Source: Rhizodiscina lignyota | Lineage: Eukaryota | Direction of reading: 5' to 3' | Assembly (NCBI GenBank): GCA_010015805.1 | Contig: ML978125.1 | Span: forward strand, 1,364,001 to 1,428,000 | DNA: 64,000 bases | In this document: positions 1-64,000 of the stretch, piece after piece | Layout of the letters: each line of letters starts with the position of its first letter | How positions within the stretch are numbered: position 1 is the first letter of the stretch | Notes under the pieces: model-generated | Databases searched by the model: none | Seen by the model: the letters and a program-made list of their open reading frames with translations, nothing else | Told to the model about the DNA's origin: nothing | Program-made: the position numbers and the translations under genes

Positions 1-1
1 T

Positions 2-1060
2 GGTATTGAAAACTCGCCACGTCTGCATCTAATCGACAGCGGAATGGACAACAATTGCCCTACTTACGTACTTCTTCACCCGAACCGAGAGGTCGATGTG
101 ATCCTCAATATGGACGCCTCCAGTGATGTTCAGAAGGATACCTTCCAAGAGCGTGTAGACCAGATTGGCAGTCGGCGTGGGCTGAAATTCACCAAGCGGC
201 ACGACATCAAACCCGATCCGGATAAGAAGAACCCAGATCGGTTCCAAGGACTGTATGCTCAGATATATGATGGAATCCTCATCGAGCGTCCCCCGACGGT
301 CACCGACTCATACGGCCACGCCGTTACTAATCCACCAGCGCCAGTCTGCCACCAAGAATGTACAATGGTGTATATGCCTTTGCTTCCCAATGAAAGGGCT
401 GTGCCAGACTTTGATCCTTCAACTGCAAAGTTTTCTGGTTCGTACAACCTTGTCTGGACCGCGGAGCAAGTCGACATGCTGGTGAAGGTATGCAAACAGA
501 ACTTTCATGACGGCCATGAAGCGATCCAAACTGCTTTGATGGATGCGTATCTGCGAAAGAAAGCCAAGCGAGAAGGCACTTGGGACCCCAAAACCTACCA
601 GCCCGGTTCTCGACCGTTGGATCTTGGATACCAGGGTCAAGCGCATGCTCAGCAGGAGGCACATTCAGCTCAGGTCCAGCAGCAGTATGAGGCGCAACAG
701 CCAATCCAGACATCAACTTATTATGCCCAACAAGTTGCCTTTGAACAACATAGTGGCACTGAGCCGAAGCCAGAGCAGCAACAGCCTCCATATAATCCGC
801 AGACCTCCTTCCCTCCGCCGCCTCCTGGGCCGCCGCCAGCACAGCAACAACAATCTCCGTATCCATCGCAGGCTTCGTTTCCACCACCTCCGCCTGGGCC
901 ACCACCAGCACAACAGCAGGAAACATCGTATCAGCCGTACTCCGAGTACCAACCGCAACAGGATGAAGCTGCACACCAGCCACACTCCGACTACCAGGCG
1001 CACCAGAACCAGATGTCATATTCATCGCAGACTGAATTTCCGCCGCCGCCGAAGCAATAA
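2..1060 (+). CDS. C-terminal part of cytosolic phospholipase A2/lysophospholipase (PLA2c)-like protein with Q/P-rich tail; 5' end outside window
   Basis: Frame open from base 2; LHLIDSGMDNNCP...HPNREVDVILNMDAS resembles the catalytic-Asp region (LxDxG) of PLA2c/FabD-lysophospholipase-like proteins; low-complexity tail follows. Confidence 0.75.
   Translation, partial: GIENSPRLHLIDSGMDNNCPTYVLLHPNREVDVILNMDASSDVQKDTFQERVDQIGSRRGLKFTKRHDIKPDPDKKNPDRFQGLYAQIYDGILIERPPTVTDSYGHAVTNPPAPVCHQECTMVYMPLLPNERAVPDFDPSTAKFSGSYNLVWTAEQVDMLVKVCKQNFHDGHEAIQTALMDAYLRKKAKREGTWDPKTYQPGSRPLDLGYQGQAHAQQEAHSAQVQQQYEAQQPIQTSTYYAQQVAFEQHSGTEPKPEQQQPPYNPQTSFPPPPPGPPPAQQQQSPYPSQASFPPPPPGPPPAQQQETSYQPYSEYQPQQDEAAHQPHSDYQAHQNQMSYSSQTEFPPPPKQ
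776..919 (+). repeat. Coding tandem repeat, 2 x 69 nt (QQQxPYxxQxSFPPPPPGPPPAQ)
   Basis: Two near-identical 23-aa units visible in the translation of ORF 44..1060. Confidence 0.85.
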
Positions 1061-2046
1061 TTCAATTAGTATTCTTGCTTGATTAGCAGTTGGAGACAGA
1101 TCTATTTTCGTCGGTAATCCCGATATCCCGATATCTTTACTTGCTGGGATTCCGTTCGGTTTGTTGCTTATGCTCGAGCTTCTATGTGCTTGGAAACCTT
1201 ACGTCTTGTTTATTGCGCTCCCAATGCCGAAATGCAGTTCTACTTAGCCCCAAATCGTTCCTGATGATAATGACGTAGATCCACGCCAGTTGTGGATCGT
1301 AGAGTTGTGGAGACTATGCTTGATTTATAGCGGATATTCCAATGTCAACCTACTTTAGCTTTGCAATAAGCTTCTAACCAAGGTGAGATATTTCTTAGTT
1401 GGCGCAAATTGTATGACTGGATCCTGCGCTTATATGCATGCGCACCCTTCTCACAGGCAGACGTCTTGCCTGATATCCGAGCACTTGGTCAAATCAGCTC
1501 CGCGGACAATGCCCTCCCAGTCCCAGAAAGCTCAATGGTACAAAATTTTGCTCTTGCGCCGTGCGAGTTTCACAGTTATCTCTGACTTCTGAACAAGTCA
1601 GAAGACTTTCTAAGGTAGTGCGGTACCCCATGAATAGATTCCACTTAGTGTCAACCGCATCCTTCACCCGCGGTCGCACCCATGACATATAATTTCAAAA
1701 TGAACATAGAAACATCGGATCCTTTGAGTTCCCATACGTCAAATGAACTACTCGATTACCTGCCAGCGTATGACATAAGAAATGCAGACTCCAGGTTCTC
1801 CAATAGGCGATTCAATTCTGTACAACGTTTCAGTTTAAAGGAGTGCGACCATGTGCGGCCGCTTTGTGGGATCTTTGCCGAGGCCGGAAAAAGGTACGTC
1901 GCTGTCAGCTACGACAGTTCCACCAACAGTAAAAGAGGCACTAATTTAATGATGTTTCAATGATGGCTCATAGGGTTATTCTCCTTTGAGTAACAAAGCA
2001 CGTTGACAAATTCTGGGGGAAGATCTAGCGACACTGTGTCTCCAGA

Positions 2047-2054
2047 AATATAAA
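2047..2054 (+). promoter_or_regulatory. TATA-like box upstream of the small secreted Cys-rich gene
   Basis: AATATAAA about 115 nt upstream of ATG 2165. Confidence 0.4.
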
Positions 2055-2164
2055 GCCATGTCTTCTCTATGATATTCGGATGTGTCGTCTGTATTCTTCA
2101 CTGCAAAGCCTGAGCCTCAATCATCCACGCACTCCAATATTCCGGCCTTGGATCTCAGTTCAAG

Positions 2165-2545
2165 ATGAAGACCCTTCAAGCCTTCCTTGCGGCGGCCCTC
2201 GTCTTCAACGCCACTCTAGTCTATGCACAAGACGGTACTCTGACCTTCGGAACATGTCAACAGGGAATCGGAGGTGCATGCTTTAGCAGCTGCCTAATTG
2301 ACGGCCTGAGAGAATGCTGCGAGCCGGACGCTGGATGCGGAGGCATAGGCACAACCTGTGCCATCATCTTCGGAAGCGCCGGTGACGTCGAAGGCGTTGA
2401 TTGTGACTGCCAAGGGGACTGCAGCGCGTCGGGACAAGCTAATGGCGATTGCACTTGCGTAAGTATCCTTGAATTCCTTGTTGGACATTCGGTGTGCGTC
2501 GTCAGGGCTGGATGCTGACTTCGGGTATACAAACAGGCCAACTGA
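2165..2545 (+). CDS. Small secreted cysteine-rich protein (100 aa, 12 Cys), effector-like
   Basis: Signal peptide MKTLQAFLAAALVFNATLVYA; phase-0 intron 2459-2536 (GTAAGT...GCTGAC...ACAG) followed by GCC AAC TGA; 12 Cys in the mature part. Confidence 0.8.
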
Positions 2546-3415
2546 AGACCGTTCAGAAGGCTGATGTTGAAGACGAGCGCTATGAAAATCTCTGACAGGA
2601 AAATCCATTCCAGAGAATGTTACAGTCAATGAGTGCTTGCCGAACTTGTACGCCGATACACTCGGTACAAATATAGAATGAAATGACGTCAATGTCGAAT
2701 TCAAAATGAAATGGAAATTGTGATATATGGTCAAGCTTCGCAAGGCGAATTTTGCTCGTGCATATGGCCACGCTAAGCACACTCTCCTTTGTTTTTATTG
2801 CATGCTCGTGTCCTGAGTCGCGAACCTCAACTATAAAACGCGTCATGAGGCTATTCAGAGATATGATCTCTTGCGCAATCCAGTATCAGAGGAGATATTC
2901 CGACACCACAGCAACGTCAGTAATATGAAAGACAAAGAAAAGTGCTCAGTCCCTAAGTTAGGTTCCGAGGTGAGCATTATAGCATGGGAGCAACTAATGA
3001 GCCTGGATTTTAAAGAAATTAATGAAGATAGCCATGACAAAGTGGGATGCTTGAGAGAAGGCATAAAGTTTGTGGAGATAGATGAACTTCAAGCGCGGAG
3101 GTGAGTTAAGGGGGCGGGGCGGAGCCAAGACCCGGGAGATCGGGAGGTGCCGAAAATGGAATCGGGCACTCTTTCGTCAACGGGCACACGGCATTCTTCT
3201 TTCACCAACACTTCATCACACGCCTCACAAATTCACTTTCTGGCCATCAAACGCCCTCTTGTTCACGATTCAATTTCTCCACCCTTTGAGAGAGATCAAA
3301 ACACTAATTTGAATCCGCCGTTGGGCGTGTGCCGAGATTATAACAATTCGAGTGCGTTGTCATAAAATCAACAAACTAAGCCTGCAGTTACGATCTCTAG
3401 ATACCTCCAACGATT

Positions 3416-4258
3416 ATGGACAATCTCCGCAGCCTCAGCGGCTCTCTGCCCGCACCGACATCATCTCGTCGCAATCGCCCTTTGAATTCTCAGCAACAGC
3501 ATCCGCCCGCACAGCTTATCCAAGCCTTCAAGACCGCCGCCATGTCTGTCACCAATCTCTACCGCACAGCCGCTTCGGACATCTCGTCTGCATATACTGA
3601 TGGCCATCGCGATGCATTGGAAGATCTTGTCAGCTTTCTGGATAAGGAAAACCTGGGGCTTAACGGTGGAGAAGGCTGGCGTGTGAGGCAGTGGGCGGCA
3701 GAACGAATGGCGGGACAAGCACAGCAGCCCAGCTCGGATGGGAGTGAAGACGAGGAAGGCCTTGACGGGGAAGACGCGGAGAAACGGGCAAGGAGCTCGA
3801 GCCCAACCCTGCAGCAGAAGACGAGCAATGAGCAACCTCCGAATCCCACAGTCGATGCCGTACGCTCAGTATCGCCACCGCGCTCGGGTTCGGCGCCGCC
3901 AGTACAGGTTCACCAAACGACAACGCAACCGAACCAGTTTACTTTTCAGTCCGGCTTTCAATATCCTGCAACTCAAGGGCAAGACGTCGAAATGGCTGGC
4001 GGAAGCAACGGGGGCGGGCAAGGACTCCCGATCACAGCTCGGTCTACGAGATCATCGCGACATGGGCATTCGTTACGGTCAAACCACAATCTCCACAACA
4101 GGACGACGGTAAATCTCGGCTCAGGAGCAGGCGCAAAGCGGAAATTACCATTCATAGATTTCTTCGACGTCTCTGGCCTCAATGCCAATGGAAATGCTCG
4201 AGATGGACAGTCCGGAGGCGGGGGACATGGGCTTGCTAAGAGGAATAGGCAGGCTTAG
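3416..4258 (+). CDS. Conserved fungal protein, HAPSTR1/C16orf72 (TAPR1-like, DUF4588) family
   Basis: Single-exon 280-aa ORF; AFKTAAMSVTNLYR...GHRDAL resembles the FxxAAxxVTxLYK helix of this family; disordered C-terminus with basic motifs. Confidence 0.65.
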   Translation: MDNLRSLSGSLPAPTSSRRNRPLNSQQQHPPAQLIQAFKTAAMSVTNLYRTAASDISSAYTDGHRDALEDLVSFLDKENLGLNGGEGWRVRQWAAERMAGQAQQPSSDGSEDEEGLDGEDAEKRARSSSPTLQQKTSNEQPPNPTVDAVRSVSPPRSGSAPPVQVHQTTTQPNQFTFQSGFQYPATQGQDVEMAGGSNGGGQGLPITARSTRSSRHGHSLRSNHNLHNRTTVNLGSGAGAKRKLPFIDFFDVSGLNANGNARDGQSGGGGHGLAKRNRQA

Positions 4259-4625
4259 GGCCGCATAATGCTGCAGACGTTCAAACGAGACTGCAGCGTG
4301 TAAATACGAATCGAGACGGCCGCAGCGACGACTTGCTTCATGCATTGCGAGGAGCACAGCATTTGATACCAGAAGGATATGGATATAGCATGAAGTCAGC
4401 TTTGCAAGGGTACTATGGAACGAAGGACATGTCTACACTTTGGCAAGCCACTAGCAGATAGCACTTTAATATGGAAGCTCGAACTTCTTCATAATTGCAT
4501 TAAGAGTCCCATTTCCCGTGATCGAATGCTTACAGATGAATATATGCAACGACTTAACGATTAATCGCAAAAGATTTGCCAGCATAAATCGGCTACCCCT
4601 ATCCATGCCCTTACCGGCACCGACG

Positions 4626-5827
4626 TCAGCTCCACATGAAGCGTCCACCAGCAATTAATTGCAGCAGGCTTGGATACACGGGCTTGCTCATCATCTGCGC
4701 CAGCTGGAATGCCATGGCATTGTGTATCGCACCTGTCGGATGCAACGAGTTGAGCCAGAAGTACTCGTCTACAGGGTAAATGCAATTTCGATTGAATGTG
4801 TCCGGCTTCGAAGTCCCGCTGCGAAATAGTCAGTGAAACTGAACATACGTACATATACATCTGCAACATCTCACTCTTCATAAGAGGCGCAGAAGTTCGT
4901 TGTATTCTTCAGCATCTTCGTCTGTTCATAAGCTTTGGGGTTGTCCAAGGCGTTGTTGAACAGGCCGTACGTGTCGAATACGAAGGCCGTGGCGTCGCTA
5001 TACGTGCTCGTGAGATTTGACGCCATATTCACGAGCCGCATATTCCAATCTGCAATCGCAGTGCTTTCTTTCTCGACAAGACCTTGAGCTGACGCATTCG
5101 GGGCTAGTGCTGTCTTCGGAGCGCGCTGGATAGGCGGGACATTTAGGAACATGAAGTTACGCGCGCCACTCTGATATACTTCATCAATAAGGCCCTTGTA
5201 CTCCTCGAACACTAACGCGTTGATCTTTGGCTTGTGCAGCTTGTATGAGTTGCCGACGTCATTGACGCCGATGAAGAAGGCGAATAAGCTATCACAGTCT
5301 GACCAAGGTGCGTTGTCAGGCTTCGAGGCGTAGGTTGGCAAGTAGATTTCCTTTACTTGTTCGGATATGGATAGTGCACTGCCTGATGTCGGAGCAACAA
5401 GGCCGGAGTCCACAGTAGCTCCACCCCGTGCAATGTTATACGTGAGGACCAAGCTGTGGTTGTATTTGGTGGTTAGAAAGTCGACCCAATTTGGCCCGCT
5501 GTGTATCAGTCAGTATTGTCCTGGAAGGGCTCAACCGTGATATACTAACTTTGATGAGGTGAGTCCCGGATAGCTAGGGTTTCCCATAGGATTTCCGGCG
5601 CTTGGTTCAACGCCAGTAGATCTGAACCCGGTCGTGGAATATGAATCGCCACTTTTACCAATCAGTCAAGTTTAACTGAACAACATCATTCTCACTGCTT
5701 ACAAGACAAATATGTACTTAACATTGCGCCACCCATTCCATTTTCGAGTATTATTCAATGGGAAAGAAACTGCGAGATCCGCACAGCAGAGGAAAGGAAG
5801 CAACAGGGACTGGAGTAAGTAGACCAT
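4626..5827 (-). CDS. Secreted SGNH/GDSL acetyl esterase, carbohydrate esterase family 16
   Basis: Spliced model [15 protein letters not shown]...IFVFGDSY...GPNWVDFLT...[11 protein letters not shown]...FIGVNDV...[10 protein letters not shown]; three short GT-AG introns; stop at 4626. Confidence 0.85.
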
Positions 5828-7267
5828 GGCAGAAAAGAAAACCGGATCCGCCTTTGACAAGGTTAAAGACCATAGATATCTCTGAGACGATAAATACGAG
5901 AAACAAGAAGAGACGCATGTCGGGGCCGCAGACGCTTTAATTAATAGTGCATCTCAATGCCGACGGATGAGGTACTCTGGATCCTTGCTCTGAGCCCAGA
6001 GTACGGTCACCTTCATCAAGAGGCAACACAAGAGGAAATAAAGTGAAGGATAGAGTTGCATTGGCTGGCAAGTGGCATAACGGCTTTGCTGATGTGGATC
6101 CACCGTGTCGTAACACTGCAGGTAGATGGCTTGTCATCCTGGGCATCGTGAAAGCTTGACTCCAAAGCTTGTTCACCGACAGCTGTAAGGGATGGGCAGA
6201 TATTCCAAGGCACCTGTGAGCTCACCATAAAGCTTCTACTATGATTACTTTGCTTGACATTAGACAAGATATAATGACAGTTAGAAACAACTTCGAAGGA
6301 AAACTGAAGCTTCGGATAGTGAAACGTCCTTAACCGCTGTCAAAGCGCAGATGCAGCTGCTGTGTCACATCTGTTCGGTGTCTTCGGATAGGTGACGATT
6401 TTTTTCTGTAAGCATCCGGGACAAAAGCTTCAATACAACGGGGAACGCTTGTGGGTTTGTAACTCGACAGCATGCATTGAAGTGAACTAAGTAGATATAG
6501 AAAAGCTTGGAGTCGCCAGGAAGGTGCAGAATAAACGATGTCACTATCATCAAAATTGGGGTGAAAAGTGTGAGCGGTCTTGATCCAACTGTGGGTGAAA
6601 ACATGCAAGGTACTGTGCAACGTCGGATGAAGCCATCCAGATGACGCTAATGTCTCGAGAGAACTGCTTGAAGCCGCGAGATGTCGGTCTGCTGAGCGCT
6701 TCAGTACTTCGGATGAATCGATTTCGTGACTTATCGCATTCTATAGCCACGATCAACTGCGTTTGAAAGGCTGCAGCTCGTCTAAAGTTAGACGATTGCG
6801 GCGAAGTCGAGATGTCGCCACGATGCGAATTGGGCTGACTGGACAGCTCTTATGCGTCTTATTCTTTCCTCCTATGTCATTGGCTCCGAGTAAGAGTGAT
6901 CTCGCTTCTTTTCTGCAGAATCTCGATCGGCATTTGTAGGTAAGATCAAGGTTGATTGATGGAGGTCAGTTCAGATTGGGCGAAGAGTTTCTTCCGCTAG
7001 GCAGCTTCGCCGCCAAAGCCACGACTTCAGGCCACCAGATCCTTCCTCCAGGATGTCAACTTCACAACAGAATTTATATGTATAAATCGTAGCCAACACT
7101 CAACTAAAGGTGGTGTACTTCTTTATCATCTGTCAGAGAATCTTAGCTAGCTTCCTTTTCATGTATATAAACCATCACTTCGTCCAGTATTCCTCACCAA
7201 CCACTTTTCAATCGCGATCTGTTATTTTTCAACAATTTTCTCGACGTGGTTCTAAATTTTGATAAAA

Positions 7268-8770
7268 ATGCTTTCAGCGTCTCTATCAATCCTCTCCGTC
7301 GAGCTAGTCGAAGCAATCCTCTCCTTCTTAGCAGGTGATGTCAAGTCTCTGGCCGCTCTCGCACTAGTGTCAAAAGCATTCAATCGTCTCTCGACACCAC
7401 ATCTTTATCACACATTCTACGAGCCCGAAGTTTACGGTGATAACTACAAATTCGCCCTGAAGGCATTGATCCGCACCAGTATTGAGAGACCGGATCTGGC
7501 GTGACATGTCAAGCGCCTCATCCTTCGCAGCTTCTCTGCTGACGCCGGAGGTGAATCTCCCCAAGTTCCGAGCAATGAACAGTTGGCACTTTATGCCCCT
7601 GTCATGGAATACTTTTGCGCGGCCCGAAGCATCCCTTCAAGATATGAACCCTTCTCCAATCTCAACGAAGGCTTGACGGTCGCAGACCAGTGGCTCAAAC
7701 GTCTCCAAAGCGGCGAGGACGATGCAGAGGCGGCGCTTCTGTTCTGCCTCCTTCCGAATCTAGAAGAGTTCTACTTCGAAGAATCCTACCAACCTCTCAC
7801 CGCTCTGCGTGTCGTGAATCTGGCCGCTCGGAGCACGATATCTCCCACCAGCATTCCTATTAATCTGTCTACGGAGACGGCGGCAAACACTGAAGGAGCG
7901 TTTAGACGGCTACACTCCCTCCGCACCATCTCCACCGAATTTAAATACGGCTACCTCTCTTCCTACAATCTCCACCCGCTTTTTGCTCTCCCAGCGCTGC
8001 GGAATCTTGAAATTGGTCGCATGAACGGAGAGTGGAGGGAGGCTCGGTGGCCAGAGGAGACCGCCTGGTCCGGAATAGAGCGGTTAAGTCTCGTCGACAG
8101 CTCCGGTCCTGCCACCTTTATCAAGCTGATACTGCAAGCCCCTCGAACGCTGAGAGAGTTCTACTCCTCACATATTCGGATGCACATGTATCAATGCCCG
8201 TTCACGCCTCAGGATCTAGCCGATGCTTTGCAGCATCACAAAAGGAGCCTGGAGGTGCTCAGTGTGGATTTCAACGATGACTGGGAGAAGGTTTTCTGGG
8301 GAATCAAGGACTACGGACAGTTGTATTTCGGGGACAGATTGCGCCAATTTGAGAAGTTACGAGTTCTCTCTTCGAATCAGCAAGCACTGCTGGGGCTGCT
8401 CTATGCTACTCCAAAACAGATTGTCGTGCCTCGAGAAGGAGGAGAGCTGACAAGCCCTTCAAACGGTGTCCCGGAGATGGATAAGATTCTGCCAGAAAGT
8501 CTAGAGAGATTGACGATAAAGTGTTGCGACTTGCGCGTGATGTCCGCGCTAGAGTATCTGAGCAGTGCTAGAGTCGTGGAGGGCAGGTTTCTAAAGCTGC
8601 GTCGAGTAGACATTGAATTTGCAAAGGAGACTACCCACGAAGACGATGTCCATGAAGGGACTTGGCGTACACAGCACTTACCGTTGAGTGTATGCTTCAA
8701 GGACAGCAAGCAGAGGTCGGAGGGTGGAGACGGGTCCTATTTGCTTGGAGACAGACTTAAGCGAGGCTAA
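7268..8770 (+). pseudogene. F-box-like/LRR-type protein interrupted by one in-frame TGA (7502-7504)
   Basis: ORFs 7259..7504 and 7583..8770 share a frame; LSILSVELVEAILSFL...LAALALVSKAF is F-box-like; the sequence reads RPDLA*HVKRLIL through the stop; no convincing intron removes it. Confidence 0.7.
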
Positions 8771-8934
8771 AGAGATCAGGGACTGTACCATAGCCCAAGA
8801 TTCACACTGGAATCGTCTTGAATTCAATTTAAAAGAGCAAATGAGAAAACTTGAGGGACCTTCTTCTCCCATCCAAACGCCAACGCCACAAATGCAATCG
8901 CCCAGATCAAGAAAGTCACAACAGGTAGGAGAGA

Positions 8935-10361
8935 TTATTTGATTCGCTCCAAACGCGCACGATTGAGCGCAATCTCATCGTCCACACGATCAACCTTGCC
9001 CGTGATCCGATCAATATGATTGTTCTGCTCGTCCACCTCCTTGCCCATTGCCATCGCCAACCCCTTCAACTTGCCCGTCGCGCCATGCAATAGATCGATA
9101 TTATTATCAATTTCGTTTTCCATATCTTCATCCTCACTGTCTGCCTCGAACTGGTACTTGCTACGCTCCGCCAGACTCTGTTTATTCATCTGTCGTTGCG
9201 GGGCCTTGCCTAGGTCGCGCGCGAATTGGTCCTGACGCGCAGTGCTAGACCACGCGGCTGCACGGCTGGCATCGCGAGCCTCGCGCTCAGCACGGTGTGT
9301 GTCGAGCAGCTTAGCCTCACGCTCTTCCTGGCGCCTTTGGGAAGTGAATGGGTTGGCGACATGCACGGCGAACATGCTGCGGTTGAGGGTCTTGAGTTCG
9401 CGTGCCTTCTCAGAAGCGACTCGATTCTGAACGGATGCGAGGTCGAGGTTGCGCTCCGTGTTGTGGATGCGTTCCCCCTGGGCACCAAGACGCTCGAGGG
9501 TAGATGCACCGGTTTGGTAGGCTTGATCAGCAAGACGAAGGGCATTGCGGGTAGAGGAGACATCTTGTTGTTTGACGAAGCGGATTTCTTGTTTCTGTAG
9601 AATGCTATTAGTACGTACAGCATTAGTATTGGGGTGTAAGAACTTACGGTGGCTTGAATGTCTTCTTCCTCTTGTTCCTCTGCAGTGAGCTCCCTGTTCT
9701 CATAAGAGCCATAGCCCTGGCTATCATCGCCAGCACCATAGCCTCCTGCTCGGCTGGTAGCAGACACACTTGCAACACCACCGTCCGCGCCTTGAGCATT
9801 ATTGGTTGGTGGGGCTGACTGTGTCTGGTAACGATTGGGAGCATCTCCAAACAATTGCTGGCGGCCGACTTCTTCCTCTTGGCTCGTCATTCCCATACCT
9901 CCATATCCTCCGGCTCTCCTCGGAGCACTCGAGGCGCCACTGTCCCCGAATCTGTTACTGCCATATCCCCCCTGATCTCCATAGCTAGATCCGTTATTTC
10001 CGTAACGACTTCCACTATCGCCATATCCACCACCGCTGTAGCCAGCTCCATATCCACCGCGATTGTCGTTGACACCACTCGAGCCAAACCGACTTCCCTG
10101 AGCTGGTGCTTGAGGTGCCCCTCCGTAGCCGCCAGGGGGAACAGGGGACTTGTCTCGTCTATAATCGCTCATGCCTCCATCGTAGGAAGGCGGAGGAGTA
10201 GCCTTGGGAGCATACGGGTCGTTCGCGCTGTTCTGTTGGATTGCGTACGGATTGGCGTTTGCTGCCTTCTGGCTCGCTCCGCCAAAAAGAGCGGCTTTGT
10301 TAGAATCGTCGTCGCCGCCTTTAGCTAGCTTACGGGATGAACCAAAGCCGAGTTTCTTCAT
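8935..10361 (-). CDS. SEC9: Plasma-membrane Qbc-SNARE Sec9
   Basis: G/Y-rich N-terminus; intron 9647-9595 joins EEEDIQAT to KQEIRFVKQQD; second SNARE motif EDMENEIDNNIDLL...EVDEQN...RLERIK. Confidence 0.95.
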
Positions 10362-11024
10362 GGTGATGGATGAGGATTGTAGTTGTGTTAGGAGAAGGTA
10401 AAACGAGTTATTTACAGCGTTGAAGGAGAAGGAAAGAGTGAGGGTGGTTGAACGGCGGTTAATGAGAAGAGTTGAATTGCGTGGGAGCTGGGGCGGTGCA
10501 TCAAACGAGGGCCGTTTTCAGGGTCTTGCCAAGCCTTCAGCGATCTCGCCCCTCGATTGTGCCTGGATCCTTTCACCGCAATGATATCCAATTAAAATTC
10601 CACTTATTGCAATCAATCATCCAGATACATTTATTTTATTATAGAATAGTCTCGTCGAACTTAATGGACGACGTTCGCTCATCTCCTGGCCGATCAGGTG
10701 CTGAACGCCACTGTACACGACCGCAAGATGCGCCCAAGCCTCCTCACTGAGCCTCTTCTTATCATTTGGTGACGACTCCTTGAGGACATGGACTCGGAAT
10801 ATTTGCCAGCTGTGAAAACTCTTTGTCGTGCTTAATGTAACAGGTAGGGCTTCACATAGCCTGGCAAGGAACGAATATCCACGACACAGCACGTTTCAGG
10901 CATTCGAAGTGTAGAGTTCAAACGTTCGCTTCCATATTCAACCTGCTATTCTCTATTTCATATCTTCTGAGGTTTATCTAAATTCTCAAGATTCTCTGTA
11001 TGGAATTGCGTTCATTAACCACGA

Positions 11025-12569
11025 ATGATGCTCCTTTTCATATTGTTGTCTCTGTGTCTCTCAATCGCTCTTGGGGCTGTTGAACAACCTTACTTTGGCA
11101 TTGCAACGATCCCAAAAGTAGTACCAAGGGCTTTTCAGAGATCCTGTCAGGATATAGTCTTCCAACCTGAATTATATCCTGTATTTGAGGAACTTCATCG
11201 ACCGCATTCGGACCCAAAGCACCCATTAAACTTCCTCTCAAGCTGGATAGTCGGAGGTCCGCGGCTTTGGACCTATGAACCAGTTTGTCTTCATGACCCA
11301 CGAGTCTCTACGATATGCGTCTACACTAGCACGACCTTTGCTAACGGCCGAGGCTTGTCACTTGTAACCTCACCGGAGGAGGAACGGCCGTGCACTAAAG
11401 CTGAAGCCTTCAGGGGAACGTCCGATTCACAGGAAGCCGAACATGGCAATGTTGAATTGGCCGAGACAAGGTTCAGAAGGGAGCACTTCCCGGCGAAAGG
11501 AGTCGGCATCATAGCAACGCAAAGCATTCATCGTGGGGACGTAATATATGCAAAAACTCCTCTTACAGTTCAACAGCAGAAAGCAATGCTGAAGCTTAAA
11601 CAAACCGACGCCCATCTTCTCATGCAAATCTCAGTTGAAAGGCTTCCAAAGGACTCCCGGGACCTCTTCTTCACGATGAAGGGCCAGTTCGGCGCGAACC
11701 CGTACTGGGACCGCGTCAACACCAATTCGTTCGCTGCGCGTATTGGTCAGGGCACCGAAATCTACTGGACAGTCTATCCCGAAGCCGCGAGGCTGAACCA
11801 CGACTGTCGTCCAAACGTACAGTACAACATCAACCCAAACACACTTGTGCACACTATGCATGCTCTGCGTTCTATCCACCCCGGCGAGGAGATCACTACA
11901 TCCTACATCCTACCATACTTCACGTGGCATGAGCGCCGTGAGCGCACCACGAAACAATGGGGCTTCAACTGTTCATGCAATCTATGCACCGCGCCCGACT
12001 ACGTAATCGAGCGCTCCGATGACAGGTTGCTACTCATCACGAGTCTCGAGCGTGAACTCGCGAACTTATCCTTCTCAGCAACGCGAGCCGCAGGCCCCTC
12101 CACCGCCGAGATGCTAGTAAGCCTGTATCAGCAAGAACGCCTAGACGGCGCAATCGCGGAAGCATATTCCTTCGCTGCGCTAGAGTACGCATACGTAGCA
12201 GAGCGTCGTCTTGCGCAGAAGTACGCTGCGCTCGCTGTCGAGGCGCTGCAGCTCTGGCGCGGAGAGTGGCATCAGGCGACGCGCAGCTTCATGGAAATGC
12301 TCGTGTACCCGGAGCGGCACTCTATGTGGAATATATCCGCCGTCGTCCGGGAATTTCTACACAAGAATGGCACGCTGAAGGAGGGCGAGCCGGAGGAGAT
12401 ACATCAGCAGTACGGCAGTATCTTCGTGGGGTATCCAACCGCAAGGGATGTAAGGAATTTGGAAGAACGGTTGAATGTACAGGAAGTTGGAGTGGCGGAG
12501 GAGATAGCGATGGCGGCAATGCTCAGGGACGGGGAATCAAGTTTCCAGGGTGTTTTACACGATTTGTGA
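11025..12569 (+). CDS. SET-domain (SMYD/Set5-like) methyltransferase with N-terminal signal-peptide-like segment
   Basis: KGVGIIATQSIHRGDVI, ARLNHDCRPN, GEEITTSY and post-SET WGFNCSCNLC motifs; helical C-terminus; hydrophobic N-terminus MMLLFILLSLCLSIALGA. Confidence 0.88.
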   Translation: MMLLFILLSLCLSIALGAVEQPYFGIATIPKVVPRAFQRSCQDIVFQPELYPVFEELHRPHSDPKHPLNFLSSWIVGGPRLWTYEPVCLHDPRVSTICVYTSTTFANGRGLSLVTSPEEERPCTKAEAFRGTSDSQEAEHGNVELAETRFRREHFPAKGVGIIATQSIHRGDVIYAKTPLTVQQQKAMLKLKQTDAHLLMQISVERLPKDSRDLFFTMKGQFGANPYWDRVNTNSFAARIGQGTEIYWTVYPEAARLNHDCRPNVQYNINPNTLVHTMHALRSIHPGEEITTSYILPYFTWHERRERTTKQWGFNCSCNLCTAPDYVIERSDDRLLLITSLERELANLSFSATRAAGPSTAEMLVSLYQQERLDGAIAEAYSFAALEYAYVAERRLAQKYAALAVEALQLWRGEWHQATRSFMEMLVYPERHSMWNISAVVREFLHKNGTLKEGEPEEIHQQYGSIFVGYPTARDVRNLEERLNVQEVGVAEEIAMAAMLRDGESSFQGVLHDL

Positions 12570-14719
12570 GAGAGTGTTTGATTGGGGAGCCAGAGATTCG
12601 TCGAGTCTTGTACCCTGCTCAAGTCCAGTTTCTAAAGTTCATGTTAAGAGCAAAGAGGTGGTTTCTGCGGACATTGAACGCAACTGTCGGGTTCGTTTCA
12701 ATTTCCTACCTATGTTCCACCTGTCGCTTGAGATTGTCGGTGAACTGCGACGACGGTATGGCAAGAGCTGGGCCTATGAGGATACCACGGTACGGGCTCT
12801 GCTGAGCCGTCAGCTAAAGAGCGCACCTGCATTGCTCTAACGTTGGTGTTAAAGGCAATGAAGTGGTAGCCAGATCAATCTGTCGGGATCGTCGATGTTG
12901 GCATTGGGAGACTTCCGCGAAAGTTGAACGCAATCTTCGACATAGTTTCCTAGTTATTCTCCTTATATGAGCAGAACCAGCTGTAAAGGTATACATGTCT
13001 TTGAGCTCTTTTCTTAATGAAGGAGTAGGGACACCCATGCCGGGGGGGGTGTTAGCTAGGCACTGCACTCCTGACGGTTTCCAATCGACGGCAACCACGT
13101 TCCTTCCTCGATCAACGCTTTTCAATCGTGGTTGACAGTCCGGAAACGGGGGAATTGCAATGATAATGTCACATATGTCATCGCCTTTTTCGTATTGCTT
13201 TTAGTTTCTTTAATTCGCCTAAAAAAGCAAGCAGAATGCAATGTTTATTGAAATGACTAAGTTGTTCTATCCCACGACTGCATCGACCCTCTTGCACGTT
13301 CCCTATCTCACGTCCATCTTCTTCAAGAAAATATTCTATCAGCCTGCGTCAGACCGTAGTCAGTGAGGCGTTTCTCTACCTCGAACAGTTTCACTGCTGT
13401 GTTTCCACGAATAACCCACTTTAATTCATTGTCACTCATACATGGTTTGGCAGACATAAAGACTGGCTGCAGTTTTCAATCCTGATAACCACTGGCCCGA
13501 GAGGACAATTATCTCGGTGAGGGTTATTATGTACGTGCGACTCTTCGAAATACCCGCTACCATATGCCGCTGGTGGCGGTCAGGTGGCGGTGGAAATGCA
13601 TGTGAAGTGCAGCGATTGGAAGTGGAGATGATACATCATACATAAGGCGGCTGAAACACCCACACCCACCGCGGGACAGCGCCCGGGAACCCGCACTAAC
13701 TCGGATTGGTCATCGGTAGTTAACGGGCGTAGGAACCTTCGGGTGCACGATGTGAAAAGTTAGACCCGATCAGATTCTCGTCAGGCTGCAGCCACTCCTT
13801 CACTGTTGGGCTTCATCTTGTTTCGCCCTCGTGGGGCTTGAGTCGCGACCCGCAGCTTAGGTACAGCGGGATGAAGGTCCGATGTCCTCCTTCGCCCTGG
13901 AAGCATCATGACACGGTACTCCTTCAAGGGATGCTGACTCAATGGCAAGCATGAATCTGTGAACTACATACTTGTCTGAGCTCACAGAACCTGTAGACTG
14001 CAACCACGATTGAAAAATGCCTGGGGATGAGCACTGCCAGCGTGCTTCTCGCGGTCAAGGATTCAATTGGGAGAATGGGATTTCAAGTTCTGTGGAAGCC
14101 TCAATGACACCAGCATTCCAATGAGCTGTTCTTGTCCAGAATCCAATGCGGCAAGCTGCTCGTGTGATCAGTCTTTTTCCACGGCCAATCCATCCTCTTA
14201 GTTGGCGTATTTGCCCGTATCTACGTTCCCATTTGTCCAGGGACTTAAGCGCAATCACAGCCCACCGAATTTTCGTGGGTGGAAACAGCATTTGATAGGT
14301 ATGTACCCAGTGAGTCTCAGTGTGACGATTTGTCTAAGAGGCACGGAGCTCTCCATTTGTATACGCCTGTCCCGGTATCCCAGAGCACATCTTCATTTCG
14401 CTATTCAGATCCTAACTTCACATGGCAGCTGTATGCCCACAGGGTCCAAGACGCCACAGAGGTCACACAGGCCCCCGTCCCGAGGCCAGCCCAGCCCCAA
14501 GATTCAAGAAGTGTGCAGGACGCGACCGGGCGGGGGCTCTTAGGCGCTTGGACCGGGACCCCATGCAGGAAACAGCTATGAGCTCGGTACACGAATACTG
14601 AAGTAAGGTAAGGCTCGGACGCTAGCTGCATCGTCCGTACGCTGAAAAGCACAGTTGTTCGCAAGATTTGCATTGTCAGCGTACTCATCGACGCTCATGA
14701 ACGGCGCAAATTCGTCTCT

Positions 14720-15319
14720 ATGCGACAAAGCATTGCCTGTCCCGACCAATATCGTCTCTATGCGATAGGACTTCCACTCTCAACCATATCTTCTCTATGC
14801 CCCGAGACTCAACCTGCTGCGGACTTCTCAAAGCACGAAAACCAAAGGTATTCTTCAAGAACGAGTTCAATTGTATCCACTTGCTAATTCAGTAAAAAGG
14901 CAGGACAGCAAACCCACGACCCAGTGACGATCAGCATCCATACCAATCTCAATGCCGAGAGATCTTCAACGGTTGCCGCGGTCCTGAGATTCGATTCGGG
15001 AGCGCCTGTTAGCATTATATCATTGAGCCTCGTGCAACGGCTAGGCATACAAATACAACCTCTGGATGATGGTTTCAGGACAGGAGAGCAGCCGTTTTTG
15101 CTAGCCATCGATGGACGGGAAGTCCCATTCCAGGGAGCTGTCAGCGTCCGCTGGAGCATAAATGACGATCCTCGAAGAGTTTATGACACTCGATTCCACG
15201 TCCCCGAGGCGGAGAACACTTCCTTTGATGTAATATTATCCAGAGACGATATGATCAGACATGGGTTTGCTCGCGAAAGAAGAGCAATTCCGTTGAAGAA
15301 ACTTGGCGCACGGAGTTAA
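14720..15319 (+). CDS. Small stand-alone retropepsin-like (clan AA) aspartic peptidase-domain protein; 5' structure uncertain
   Basis: Last exon has VLRFDSGAPVSIIS, flap-like LAIDGREV, and FDVILSRD. Donor GTATTC at 14848 can join in frame from ATG 14720 (acceptor 14892) or ATG 14797 (acceptor 14899). Confidence 0.7.
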
Positions 15320-15393
15320 CGTGGACCGATAATGCGAATATGGCAGATTTACCGGTTGGAAATCCTTGGGAATGTCCTACTACACAAGTTCAT

Positions 15394-15867
15394 TTACGTT
15401 GGCTGGATGTCTTGATGTCCAATCTTGTACCGCTTATACCTGTCTAACAGTCTGACAGTCTTCGGGGCCATGCGATGAATGCTATGGCATAGATCATCTA
15501 ACAGAATCTCTTCTCGTTGACCACTCTTCATCAATGTAACGCGAAAGGAGTCCAAGCAACTTCTACTGTGTCTTGAAACCAGCTGGGCCTCTCCCTTGGT
15601 ATATCTCATCGGACTTCTCAAAGCTTTCTCGGTATTTCCCGGCTCGAGACTTGATTTCTCGATCATACACAGGAAATTGATTCTATCCATAACTCCAACT
15701 GCGCGTAATTGAAAAACTTCGAAGGTTCAACCTATGAGAAGCTACTTACTCATAGTAGCGGAACAGAAGCTCAGAGAGATATTCCTCACGTTCTCAACTG
15801 TGGATAGCCTCTCCTCACTTGACGCTGGAAAGCAATTTGTTGAGATTACATGGATTGATGCAGCTCC
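15394..15867 (-). CDS. Possible spliced hypothetical gene, unknown product, start not defined
   Basis: A 51-nt GTAAGT...GCAG intron (15749-15699) containing an in-frame stop joins an upstream open frame to ORF 15394..15690; no recognisable motif. Confidence 0.3.
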
Positions 15868-16934
15868 CTAACTTTCTGCATGCGTGATCCTTCCTACATA
15901 GACCAGGTTTGTCTGCTGAAATTGTTATGAGTTTCGTTCTCCCAGATAGCGGCATGTGAACGCTGCTTTTTCATGTGGGTTTCCCCACGCAAATTGTAAA
16001 TAAATATGACCATCTCCCGCGATGACCATGGGTAGATTCAGCTAAATGATTCGACGACCGCCTAATGCTTCTAAGTCAGTTAGACCATCTTTCACGCTTT
16101 TAAATATTCTGCAACTGTCAAATAACGTTCGGATGACTGTCTCTCAGGCAAAGCTACATTAGAAGTTGCCATTGACTTGCCAATATTCGTAGACAAGCCT
16201 CGAATAGGGCCTTCTAAACAAGATTCTAGGTCGAATATCCCCTTCATGCAAATACTTTTAGCCTTCATGGTACAATTGTTGATGTGGCCACACAGTGAGA
16301 GAGAGAGACCTTACCGGAAAACCACACGAACATTCCAGACCGGAAGAATGGTGGGGCATTAGAGCTATCTAAGAGCTAATGCCCATATGTGGCTCGGCCC
16401 GCAGCCCCACTAATAAGTAATTGATCCACAATCGCTTTCCGCTCTCTTGGGTTGTTTCGACACTCTACGACTTCAAATATACGAATATTTTCAGTATGGC
16501 AACAGAAAGAACAGACTTTGAGCATCTGACGAGATTTCGTGCCTGAGCCTTCTCGTCTGATGCGAATTATCCACTAGAATAGTGCCACGAAGCGGCCAGG
16601 CTGATGCGCGTTTGCTATGCAGGGCGTCCGCAACCATCAATTTTCTCTCATTACCTCTCATTCGACATTCGCAGACTCCAAGGCAAATTTGCCTTAAGAG
16701 TCTCGCTGTTTTCAGCCATGGAATACAACCGGTCAACGTATCTTGAATGTCGGTGAGCAGCACATTTCACTTGAGAGCCTCGTCCAGTTGCTTAATACAT
16801 GTCCAGGCTGGCTCAAGAGTCAAGGGGCATATTTTAAAGGGGTATAAGTATGGCGCTGGCCTTGTGCTGCCTGTATTCCTATTTTCATTTCCATGTCAAT
16901 ATTTTCGATGCTTCTTAACGTCCTGTGAGCAACT

Positions 16935-17950
16935 ATGACAGAGATCCAGCTTGAGAATGGAATCAAGGACAGGCTCGTGACGGGGTATCCTAAACTGGGA
17001 CAACGAATGGGCCTCAACCCTGAGCTAGCTATTTTCCGAAAATTTTCGTCTCTCGGCGCTCAAATAGTGCTATATACGCAATGCGAGCTCGTATACCTTG
17101 AGAAGCAGCTCCGGGAAGTTGAGCTGGCCAACAGCAAGAGCGATGATCCTGCTCGAAGTAGATATTCCGTAAATGCCAAGTTCTTCATGGTACCAAACGA
17201 AGAGGGCGATGAACAGAAGAGACTTATAGGAGAGATCATACCGAAACTTAAGGAATATTGTACGTTCAAGATGTCATATCATATTCTTCCCGTTCCACTG
17301 ATATGCCTTTGAAGGGGAGATACTCCGACTACAACAGGGAGTAGCAAACATGCCGGAACCATCAAAATACGAAGTCGACCATATTCAAAACTATATGGCA
17401 TCATACGATATGGGGCCATATGCAATGAGAGGCGAGGATGCCCACGTTTGGGGTTCGATTGAGCCACCCCGAGAACAAGCACCGGACTTGGTCGCGCTCC
17501 AAGGGCGTAGTAATGTTGACCCTTTTTCGAGATGGGTCACCGGAACTGGACTGGCCGTGTTTTTTGCATGTGGATTTCATCGCTTTCGTAGACCATCTGC
17601 GAATAGTGGCTTGGTTGGTTACAGCGAGGAAAAGCTGCTACGATTAACATATTGGATTACCACTATCGTTGCGTCTGTCTTACCGATCGTACCACTGATC
17701 ATCCTCAACATTGTTCAATCCCTACATTCACGCCTAGCAATTGTCGCAGCCTTTAATATTCTCCTGTCGCTGTGTTTGCTTGTATTCACGGAGGCGAAGA
17801 GGAGTGAGATATTCGCAGTGACAGCAGCGTCAGTTACCGTTGTTCTATGCTTTGAACTTTCCGCACGACACTCATGAAGCTAACATGGTGTTTCACAGAT
17901 TCACAGCAGTTCAAGCTGTCTTTGTTGGCACATCTGAAGCTCCCAGCTAG
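16935..17950 (+). CDS. DUF6594-family membrane protein (296 aa)
   Basis: GYPKLG...AIFRKFSSLGAQIVLYTQCELVYLE...LKEY; PDLVAL...DPFSRW; C-terminal TM helices ending EIFAVTAAFTAVQAVFVG; introns 17260-17314 and 17829-17898 give a continuous frame. Confidence 0.88.
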
Positions 17951-18683
17951 AAGTTCCAGAGCCGAGTCTACAATTGAGCGATCGAGAATGAATCGCCTTC
18001 GGGAATTACGCATATCCAATTCCGATGATTTTGGAAACAGACAGATCCAGAGTAATTGACGACGCCGCCCAAGACTTTTAGCTATAATACAGAAAGGATT
18101 TCCCGGTTCATGTAACAGTTTTAATCACAAAGAGCGCCGGGTTTGCACTCGGAAGTGAAAGGTCATACATTCAACATGAGAAGCGGCACTAAGGGAGAAT
18201 GAAAAATAACATGTGAAATGAAGTCGGAAATAAGCTCTCCCGCAGTATGCTTGCATCATCATCAACTCAGAAAGTGCAAGAGAGAACCCCCGCAATCGTA
18301 AACGCTATGCAATCCATCTACAAAAGCGCCTCGCGATGAAAAATATGTAACTCCGAAGCAATGAAATCATAAGGCCAATGCAGCCTCCATCTAGCACATG
18401 CGTGCCTCTGTATAGTTATACTCCAACGCTAATATCGAGCACCTTTTTTTCTCGCGTGGAAGAGAGTATGAAGCAAGAAGTTGGCAAAAAGAACCTAGCA
18501 AAAAATTGGCACATGGTGTAGCGTAAGCAGGACATAGCGAATAAATCGTAAGTAGCGGCCCGTGGAAGGGACAGAGCTTCTGAACGCGGGCATGACAATA
18601 ATAACCAAAGGTCCTGGAACAGCATGATCGTTAGACTCGTAGTCGTGAAGCGTGGATGCCATGAGTCATATGCCAAAGACCAA

Positions 18684-19685
18684 TCATTTTTCCTCGGCTT
18701 CAGAAGGATCTGAGGATTCAGATTGCAACGTGTCCGGAGATTCAGTTTGCTGCGATTTCTTTGGCTCGGTCAGAGAGCGATAGAGCGCTTCGTCCTCTGC
18801 TGCTTTCGCTTGTTGGTCTCGAGATGCTTTCTCCAAGTCCGCCGCTACGAAGTCAGTTAGTCATTTGGTCAAGAGGTTCGATTGGAGATAAGAACTTACA
18901 AGTCGCTTTCTGAGGCTTTGGTTTGAATGACGGCAACCCAAAAGGAACAAGTTCAGTTGTGGCTGGTTTTGATGTTCCAGCTCCAATAAACCGAGAAAAG
19001 AACCGGGCAACTCTTGTTCGCTGTCTCTTCCGAGCGAGTTTAAAGTGGGCTCCCAATACATCATCCCCCAAGACAATATCCACCAGCCGGTCCGTGATCG
19101 GATGCTGGAGAATATAGAGCTTAGCGTCGATGAACTTGTCTAAGCCTCGCCCTTCAATGTAGAGTTTAAGATCTACCCAGCCAGTGGCTAGTACCCTCGA
19201 GTCGCACAGCTGACGCATAACAGGTTCCGGACCATCAGGATACCGATCCATCGGCGGCCCATAACTCTGCAAGACCCTCTCGAAGAAGCTAGGGCAGATC
19301 AAAGAAACCGGACTGACGAGATCCAGGAGTGCCCGGGCCTTTGTGCGGAGAATTATCTCATCTCTATTGACGCGCAAGGACATCTGAACCATTGCCTGGT
19401 GCCTTTGCGGATTGGCTACATATGGTCCATTATTCGAGGGATGCGTGGAGTTGCTAAGTCGACCGTCGATCGAATTATCCGCAGGAAGGGCCTGACTTGA
19501 AGAGTGTGTCTGATGCGAATCGCGGTTTTTGGAAGTCTCGGTGTCAAGAGGCTATAGGATGGTGCGTTAGCTTCCATATGAAAGGTAGCGAGACAGAGGT
19601 AACGTACGTTATCCGGGTCTAAAATGGCATGCAGGTGGTCAATTCCCTTGCAGAGTTGCTTGCGAATGCGGTGTTTACGGGTCAT
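18684..19685 (-). CDS. Retropepsin-like fold protein with degenerate catalytic motif (296 aa)
   Basis: Three exons with canonical introns 19607-19552 and 18899-18845; ARALLDLVSPVSLI, ATGWVDL and VDIVLGDD match the clan-AA pattern, but D-L-V replaces D-T/S-G; charged C-terminal tail. Confidence 0.7.
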
Positions 19686-20520
19686 TGCAGCCGTGTGAAA
19701 CAATGAAACCTGTCTCGTGGCTCCAGTACCTGTCCCGTGGAGTTGGGCTATGCAACCAAGGAATGTCAAGGGATCCGACTTCTCGAGCGCGAACAATCGC
19801 GTAGATTATGCCTCCTATCAAACGCTGGTGGCCGTAAAACAGGTAACGATCGTAGTGCCGTCCGAGACAATCGCACAGCGAAGTGCTCTTTCGGTTAAAG
19901 AAAGAATGACAGTATAGCCACCAGAGACGTTGACAATGGAAATTAGTGACTAAAGCATTGTCTGTGGTGCACATGTGGCGGACCGCAACCCGAGCCGCTT
20001 GTTTCACCCAGAAACCCGATCCGTAGAAGTATAAAAACGCAGACTCTCTCCGGTTGGTGATGAAGTTGCGCCCGACCACTCCGAAGATACGGATGAGTCT
20101 CCTGGTGACACAAGGGGGGAAGAAAGTCTCTCGTGTACACTTCACCACAGCTCGAAGGAGGGTTGAAAGGATGGCTCGAGGTCAACAACGTTAACCAGTC
20201 GCTCTAAGGAGAGAAGAGCTACGGGTTCAGAAATTATTTTGTGAGGAGGTGCGCAATCGTGCAGATTGCACCCCCGCCCATAACGCCCCAGCGGGCCCTC
20301 GAGCTTGGGCCACATCCGTATAGATAGCCTTACTTTTCGATGAGATGGATCATTGGATCCGAAACAGTGACTTGAGGAAGTAGGAGATAATTGACACTTG
20401 CGAAGTGTGAATACGCATTCACATTCTGAAAGTGAGCTTGCATGGGGTTTTAGATAAGCGGCAAGGTACGCAATGGCCGAGCTTCCATTTAGCCTGATGC
20501 ATTGAACGCCGTACAGCACA

Positions 20521-20752
20521 GAGATATTGGCCTCCAAGCATCGCCTTGATTATCCGTGACTCCTCTCTATTCTTCGAACGCAAGCCCTCAAACTTCTATT
20601 TACTCGTCCATTAGCTTTCTTCGATTGAGGAGATATTGCCCTCTAAGCATTGCGTTGATTATCGGTGACTGCTCTTTGATTCCTTGTACGAGAGTGTTCA
20701 AACTTCCATATACCTTCACATCACCTTTCTTCCATTACAGAGATGTTAGCCT
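20521..20752. repeat. Degenerate tandem repeat, period about 109-110 nt, about 2.2 copies
   Basis: GAGATATTGGCCTCCAAGCATCGCCTTGATTATCCGTGACT (20521) versus GAGATATTGCCCTCTAAGCATTGCGTTGATTATCGGTGACT (20630); partial third unit GAGATGTTAGCCT (20740). Confidence 0.75.
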
Positions 20753-21626
20753 ATGAGATTTGCTTCAATTAATACAAGACAATTCTTCTGCCCGTGCTCT
20801 ACGCTTCTCAAATATCGCTTTCATTCAAGGCATCGCCTCTTCTCGCCAGATCCCACCATCTCCAGAAGCGCATGCGGGCATATAATTTCACTCTTCACAA
20901 AGAGCGGGCATGTCCCTGAAAGTCTCTAGATGTCTGAGATACAATGTATTCAGATCAAGCCATACCATCTCCGATAATCAGTAGACGTACGGGCTTGCTG
21001 TATCCCCACTAAGCTTCACCCGGTGACCCGACCTCTACAGCATTGATCTCTGAAAGGCCGATTCATACATACTCCCTGCTCAAGCAAAGTACATTCTCGG
21101 GCTTGCCATCTCTCCCCCAAGCTAGCCCCATCTCCGAAAGTCCATACACATTTGCAAGTCTCCATCTTCCAACGCTGTTAGACCTTCGCTGAAAGCACAA
21201 TTACACATGCCATCCACTCTTGTCCTACGAAAGTTCACAGCTCCAGCAATCATCACATATATTAGCAGCAGAAGACTATACTTGAGATCATCATGGACTT
21301 TCCATTAGCTCAATCCTATCCTATACGGACGGCGGCCGTCCAAGCAAAACCGCCGTCGCCAGCCGTAGCCAGCCGATTGTGTCTACTGTACACATTATGA
21401 GCAAAAAAGTTTTTCTTGCTTGGTATCAAACGTGCCGTCGCCACCAAGACGCCATGCAAAATCGTCAAGAGAGGGAAAAAAAGAAGGCTCAAAATCACAC
21501 GCCCATTCATGCAATTGAAAAAAGCATCGCCGAAGCTCCTCCCCACCGGGCACCACAGGAGTCCCAGCGTCTATACACGCCTTCGTTCGCGACATACTAT
21601 TCGTCGCACTGTACACACCCCCTCCG

Positions 21627-24600
21627 CTACAGCCTATCACCCCGTCCCAAGCTCTGCAGCAGCTCCGCCGGCGGGACGCGCGACATATTGCCCCTGTCGA
21701 AAAAGGGCTGCGTCGGCGCGCGTGTGTACCCTTCTCTTCTCCTGCGCACGCGCTCGGCGACGATGCCGGCGACGACGAGCAGGAAGATGAGAACGAGTGA
21801 GATGGCGAGGCCAATGAGGACGACGAAGCCAACGGCAAGGTGGCCACCTGTTTGTTGAGGGACGTTAGCGTAGTAGTGCTCTATTTTCAGGCCCTCGCCC
21901 GCGAGGGCGAGGCTGGTGAGTGGAGAAATAGAAAGGGAATACCGACCACCCGACTTGAAGAAGTTTCCAGGGTTTTGGACGATGACCTGGGCGATGGTTC
22001 CGGGGCCGCCGCCCGCGACGTTGGACAGCAGGAAGGGGGTGAATTTGGAGCCGTCGAAGAGGGCTGCAGACGCGTTGCCGAAGTTTGGCACCACCAGCTG
22101 GCCGAGGACAAGGAGAGCTTGGTTGTTGTCAAAGTATGCGCTATCGCCGTGATCCTGCGTGAGCATGAAGATCTGGATCCCCTTGACGACGCTCCCTTCG
22201 CCAAGCTGCGGAACAGGCGTCCACTTCGAGCCGTCGAACTTCTCGATGTAGCTGCTGCCGTTCTTGGCAGTACCAGCGACCCAGTAGGACTTACCGTCGC
22301 TCGCGGCGGAGCACAGGGCCGTGACGGAGCCGGGGAGGCTGTCGGTCTCCGGAACGGCGGTGAAGTCATCGTTCTTAGCGTCATAGATGGTTAGCGGGTG
22401 AGAGGTGCCGTTCACGGTCAGATTGCCGCCAATGAGAAGCTGGTTGTTGTCGACCCAGGCCATGGTCTGCACTTCACCACCGATACCGCTGCCGGGATTA
22501 TTCCATTGCGCACGGGCAGAGTCCCAGATGCAGAGGGAGGGGCAGTTGAAGGAGCCACCGGAGGTGAAGCTGCCGCCGACGTAGACGTCTTGACTGTTAG
22601 GTTGAGGGGCAATGGCGTTAACAGATACAGATGCGCCTTGGAGTTCTGGTGGCTGCGTGGTAGAGAAATCTTCAGCGCCGAGATCGTAGAGGACAAGGCC
22701 GGTTACGTTGTCGCCATTGACATTGCCGGTGATTGTGCCGCCTGCGTAGAGGATACTGCCTGCAGCGCCGAGAGCGAGGAATGTCGAGTTTTGGTCGATG
22801 CCTGATGAGATGCCGGTGACGGATTGAGTCGAGCCATTGATGATCAACAGGTTGTTGATCTGACTGCCGTTTCCTGCGGTCGCCGTGAAATGGCCGCCGA
22901 TCGCTGTGATATTGAATCCGTTCTGATCGTACATCAAGCCCGTGGCAGCACCACTTCCGGTGTTCGTCGAATTGCCCGCAGCTCGCTTCACCAAGGTCAA
23001 GTCACGCTTCGTGATGGTCGAGTCATCGGCCTGCGTATCCTGGACGTTGATTGGCAACTGCTGAAGCGAGAGGCCATTGTTCTGCGTAAGCTCAACAGCA
23101 TCGTGGGCGGCACTCGCAGAGGACGAAACGCTTCCCGCATAGAGCGGCTGGAATCCAGGAACCTCGGTCATGGCGGAGAGAGCACCTTCAATGGCGATAG
23201 AGGATATGTTGAGGTTGTTGACCCAGTTCTCGCGAGCAGGATCCCACAACGCGATACCATCAGCCGCAAAGCTTGGGGCATTGCCCATGCGGAGAACTTG
23301 GTCGAAGAAACCGCTAATCGCAATGGTAGGCTCATTGTTAACCTGTAAGGGGACGATATTCGTAACACTGCCATTGACACCAGAGCCCAACGCACGCCAT
23401 GTCTTAGCAGAGGTATCGTAAACAGCTACGCCGTTCAAGCCGCCAACAGTGCCATCGCGAGTATTGTTGAAAGATCCGCCGACGTAAACGAGGCTGCCAT
23501 TCTGGTAGAGGAAGTTGACTTCGGCATTAAGTCCGCCTCCAGGAAGGCTCGCTGGATCACCAGTTCCGACACTGAAGATGTTGTCGAAATCGCTCGTCGA
23601 GAAGTTTCCACCAACATAGAGTGACTGGCCGTTAGTCGCCAGTGCATTGACCATGGCATTGCCGCTCAAGCCCGTGCCCGCAGTGTCGATAGCGGATTTG
23701 GAAAAGTCCGTGTCGATGGTCGCTTGATTTGGATTGAATTCGAACAGGCCGTTGAGTCCACCGCTTGACGTGATGAGTTCGAAACGGACGCGCTGGGCGA
23801 CGATCGTAAGCGGGCCAACCTGGCCAGAGCTAGGTGTCAATGTCACAGTTGGCTTGAACGTATCGCTCGTCATGTCGATATAACCAAGATAGATCTGGTC
23901 ATACTTGTCGAAGTTGTTCGTCTGGGAGATTTGAGTCGAGTACGGCTGAGCAGCTCCTTTTGTCATAGTGCCAGTGGGTGAGCCCATTTGGCCAGTGATG
24001 TTTACGCGGCCGCGATTGGTGCAGGTATTGTCCTGAATACAGCCGGGAGTGTAAATCTGGACCGAGTAGTTACCAGATTGACGGATGTTGGGCGTAAAGA
24101 CAACGGATGCGGAGTCGGATCTAATGTTCGATCCAAGCAGGGTAGTACTCAGGTATTCCGACGTGCTCTTTCCAGAAGGCGTGACGTCCCAAGGGCCAGT
24201 TACCGTAGCAGAAGCAGTTCCAGGGCTGACGCCATCACACTTCGGCTCGTTGAAATTATTTATGGCGTATGAGTAAATGTCGTCTTCGAAGAGCTCGATA
24301 CCAGCCAATCCACCGCCCTGCCCATACCAAGCAGAGATGTCGATGCGGAACTCGTTCATGCCAACTGCATTGACAAAGTGGAAATCCTGGAAGGTCTCGT
24401 TGTTCTGAGGAAGCGGGCATTGAGCGTCGCAAGTTTTGTTTTGGCCCTGAGGATCGATGTATGTGAATCGCATGATGCCATTAATGGGTAATGCAGTGAA
24501 GCGCCATGTCTTCGTTCCGCGTCCCTGCTCCTTCGTATTGTACAGTCGCAGCTTCGTGGGCACAAAGCCAAATTGGAAAGCGGCTTGCCAGAATCCGGGT

Positions 24601-25421
24601 ACATTATCTGCCAGTAGCCACGTATTACCAGATCCATCTTGATCTCCAGTCTTGCAGATGATGTTCTTCGGATCGGTGAAGCCAGGCTGACCGCTACTCG
24701 GACTGGCACTGATGTTGGCCGAAGTTACCGGAATGACCTGCATGTCTCTCTGCTTGGGGCTCGTCGCATTACCCAGTCCATCGAATTGTCCGCCAAAGAC
24801 AATGTTACCATTAGGTGCCTTCGTAATGGATGTGACAGGTCCATTGAAGCCGGCAAAAGGAAGATTCGTCCATTCAGTCGTCCACGCAATCGCATTCGAG
24901 GAATTCGCTCCAGTGAAGGATCCACCCACGTAGACCGTGCTAGAATTAGCGTCGCAGTACACGCTCGCGACCTGTCCCGAGAGGCCTGGCAAAGGCGTGA
25001 TGGCACCAGAATCCGGATTCCACAGCGCAATTCCCTGTGCCTCCACACCTCCCAAGCTCGTGAAATTACCACCCACCACCACTCCCGCCAACGTGCCGTT
25101 TTGCAGCACATACGGGCACAATCCATGTATATATCCATCCGCGGTGCTCAGCGTCGCGAACGCGCCATTAGGATACTGCTGCAGCAGCGACTGGCTGCCA
25201 TTGGTGTTGAAGGAGTTCTCGTTCTGGCCCACAAACTCAAAGAGCGAGATGGAATCGAAATCTCCGGCGAGGGCGACGCGGCCGAGCTGCGAGAGATCGA
25301 GGTTCGCGGACGGGGTGGGCGTGAAGGTGATGGCGGCGCTGCCAGGTACCAAGCACGATGACGCTGCGAGCAACAAAGCTGCGAGCTCGCCCGCCGAGCG
25401 ACCCAGCAGCGAGGAGCGCAT
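21627..25421 (-). CDS. RAX2: Cortical polarity marker Rax2 (type I membrane protein)
   Basis: Signal peptide from ATG 25421; LGRVALAGDFDSISL; repeated VYVGGxF beta-propeller-like motifs; TM GFVVLIGLAISL...; in-frame intron about 21946-21848. Confidence 0.93.
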   Translation of the reverse strand: MRSSLLGRSAGELAALLLAASSCLVPGSAAITFTPTPSANLDLSQLGRVALAGDFDSISLFEFVGQNENSFNTNGSQSLLQQYPNGAFATLSTADGYIHGLCPYVLQNGTLAGVVVGGNFTSLGGVEAQGIALWNPDSGAITPLPGLSGQVASVYCDANSSTVYVGGSFTGANSSNAIAWTTEWTNLPFAGFNGPVTSITKAPNGNIVFGGQFDGLGNATSPKQRDMQVIPVTSANISASPSSGQPGFTDPKNIICKTGDQDGSGNTWLLADNVPGFWQAAFQFGFVPTKLRLYNTKEQGRGTKTWRFTALPINGIMRFTYIDPQGQNKTCDAQCPLPQNNETFQDFHFVNAVGMNEFRIDISAWYGQGGGLAGIELFEDDIYSYAINNFNEPKCDGVSPGTASATVTGPWDVTPSGKSTSEYLSTTLLGSNIRSDSASVVFTPNIRQSGNYSVQIYTPGCIQDNTCTNRGRVNITGQMGSPTGTMTKGAAQPYSTQISQTNNFDKYDQIYLGYIDMTSDTFKPTVTLTPSSGQVGPLTIVAQRVRFELITSSGGLNGLFEFNPNQATIDTDFSKSAIDTAGTGLSGNAMVNALATNGQSLYVGGNFSTSDFDNIFSVGTGDPASLPGGGLNAEVNFLYQNGSLVYVGGSFNNTRDGTVGGLNGVAVYDTSAKTWRALGSGVNGSVTNIVPLQVNNEPTIAISGFFDQVLRMGNAPSFAADGIALWDPARENWVNNLNISSIAIEGALSAMTEVPGFQPLYAGSVSSSASAAHDAVELTQNNGLSLQQLPINVQDTQADDSTITKRDLTLVKRAAGNSTNTGSGAATGLMYDQNGFNITAIGGHFTATAGNGSQINNLLIINGSTQSVTGISSGIDQNSTFLALGAAGSILYAGGTITGNVNGDNVTGLVLYDLGAEDFSTTQPPELQGASVSVNAIAPQPNSQDVYVGGSFTSGGSFNCPSLCIWDSARAQWNNPGSGIGGEVQTMAWVDNNQLLIGGNLTVNGTSHPLTIYDAKNDDFTAVPETDSLPGSVTALCSAASDGKSYWVAGTAKNGSSYIEKFDGSKWTPVPQLGEGSVVKGIQIFMLTQDHGDSAYFDNNQALLVLGQLVVPNFGNASAALFDGSKFTPFLLSNVAGGGPGTIAQVIVQNPGNFFKSGGRYSLSISPLTSLALAGEGLKIEHYYANVPQQTGGHLAVGFVVLIGLAISLVLIFLLVVAGIVAERVRRRREGYTRAPTQPFFDRGNMSRVPPAELLQSLGRGDRL

Positions 25422-26437
25422 CCTCAAGGCCTGGCTGGGGCCGGTGTGCGGGCGGGCGCGAGAGCTGCAACGAGCGTGGTTGTGCGGGCGCGGTCGCTTT
25501 TTTGGCGTACCGGGGATTTTTAGAAGCGAGTGAATTGGGAGTTGGTGATTCCTGAGGCCAGGAAAAGTTGGTGTCGCAGCGGGTTGGAGGGCTGCATAAG
25601 GCGCGGCCGAGCAATGGGTCGAAGAACCTGACACACGGCGGCGATTCGTCAAGTCGTAGTCGAGATTCAGGAGCGTGCTGGGATGCGTGTTTCGCTGAGC
25701 GTGAGGGCGGAAAGCTCGTATACGTGAGCACGCCCACAATTAAAGGTTGTAAGAGAAAAAGAGAGTCGTAACGAGTGACTGTAGTGAGTAGGTGCCCAGG
25801 TCGAGGGCGTGTTGTGAAAGAGAAGTTGGAAGTTGAGTGATGCAGTCCAACTCAAGGTTAGGAGGCCCAGCGTGCGCTCGCGTTGTTCAGCGGCCGTGCA
25901 AATTGGCCTGAGCGCGACTCAAATTTAATTCCACAGCCCTTCCACGGCAACGCGGCCAATCAAGTGCCCCGATGCAGCGAAATTGCCCGAGCGCTAGTCT
26001 GCTCTGAGCGCGCCTTTCTCTAGACGCGATGAGGTCGTCAACAGCAGCAAGTCACTCGCGCAGCGCAGATAGATATCAACTCTCCTCACGTCGAATCGGC
26101 GCAATGACGCAAGGAATTGCTGGCGTGCAGCCTGCCCAGTAGAACTACAGTACATGCAAATCCCCGACTGTTTCAAGATGACTGCGTGTGCCAGCATCCC
26201 AGTTCCCACTTTCGTCGTCCGCCCTCCTGAGCGGTCGATGCATCGCCACCCCCATCGAATCAACCACGCCAAACCCACCCTTGTCGCAGAGCTTGAGCCT
26301 GTGAAACGTCATGCAAAGAAGACCCCGAACCCCAACCTCGTCTCTCATCGCCTTGCTGGAAGAACGTGCCTAGCAGTCTGAGGAAAAGAGTAGCGTACAC
26401 ATACACCCTGCATTGATCATTGCATCATCGCATGCGC

Positions 26438-27583
26438 TCATATGTCGTTGTATCCCAGCAACTTCTTCTCCAGCTTCTTGTCCGCGATCGCCCACGTCCA
26501 AGCCCTCCCCGCCTCGCCAGTCCACAGGCCAGCTGGGTCGTCCGACTTCTCCATCATGCCGTCCTTCTCGAGCGACTTCATCTCGTGGCCGGTTGTGTAG
26601 CTCAAGAAATGCTCAAAGTCCCTGTCGTCGAGTGCCAGAGCGTTTCCTGAGATGCCGTGGCAGAGACATGGTTCCTTTGTGAGTAGTCCTCTCTCCACGA
26701 TACACTCCCTGCCTTTGCGAATTGCACGATCTATGCGATCCTTCAGCTTTGGGAAGTGTGGTTGGAGCGTCATGAGGGAGAGCACTACGCCTGGAGCGCC
26801 GTGGCACACCTGGACGAGCCTGTCTTTGCCTGGCGGTATTGCAGATGGCCAGTTGCCGCTATCGTACTGGTAGCTGAGCATGGCTGCCAGGTCTGCCTCA
26901 AGTTTCGGCGCCCACGTTGGGTCTGTGAGGATGATTTGTGTGATGATGCCAATACCCCCGTGAACGGAACCAACATATGCCTTGCCATGCCACTTCCACG
27001 GCCGTGGAGAGTCCATGATAGCCTCAATCACCTCGTCCGCCGTATCGTCGATGAGCTCCAAGATGTCCTCTCTGTCCGGGAAAGTTTGCCTGACCATTCG
27101 CAAAAGATAGAGGTAACCAGCGCGTCCGTAAAGCCATTCATCGCCTGCCTGCTCATCCGCAGTGACTGCAGCGTATCTGCACAGCTCGGCCGCCATATCG
27201 GGGTCTTTCGTAGAAGCAGCGTCGAGCGCCAGAATGCACATGATATCGTCGCTGACGCCGCACTTATCGAACGATGGGCCCGGATAGACCTTCATGTGCG
27301 CCTGTGCCTGCTTCAAGTACTCTGCGGACCAGTAACCTAGTGTTTGGCCCTCGATCTCAATCTCCGGGTAGAGAGGGTGAAGCACGAAGAGCAAGTACGC
27401 GACTGATATAGGGCCATAGTAGATTCCACCGCCGGGCAGCTGCGTCTTTGGCGGACTGTCATCAATTAATCTCTTCAAAGACGCGACGAGCTGTTTGTAC
27501 GGATCTCTTCTCTGTGGCTCCGCGTCGTTCTTGAAGTATCGTGGACGGGTTTGCTTCGCGGCCATTTCGGCCGCAGACGCCAT
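26438..27583 (-). CDS. LanC-like protein (LANC_like family)
   Basis: DEWLYGRAGYL, GSVHGGIGII, VQVCHGAPG and CLCHGISGNA motifs, including the Zn-ligand Cys/Cys/His pattern; single exon, 381 aa. Confidence 0.93.
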   Translation of the reverse strand: MASAAEMAAKQTRPRYFKNDAEPQRRDPYKQLVASLKRLIDDSPPKTQLPGGGIYYGPISVAYLLFVLHPLYPEIEIEGQTLGYWSAEYLKQAQAHMKVYPGPSFDKCGVSDDIMCILALDAASTKDPDMAAELCRYAAVTADEQAGDEWLYGRAGYLYLLRMVRQTFPDREDILELIDDTADEVIEAIMDSPRPWKWHGKAYVGSVHGGIGIITQIILTDPTWAPKLEADLAAMLSYQYDSGNWPSAIPPGKDRLVQVCHGAPGVVLSLMTLQPHFPKLKDRIDRAIRKGRECIVERGLLTKEPCLCHGISGNALALDDRDFEHFLSYTTGHEMKSLEKDGMMEKSDDPAGLWTGEAGRAWTWAIADKKLEKKLLGYNDI

Positions 27584-28076
27584 GGCTGGGGATGAGAGAT
27601 CTAGCCTTGCGGGAGAGAAAAAGCTGGTGTGTTCCGAGTCAGGTAAGGTTTTGTTACTTTATCAAACGCCGTCGGCTTTGACAACACACTCGTTGGGCCT
27701 CTTGTTGCTCTCGTGACCGGTGAAACAAAAGAGCGCCGTGCTGCGTTGTATCGAGGCTGAGTGACGTATGCGCGCAGGGAATGCGATTTGATGCCCGAGA
27801 CAATGGGATTTTGGCCTTTCCGATTCGGGTGAATGGCCGATTGTGCAAATTGATAGCAGGATCCTTGATTGATAGACGCTTTCAGAGCAAAATAGATGAT
27901 GAGGAAATTGAGAGGTGCTTGATGCGAAATTGTGAGGTTGCAGAATAGTGGGGCCAGGAGCGGAAGTGCTGGATATGTACTTTTGGAACAAGCAATAACG
28001 CAATCATCACCGTCTATACCTTTTCATGTATAGTTTCCTGCGAATTGACTGCTTATAACGATATCTAGAAGACATG

Positions 28077-29424
28077 CTAGAACGCTCCTAACGAGTTTCT
28101 TGTCGTCCTTCTCCTCTTCGTGGTTGATGACACTTCAAGCGCTTGGTGCTCATCTTCTACTAGTTCCCTCTTCACCTTCTTCTCCCTTACTTCCACTTTA
28201 CGCGCAACAGTAACCTCAGAAGCATCGTCGCCATCTGCATCTTCTTCTTTGATAACTTCACTTATCTCCGTCTTCGCAACCAGCCTCTCCGAGAACGTAC
28301 GCAGATTTGCTGTGAAGAGAACGGATTGTGCCCATCCAGCCTCCTCTCCCCAGAGGCCTCTGAACTTGTTTCCAATGGCGTCATAAGTAGCCTTGGTGAG
28401 GCTGCTATGCTTCCCTTTGCCGAACTTGTAGTCTCTCTGAGCAATTTGCCATACTGGATCATCTCGTCAGTTGTGATGTTCTGAAGGCTTCACGAGGGCT
28501 CACCATGAGTATCAACGGGGACTGCCTCGCCCCATCCCAGTCCCATCAAACATACGCAGTCCGCTACTTTTGGCCCGACTCCTTGCAGCGCAAGTAGTTC
28601 CTCGTGGGCGGTTCTGTACCCGTCACGACCGCCTTCCTCCATTTGTCCAGCTGGCCTTGCCTTGTCTCCAAACTTGGGGCTCTCTGGATTCCGCAGATTA
28701 TCCAGCCAGCCCGCTCCCTTGTCCTGTGCAATCATTACAGCAGTCTGATAGAGGTACTTCGCTCTGTAGCCAAAGCCAAGTTCTCTCAGATGCTGTTCTA
28801 CTCGAGGTCCAGTGAGCGCTTGCGGCGTTGGAAAGTCGTGGTAAGCTTGGGAGTCGATATGTCCTATTAGCGGGCCGTAGTGAATACATAGCTTCTCTAC
28901 CATCTGCGATATTCTGGCTATGTTGTTGTTGCTGGAGCATATGAAGCCGACAAGAGCCTCCCATGCATCCTGCTTCAGAATACGGATTCCTGTGAACTTT
29001 GGCGCCTTCTTTTTGAAATTCTGGTCTGCGGAAGCCCATTGCTCATACAATTGAGAGAGGTTTGGAGAGAGATTGAAGTAGTGCTTAATAAGATCGAGGG
29101 TATCATCGTCTTCTGGGGCTTGCTCTGACGCAGCGGTTGATCGAGGAGGGGAAGGCAGGTAAGACGAAGATTTAGGATAAGTTGCGCGATAGTGAAGATG
29201 CGAGGGATCTTGACGAAGACTGAGAATGCGGCCATGAAGTGCACACGACCATTCGTCCTCTCCTGACTTTCTCCATCTGCGAGGGAGATGTGAGCGGAGA
29301 TCAATTTAGCATGCGACACGGCTGCGTACCTGAAAGACTGTCCACAGCGAAGCGTGGTATTTATACAGAGCTCTGTTAGGCTCACCGGTAGCTTCTTCCA
29401 CTCCATTGTGCGAAGAACAGTCAT
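28077..29424 (-). CDS. OGG1: 8-oxoguanine DNA glycosylase/AP lyase
   Basis: TTLRCGQSFR|W, FICSSNNNI, LGFGYRAKY, HhH-GPD motif GVGPKVADCV...PVDTH|VWQIA, GWAQSVLF; two introns. Confidence 0.96.
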
Positions 29425-29753
29425 TGAGAAGAGTGAATAATCGAAAAGACGCAATTCGCGACGGAGGTCGCGCCCTCGAGCGCGCCGCGCCTAGCAGACG
29501 CGTGCAGGGGTCCCGCGCCAAGGATTTTTGGCATGCGGAGCCGCCTCACAACTTTAACTGCAACACCAGCCTCAAGCACTTTCTCCCACTAACAACAACC
29601 TCTTCGCCCGCACTTTGCCAGCAGCACGCTGCGCAATTCCGTGTCGTCGAATTGTTTCACTACTTCCATTCCCTCTCACACTTTTTTTTCACTCCGAGCT
29701 CGCCTACACCTAAATAGACAGCACGCGCTTTCAGCGCAATTCACTTCAACACC

Positions 29754-31725
29754 ATGAACGGAGACAGCTACAACGCGCGCGGTATGTTCTCACACCCTAT
29801 TGCAGTGTTCACTAATACCTCTTAAAGACTCTTAAAGCGGAAATGGAATCCATTCTTGCTGATTATGGCCCCGAACCAGTCCCCGCGGCGGAGCCTCCTC
29901 CTTCGTCTCGCGACCACTACGTAAGTTTTCACTCTGCCGCAAGAAGTTTATTTTTCACGCACCTAAGTCCTTGCCACAACAGTCTTCCCGCCGCGACCAT
30001 AACGAGCGTCGAGAGCGCGACAGCCATCGCGACAACAGAGATCGTGATCGTGGTGATCGAGGCGATCGTGGTGACCGTGGTGATCGAGGCAATCGTCGCC
30101 GCTCGAGATCTCCGCACGGTCGCTCGCGAGGTGACTATGAGGTTGACAGATACTCGTCGAGTCGTGACTACAGAGAGCGTGAACGCGAAGACCGCTATGC
30201 TGGCCGAGGAGACAGGCGTGAAGAAAGGGAGTGGGACAGGGACAGAGGTGGCAGAAGAGATGACGACCGCCCTCCAAGACGCGATCGTGACCTCTTCGAC
30301 GATCGTAGGGGAGGAGGCGGCCGTAGGGACCGTCAACAACATGGCGAAGGAATGGGTGGTAGAGGTGGTGGACAAAATAGGAACAAGAGCCGCTCTCCTC
30401 CTCCTAAGAAGAAGGAACCTACCCCAGATCTTACCGACGTGGTCCCCATCCTTGAGCGCAAGCGCCGTCTTACGCAGTGGGATATCAAGCCGCCTGGCTA
30501 CGAGAACGTCACTGCCGACCAAGCGAAGATGTCTGGCATGTTCCCTCTTCCTGGCGCCCCCCGCCAGCAGCCAATGGACCCGACCAGACTTCAACAGTTC
30601 ATGAACCAGCCTTCTGGTGCCGTCAGCTCTTCAGCCCTCAAGCCCTCGAACGCCAAACAGTCCAAACGTCTCTTCGTCTACAACATACCTGCTCATACTT
30701 CTGAGTCTGATCTTACCGACTTCTTCAATCTGCAGCTGAACGCTCTCAACGTCATCAGTGGAACCGATCCCTGCATCTCGTCCCAAATGAACAGGGATAA
30801 CACCTACGCACTCCTCGAGTTCAAGACCGCGGAGGACGCAACTCTGGCACTAGCACTTGACGGTATCTCGATGGAACACGCAGACACGTTCGAAAGTTCG
30901 AATGGCGGTCCATCTGGTCTCGCAATCCATAGACCAAAGGACTATATCGCTCCCGCTGTTTCAGATGACGTGGGATATATGGAGGGTGTCGTGTCAGATG
31001 TTGTCAAAGACACTGCGAACAAGGTCTGCATCACTCACATCCCGAAGGATCTTCAAGATGGCGAGGTCAAGTCACTACTTGAGGCCTTTGGCGAGCTGAA
31101 GGCTTTCGTCTTGGTGAAGGACACGTCGAGAGATTCTGAGAATGGTGAATCACTGGTGCGTATATATCATTTTGAATGTTTTGTTTCTTCACATGCGGAC
31201 AAACTAGCTGACCAGTTTGAACAGGGCATCGCATTCTGTGAGTGGGCCGATGCCGACAACACCGCAATCGCTATCGAGGGTCTGCAGGGCACCGCGCTCG
31301 GTGCCTCTTTCCTCGAGCTCAAGCTCGCCTGTGCCGGCGCCCAGCAAGCTTCCGGCCTCGAGATGGGCGTCAACGCCATGTCCATGCTTGCCTCGACTGC
31401 GCCCTCCGACGAGAACCAGGGCCGCGTGATCCAAATGCTGAACATGGTCACCCCTGACGAGCTCAGAGACAACGAGGACTACGAGGAGATCTACCTAGAC
31501 GTCAAGGAGGAGTGCGATAACTTCGGCAGGGTGGTAGAGATGAAGATTCCGCGTCCGGTTGGCGCGGCCATGGCGAGCCCCGGCGTCGGCAAGATCTTCG
31601 TCAAGTACGAGAAGCCGGAAGAGGCGAAGAAGGCGCTGCAGGCGCTTGCTGGAAGAAAGTTCCAGGACCGCACGGTCGTAGTCACTTTCTTTGGAGAAGA
31701 GTACTTTGATGTCAATGCCTGGTGA
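29754..31725 (+). CDS. U2AF2: Splicing factor U2AF large subunit (U2AF65/Prp2 orthologue)
   Basis: RS/RD-rich N-terminus, ULM KRRLTQWDIKPPGYE, two RRMs and C-terminal UHM (GVGKIFVKY...GRKFQDRTVV); introns 29782-(29837 or 29879), 29921-29982, 31156-31224. Confidence 0.95.
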
Positions 31726-32705
31726 GGCATTCCTTTGATCCCGTTAGGGATAGCATTTGGTGAACTTCGATGAAAACGGCCTAGCGCCTTCTGTTTCTGC
31801 TTAGCCGATAGGGCTTTTTTCTTCTCTTAAAAATGGTGTAGGATAGCTGACGGTGAAATACAAAAGTTATGACCACAATGCTCCCGGCTCATGCCATGTT
31901 CTAGTGCTGTGGCCATCTTATAAGATTGCTTGGTACCGTCCTCGCAGATGCAAATTAAACGCAATGGTCCGGCAGCAGCACAAGTTCATCCGATTGTACC
32001 GTGCAGAGCTACATTGCATCGACAAGTTGATGGGAACAGTCCGTTAAGTAAAGACGAATTGCATTCATTGAAGCCATATATTATTTTTCAATACAGTCTA
32101 GAACATACTCAACCAACCCTTCAGCCATTCTCTCCTCCATGCAGAAGAGCAAATCTTGACTACTCTACGCCACTTCGACATTCATCGGGGTTAGCTATCT
32201 CGGGGGCGAGGACGATGGTGGTTGAAGCTTTCAAGGCACAAGACAGCTATGAAGTGCAGTCTCTACGGCCAATAAAGCGTACAAGTTTGTCAGTGGTGTT
32301 GCCATTCTCGTATATACCCCAAAGAACGTAGCGTCGAGCCTCCATCCACAATCTGGGTTACATACTGGTGCAAGAGATGCTCACCCTTGGGCGTTACAGC
32401 TTCACAACGGCGACACTCAAGTCTACGCTGCTCTCGGTACTACATTGAACCTGCCAAGTGAGGCGACGTTGTGTCGAGCAGACTGCTGATCCAATCAACG
32501 GCACCGCTCGAATCCAAGACCGCACTTACGTGCCCATACATCTTAGTGGTAAGACTTGGAGAATACTTGTGATTCGATTCCTGAGTCCATATGTAATTAT
32601 GGTAAGCGTATATGGTATCCTACACCAGGTTACATATCCTGCTAAGTGATTAGGTAGCTACGTGCCAGTAACTGGGTACGTTGCCGTCGGTAATAACGGG
32701 TACGT

Positions 32706-32727
32706 GAGTACCTGAATTCAGGTACTC
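32706..32727. repeat. Perfect 22-bp palindrome GAGTACCTGAATTCAGGTACTC
   Basis: The sequence equals its own reverse complement. Confidence 0.9.
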
Positions 32728-33135
32728 CAGATACGACGGTAGGCCTGGATTCAACGCGTTATATCTGCATTAGTTATCGCTACCACTCTGTATATATGGC
32801 TGATGCTTAAGCCCGCGCTACGATTTAAGCGTCACTGTGTCTCAATATATACCGGTGATTTTAAAGCCCACCCTGTGATAAAGATTATATTGAAACTACG
32901 AAGCCCCGTGACACTTGGTTGAGCAGGCTTCTGGTCTAATTGCAGTGATCGCTGGACTTTGTTTGAATACAGGCACGCCCGTGCGCAATAGTGGTGAGAC
33001 TTAAAGAAAGGCTCCGATTAAACTAGGGCACGCCATGCACAATGGTGGTCAACCTGGGCTGGCAGCTCTCGTGTCATCTTCGATCCCCCGTCCTCGACGA
33101 CTCCACTCGGACTCTTCAACACCGCATACACCTGA

Positions 33136-33452
33136 TTAATAGTAGACGCAGACGATACCCCCATCCGGATGATTGATGCAATTCGGAGACAATTCAGTCG
33201 CATCGACTCGCTTGATAGCTGCGACTTCGTCTGCCGTGAAGGTGCAGAGCGTTCCGCGCTCCGTCTTCGCACAGTTTGGTCCGTCGCCAATTCGCTTGAA
33301 GAGAAGTGAGCGTTTCCAGTAATCCTCGTCCATCTGTTATTGTTCACTCTAACTCTGGCTCTTCCGATTTGAGTACCCACGGGAGTTGGAGCCGCCAGAC
33401 TGATAGCCATGGTCATGGCGATGGCGAAGGCGAGAAACATGGAAAGCTGCAT
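33136..33452 (-). CDS. Secreted Kex2-processed peptide precursor (89 aa), candidate RiPP/KEP precursor
   Basis: Exon 33452-33381 (MQLSMFLAFAIAMTMAISLAAPTP), 47-nt phase-0 intron GTGGGT...ACAG, exon 33333-33136 (MDEDYWKR SLLFKR IGDGPNCAKTERGTLCTFTADEVAAIKR VDATELSPNCINHPDGGIVCVYY). Confidence 0.75.
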
Positions 33453-33639
33453 ATTGAAAGTATTTGACTTGAGATATTCGTAGGCTTGAACTTTACGAGA
33501 AAGATGAATCTGGAATTCCTGAGATTTTCCGGGGATTGACAAGGCGGCATTCGACTAACTTGGGACCTGGAGAGACGAGAAGCTCAAGATTTGTACGTTG
33601 TAACTTACCATTGCATAATGTCCAATTTAGTCCAGCTGA

Positions 33640-34212
33640 GGGTTCGAAGACGCAGAGCAGTCCGGATATTTGGCTAGCCCGGAGATGCTCCATCAGCTAC
33701 ATTGTTTGGTGGGATTATTCGCGAGCCAAAATCTCTTCGTGGGACACACAAGTGTGCTGATGAGGCACTGCAGAACATGTTCCGCAAGTTCATCTATATC
33801 GAGTATTATGAAGAAAATGATCGCCACTGGGCGGAGAATCCTTCGTTGCAAGACCATGCTGGTGAGTGCCTGTGGATGGAGCCTCGTTTCTTGCTCTGCT
33901 GTTCAACGTTAATTCCTTCAGATCACTGCGTCGACATTCTGCGCCAGGTCCTGATGTGCAATAGCGATACTGGGTTGATAATGTACCACTGGTTCAAGGG
34001 TCGTCCTGCTCCTATGCCGGATTTCAGTACCGTGGTGAGTTTTTCGGAACGTTTGCCATAGTGCGTTTTCTAGGGGCCTGACAAGCGGCCCAGTACTCTA
34101 CTCGTGCCGGAATCCTGATGCAGTTTTAGAATGGGCGCTGGAGAATCAGGTCAGTATTACGAATCATATCAGAAGGAAAGGAGGTGAAGCGGAATTATCT
34201 GAGATATTCTAA
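33640..34212 (+). pseudogene. UstYa/DUF3328-family oxidase, apparently 5'-truncated and frameshifted
   Basis: GYLASPEMLHQLHCL|NMFRK...DHA|DHCVDILRQVLMCNSDTGL...PDFSTV|YSCRNPDAVLEWA, with both HxxHC motifs; introns 33709-33773, 33862-33921, 34035-34093. In-frame TGA at 33637, no TM anchor found upstream, and a TACTC duplication at 34094-34103. Confidence 0.8.
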
Positions 34213-35378
34213 ATGAATAAATCGGAATCGATCGTGCGGTCCGCATCTTGGAGCTTCTGTTCAATTTCAATAATCCTCCGAGGGCTGGCCCAAGAGTGCT
34301 CTCGGCGGAAAAGGGAGAACCGCCGAAGTGGAGAAAGGGCACACAGGTCGACTGAAATCCCAGTGAGAGAACCTTGGAAAGGGAGGAAGAGATCTGTGCT
34401 GGGATACAAGCTAGAATGGAGTCTTCTCATCTCGGATGAGCTGCATCTCCGAAGGACCGACGCATGTAAACACTAGTCAGCAGTTCAAGAGAAGAGTCTT
34501 TGCGAGTTATCTGCGACCAGCATCTCGACGGCCACATCGTGGCCTGATGCCCTTTTCAGGAACTGGTTGGACCTACGTCTTTCAGGTAAAGGGCTCCCGA
34601 ATCCTTCAGGAGATTCAGATAACATGAAACGGTACCTTTGGACGCACGTAGGCGTCTACCAGCGCCATGGGTATGGAGATATGCTCCAGGATTGAGCCTC
34701 AGTCAACACCGACTAACCCTCAAAAAGGTATGTCCAGCAGAGGAGTTGTTCGGGATGGGCCGCCAGGATCTGGATCGTTGGTGGAAGAGAGAGGATGCGT
34801 TCGTTAGGGGTCGCCTCAGTCGCCCAGGAATACCCCGCGTTCTCGGCTCCGATTTTCCCTTATCGCTGTTGTTACCTTGCTTTTTACATCATGCTCACTG
34901 TCGCTATCAAGCGCGCGCCCCGTTGAAAATCTCAATCCTCTGATACAGGGCCTGCTCAGATAGTTCTTTTCGGCATATACAAGCGACAGTATCGGCCAAT
35001 GCGATTTTTATGGCGCTGATAAGACGGACCTGGCGCAACGCCGTCATAAGACTGCGATTCGAAAACTCGAGGCTAATGGTGCGGGAGCGTGGCACTAGAA
35101 AGCTTGCTGCAGGCGAGGGAGCGCTTTGAGTGGCCAGCCGCCTGCGATATCTCGCCTGGGTGGATGCAGATGCCGTTTCCAGCTCCAATCGCCGTTGATC
35201 TTCATGGGACGACATCACTGCGAAATGGTGCAGCTGAGCGACCCGCCCTCTGGGCGCACTCCTTGAGTACTTATCACTTGCCATGCCCAACTGTAACAGT
35301 AAGAGTTGAGATTGTTAGCTGACCTTGTTGTCACTACTACACCCTTTTCACTGAGGAGGAGCCTGCCACTAAGCCGTC

Positions 35379-37225
35379 ATGTCGCTATCACCACACAATG
35401 CGGACCGGAACGCGAGCGTCACCTCCGGCCGCCACAAGAGCGTATCGCAAGAGCCGGTGACATCAGTCCTTCCTGGGGGAGACATCCCGTATGATCCGAG
35501 TCGAGAATGGAATGCTGACGAGGAGGTGTTGGCCGCGCTTGGTTACAAGCCGGAGTTCAAGAGAGAATTCAGTCTGTTCACGACGTTTTGCGTGAGCTTT
35601 GCTGTTCTGGGACTTCTGCCGTCGTTTGCGAGTACTTTGTACTATGGTATGGGATATGCGGGAACTGCTGGTAAGAGTGAGAGCTATCGTGAATGAGAAT
35701 AGTAGATCTGATCCGCTGCTAGGTATGACCTGGGGTTGGATCGTTGCCATGGTCGGAATCCAATGCGTTGCCATGAGCATGGCTGAGCTCTGCTCCTCGA
35801 TGCCCACCTCCGGTGGACTCTACTACGCATCTGCAGTTTTGGCGCCGGGTGGATGGGGGCCGCTTGCTGCGTGGTTGACCGGTTGGTCGAACTGGATGGT
35901 TCAAATTACTGGTGCTCCGTCCGTGAATTACGGAACCGCAGCTATGATTCTGGCAGCAGCATCGATCAGAAATCCGGACTACGTGCCAACCGACTACCAG
36001 ACGTTCTTACTAACTACGTTCCTCATGATTATCCACGGCTTCATGAGTTCGATGCCGACACGATGGCTGGCGAAGACCAATTCAGTTGGATCGATTTTCA
36101 ACTTCATCGCCCTTGTTGTTGTCATCATATTGATTCCTGCTGGAACAGACCGAGTCGCCAGAGGACTTACAAAGTTTACTCCGTCGAGCGAAGTTTGGGG
36201 GGACATCTACCCCGGAACCGACTTTCCAGCCGGTGTCTCCGTTCTGATGTCCTTCATTGGAGTCATATGGACAATGTCGGGATACGACTCACCTTTCCAT
36301 CTGTCAGAGGAATGTTCCAATGCGAACATCGCGTCACCACGAGCGATTGTACTCACATCCGCAACTGGAGGCATCTTTGGGTGGTTCTTGCAGCTGGTCG
36401 TGGCCTACACTGTCGTGGACATCGGCGCCGCACTTGACTCAGATCTTGGCCAGCCATTTGCCGCTTATCTCATGCAGTGTATGCCGCAAAAAACTGTCGA
36501 GGCCATTTTGTCGTTGACAATTATCGCGGGATTCTTCATGGGTCAGGGTTGCATGATTGCAGCTTCTCGAGTCACGTTTGCGTATGCCCGCGATGACTGC
36601 TTCCCCCTTTCCAAATACTGGAAAAAGGTCAACCCAATCACCCAGACACCTGTGAATGCAGTCTGGTTCAACTGCATTATTGGCATTGCCCTGGATCTCC
36701 TCGTCCTTGGTGGGCCCTTGGTCGCTGGTGCTCTGTTCTCTATTGGGGCTATTGCTGCTTTTGTAGCGTTCACGATCCCCATCTTCATCAAGGTCTTCTT
36801 CACACGGGGCAACTTCAGAGCAGGTCCGTGGAATCTTGGACGGTTTAGCCTTCCGTGTGGTACCGTGGCTTGCGCTTTCGTTGCGCTGATGGTGCCAATT
36901 CTCTGTTTGCCGGCCGTTACGGGCTCAGACCTAGAGTAAGTTGACTCTCATTAGCGTGAAGAAGCAACAAAAGATGGGAAAATGCTAACTGTAATACAGC
37001 GCCGCTTCTATGAACTGGACCTGCCTTGTGTACGGCGGCCCCATGCTGACCATATTGATTTGGTGGTTTGTGGACGCCCACAAGTGGTTCAAGGGACCGA
37101 AGGTCAACGTTGACCATCTCATGCTCGGCCAGGGAGAAAATACTCTCGAAGGGAAGGGCGATGATTCGTCCGAAAACGCCACTGAGATTCCTGGAGGGTC
37201 GAAGGATAAAGGGGCATTGGCTTAA
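35379..37225 (+). CDS. APC-superfamily amino acid/polyamine permease (Uga4/GABA permease-like)
   Basis: LGYKPEFKREFS, MAELCSSMPTSGGLY, GYDSPFHLSEE, ASRVTFAYARD; many TM segments; introns 35671-35722 and 36936-36999. Confidence 0.93.
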
Positions 37226-38029
37226 ATTGTGGAAGAACTTTGCTTGACGTTGGAATGAAACCCTCTGTACAGAATGCGGGTTTAATGTTTGGTCTGGCCA
37301 AATTCTTTTGGATATAAGGTTGATACCCATGAATCGACGAATTGTTGAAAGTCTAGACGTGAAGAAGGAACAAGAAGTTCCATGGTAGAGTGAAATCGAG
37401 AAGACTCCACATATAATCCAGCGCTGCCTCAACACGCATTGCGTCCCACGTCTGGATTGCGGCCCATGAGCGAATCGAGCTTCTGCACACAGTGCGGGAG
37501 ACAGTACGAGCGTTGGCGAAAAAAAATAGCAAAAGGTCAAAAATAAGTATTTCCATTTCGGTAAAAATAGACGAAACTCAGACACCGGCAGAAGTATATG
37601 TATTGTACCAGCCTTTCGGTGACCCTCTTACCACGTTGAAGAGGAAAGTTCGGTCTTAGTATCGCATTTCAAACTTCATCAAGCTCAACTATTTTGTTAG
37701 CATGAGCTTGACGACTTGATTGTTTTATGGCTCGTGCCTCAAGAGTGTCGTGTGACAGCCCCACGATGCTGAAGCTTGAATGGTTCAAGAGTTTCACATG
37801 CCTGCAACTCCCCGACAACCTCAACTCTGAAATTGCAAAGATTCCTATATTCTTATTATGATTTGTCTTGTCGCAAGACACTTCACCCTGCGCTCAATAT
37901 ATCCTCCCTGAGGTCGTTGAGCTGCAATCGAATTACCTATCGCCCTGCGGCCGCACGTACCTACAGAATACGTCATTACGACTTGACTTCAAAGTTGAGA
38001 GAAAACGAATCCTGCGACAATCGTTGGAA

Positions 38030-39224
38030 ATGCGCGATCCGTTCGCCCCTCCAGCCTCCGTAGCACGCGTCTTCAAGCCAGTCGCCAACTACCTGGGCCT
38101 CTCGACGTTGCCTCTGCACGTACACGAGATTGTCCTCTCCTTTGTCGTGTACGAAATTCTGTTCAAGGTCGCGTCCCCAGTCCTCTCGCGGCACTTCTGG
38201 CCGAAGACGTACAACGCTTTCAACAGGCGCACCCGCATAAACTGGGACTCACGCGTCACCTCGCAAATCCAACAGGCGGTGATACTATCCTTAGTGATAT
38301 ACACGATTCTGACGGATCCCGAACGGACGGGCACGACATGGCAGACGCGCCTCTGGGGATACAACGGCATCACGGGCCTGGTTCAGGCGCTCGCAGCTGG
38401 CTATTTCCTTTGGGACGTGCACATTAGCAGCGTGCACATGGACGTGATGGGCGCGGACTCGCTTGCTCATGCGACGGGATGGCTACTGATCACGCTTATT
38501 GGCTTTGTAAGCTTACGCACTTTTCACTCTGTTATTTCCTCTTTCTTTCGCCAGGAGGGCACAAGAATGTCGCTTTTCGCTTTTCTGTCCGAGCGTACGG
38601 AATATCCGAGATGAGAGGGAACACTTTCACGTCTGGTCCGGGCTTTGCTACAGGAGCAACAGCCTTATCCGGGAACAAGGCCTACCAGTCAAATTAAGCG
38701 CGCGTTGTTGGTTTTTCGTCGGCAGTGACAAAAGTGCAGTAGGGCTGACGATTTGTCACACTGCATTTTAGAGACCGTTTGCGAATTACTATGGCCTCAA
38801 TTTTATGCTATACGAGCTTTCAACACCGTTCCTAAACAACCACTGGTTCTTCGACAAGCTGGGTATGACGGGCTCGCAAGCACAATGGATCAATGGCATC
38901 ACATTAATCGTGTCGTTTGCGTGCGCCAGGCTGATCTGGGGATCGCAACAATCACTGCTTCTGTATAAAGATTTCTGGGATGCGTGGCATTATACGGTTC
39001 CTGCGGGGGCCACGTGTGAAACCTTGTCTATATCTGGAGTGGAAATTCCGGTTGGATGCCGAAAGCTGCCGGCATGGCTCGCGATCATGTACGTTGGAGG
39101 CACGACGGTGCTCAGCATTCTGAACTTCTGGTGGTTCGGAAAGATGATCGAAGCGGTACAGAAGCGGTTCAAACCCAAAGCGGAAGGCGACAAGGGCAAC
39201 GGGGACACGAAGAAGGATAACTGA
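38030..39224 (+). CDS. TLC (TRAM/LAG1/CLN8) domain membrane protein
   Basis: TLPLHVHEI, RINWDSRVTS, RLWGY, GYFLWD, F|RPFANYYG, YELSTPFLN, LNFWWFGKMI; one intron of about 265 nt (38507-38771). Confidence 0.9.
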
Positions 39225-40720
39225 AAGAGTGCGGAGATAATTATGGCTCCGAGACGGCGCCGACGTAGCGAGCTATGAGAGCCTCAAAAGGTATGTTGGA
39301 CATACGGCGGTGTGAGAGAGTTGAACGAAATTCAGGATGTTCAGAGCGACTATCATTGGCCGATTTGTGTGATTTTCGCGAACGCATGCCTTATTAACGC
39401 ACGCGCCGAAGTAGCACGAAGCAGGTAAGCTCTCAGATGCTGGCGATCGCAACGACGGGCGCCGAGCGCATGCGGAAGGGCAGTTATAGCAGCACAGAGC
39501 AGCAGATGAAGTCGTCGAGGGTCGATAAATCCCCGGAGCACGACGGCACTAGCGCTCACTCGCGCTTAGTGGCTGCCAATGTGCGCAAGGGCATAGGCCT
39601 TAGTCAGCGCGATCTCGCCGTCATGGAGCGAGGGACGAGCTTCCACCACGCCCATGCATGCAGGAAATGCCACTTTCGCTGCTTGAGCTAAGCAGCAGCT
39701 AAGCAGTTCCCCTCACCTCCGCCCTCTGGCCTCACGTTCTGCGCGTGCGCTTCTGCTGCTCTGCTCGATTCGACAACCTCGATTCGACCCTCCCATCTGC
39801 CATTGCGCTGCTGGACTCGAGCGGAAGCGCTGCATCAGCGGCGGCCCTGCAATCTGCAGCTGTCTCGGCTCCAGCGTCACTTGACCCTCGCAACGTCTCA
39901 GACACGGCGGGCGCGACGTGAGAGTCAGGTCGCTCCTTCGCTTGCGCTACCGGTGCGCTCCAGAAGTGCCAGTGAGTAGTGGTGAGGGAAAGGTCAATTT
40001 AGGCTCGGAGAGGGTGACGTTGCTCGCAGGCGGGCGTCGAATAGGCATCGCGCTCACGAAAGCGAGCAATCCGACTTCCCGCCCGTTCGTTCGGCCGCCC
40101 AGAGTTGCGCACGCGGCCCGCAAAACGGCACGCCGGTCGCCTTCCAAATTGCACGTTCGGGGTGGAAGGCACGCACTCCGCGCATCTGATTAGGTCCGCA
40201 CTGATCGCTCCCCATCCCCAGCTCCATCTTACTGACGGCCACGCACTAGCCCTGCTCGCACATCAGCACCCCCAAGGCAGTGTGTCGTGCGTGCCAGGAG
40301 AGCTTCTCACCCAACGTTGGTGTGCTCATGTAAGGATCACCTCGCTTCCATCAGTCTTCCAGGCCTTCTGCGCGTTTGCAGACAGCCTTCTATGCAGCAC
40401 CACCCCGGCTCAGCAGCACGACCCAGCCAATCCACCACCCATCACCACTCCCAAAAGCGTCCGCTACTCGGAATCGTTTCATGCCCCTTCATGCTTCTTT
40501 ACTTGGAAGAGCCGAAGGTTGGCGGGCGCAGCTTATACCACCCTTGCACACGCTGTTGTTGCTGAACTGGATCTTCTTCCCTTTTTTCGCCTCCCTCCGT
40601 ATCCTACTTACACAGCATCGTTGTAAGCTTCACCTGCCTGCAGCCACGCGGCTGACAACTTCCTGCTCTCCAGCAAATCACTTCTTCACCTAACGCTCAA
40701 TTGATGATCTTTAACTCGCG

Positions 40721-43066
40721 ATGACGAGTATCGCGCCGGTCTATACAGCGCCTCCCGACGCGGACATGGGCAGCGAGGCCAACGACGGGTCGGGTCTCCA
40801 AAGCTACGGTAAGCCAAGCCTTCCTTCACATCTTCACCACACATGCCTTTGCAGCATCATGTCCGAGCTTGTCCATTGGGCGTTGGACGTGCCTGAGGGA
40901 CGCGCAATTCTTTCTTACTACATCGAATTTCCACGTGGGAAGACGTCACTGCGTTTCTATTTATCCTAGCTGCATGCGGTTCAACCGTGCCGATAGCGTC
41001 CATCTCGCTGCACTAGGTTCATTTCGGAATCTCATTGCTGCACGAGATTGGGCCTAGTACTTCGGCTTCAAGACCGTGCTGCTTGCCTCTGATTGACCGC
41101 TGTCGATATCAAGCATTCAGTGCGGCGCTCCGCATTGTACATGGTGTTTTGAATATTACCCCTCTTGTTTCCTTCTTCTTGGTTCTTACACATTTCACAT
41201 CTGCAACTCACATCACCACCTGCCTTCAACCTTATTCCAACCTACTGTTGCTTGGTCATGACCGCCGCCGTCCTCCCCAACGCCGCAGTCCAGTCTACCT
41301 TTGATTCAGACTACGCTCTTGCTTCCGTTTACGCACTCACCATGGCACAACCTCCGTACATCAATTGGGCTGGAGAGCTGACTCTTAGCGCGCACAATGC
41401 CCCTTCCGTCCACTCTGGCCAGACCACGCCTCCCATCCCACAGGTCCAGCGCTCCGGTTCTGTCTATGGGTATGAGGAGCCCGGTTCGGCAGGTGGACAT
41501 GGTGAGGGGCAGTTCGCGCTTCCTTACTCCGCAGGCAGTGATTCTGGAAAATCTGCTAGCCCCTTGGACCGACTTGGTTTTGCCAAATTCCTCTCTGGGG
41601 AGAAGAAGACTCGAGGTTGGTCATCTTCAACAGTGATCATTGAACTCGAATTAACTTGGAACATAGATGGCCAGCCACCGAAGAGGAGAGGTCCGAAGCC
41701 TGACAGCAAGCCTGCCTTGACCCGAAGACAAGAGCTCAACAGGCAAGCGCAAAGGTGAGATTACTTGTGTCTCCTTCCTGAAGAACTCACGTGGCTAATT
41801 GTCTCTCACAGAACCCATCGTGAAAGAAAAGAAATGTACATCAAGGCCCTCGAGGCCGAAGTTCTTCGATTAAAAGAAGTCTATTCCGACACTTCACGAG
41901 AACGCGACACGATGGCACGTGAGCGCGAAGCCATGGTCCAGGAGATCCAGCGTCTAAAGAATCTTCTTGCTGCGCACGGAATCAGCGACGAGTCTGCGCA
42001 CATGGCTCAAACTTTCCAAAGGACCGAAAGCGCGTATCATGGAAGTTCATCAGCCAGCCATGCTGGCAGCAGCTACAATCCAGGAACTGCTTCAACAGGC
42101 TACACCTCTCCTCCTCAGATGGCCGGCACATCCGCGGGCAGTCCTCCAACTCAACAAGCAAGAGCGTCGAATCAAAGACTGGACTACGATCAAATCGGGA
42201 TCGACTTTGTCTTAGCGTATGACAATCGCACACCCTACCTTTCTCCTCCGCCTCAACAGTGAAATCACATCTTTGCATCTCTAGCACACTTAAGCACACA
42301 GTATGGTTCCTGAAAGCACAAGCAGACTGAAAGCTGCATCCACATGTTCACAATTGTCTCCTTTCCACCCCCTTTGTCCCTTTTTGTATCCCCCAAGAAC
42401 GAACCATATCACATGTATCTTGTCCCCTTTTCTGACTCAACCCTTTTTTCCGCCTTACAGTCTCGAACATCCCTGCATGGACCACATGCAGTTCCTGATG
42501 GTGCGGTCGCAGGAATCCGACGAGGGCGAGATTAGCGGGCATGCGCTGATGGCCACCTGCCCGCCCGAAAGTTATGTCGCCGAGCATCCGAAAGAACCGT
42601 ATGGCCACAAAATGCCAGACATTGGCATGACAGATCTCGTCAAGCTGCTCGATCTGAGTAATCGATTACCTCTGGATGGCGAAATCACTCCCATCATGGC
42701 TTGGGCGGGAATTCATTCCCATCCAAGACGAGATCAGCTTACGAAAGACGACTTTGATAAGCTGAAACACGATTTGACTGCGAAGGTTCGGTGTTATGGG
42801 TACGTTTACATATTTTACTTCAAACATAGTTTGAATCTCTAGGTGAACACAGCGCTAACATTTGACACAGCTTTGGCGCAGTTCTCGAGGAATTCGAAGT
42901 TAGAGACGCGATGACAGCAGTGTTCGCGCCGAAGGATCACACGTCACCAGACGCTGTTGTGCAAGAAAGCGAGATGAATTACACATTTGGGAATGCAGGC
43001 AACGTGCTGCAGCAGGGTACAGAGGGCTTAGAGCAGAGCAATTCGGATGGGCAGGTTACGACTTGA
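40721..43066 (+). CDS. flbB: bZIP transcription factor FlbB
   Basis: KRRGPKPDSKPALTRRQELNRQAQR|THRERKE bZIP; IGIDFVL, PCMDHM, GEITPIMAW, KVRCYG|FGAVLEEFEVRDA; first exon MTSIAP... splices in frame 40809-41534. Confidence 0.88.
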
Positions 43067-44062
43067 AACGAGTTTACGGCTGGAATCGATCTTCATTCAT
43101 TTTACTTGGCATTTGCACTTTCATTTCGCTTCGCTGCTTCAACCGCCATTATCTGCAAATACGAGATTCAGGGGAATATCACGAGAGATATGGTGGAATC
43201 TATCGCTTCACAAAGTACACTTTCAAAAACATGACATTGAGTTTTGATTGCATAATTCTTGCCAGCTTCACAATGTGACCCTTACGGCTCATCAGAGCAT
43301 CTGACATGAATTATTCATCTGCCGAGCCTCACAATGCCAAACTCTTGACCATCCTGTGATATGCAGCAACTTCAGCTTCCTCTTCCGGCGAAGATCGTAA
43401 AGCTCTAACCGATTATCAAAGCATGAACGAAAACACACAACGACCAGATCAAACTCCCCGAAACGATCGCCACGCCAACCCAGAAACGGCAAAAAGGCAG
43501 GAAACAAGTTCAGCAAGACGAAGAAACAAGCAAACGCCAAGAGGTCATGCCACCCTGTCACCACCACATCGCGAGCACAAAGCAAAGCACCCAAGAAATC
43601 TTAAACTCACTAGCTTTGATGGACTGGCCGCGAAAGCGACCATGCTGACAGGGGAGGGGGGCCGGAAGGAACAAAAGGACATCAGAAAAACGCAATGCCA
43701 ATCGTTCTTTGCAGATCCGCATAAGACACACCACCATCGAAAAAGCACGACGCGCTCGAGCAGACCAATGCGAGGGGAAGGCAAGATGCATCATGCAGGA
43801 GTGACATTTCAAATACTTCTCACATGTACGCCCGCGTCGATCGACGCCTCTCAACAACCACCGGCCAAAGCTCACCGGCGACCGGGACCAGGGGTCCAGA
43901 AGAAGAGAAAGCCGCAGCCGCAGAGGAGCTGAAAGAGGCCAGGTGCTCCGGAGCATTCCTCGCATCTTGCGTCGGGAATAGCAGCAGACTTTTCTGCCCC
44001 AGGACCTGAATATTTCACAACCATGTAAGCTAACCGCTGCGTGCATATTTCTCTAGATACCT

Positions 44063-45737
44063 CTAGTCCTCGACGCTCTTCCCCGCGTCGTCCCCCTCGC
44101 CTGCCGGCTGGTCTTGCGTGGCCTCCGTGTCGGGCGTGCGCTCCTCATCAGCGCTCCCTGGGGTCTTCTTACCGGGCTCACTTCCGCTCACCGCGTGCCC
44201 TTGCACCTGTGCGCCTCCCGAAGGCGCCGCATCGTTCGCTTTCGCCGCGGGCGACGTGGACGCTGCTGCCGCCGCAAGGGTCGCACGTGGCCCTGTGCTA
44301 TTTTGATCGATGGATCTCGGCTCCTCCTCAGCGCTCTCCTTTGCGGGCGGCGGCAGCGGGCTGGATCCAGCCTCCTCTGCTGGCTTCGCCACGTGACTGT
44401 CCTGCGACTGGCCACTACCTGTTGCTGAATCGGAGGAAGCTTGCGTGGCCTCTGAGCTCGGAGATTTCGCGGCGTCCTTGGCAATGCTCTCGTCGCTTCG
44501 GGCTTCGGAGATCTTTTCCAGGCTTTCTTCGAATTTGGCCTGCGTCTTGGATGAGAGCGATGGTCGTGGCTCCTCTGTCCCGTCCGCTGAAGCTGTGTCG
44601 GTATCTCTCTTGGATGTAGTCAAAGGCTTTGGTACAACTTCCTCATCTTCGTCTTCATCTTCATCTTCATCGTCGTCTTCATCCTCATCTTCTTCGTCTT
44701 CGTTTTCATCTTTATCTTCATCGTCCTCATCATCCTCATCTTCATCCTCTTCCTCAGGAATAGCGCATTGTTGTTCAATCTCCTTGATCTCCGCATCATC
44801 AGCTAGGCTTAGACTGCTTCCTCGATGCTCCCGTGTTGCTGGTTCAAATGCCGGACTCTGAGGAGAGATTACATTCGAGGTAGATGATGCTGATGGCGTC
44901 GATTTCGCAGCCGATGCAGTAGAGGTACTCGACTCGGCAGCGACTTCATTCGAAGACTCGTCCTCTTTCAATGACGCCTTTATAGCATCTACCTCTTTCT
45001 TCTTTCGCTCTTTAGCCTGTGCAGCTGCTTCCGCCCCAATATTACGCATGGCTAGTGGTGCAGGAGCATTCTCTTTCTTCGGCGCCTCTGTCGCCGTTGC
45101 AGAGGATTGCTTCTTCACTGCAGGAGAGGGGGATGCAGGCGCAGCGGCAGCTTTGGACGAAGACGCGCCAGCGGCGGGTGACGCGGTTTTTGATGGCGGG
45201 TTAGAATACGGCCCTGCCATCTTGGCCGGCGTCGTGGTAATAGATTTTTCGCCTGGCGGCGGGAGTTCGCCAACCACATCTTTGAGCTCTCCAAATTCGT
45301 TCCATTCTTCAACTTCCGCTAGGTCCTGTGATTGAGGCACTTTAGTTAGACATTGAACACCAGAAAAAAGCCTCCGTTCGCCCATGCCGTTCCACGCCGT
45401 GCTATGCCGAACTACTATAGCTTATCTCTCTTGCACGCGGCAATGGCACCCAGTGTTTTTCACCTCCAAGTATAAAAGATACCGAACATCCACCTACCCC
45501 AAGAATCTCGCCCTCCTTCACTAGCAACGGCAATTTCTTGCCTTTTCCCCTCCTCCCGAAAAGCTTCCTCGCGCTCTCATTTGTCGCAGTATCAATGTAT
45601 GTGAAGTGCAGCCTATTTGCCCTCAGGATTGTCTCGATGCGAGACGTTGCAGTGATAATATGCGAGGAGCCTGCCGTGAGCGAGGTAAACACGTAGAGAG
45701 TCTTGTCGGTCTCCCATTCAGCGAGGGCATGCGACAT
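44063..45737 (-). CDS. SH3BGR/glutaredoxin-like N-terminal domain protein with long acidic disordered tail
   Basis: Exon 1 LYVFTSLTAGSSHIITATSRIETILRAN...KLPLLVKEGEILG joins DLAEVEEWNEFGELK; D/E tract at about 44640-44755. Confidence 0.78.
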
Positions 45738-46573
45738 GTTGGCGGTCTGCGGGGCGGTGAGGATCGGACGAGGATGTAAACTGGACACGCAGGTTTGGGA
45801 GACGAGAAGAGGGCGTGTTATAGTCCTAAAGAGCTTTATGGAGCTGCTGGAATGAGGGTAGCTGAATGAGAGTGGTATTAGTAGACGTTGACGAATTGTT
45901 AGTATCCAGGTGTGTGCGCTTTCAAGCTTTGTTGGGTGCCATTCAAGCTCCAGCGGAATCTCCGCGATGACGCACTATCAGTTTCGGCCCGGCCGCGCTG
46001 CAGCTCGAGCTCCCCTGCAGATATCCGCGGCAGGCTGCTTATACTGTCGAGATGCCCTCTGCACCGACTGCCGGATGGTCGTGGCGGGCATGGAAAGGCA
46101 ATGCTGCCAGCAAATGGGTCTCAATAGCAACCCGTTCCATACTCACCGTTTGCGTTGCCATATATCAGGATCACCAGAAATTGGCAGTACATTCAAGTTT
46201 CATAGATACCGATGACTAGAGAGCTTCAAGCTAATCCGAATCCGGATCATAGTCATTTCAAATCACATGATATTGGCCTAAATTGTCCTAGCGATCGCCC
46301 AAGCTCAGTTGGAGGCGACTTTATTCCAACTACCCATCAGGAAGGGTATGTAAACGTGACTTTAGACATCCATGGCATTAATCGTCTTCATCTGAGCATA
46401 TATGCTCATTCGCTGATGTGATATAAAGACCTTGAGGAGAGCGCAGGCCAGGGTCCATTGCCCCACCGAGATGCGTTTGGAATTTGGGACATCTTTTCTT
46501 GCTGTACTTTTTGGAGTGAAAATTCAACTCCTCCAGGAACTTCAAGCAGACTAGCCTTAAAGATCCTTGATAT

Positions 46574-48061
46574 TCAGTAGTATGACGATGTACTTGCTGA
46601 ATATTGGTCTTTCGTCCCCGGGAAAGCACCTACAGGTTCCGATTGGGACTCTTCAGCATCGCTATCGTCATCCACGGTTTGGTATGCAATATCGTTGGGG
46701 TCTGGGGGCGCTCGCATTTGAGCTATGATATCCTCGTCTAGTGTCGGTGCTTGGTATGGCTTCGGCGTGTGATACTCCCTTCCTGACGGCATGTTCGCCA
46801 CTAGAGGTTCATATTGCGGAATCAGTTGCACATTTACCTGTAACCACTTAGCATGTCCGCTATTCATGAGAGTATGTGATATACAAACCGTATCGTTCTC
46901 CTTAACCCACTTCTTCTCAAGCATCTCGATCACTCTCCCCTCTTCGAATCGGCCAGCATCACCGCCCCATTCCCCGCCCTTCTCAATCCTCTTATCTTCT
47001 CTCTTCTCTGCCCAGTCCTTCTTCAGCTTTGAAAATGCGCCAAACTTCCTCTTGTCTTCATCACTTCCTCCCGTAAAACCCAACTCCTTCTTCGCACCTC
47101 TTAACCACGCGATACCTTCGCCTGTCTTGCCCTCCAACTCTGTATCAATGCCAAAGAACCGACAAGCCTTCGCTTTTGCCGTCCTCTTCAAGTCATCGCA
47201 GTATTCGAGTAAGTCCGCATCCACTTTTGTACCTCCACCATTCCCCAACATCCCTTGCGCCCGTGAAGCATGCTCCGCCGCCGCCAGGCATAGCCTCGCG
47301 AACAAATGCGCCCGTACTTTCGGGATATCTGGGTTCTTGAACATCCAATCCTTGCTCTCCTTGTTCCGCTGCTCGCTCACTACCGCCGGGTATGGGTCGT
47401 CTTTCAACACGGTTATCAGCGTCGCCTCCGCAAGCGTCATGCTCGCCAGCCCGCTTAGCACAGCTTGTGATATATCTGGCACAGACGCCGGAGGTTGATT
47501 GTGTTGGGATCGCGCAACAAGATACGTAAATACGCTGTTGGCCGCAATAAGGTTCTTCATCGCGCCTGCAATCGCGCCCGCCCGCTGCTCCGTCGACGTG
47601 CTTGATGCATTCTGCAAGGCCAGTGTATGCAATTGCGCCCTCGCAAGCAGACAATATGTATACCCCAGCGTACTCAAAACGAAGAATACCTCGCTATCCA
47701 GGCTCTTCAGCTTGACGCGCGGCGACTCGCGCCCTGGCGTCGTAGCGCTGAGCACTACGCGCCATTCTACCTGCAGCTCTTTCACCAGCACCACATCAAT
47801 TTCTTCTCCAGCCACAGGGATGCCGCTGACGCCTGCATCAAGCGCGAATAGGTATGGTATGTAGTCGTTTAGCGCAGCGAGGATGGATGGGAGGTTCGAG
47901 GCGCGCGAGGAGGAGGGGAGGCGTTTATGCGATTTGAGGGCGCTGCGGAGGACGGCGCGGCGGGATGTTGCTGTCAATGGGAGAGAGGGATGAGTCGAAG
48001 AGGAAAAGAAGTCGGGGAAGGATATTGAAGAGGTTGTAGGAAGCGTGAAAGGGAATGGCAT
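46574..48061 (-). CDS. palC: pH-signalling protein PalC (BRO1-like domain)
   Basis: MPFPFTLPTTS, ALNDYIPYL, LKDDPYP, IPKVRAHLFARLCLAA, GEGIAWL, MPSGRE, C-terminal YY; 51-nt in-frame intron 46888-46838. Confidence 0.93.
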   Translation of the reverse strand: MPFPFTLPTTSSISFPDFFSSSTHPSLPLTATSRRAVLRSALKSHKRLPSSSRASNLPSILAALNDYIPYLFALDAGVSGIPVAGEEIDVVLVKELQVEWRVVLSATTPGRESPRVKLKSLDSEVFFVLSTLGYTYCLLARAQLHTLALQNASSTSTEQRAGAIAGAMKNLIAANSVFTYLVARSQHNQPPASVPDISQAVLSGLASMTLAEATLITVLKDDPYPAVVSEQRNKESKDWMFKNPDIPKVRAHLFARLCLAAAEHASRAQGMLGNGGGTKVDADLLEYCDDLKRTAKAKACRFFGIDTELEGKTGEGIAWLRGAKKELGFTGGSDEDKRKFGAFSKLKKDWAEKREDKRIEKGGEWGGDAGRFEEGRVIEMLEKKWVKENDTVCISHTLMNSGHAKWLQVNVQLIPQYEPLVANMPSGREYHTPKPYQAPTLDEDIIAQMRAPPDPNDIAYQTVDDDSDAEESQSEPVGAFPGTKDQYSASTSSYY

Positions 48062-48949
48062 GGTGAGGTAGCTTTAGTTAGCTTTAGAGGAGACAAGGTA
48101 CGGCTACACCGAGGAGAGGAGTGGGATGGAGTGGGGTCAAGACTTCTTAATGTTGTGGAACCGCAGATCTTGGTTTCTTGGTATTTTGCATGATAAATTA
48201 TCGAATTGAAGGATCGGTTTCCAGCCGAGACGGCTTTCCCTAGGATATGTGAAACGACGCATCGCTCTTTGTGATGTAGACTACGATAACTATCGTAAGA
48301 CCTCAACCAATGCGCTGAGATTGCTCCAGTCGAGCAATATCAGTAACGCATTGAAGAGGAATGGTGAATCAAAATTAAAAATAACTCAAGCCAATTGGAC
48401 CAATAAGTCGCTAATAGTAGCTTATGCGCTGAAGAATCCCAAGTTGGCTGAGCCTTCAATTTTGCGAGGTCGACTGAAATCTACTCCCCATGCCATGCTG
48501 AAATGATTCAGAGCTATGGATGGTCTTGTGGCCTTACGGGCAACCCGCTATCTCTAAAGTCAACTCCTTTCCCCTAATAGGCGGCGAAGCTCGGTAGTTT
48601 TGGCATTCACTGAATACCTTTAATCTGGATCCTCTGCGATCGCTGGACAAGGCTTTCCTTAATGATTTGCAATTCGGCATCACAGTGCTCTGGTATAAGT
48701 TCAAACTACTAAAGGAACGAAACTGTAAGATCAAAATCATGCTGATAGTTTTGTTTAACTATGTGGAGCCTTCTGATACTTTAACTCCCAGTCGTCGCCA
48801 GGACTTAATCATCAGTAACAAATGACTTCATTCGAAGTGTTCCGGTACTTTCAAGAAGCCTTTCCATTCTCCAAAAAGCGTCCCTGGCACCCAAAGTGCG
48901 CATCTTCCGTCTGATGCTGATTGACGGATAAAGATCTCCACCCTGTATA

Positions 48950-49861
48950 TCAATGGCAAGGGCGGCCACATTCCCACCAGATGGTTTGCGGCTTTCCAGA
49001 CACCCAAAGTCCCTTCTTGAAGTCACCAACCCGCTTCGGAGTCGCCTCCATTTCCAGCTCGTAATAGCCCTGGCCAGTGGGAAGTTCATGATTGACGTAT
49101 GCGCTTCTCAGCCTTGCCCGTGTATTCTCTGTGTGCACTTGACGAATGAAATCGACGAGTAACATTCCATTCCAGTGTCCGTTGCGCGCGTAATTGCTGG
49201 TCTTTACGAGCTCGCGAAACATCCTGCGAACAACTGCTTCAAGTTTGCTGCAGTCGTACGTGAAGCGTGCGTGGAGTTTTCCAGCGGCGAAAAAGAGATT
49301 GGCGTAGATGCTGCTTCGTCCTGGCCAGTCCCTGCTGCTGAAGACAATACCGAACCTCACTTCCGTAAGATTCCCAAGGAGTGTCTCCCCCATCTTATCG
49401 AGCCAGCCGAACAAGTCATCTTTCTGCTTCTTCGTCCAGGAATCGAAGATTACGAACGGGACCTCCACATCGCATCGTAGAAAACTCTTTTGGATCCACA
49501 TTGGCAGCATTTCGTAGCGGAAGATGCGAGACACTCTCGCAAGAGCTGGCTGCTCGACTTTGCGAATATTTCCGCAACGCGGAGTCTCCTTTTTGCATGC
49601 CTCATTGAGTTGGTCGAGTTTGGCGAAATCGCTAACCGCAACCTTGATGCTTTTCAAGAATTCCCAAAGGTCGATCTCAGCGGACGAGCGAAGGTAGTAT
49701 TCGTAGATTTTTAGCCGGAGCTCTGCTGGAACCTTGAGGAGGCCTTTTGGTGACTCGGTGGAGGACGTGTTTTTTGGATGGTGGGATTTCTCGGAGGCTG
49801 GTTTCGTTGTCGGTATGGTCGAATTCATCGCCGTCGCTTTCTTCGCGGTTTTCCTTGCCAT
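48950..49861 (-). CDS. Hypothetical protein with F-box/2EXR-like N-terminal motif
   Basis: 303-aa single-exon ORF; GLLKVPAELRLKIYEYYL and QPALARVSRIFRYEMLP are typical of lineage-expanded fungal F-box-like proteins. Confidence 0.7.
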   Translation of the reverse strand: MARKTAKKATAMNSTIPTTKPASEKSHHPKNTSSTESPKGLLKVPAELRLKIYEYYLRSSAEIDLWEFLKSIKVAVSDFAKLDQLNEACKKETPRCGNIRKVEQPALARVSRIFRYEMLPMWIQKSFLRCDVEVPFVIFDSWTKKQKDDLFGWLDKMGETLLGNLTEVRFGIVFSSRDWPGRSSIYANLFFAAGKLHARFTYDCSKLEAVVRRMFRELVKTSNYARNGHWNGMLLVDFIRQVHTENTRARLRSAYVNHELPTGQGYYELEMEATPKRVGDFKKGLWVSGKPQTIWWECGRPCH

Positions 49862-51659
49862 GGCGAAGACTGACTAGAGCGATTGAAGCATAGCCAGAAG
49901 GGCGCTCGTTGGAGAAGGCCAGAGTTGGTGTGTAACATGAAGATCGAAGGAGTTGGAGGTCTGAAGAGTGCTTAAAGGAATATGGGGGGTTGGGCGCCTG
50001 CGCCACGAGTCACCGGAGCTAGCCGATGGCTCACTTACCATGCGTGAATAGCAAGTGAAGATCTTGAAGACAATGGAAACTGAGTTAAGCCGCTTTCAGC
50101 ATATTGACGAAATTGCCGCAAGGGCCCGTGTTCGATCCGAATTGTGCAAACAAAAGGCTTCACTGATGGTGCCAAGAAGCCTTTTGCATCACTTAGGTCC
50201 GACGCTTTCTTCAACCCTCTCGTCCGAATCGTAAGCCGCCGATCTTCGGTCATAGGTCGCCTTTAGTGCGAATTCATGATGGGGCTGAGATTTTCCCCCG
50301 GGACTTAACACTAATGGTGTAATAACCACATCCTTATATAGCTTCCGAATGATCTGGATTAGGATATCACCACCACTCCTGGATAGGGCCCTCCTTTGCA
50401 GACGGCTGCCTTCACGACACCTCAGAACTTTTCATGAGGGCTGATTCGTGGCCGTCTCGATTCGACTTGAAACCCTCGCTCATTCTCGAGGCGTCGACAT
50501 TAAACTCGGCCCACATTAGCCTGGCCGGACCTACAGTGGGAGAATTTAACCAATAACAAATAGTCGCTCGGCGCACCCAACCAAGAATGGGCTCTTCTAG
50601 CAGTTAAGCCAACGCGCGGCCTTCTTTCTATTCCTCACTGTCAATCCAGTCTCTTCAATAGTAATCGTGAGACACAACGTCCTTGTCCGGAGCCAAAAGG
50701 GTAAAAATTCGCACCGGAATGTTCGACGGACTGTCGCCACTGGTAGCTGTGGATATAAGTAGAAAAATAAAGGATTATCATGGAATCTTGCATAACGCCC
50801 CTAGATCTCATGTCAAAGATTCTCTGGAAGGTCGAGCAGTGCCCTTGACGAGCGAGTGATCTGGTCGTCTGTCGTTTGACGTTGGCCAGACATCTCTAGG
50901 GAGCACAATGCCGACGGCCAGGGACGTATTCTGCTATATGGCAGAGATCTCATCAAGCCCTGCCGATTCTATTTGTTCAAAGTTCGTACAACCAGATAAT
51001 TGCAGAGCAGTTCAGCCTCGAGCTACCTAAGAACCATTTTGGAGGTCGTTGAGCTGGATACAGGGGGTGAAGTGGTCCATCGGATGATGCCGCACATTCC
51101 GGGTTAACGATCCGGATCCTGTGGCTGAAGCTTTGCACGGATCATCTCCGATATTTTAAGAAACCGTTGTAGATCTTCTCTTTATCAAAGTTTTCACTAA
51201 TTGGTTTAAGGAATCCCAAAGATTCTTAAGTAGTTGTTTCGAAGACTGGGCTATGCTGACGTCCGCGCTTGCTGTCATCCAACTGTGACAGAGTAGACCA
51301 GGGCGATTCCGCGGATCCACGACTATTCTCAGTATGAAACCAACTCATCGAGGCTGAATGAAGAAGCGTGGGGTCAGTCATTCGACGCACATTCCGCGAC
51401 AGAGATGGGCCACTGGCGGCGGCTCGCTGCAGCTTGCCAGCCACTGCCTCAGATATGGAATCGCGCTGGACGTGGCCAGGGGCGGAGCATGCCCAATACT
51501 GGTAATGCCCAGCCATAACGTCAGAAAATGCGAGTCGCGCGTCTAGTTTGCTCGTATCCCTATAAAAGATTAAGTATCTACGAAATCGAGGAAACGTCAA
51601 ATTCTCGTATTCATCCAGCCTTCCTTTGAGACTCTCGAGCAACTACTTGTATTTCCACG

Positions 51660-52307
51660 ATGGCTCTTCAACCACGCAGGTCAGCGCTTGGCATCTTTCC
51701 TCAATTCATCGCGCAGCATAACGAAGAGCTCGTACTAAAGGAGAAGCTCTTCTCACTGTCTGGAGACTCCTTCAGTATCACCACTGTCGATGGCCGAGAG
51801 ATTGTTAGAGTTAAGGGCGAGGCATTCTCCCTGTCCGGCCGAAAACATATTATGGATCTTCAGGACAACACTGTCTTTGATATTCGCAAGGAGCACTTCA
51901 CAATACACACCACGTACTACATCCAGAATGCACAAGAGGAGAAGTTGATGGAGATCAAGAGCAGATTCAGCAGTACGTGACTCCTCGGTCCACCTCTTCT
52001 TGGAGACATGCTCATAGCAATACCAGTCGCGGGTTCCAAAGCAACCATCACATTCAACAACGCACTTGACGGCGGCAGACCAGTTGAACTGACCATGAAG
52101 GGCGATTTCTTCGCCAGACATGCGGACATCATCGAGGAGGGCTCTGGCGAGCCGATAGCACAGATACGCCGCAAGGGGTTGAATGCAAGGAACTTGATCG
52201 GAGGCCAGCAGACGTACATCGTTGCTGTTGCGGCGGGGGTTGATCTTTCCTTGGTTGTCGCGATGTGCGTTTGCTTTGACGAGAAGAACAACGAATCTGA
52301 GAGTTAG
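51660..52307 (+). CDS. LURP-one-related (tubby C-terminal-like, DUF567) protein
   Basis: LVLKEKLFSLSGDSFSI, FSLSGRK, MKGDFF, TYIVAVAAGVDLSLVVAMCVCFDE; intron 51973-52026. Confidence 0.92.
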
Positions 52308-53247
52308 GGTTAATAGAGGGAAGACGTTTGCGGCGCTCAGGTTCACGATCCGGTTGTACGAGCACGATATCCTTAGAATTCGGTTTTGGCTTCCAAGCGA
52401 TATTTCGGGTCAGGTTGTGATGGAATGGAAAGATTGGAAGCGGACAGATGCAACCATATGAAGAACTTCTATGTGCCCCCGCTTTTATTTTTATGACGTA
52501 AAGCCCTTTTTGGAAGAAATTGGTCTATAGAGGAGAGTGAGGGTCAAACAAGAGCCTAAAGGTCGCGTGATGCTACATTTACAAGAACTGAAGTTTTGTG
52601 ACTCCCCGAGTTGGCATCCGAGGGCTCCCGTTGACAATACAGCTCTCCTTGCTCACGCCATGGGTAGACTGGATCGAAGAAAGTGACGAAATAGATCATG
52701 AAGTTCTAGGCTCAGGGCTAAATAATACTGCTGCTCTGCTGACAACAGAATCGGCACTTCGGTGGTTGGATCAAGCCGTTCGCGTCCTCCGAGACCATCA
52801 GTAGCAGTAGTCGTTACGACACAAAGTTGTCGCATGTCAGCAATCATGCCCTAGCCAGGCCAGTCCATGGTCATAGAGGCCTCTTCGAAAGAAAGACCCC
52901 TAAGTGGGACAAGTGAAATATAGACGCGGGATGCGCTTCGTAAGATATACATCTCGACCATTCCGCTCTTGGCAGCGGAGCTGACGGCCTGCATGAGAGA
53001 TCAGCTCCTTCAACAAACAAAACTCCAAAATCGGGAACAAGGTAGCTCAAACTCCGACTTCAAGGCCTCCAAAGTGTGTATATCAATTGAAACGCTGCAT
53101 TTTCGACTCTGACAGACCTTCTTCCTCAATTACAGCATTTCGGTCTGCTCAATACCTGAAGTTTCTTTGCTGCGAATAACATTTTGTGAACCAAAGTCCA
53201 ATATTGAAAGCCCAAAAGCATCTTCTCATTCAAGCTGAGCAGAGACA

Positions 53248-53824
53248 ATGTCGTCCTCCATTGCTCATGTTCCGTCCGTCGACGTCAGCTACGTCCCGCT
53301 CAAGGCTGGCGAGGAGCTCAGCCTCGGAAAAATCAAGCTTCGCGTGATTGAAGATGGCTCGAACACTAGTACGTCTCGTTGATAGGACCATTTCAACTAC
53401 TTCCATATACTGACGCTCTAAAGATGACCGCATCGGCATCGCGGAGTTTATTCTCCCGCCCCAGACTCCAGGCCCACCAATGCATTGGCACGAGATGCAC
53501 GACGAATGCTTCTATACCTCAAAGGGTACGGTGCGCTATCACAGGCCTGGCAAGCCTGATGTCGACGCAAAGGAAGGCGAGTGGACTGTCATCGGCGTGA
53601 GGGCGCCTCACACCTTTTCCAACCCGTTCGACGAGGAAGCCAAGTTCATCAACACGTACACGCCCGCGTACTACATCAATTACTTCCGTATGCTTGCGAA
53701 GATGATTAGCGACGGCGAGAACATGACCCCGGAGAAGAACATCCAGGCCATGGCGCACTTTGCGACGCTGCCGGTGCCCAAGGAGTATCTGGAGAAGGCG
53801 CTGAACGAGAACATTTCGAAGTAA
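53248..53824 (+). CDS. RmlC-like cupin protein
   Basis: IEDGSNT|NDRIG...GPPMHWHEMHDECFY...APHTFSNP...NTYTPAYYINYF; intron 53369-53423. Confidence 0.9.
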
Positions 53825-54049
53825 ACGCCGAACTTCACGGACGCCATTGCGGTGTTTGGTCTTGCGAAAGACCTGACGGGGCTTAACTGAACTGTATCTG
53901 CTCTGATAATGCTTCCTATCGCTATTTGATACGTAAATAACGAATGCTAAATGATTGGAACGTGGTCGAATGAACTATGAATGTCTCTGAGCCTTTACTC
54001 CACTCTCAACTTGCCCGATTCAAAGCCATCGTGGCGCTCAATTTGGAAA

Positions 54050-54496
54050 TTAAGCAATAGGAATGCTGCAGCACAAGTCGTAATGTTCGAAGGAGCTTGA
54101 GGAGTCTTCGTCCAGCTGTGTGTCCTCCACAATTACGTTATAGAATATACACTCAGTATACCCCGCATCATATGCGAACGACTTGCATGCCGAGTTGTGC
54201 AGACATGCGTCGTAGCATGCTGAAACAGATGAGCCGCTCGCTTGATAGACGGTTTCGATGTAGTCGGCCTTCGTACGCGTTAGCAAAATCTTAACGGAGA
54301 TCTGAGGAGAGCGCCAATCGCACAGTTGCACTTGTGTAGCCGCTGCGGTTGCATAGTGGAAAGCTATCGAGGACTGTGATTGTTAGGTAAAGAAGCGGCC
54401 TTATCTCTTGAAATCCTTACTTTCACCTTGTACCCCAGAGAGCAGCAGCGCAACAGCTGGGAGTAGCTTGACAAGTTGCATCATTGTCGGTGCCAT
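54050..54496 (-). CDS. Small secreted PAN/Apple-like domain protein
   Basis: Signal peptide MMQLVKLLPAVALLLSGVQG; two short introns; CNRSGY...CYDACLHNSACKSFAY...ECIFY...YDLCC pattern. Confidence 0.72.
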
Positions 54497-55100
54497 GTCT
54501 GAATTAGTGTTTCAATGTAGACTTAAGAAGAGCAGTTGGAATGTGTCGTGAATTGTTATCAAAGACCGAGGAACTGTAGTGGAAAACCGCACCGATAAAC
54601 CAGGATTTGAAATCCAAAGATACTGTCCCACAGAGTGACGAGATTCCGGATGATGTAGCACAGATTATACTCCATAGAGCCAGCCGTTGCTTTTATATGT
54701 GGCAGTGGTCATATAACAACCATAGAAGAGTAGCACAGACGGATACTAGCTGGGTGAGACGAAAAGAGACCGCGCGGCAGACTAATACATCTGGATCGAT
54801 CGATGGCTGCTAAACAGTCAATAGTCTGAAAGTAGCATACGATATGAAAGAATAGACGTGAAAACGGTTCAGACATAACACCTCCGGCATCCACTAAGGG
54901 ACGACGAATATGAAATTGATTTTGTGGATAAATGACGTCCAAGAGTGAGGGAGGCCCCCAGGTTTTGGGTGGCTAGTTCCTAGATCCGGGTACGCTCAGC
55001 CCCGAGCTCAGCTGAATTCGGGTGCTGTCGGCGTTTCCCGGCGCCTTGGGATCGTTTCGATAGTTACCCAGAGACTCCATTCGCTTGGTTCTTCTTGTTT

Positions 55101-56673
55101 CTACAATTTGGCAGTCTCAAGCCTTTCCATAAACCCGCGAGAATTTAGCACTGCCAAATGCTTCCTTGAGATCTCCTTGACACTATTGCAGCCCATTAGC
55201 TGCATCGTTTTCTTGAATTCGTCGTGTAGCATCCGAAGCATCATCTCAACACCAGCAGCGCCATTATACTATATCAATCGTCTCGTCAGAACGTGAAATC
55301 TCAACTGTGTGACGTTGTTTGGTGACTTACTGCGAGGCCCCACAACGCAGGTCTACCCACAAAGACGCAGTCGGCACCCAAAGCAATCGCTTTGAATATA
55401 TCGGAGCCCCTTCGGAAACCGCCGTCGATGAAAATCGGGATCCTCCCTTTTGCGGCTTCAACGCATTCTGGAAGAGCATCTATTGTTGCTGGCACACCGT
55501 CGAGCTGCCGTCCACCGTGGTTTGAAACGACGATGCCGTCAACGCCGCATTCGATCGCCTTGAGCGTGTCCTCTGCAGTAAGCACTGATTTCAACAACGT
55601 CAGAGGATTCATTCTTTCATATTGATCAATTTGGCAAGCACACCTCCTTTGACGAAGATCTTCATCTTTGTAATTGAACGTAGATAAGGAATATCCCTTT
55701 CCCAGCTCTGGCTTGCATCTTTTCAAATATCAGCTTGAACTTCCTCAATCAAAGCTTCAGGCCAGAAATACCTTGGAAGAGCGTCGCCATATCCTCCAGG
55801 TTCGTAAGAGAATTCGAAACAGCATCCGTAATGTTTGGGAACGGATTCTGCTTCGTAATGTGAGCCGCCATCTGATTCCTCGTCTCGTTCCATCGCGTTC
55901 CCAATATCGGCGCGTCTGCCGTCAAAAGGATCGCCTTGAAGCCCAATTCTGCCCCGCGACATCAGTTAGCCAAACTCGAATATATTCAACACATTCATCA
56001 CAGTGTCGTACTTTCGGCCTTGAGTACCATATTCTTCGTGACTGTCTTATCGGGATAGATGTACATCTGGGCGAAGAAGTCAATCTTTCCCTTTGCATGC
56101 GGTATAATCTCTTCCCACACGAAGCTGGAGTATGTGCTGATGCCCATGTTGACATTGGCAGCAGCGCACCCTCGTGCGGTCGCCTTCTCCCCGTCAGGGT
56201 GCGCCATTCCGTGCAAAGCAGCTGTTGGAGGTGCGCGTCAGCACCCGCTTGTCGGTCGAGAAATTGTTTGCAAACATACTTGGGCTGACGCAAAGTGGGA
56301 AGGGTATCCTCCGCCCGAAGATTACGGTAGATGGGTCGCATGCCGCGACGTTGCTGAGGACTCGAGGCCGCAATAGATACTTCTCGAATGCGCGTGGATT
56401 GGCAAAGTAACTTCAGATTATGTTAGCCAACTCTCCGCAGACGGGAAGAAACAATCGTACGTCTGTTGGTATGTGGCTCCGCTGTTATAGTACTCTGTTC
56501 TGTGTAAGCCAGCTGCGTCAATTGAGATAATAGCGTTGAAAAATAGCACCTCTTGTTAATTTTGACATTTTCTTCGAAGCTGCCTTTTCAAGGTCATCCA
56601 CAGAAAGAATGTAGTCCTCATCTTTCTTCTGGGTCAGCTCCGCCTCGGCCACCTTCACTGCTTCATTAGCCAT
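55101..56673 (-). CDS. FMN-dependent alpha-hydroxy acid oxidase (glycolate oxidase-like), probably peroxisomal
   Basis: [57 protein letters not shown]; multiple introns; ends AKL* (PTS1). Confidence 0.93.
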
Positions 56674-57389
56674 GGCTGTAATTCCAATAATAATGAGACT
56701 GAGGTTTAGACTGCGAGAATGTAGCAATGTGTAGTGGGTAAACTCTCCATTTTAAATGACGTTCAATCAGTGCTCACCTGCGGCTATCTATGGCAGAAAT
56801 TCCGTGGAACCAGATCCCAAGGATCTGATCTAATACATCGATAAGTCGGCCCGGAGGTGAATCGGCCGGAGAGGGTTACAGTAGGATAGTTAGTTCCAGC
56901 CAGTGGCAACTGCAGAAGGGCGTGTATTGCACGCATTGATCTAATCGGACTCTAGTCGGACTCCAGTCGCTGAACGAGGTCACGTGGTGTAAGATATCGG
57001 ACCGAGCCACTTAATCATCTGAAAAGTTATTGAACCAATTTGCAAAGCAGGGAAGGTCAATGTCGAAACTTGAAGGAGATATCGCTCTCGTAGTATCGTA
57101 TTAGGCTAGCCCACTTGGGTAATTTCACGGTGGATGTCCGGTTCACCGTCTTACTCAGGTTAGTCAGGCGATAGTGAGGCGGACACGAGGCTCTAAAGCG
57201 GCGGCAATCTGCGGACGTGGTCGGGATCAAGGTCCGCTTTCTCGACGTGGTAACCTTTTTGGGGTATTGGACCATATCTACAGTACAGCTTTTATAATGC
57301 AAGATCCCTTGGAGCGCCTCGCTGTGCTGCCAACTATTTTACCAGACGGCCAATCGCGGCCTTCCAGGACACCTTTCGCGTGAAACTAA

Positions 57390-59257
57390 TCATCGGCTCA
57401 AAGCGATATCGTCTAAGGTGAAAATGTTAGCAATATATCGGGCTGGCATAGTGGTGCTTTTCCTTACCGATTCGGAGAATCATCTTCACCGTCTCCGCAG
57501 CAAGCTCAATTGCACTTGTGCTCACGAGAAGAGGCTGCAGCACGTTCTCGTCTGCAATGTTGTTCTTGACTCCGCCGGACTTGATGCTGACACCTGCGTT
57601 TTTTTCTCCAAGAGCATGCCTGTGTCTCAATTCTGTAACGACTTTGATGCTGTTGAGACCCGCATTTTCGGCCAGAGTTGTTGGGATGACCTCCATAGCA
57701 TCTGCGAAAGCCTTCCAACATATTGATTCAGTGCCTGTGAGTGATCGAGATTGAGCTGCGAGAGATTGAGCGATCTCAATTTCTGGTGCACCGCCCCCTG
57801 CGACTAGAGCCCTTGAATTTAGTTAGCGGAAGGTTGCAGAAAAGCTGAACAAAGGCATACTTCTTCTTCACCAAACATCTGATCACACAGTGTGCATCGT
57901 GCAAACTTCGCTCTGCCTCTTCGAGAATCATCGAGTTCGCGCCGCGCACGACAATCGAGACAGTCTGCACCGCCGCCTTGACACCTGTAACTTTCACTAT
58001 CCGCGCACCAGATGTATGTGTCTCTTCGATCAGCTCCGCCGAGCCCAGCTTGTCTTCTGTGAAAGAGTCGACATCTGCAATGGGTTTGCAGCCCGTGCTC
58101 TTGCAGATGAATTCAACTTCATCCCTCTCAATATCCTTCACGGCAAGAATGCCAAGCTTGGCCAGGAAATGCAAGCTCAAGTCATTCACCGCGTCCCGGA
58201 GAATCGACTTTTGTATGAAGAGGACGTTGCACTTGGCCTTCTTGATCTTCTTGCACATATTCAGGAGGTATGCGCGCTCCTCTTTAAGAATCTTGTCCAT
58301 TTGCCGATAGTCGTTGACGACAACCTGATTCTCCATGTCTGGTTTCGGTGGGCTCAGTTGGAACTGGATTAAACCAATCTTCGCCTTCTCCATCCTTGTT
58401 GGTCCGCCGCCCGACTTTATAACCTGTTGTTGAAGCACCAAACCATCCACCATTTCACTGTCCTCGATCGTTCCACCTGGCTTCTTCAAGATGCGGATGT
58501 TCTTGAGATCTACATTGTCTGCAGTCTTCTGATCAATGACTCTGAGAACTGAATCAACGGCCATGGGAGCGAGCTTCGGTTCTTGCGCCACAATTTTCGA
58601 CGATAGAGATGTTGAGGCGGCTTTGAGAAGGGTTGTGCGATCTGACAAGGAGATGGGAAGGGACATGTCGTGCAGAATTTGGACTGCAGCAGCTGCCGCG
58701 CGTTGGAAGGACTCCGAGATGACTGTAGGGTGTATGCCTTTTGCAAGCAGTCTCTCCGCTGCGCCCAACAGACTTCCTGCTATTACCACCACAGATGTAG
58801 TTCCATCACCCGCTTCAATATCTTGTGCGTTCGCAAGGTCAACGAGCATCTTCGCGGCAGGGTGCATAACGCTCATTTGACTGAGCATAGTATTTCCGTC
58901 GTTTGTGATCATGGTATGGCCTTTGCCGTCTTGGATCATCTTGTCCATGCCCTTTGGACCTAACGACTAAATTAAACGTCATTAACGTGTTCACGCAGTC
59001 CAAAAAGTATGAGAGCCTACGGTTCGTATGGCATCGGAAACCGCTGAAAGAATATTAGCACCACTGTACATAGGAACTCCAGACTTGAAGCTTACCTCGA
59101 GCAGCAACAATGTTACCCGTCCTCACTGCTTGTGGTTTTTCCTTGTCCTGCACAGGATTATTAGCGTTTCCAGGCTCTTGAAATTTGTCGAAAAGTTTCT
59201 ACGCACCCTGAAGGAAGCATTTGAACCACCGCTTGGAGCTACCGCTGCGGTAGCCAT
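57390..59257 (-). CDS. CCT4: Chaperonin CCT/TRiC subunit delta
   Basis: [50 protein letters not shown], ends DDIALSR; several introns. Confidence 0.96.

Positions 59258-64000: not shown

Follow-up and report, generated by a model that had tools for sequence, protein, structure and literature searches.

A stretch of 64,000 nucleotides of the Rhizodiscina lignyota genome, referred to here as the window, was found to carry on its minus strand what its sequence indicates to be a real, conserved gene whose product is a small, putatively secreted peptide that has dibasic sites and a related pair of Cys loops. The gene probably encodes the pre-pro-peptide of a rare and unnamed fungal family, the product being a stand-alone secreted disulfide peptide whose gene lies beside a dead UstYa gene, and it is this reading that we prefer.

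Results

The peptide gene consists of two exons on the minus strand. Exon 1 (positions 33381 to 33452) starts with an ATG at 33452 and encodes, in 24 codons, a hydrophobic signal-like peptide. Exon 2 (33136 to 33333) contains 65 codons and a stop (33138-33136) and is supported by homology and by invariant columns in an alignment with relatives. An intron of 47 nt (33334 to 33380; GTGGGT...TAACAG) was predicted from the sequence between these exons, and the spliced product has 89 aa. Only 2 of the 22 listed stop-free, in-frame GT..AG joins kept the YW..KR segment of exon 2, namely the join across the 47-nt intron and one across 56 nt from the same donor. Without splicing, the frame reaches 144 codons, of which the first 24 (exon 1) alone are common to the spliced product. 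The frame that matches the relatives was the exon-2 frame, and in tblastn analyses with these relatives it was the sole frame matched in the window.

Residues 1 to 20 of the peptide had a mean Kyte-Doolittle value of 1.84 versus -0.36 in the rest, and small residues were detected by eye at -3 and -1 before AP, consistent with a putative signal peptide. Exon 2 specifies a pro-segment in which YW stands upstream of an invariant KR (codons 33297-33292, minus strand, as for all features of this exon), a first loop (Cys codons 33273-33271 and 33246-33244), a linker between the loops with a KR that is specific to this genome (33213-33208), and a second loop (Cys codons 33180-33178 and 33150-33148) followed by a C-terminal VYY. 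The peptide has three KR in all, a number above that expected by chance. Shuffles of residues 21 to 89, which contain 4 K and 4 R, produced three or more KR in 35 of 100,000 cases. A word-based protein search with exon 2 yielded no candidate among the proteins of 35 to 114 aa in the collection, suggesting that the gene is unannotated there.

Relatives of the peptide were sought with phmmer among 1,835,955,588 representatives, and five matches were obtained at the threshold of E ≤ 0.001. Two of these, P0004 (97 aa; E = 8e-5) and P0006 (70 aa; E = 6e-4), were co-linear with the whole exon in a single stretch. The remaining matches (P0002, P0003 and P0005; 438 to 1101 aa) were dropped, as they aligned in 5 to 8 stretches each, were internally repetitive and had no Cys pattern. 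P0006 falls in one cluster with P0008 (KAH8592568.1), a hypothetical protein of 103 aa from Bisporella sp. PMI_857 with a hydrophobic, signal-like N-terminus. BLASTP comparisons with the window peptide gave 43% identity for P0008 (E = 7e-13) and 40% identity for P0004 (E = 9e-14), and identities in the family, which comprises P0008 and the Logan/JGI proteins P0004, P0006, P0007 and P0009, ranged from 40 to 47%. A profile search gained just P0009, a near-copy of P0008 with 16 additional residues straight after the signal peptide. This insertion may represent a retained intron, its site being analogous, and its size similar, to those of the 47-nt intron of the window.

Alignment of the family in five rows (alignment A2) detected 19 invariant columns, a figure that rests on the window and two other lineages and is statistically thin. 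Invariant positions were the YW, the KR at the end of the pro-segment, the four Cys, a Gly in each loop, an E-V-x-A within the linker and the V-C-x-Y of the C-terminal GIVCxY. P0004 and the group of P0006, P0008 and P0009 thus had co-linear homology, the YW..KR segment, four Cys at fixed spacing and the GIVCxY C-terminus in common with the window peptide. All five relatives are of the same length class and have a putative signal peptide, but unlike the window peptide they lack a KR directly after YW and a KR between the loops, with H-G-D and F-G-D being present instead. The sole invariant KR, at exon-2 residues 13 and 14, is the one closing the pro-segment. Hence the common product of the family would be one peptide of about 50 to 60 residues, containing both loops and released from a kexin-cleaved pro-segment. 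The first-pass annotation had described two related cores; a KR between the loops is present in this genome and absent from both related lineages, and a folded two-hairpin mini-protein with a pro-peptide is a likelier description of the family than a multicore dikaritin precursor. In P0004, the 13-residue acidic YW..KR unit is exactly duplicated in tandem, and further dibasic sites are located upstream.

The two halves of the peptide were compared by hhalign using three of the five rows of A2 (window, P0004 and P0008, without the near-duplicate rows of P0007 and P0009). A probability of 84% and a P value of 7.7e-6 were obtained over 15 columns, indicating that the two Cys loops are related beyond chance and pointing to an internal duplication. 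This result and the join at 33380-33334 bore out the earlier description of an 89-aa protein with three KR and two related Cys loops, obtained by removal of a 47-nt intron.

Searches for described domains or structures returned noise. Pfam analysis of five family members gave sub-threshold matches (DUF7443 at E = 0.11 in one of the five and a Rubivirus domain at E = 0.014 in two of the five), and a PDB profile search with the family reached E = 0.57. The ESM Atlas held no usable match to exon 2, and the scores for P0008 (0.79 and 0.77) were under the lead level. Two scans of metagenome contigs produced 52 and 83 pattern matches, of which none was confirmed as a relative of the peptide. An AlphaFold2 model from the five-row alignment was of low confidence (mean pLDDT, 49.3; pTM, 0.28) and placed the Cys pairs on two strand-turn-strand elements (E21-24/E27-32 and E52-55/E59-64) with a helix (residues 34 to 40) in between. 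The model fits the logic of the repeat, according to which each Cys pair would form its own hairpin. Overall, these searches indicated that the family is unnamed and very sparse, its members being found in two other lineages in the libraries searched.

A UstYa/DUF3328 sequence lies on the plus strand, divergent from the peptide gene. The distance from the peptide ATG, put at about 190 nt in the first-pass annotation, was measured at about 197 nt to the first UstYa-like codons (about position 33649), and the spacer between the ATG and the UstYa-like sequence (33453 to 33639, no strand assigned) was without a coding signal, a Pfam match or a UstYa N-terminal exon. The first piece of the sequence (33640 to 33708) contains HQLHC (33691-33705), which is read directly, and matches positions 118-137 of PF11807 with an E value of 5e-4 (33643-33708; 20.3 bits, below the cut-off of 25). 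Intron 1 (33709 to 33773; 65 nt; GTGGGA...CTGCAG) links profile position 137 to position 138/139 in an exon (33774 to 33861) that corresponds to positions of about 138-165. Intron 2 (33862 to 33921; 60 nt; GTGAGT...CTTCAG) is in frame and stop-free, such that the ORF track reads through it, and its removal creates HADHC in the next exon (33922 to 34034), which extends up to profile position 204. Both motifs had been reported at first pass and were recovered in this way, 28 residues apart. Intron 3 (34035 to 34093; 59 nt; GTGAGT...GCCCAG) is followed by a last exon (34094 to 34212) with a frame break; a 5-nt direct tandem repeat occupies 34094-34103, and an open frame runs from 34096. The three GT..AG introns put all of these pieces in the order of the profile.

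Comparison with PF11807 by HMMER, which had been proposed as a check on the DUF3328 assignment, gave a positive result for the back half only, with 53 bits against the cut-off of 25 and an E value of 5.6e-14 for 33777-34058 (positions 139-204 of 220). A second scan of the back half gave 53.9 bits and an E value of 2.9e-14 (positions 138/139-204), and tblastn with P0001 detected the same region (33777-34040, plus strand) at an E value of 4e-19. Coverage was restricted to profile positions 118-204 of 220, with positions 1-117 missing. The N-terminal half was absent from 26 plus-strand pieces of 32253-33720, one of which was UstYa (back half), and from 83 pieces of at least 30 aa on both strands of a 3.6-kb island (31730-35370), two of which were the back half. 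The frame of HQLHC has a stop immediately upstream (33637-33639) and a sole in-frame ATG at 33685. For upstream splicing, 37 donor-acceptor combinations were built and the 14 with a G at donor position +5 were inspected; none of the 14 supplied UstYa-like sequence or a membrane helix, and two have an upstream ATG (33409 and 33618).

At the 3' end, the strong donor at 34035 and the acceptor at 34093 joined into 11 codons followed by a stop. An offset frame is open to the stop at 34210-34212 and is kept by weak donors only (e.g., GTACCG at 34027). This offset frame, which has no Pfam match alone, may be the ancestral UstYa tail, as suggested by its length and its Cys/Trp content. The best conceptual product of the whole has 86 aa and contains both HxxHC motifs without a targeting sequence. 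Over 32900-34400, the window was identical to a 28,403-nt Logan contig from run X1 (word depth, 153.5), which argues that these lesions are not low-coverage errors, with the reservation that X1 is possibly the source of the window and hence the same data.

These results indicated that the plus-strand UstYa sequence is a gene relic or pseudogene and not a working oxidase. The proposal of a minimal precursor-plus-oxidase system was not supported, since the UstYa sequence lacks the front of the profile, an anchor and a credible start and has a frame-shifted last exon. As neither the motifs nor the splice sites have degenerated, the decay would be recent. UstYa proteins show poor conservation in their N-terminal part, and short diverged exons could thus escape Pfam, which counts against the assignment as a relic. 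The weak donor at 34027 could preserve the last frame, and this also counts against that assignment. A transposon or RIP was considered as the cause of the truncation and was rejected, as there were no notable repeats and the GC content was flat (0.44 to 0.55).

The neighboring genes are of a housekeeping type and encode Rax2, a LanC-like protein, OGG1, an RRM protein, an amino-acid permease and a TLC-domain protein. Scanning of the 134 ORFs of at least 90 aa located at 14-52 kb (134 of the 219 such ORFs in the window) detected no tyrosinase, methyltransferase or transporter cluster, no UstYa front and no second PF11807 sequence. The sole PF11807 sequence among these ORFs was the relic, and the functional DUF3328 gene of a dikaritin cluster was therefore absent from them.

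Discussion

In the reading that we prefer, the signal peptide would carry the pre-pro-peptide into the ER, where both homologous modules (N/G-C, 8 or 9 residues with a central Gly, C, x, aromatic) would become disulfide-closed beta-hairpins. Kexin would then cleave in the Golgi after the invariant KR that closes the YW-containing pro-segment, and a mature peptide of about 51 residues would be secreted. The two extra KR would have arisen in this genome, and cleavage at the linker KR would yield single-loop peptides of 26 residues (KR removed) and 23 residues. As the UstYa remnant comprises the copper-site half only, without an anchor or a start, it would not modify the peptide at this locus. 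We infer secretion, kexin cleavage, disulfide pairing and a biological role; the peptide is probably an extracellular signal or a peptide of defense or competition, and its acidic nature argues against a classical cationic antimicrobial.

The state of the relic can be compared with that of described DUF3328 enzymes, for which two HxxHC motifs are class defining (PMC12048977, PMC12435403). As described in PMC12435403, these enzymes require a transmembrane helix, a lumenal location and dimerization, and CctR has an N-terminal transmembrane helix and a lumenal domain with C-terminal disulfides, dimerizes through disulfides, and builds its binuclear copper site from HxxHC(x)nHxxHC. The relic resembles CctR and other DUF3328 copper oxidases in keeping the copper-site motif, but differs from CctR in that all of the N-terminal parts are missing and the Cys-containing tail is out of frame.

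Comparison of the peptide with known precursors gave a mixed picture. The definition of a dikaritin precursor used in PMC9632046 calls for a signal peptide, at least one imperfect repeat with a length of 10 residues or more, kexin sites as separators, and a DUF3328 gene in the vicinity; the repeats are described there as perfect or imperfect and tandem, with kexin sites between them. The window peptide formally falls within the precursor part of this definition, having two imperfect repeats with a KR between them that is missing in both related lineages. In common with the dikaritins (ustiloxin, phomopsin, asperipin-2a and victorin), it has KR sites and a putative signal peptide, and its gene is arranged head to head with a PF11807 sequence bearing both HxxHC motifs. 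Unlike in dikaritin clusters, this oxidase is truncated and frame-shifted, a tyrosinase or methyltransferase is not found nearby and the inter-repeat KR is not conserved. The cores also differ, as the first-pass annotation had remarked: dikaritins have near-identical short cores, whereas the window has two diverged Cys loops of 15 to 19 residues within a conserved domain of 50 residues.

Fungal Kex2-processed repeat proteins (KEPs) are similarly small secreted precursors with KR sites, and the exact tandem 13-residue unit of P0004 is a further likeness. In contrast to KEPs, the window peptide has one copy of the YW..KR unit, interrupted by a KR of its own, and the conserved bulk of the peptide is a four-Cys domain. 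The word "cysteine" has 0 occurrences in the main text of PMC7329392. Disulfide-bridged members are few among fungal RiPPs that have been characterized to date (PMC10840396), and acalitide, described in that paper, was the one fungal RiPP with two disulfides found in print. Acalitide was compared by the Cys spacing and maturation described for it. Like the window peptide, it derives from a small fungal precursor (81 aa) and has two disulfides, which do not depend on DUF3328 and are presumably the work of ER protein disulfide isomerase. Its Cys residues at positions 5, 9, 22 and 26 enclose loops of three residues, compared to 8 or 9 residues in the window peptide, and it is cyclized head to tail by the peptidase AcaB, whereas no peptidase gene is adjacent here (PMC10840396). 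No Cys-loop substrate of a DUF3328 enzyme was found in literature on DUF3328 combined with cysteine or core peptide.

A link to RiPP biosynthesis has to be weighed against a stand-alone peptide. The family could be a substrate of UstYa-type copper oxidases, and the pair could be a formerly working cluster in which the local oxidase copy has died, with the peptide now being unmodified or else a target of some other UstYa paralogue encoded at a different site in the genome. Modification could then affect either the aromatic residue after the loops or, within the pro-segment, the acidic YW..KR unit. We consider this possible and not our favored account. The divergent adjacency of the two sequences, at about 200 nt, is in its favor. 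Among 1461 fungal strains, 31.8% of 9399 DUF3328 genes were located no more than 15 genes from a gene for a Kex2-processed repeat protein, with the peak of the distances at the adjacent position (PMC7329392), so that coincidence is not the obvious default for a head-to-head pair. The enrichment of KR in the peptide, the agreement of two imperfect KR-separated repeats with the working definition of PMC9632046 and the duplicated unit of P0004, a precursor-like trait, point in the same direction, and the decay would lie in the recent past, given that the relic retains the two HxxHC motifs and that its three GT..AG introns are clean. Against this stand the truncation and frame shift of the oxidase, the absence of the inter-loop KR from both relatives and of other tailoring genes from the 14-52 kb ORFs, and the nature of the conserved part, which is a 50-residue four-Cys domain rather than a set of short repeated Tyr-type cores. 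A dead oxidase, an unconserved separating KR and a conserved four-Cys domain, as is typical of mini-proteins that are folded and secreted, together weigh against the link. It is unlikely, in our estimation, that the locus is a recently decayed copy of an undescribed UstYa-dependent class of fungal RiPPs. If it were, an acidic YW unit delimited by KR would be joined in the precursor to two disulfide-closed hairpins that each end in an aromatic residue, and pairs of precursor and oxidase would be intact in other Pezizomycotina, their products being peptides both cross-linked and disulfide-stapled; such chemistry is so far unreported for DUF3328 enzymes. If the family does have a former or remote oxidase partner, it would point to a type of precursor that is new in its architecture among those of DUF3328 copper oxidases.

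Other readings of the locus are, taken together, improbable. Action on the peptide by a still-working enzyme, with translation starting at the ATG at 33685 or in an unrecognized upstream exon, might be argued from the intact motifs and splice sites and from the mention of N-terminally truncated DUF3328 enzymes that were active in vitro after refolding (PMC12435403). This reading is close to refuted: the 86-aa product has neither a signal nor a membrane helix and hence would be unable to reach the secretory lumen, which is the site of the substrate and of disulfide-dependent dimerization (PMC12435403), 117 of the 220 profile positions are missing, the tail is out of frame, and the upstream ATGs at 33409 and 33618, reached in the 14 of 37 splice combinations that were inspected, add no helix or UstYa-like sequence. 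It is very improbable that the spliced ORF arose by chance and is no gene at all. Such a frame would be expected to lack Pfam, PDB and Atlas relatives and 35- to 114-aa proteins sharing words with exon 2, as was seen, but not to have significant co-linear homologues in two other lineages with conserved Cys, YW, KR and C-terminus, a correctly placed signal-peptide exon, and tblastn matches to this frame alone in the window.

If a stand-alone peptide beside a dead UstYa gene is the correct reading, as we think probable, an intron-containing and apparently unannotated gene has been found. A match to UstYa with both HxxHC motifs beside a KR-rich secreted peptide would then be insufficient for calling a RiPP cluster; mining pipelines that rely on PF11807 and HxxHC as keys would include this relic in their counts. 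The gene would represent a new and very sparsely distributed ascomycete family of secreted two-hairpin peptides.

Genomic surroundings of the Cys-peptide gene

The 3.6-kb island at 31730-35370, which is flanked by an RRM-protein gene and a permease gene, was found to contain no genes other than that for the small peptide and the relic of a UstYa gene. The remaining ORFs of this island, which include 31924-32328 on the plus strand and 34910-35314 on the minus strand (135 codons each), were without a Pfam match.

A LanC-like gene (PF05147; E value of 2.4e-29) was detected on the minus strand at 26441-27658; a member of a family of thiol-adding enzymes is encoded close to the Cys-peptide gene. 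The distance between these genes is ~6 kb, with the OGG1 and RRM-protein genes intervening, and the product is probably an ordinary eukaryotic LanC-like protein with no relation to the Cys peptide. Elsewhere in the window, a DUF6594 (PF20237) gene was observed on the plus strand at 16929-17874 in two overlapping frames, with positions 1 to 93 of the profile matching in 16929-17309 and positions 87 to 236 in 17302-17874. This split may reflect an intron or a frame shift.

Relatives of the UstYa relic and of the Cys peptide

The closest UstYa relative found was the ENA protein P0001, with 39% identity. The gene call for P0001 reads through introns and starts immediately past the first HxxHC motif. 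As P0001 is itself mis-called, mis-called UstYa fragments are present in public protein sets.

Two relatives of the peptide, P0008 (a Bisporella sp. PMI_857 hypothetical protein) and P0009, differ by a 16-residue insertion directly behind the signal peptide and by one N-terminal residue. The 16-residue difference would be explained most simply by retention of a 48-nt intron in one gene call. On this reading, the relative's intron would be located comparably to that of the peptide gene in the window. In the Logan proteins P0004/P0007, the 13-residue acidic YW..KR unit of the pro-segment is duplicated exactly in tandem, and KR and RR sites are also present upstream of the duplicated unit. The pro-region of P0004/P0007 thus resembles a small array of Kex2-processed repeats preceding the four-Cys domain.
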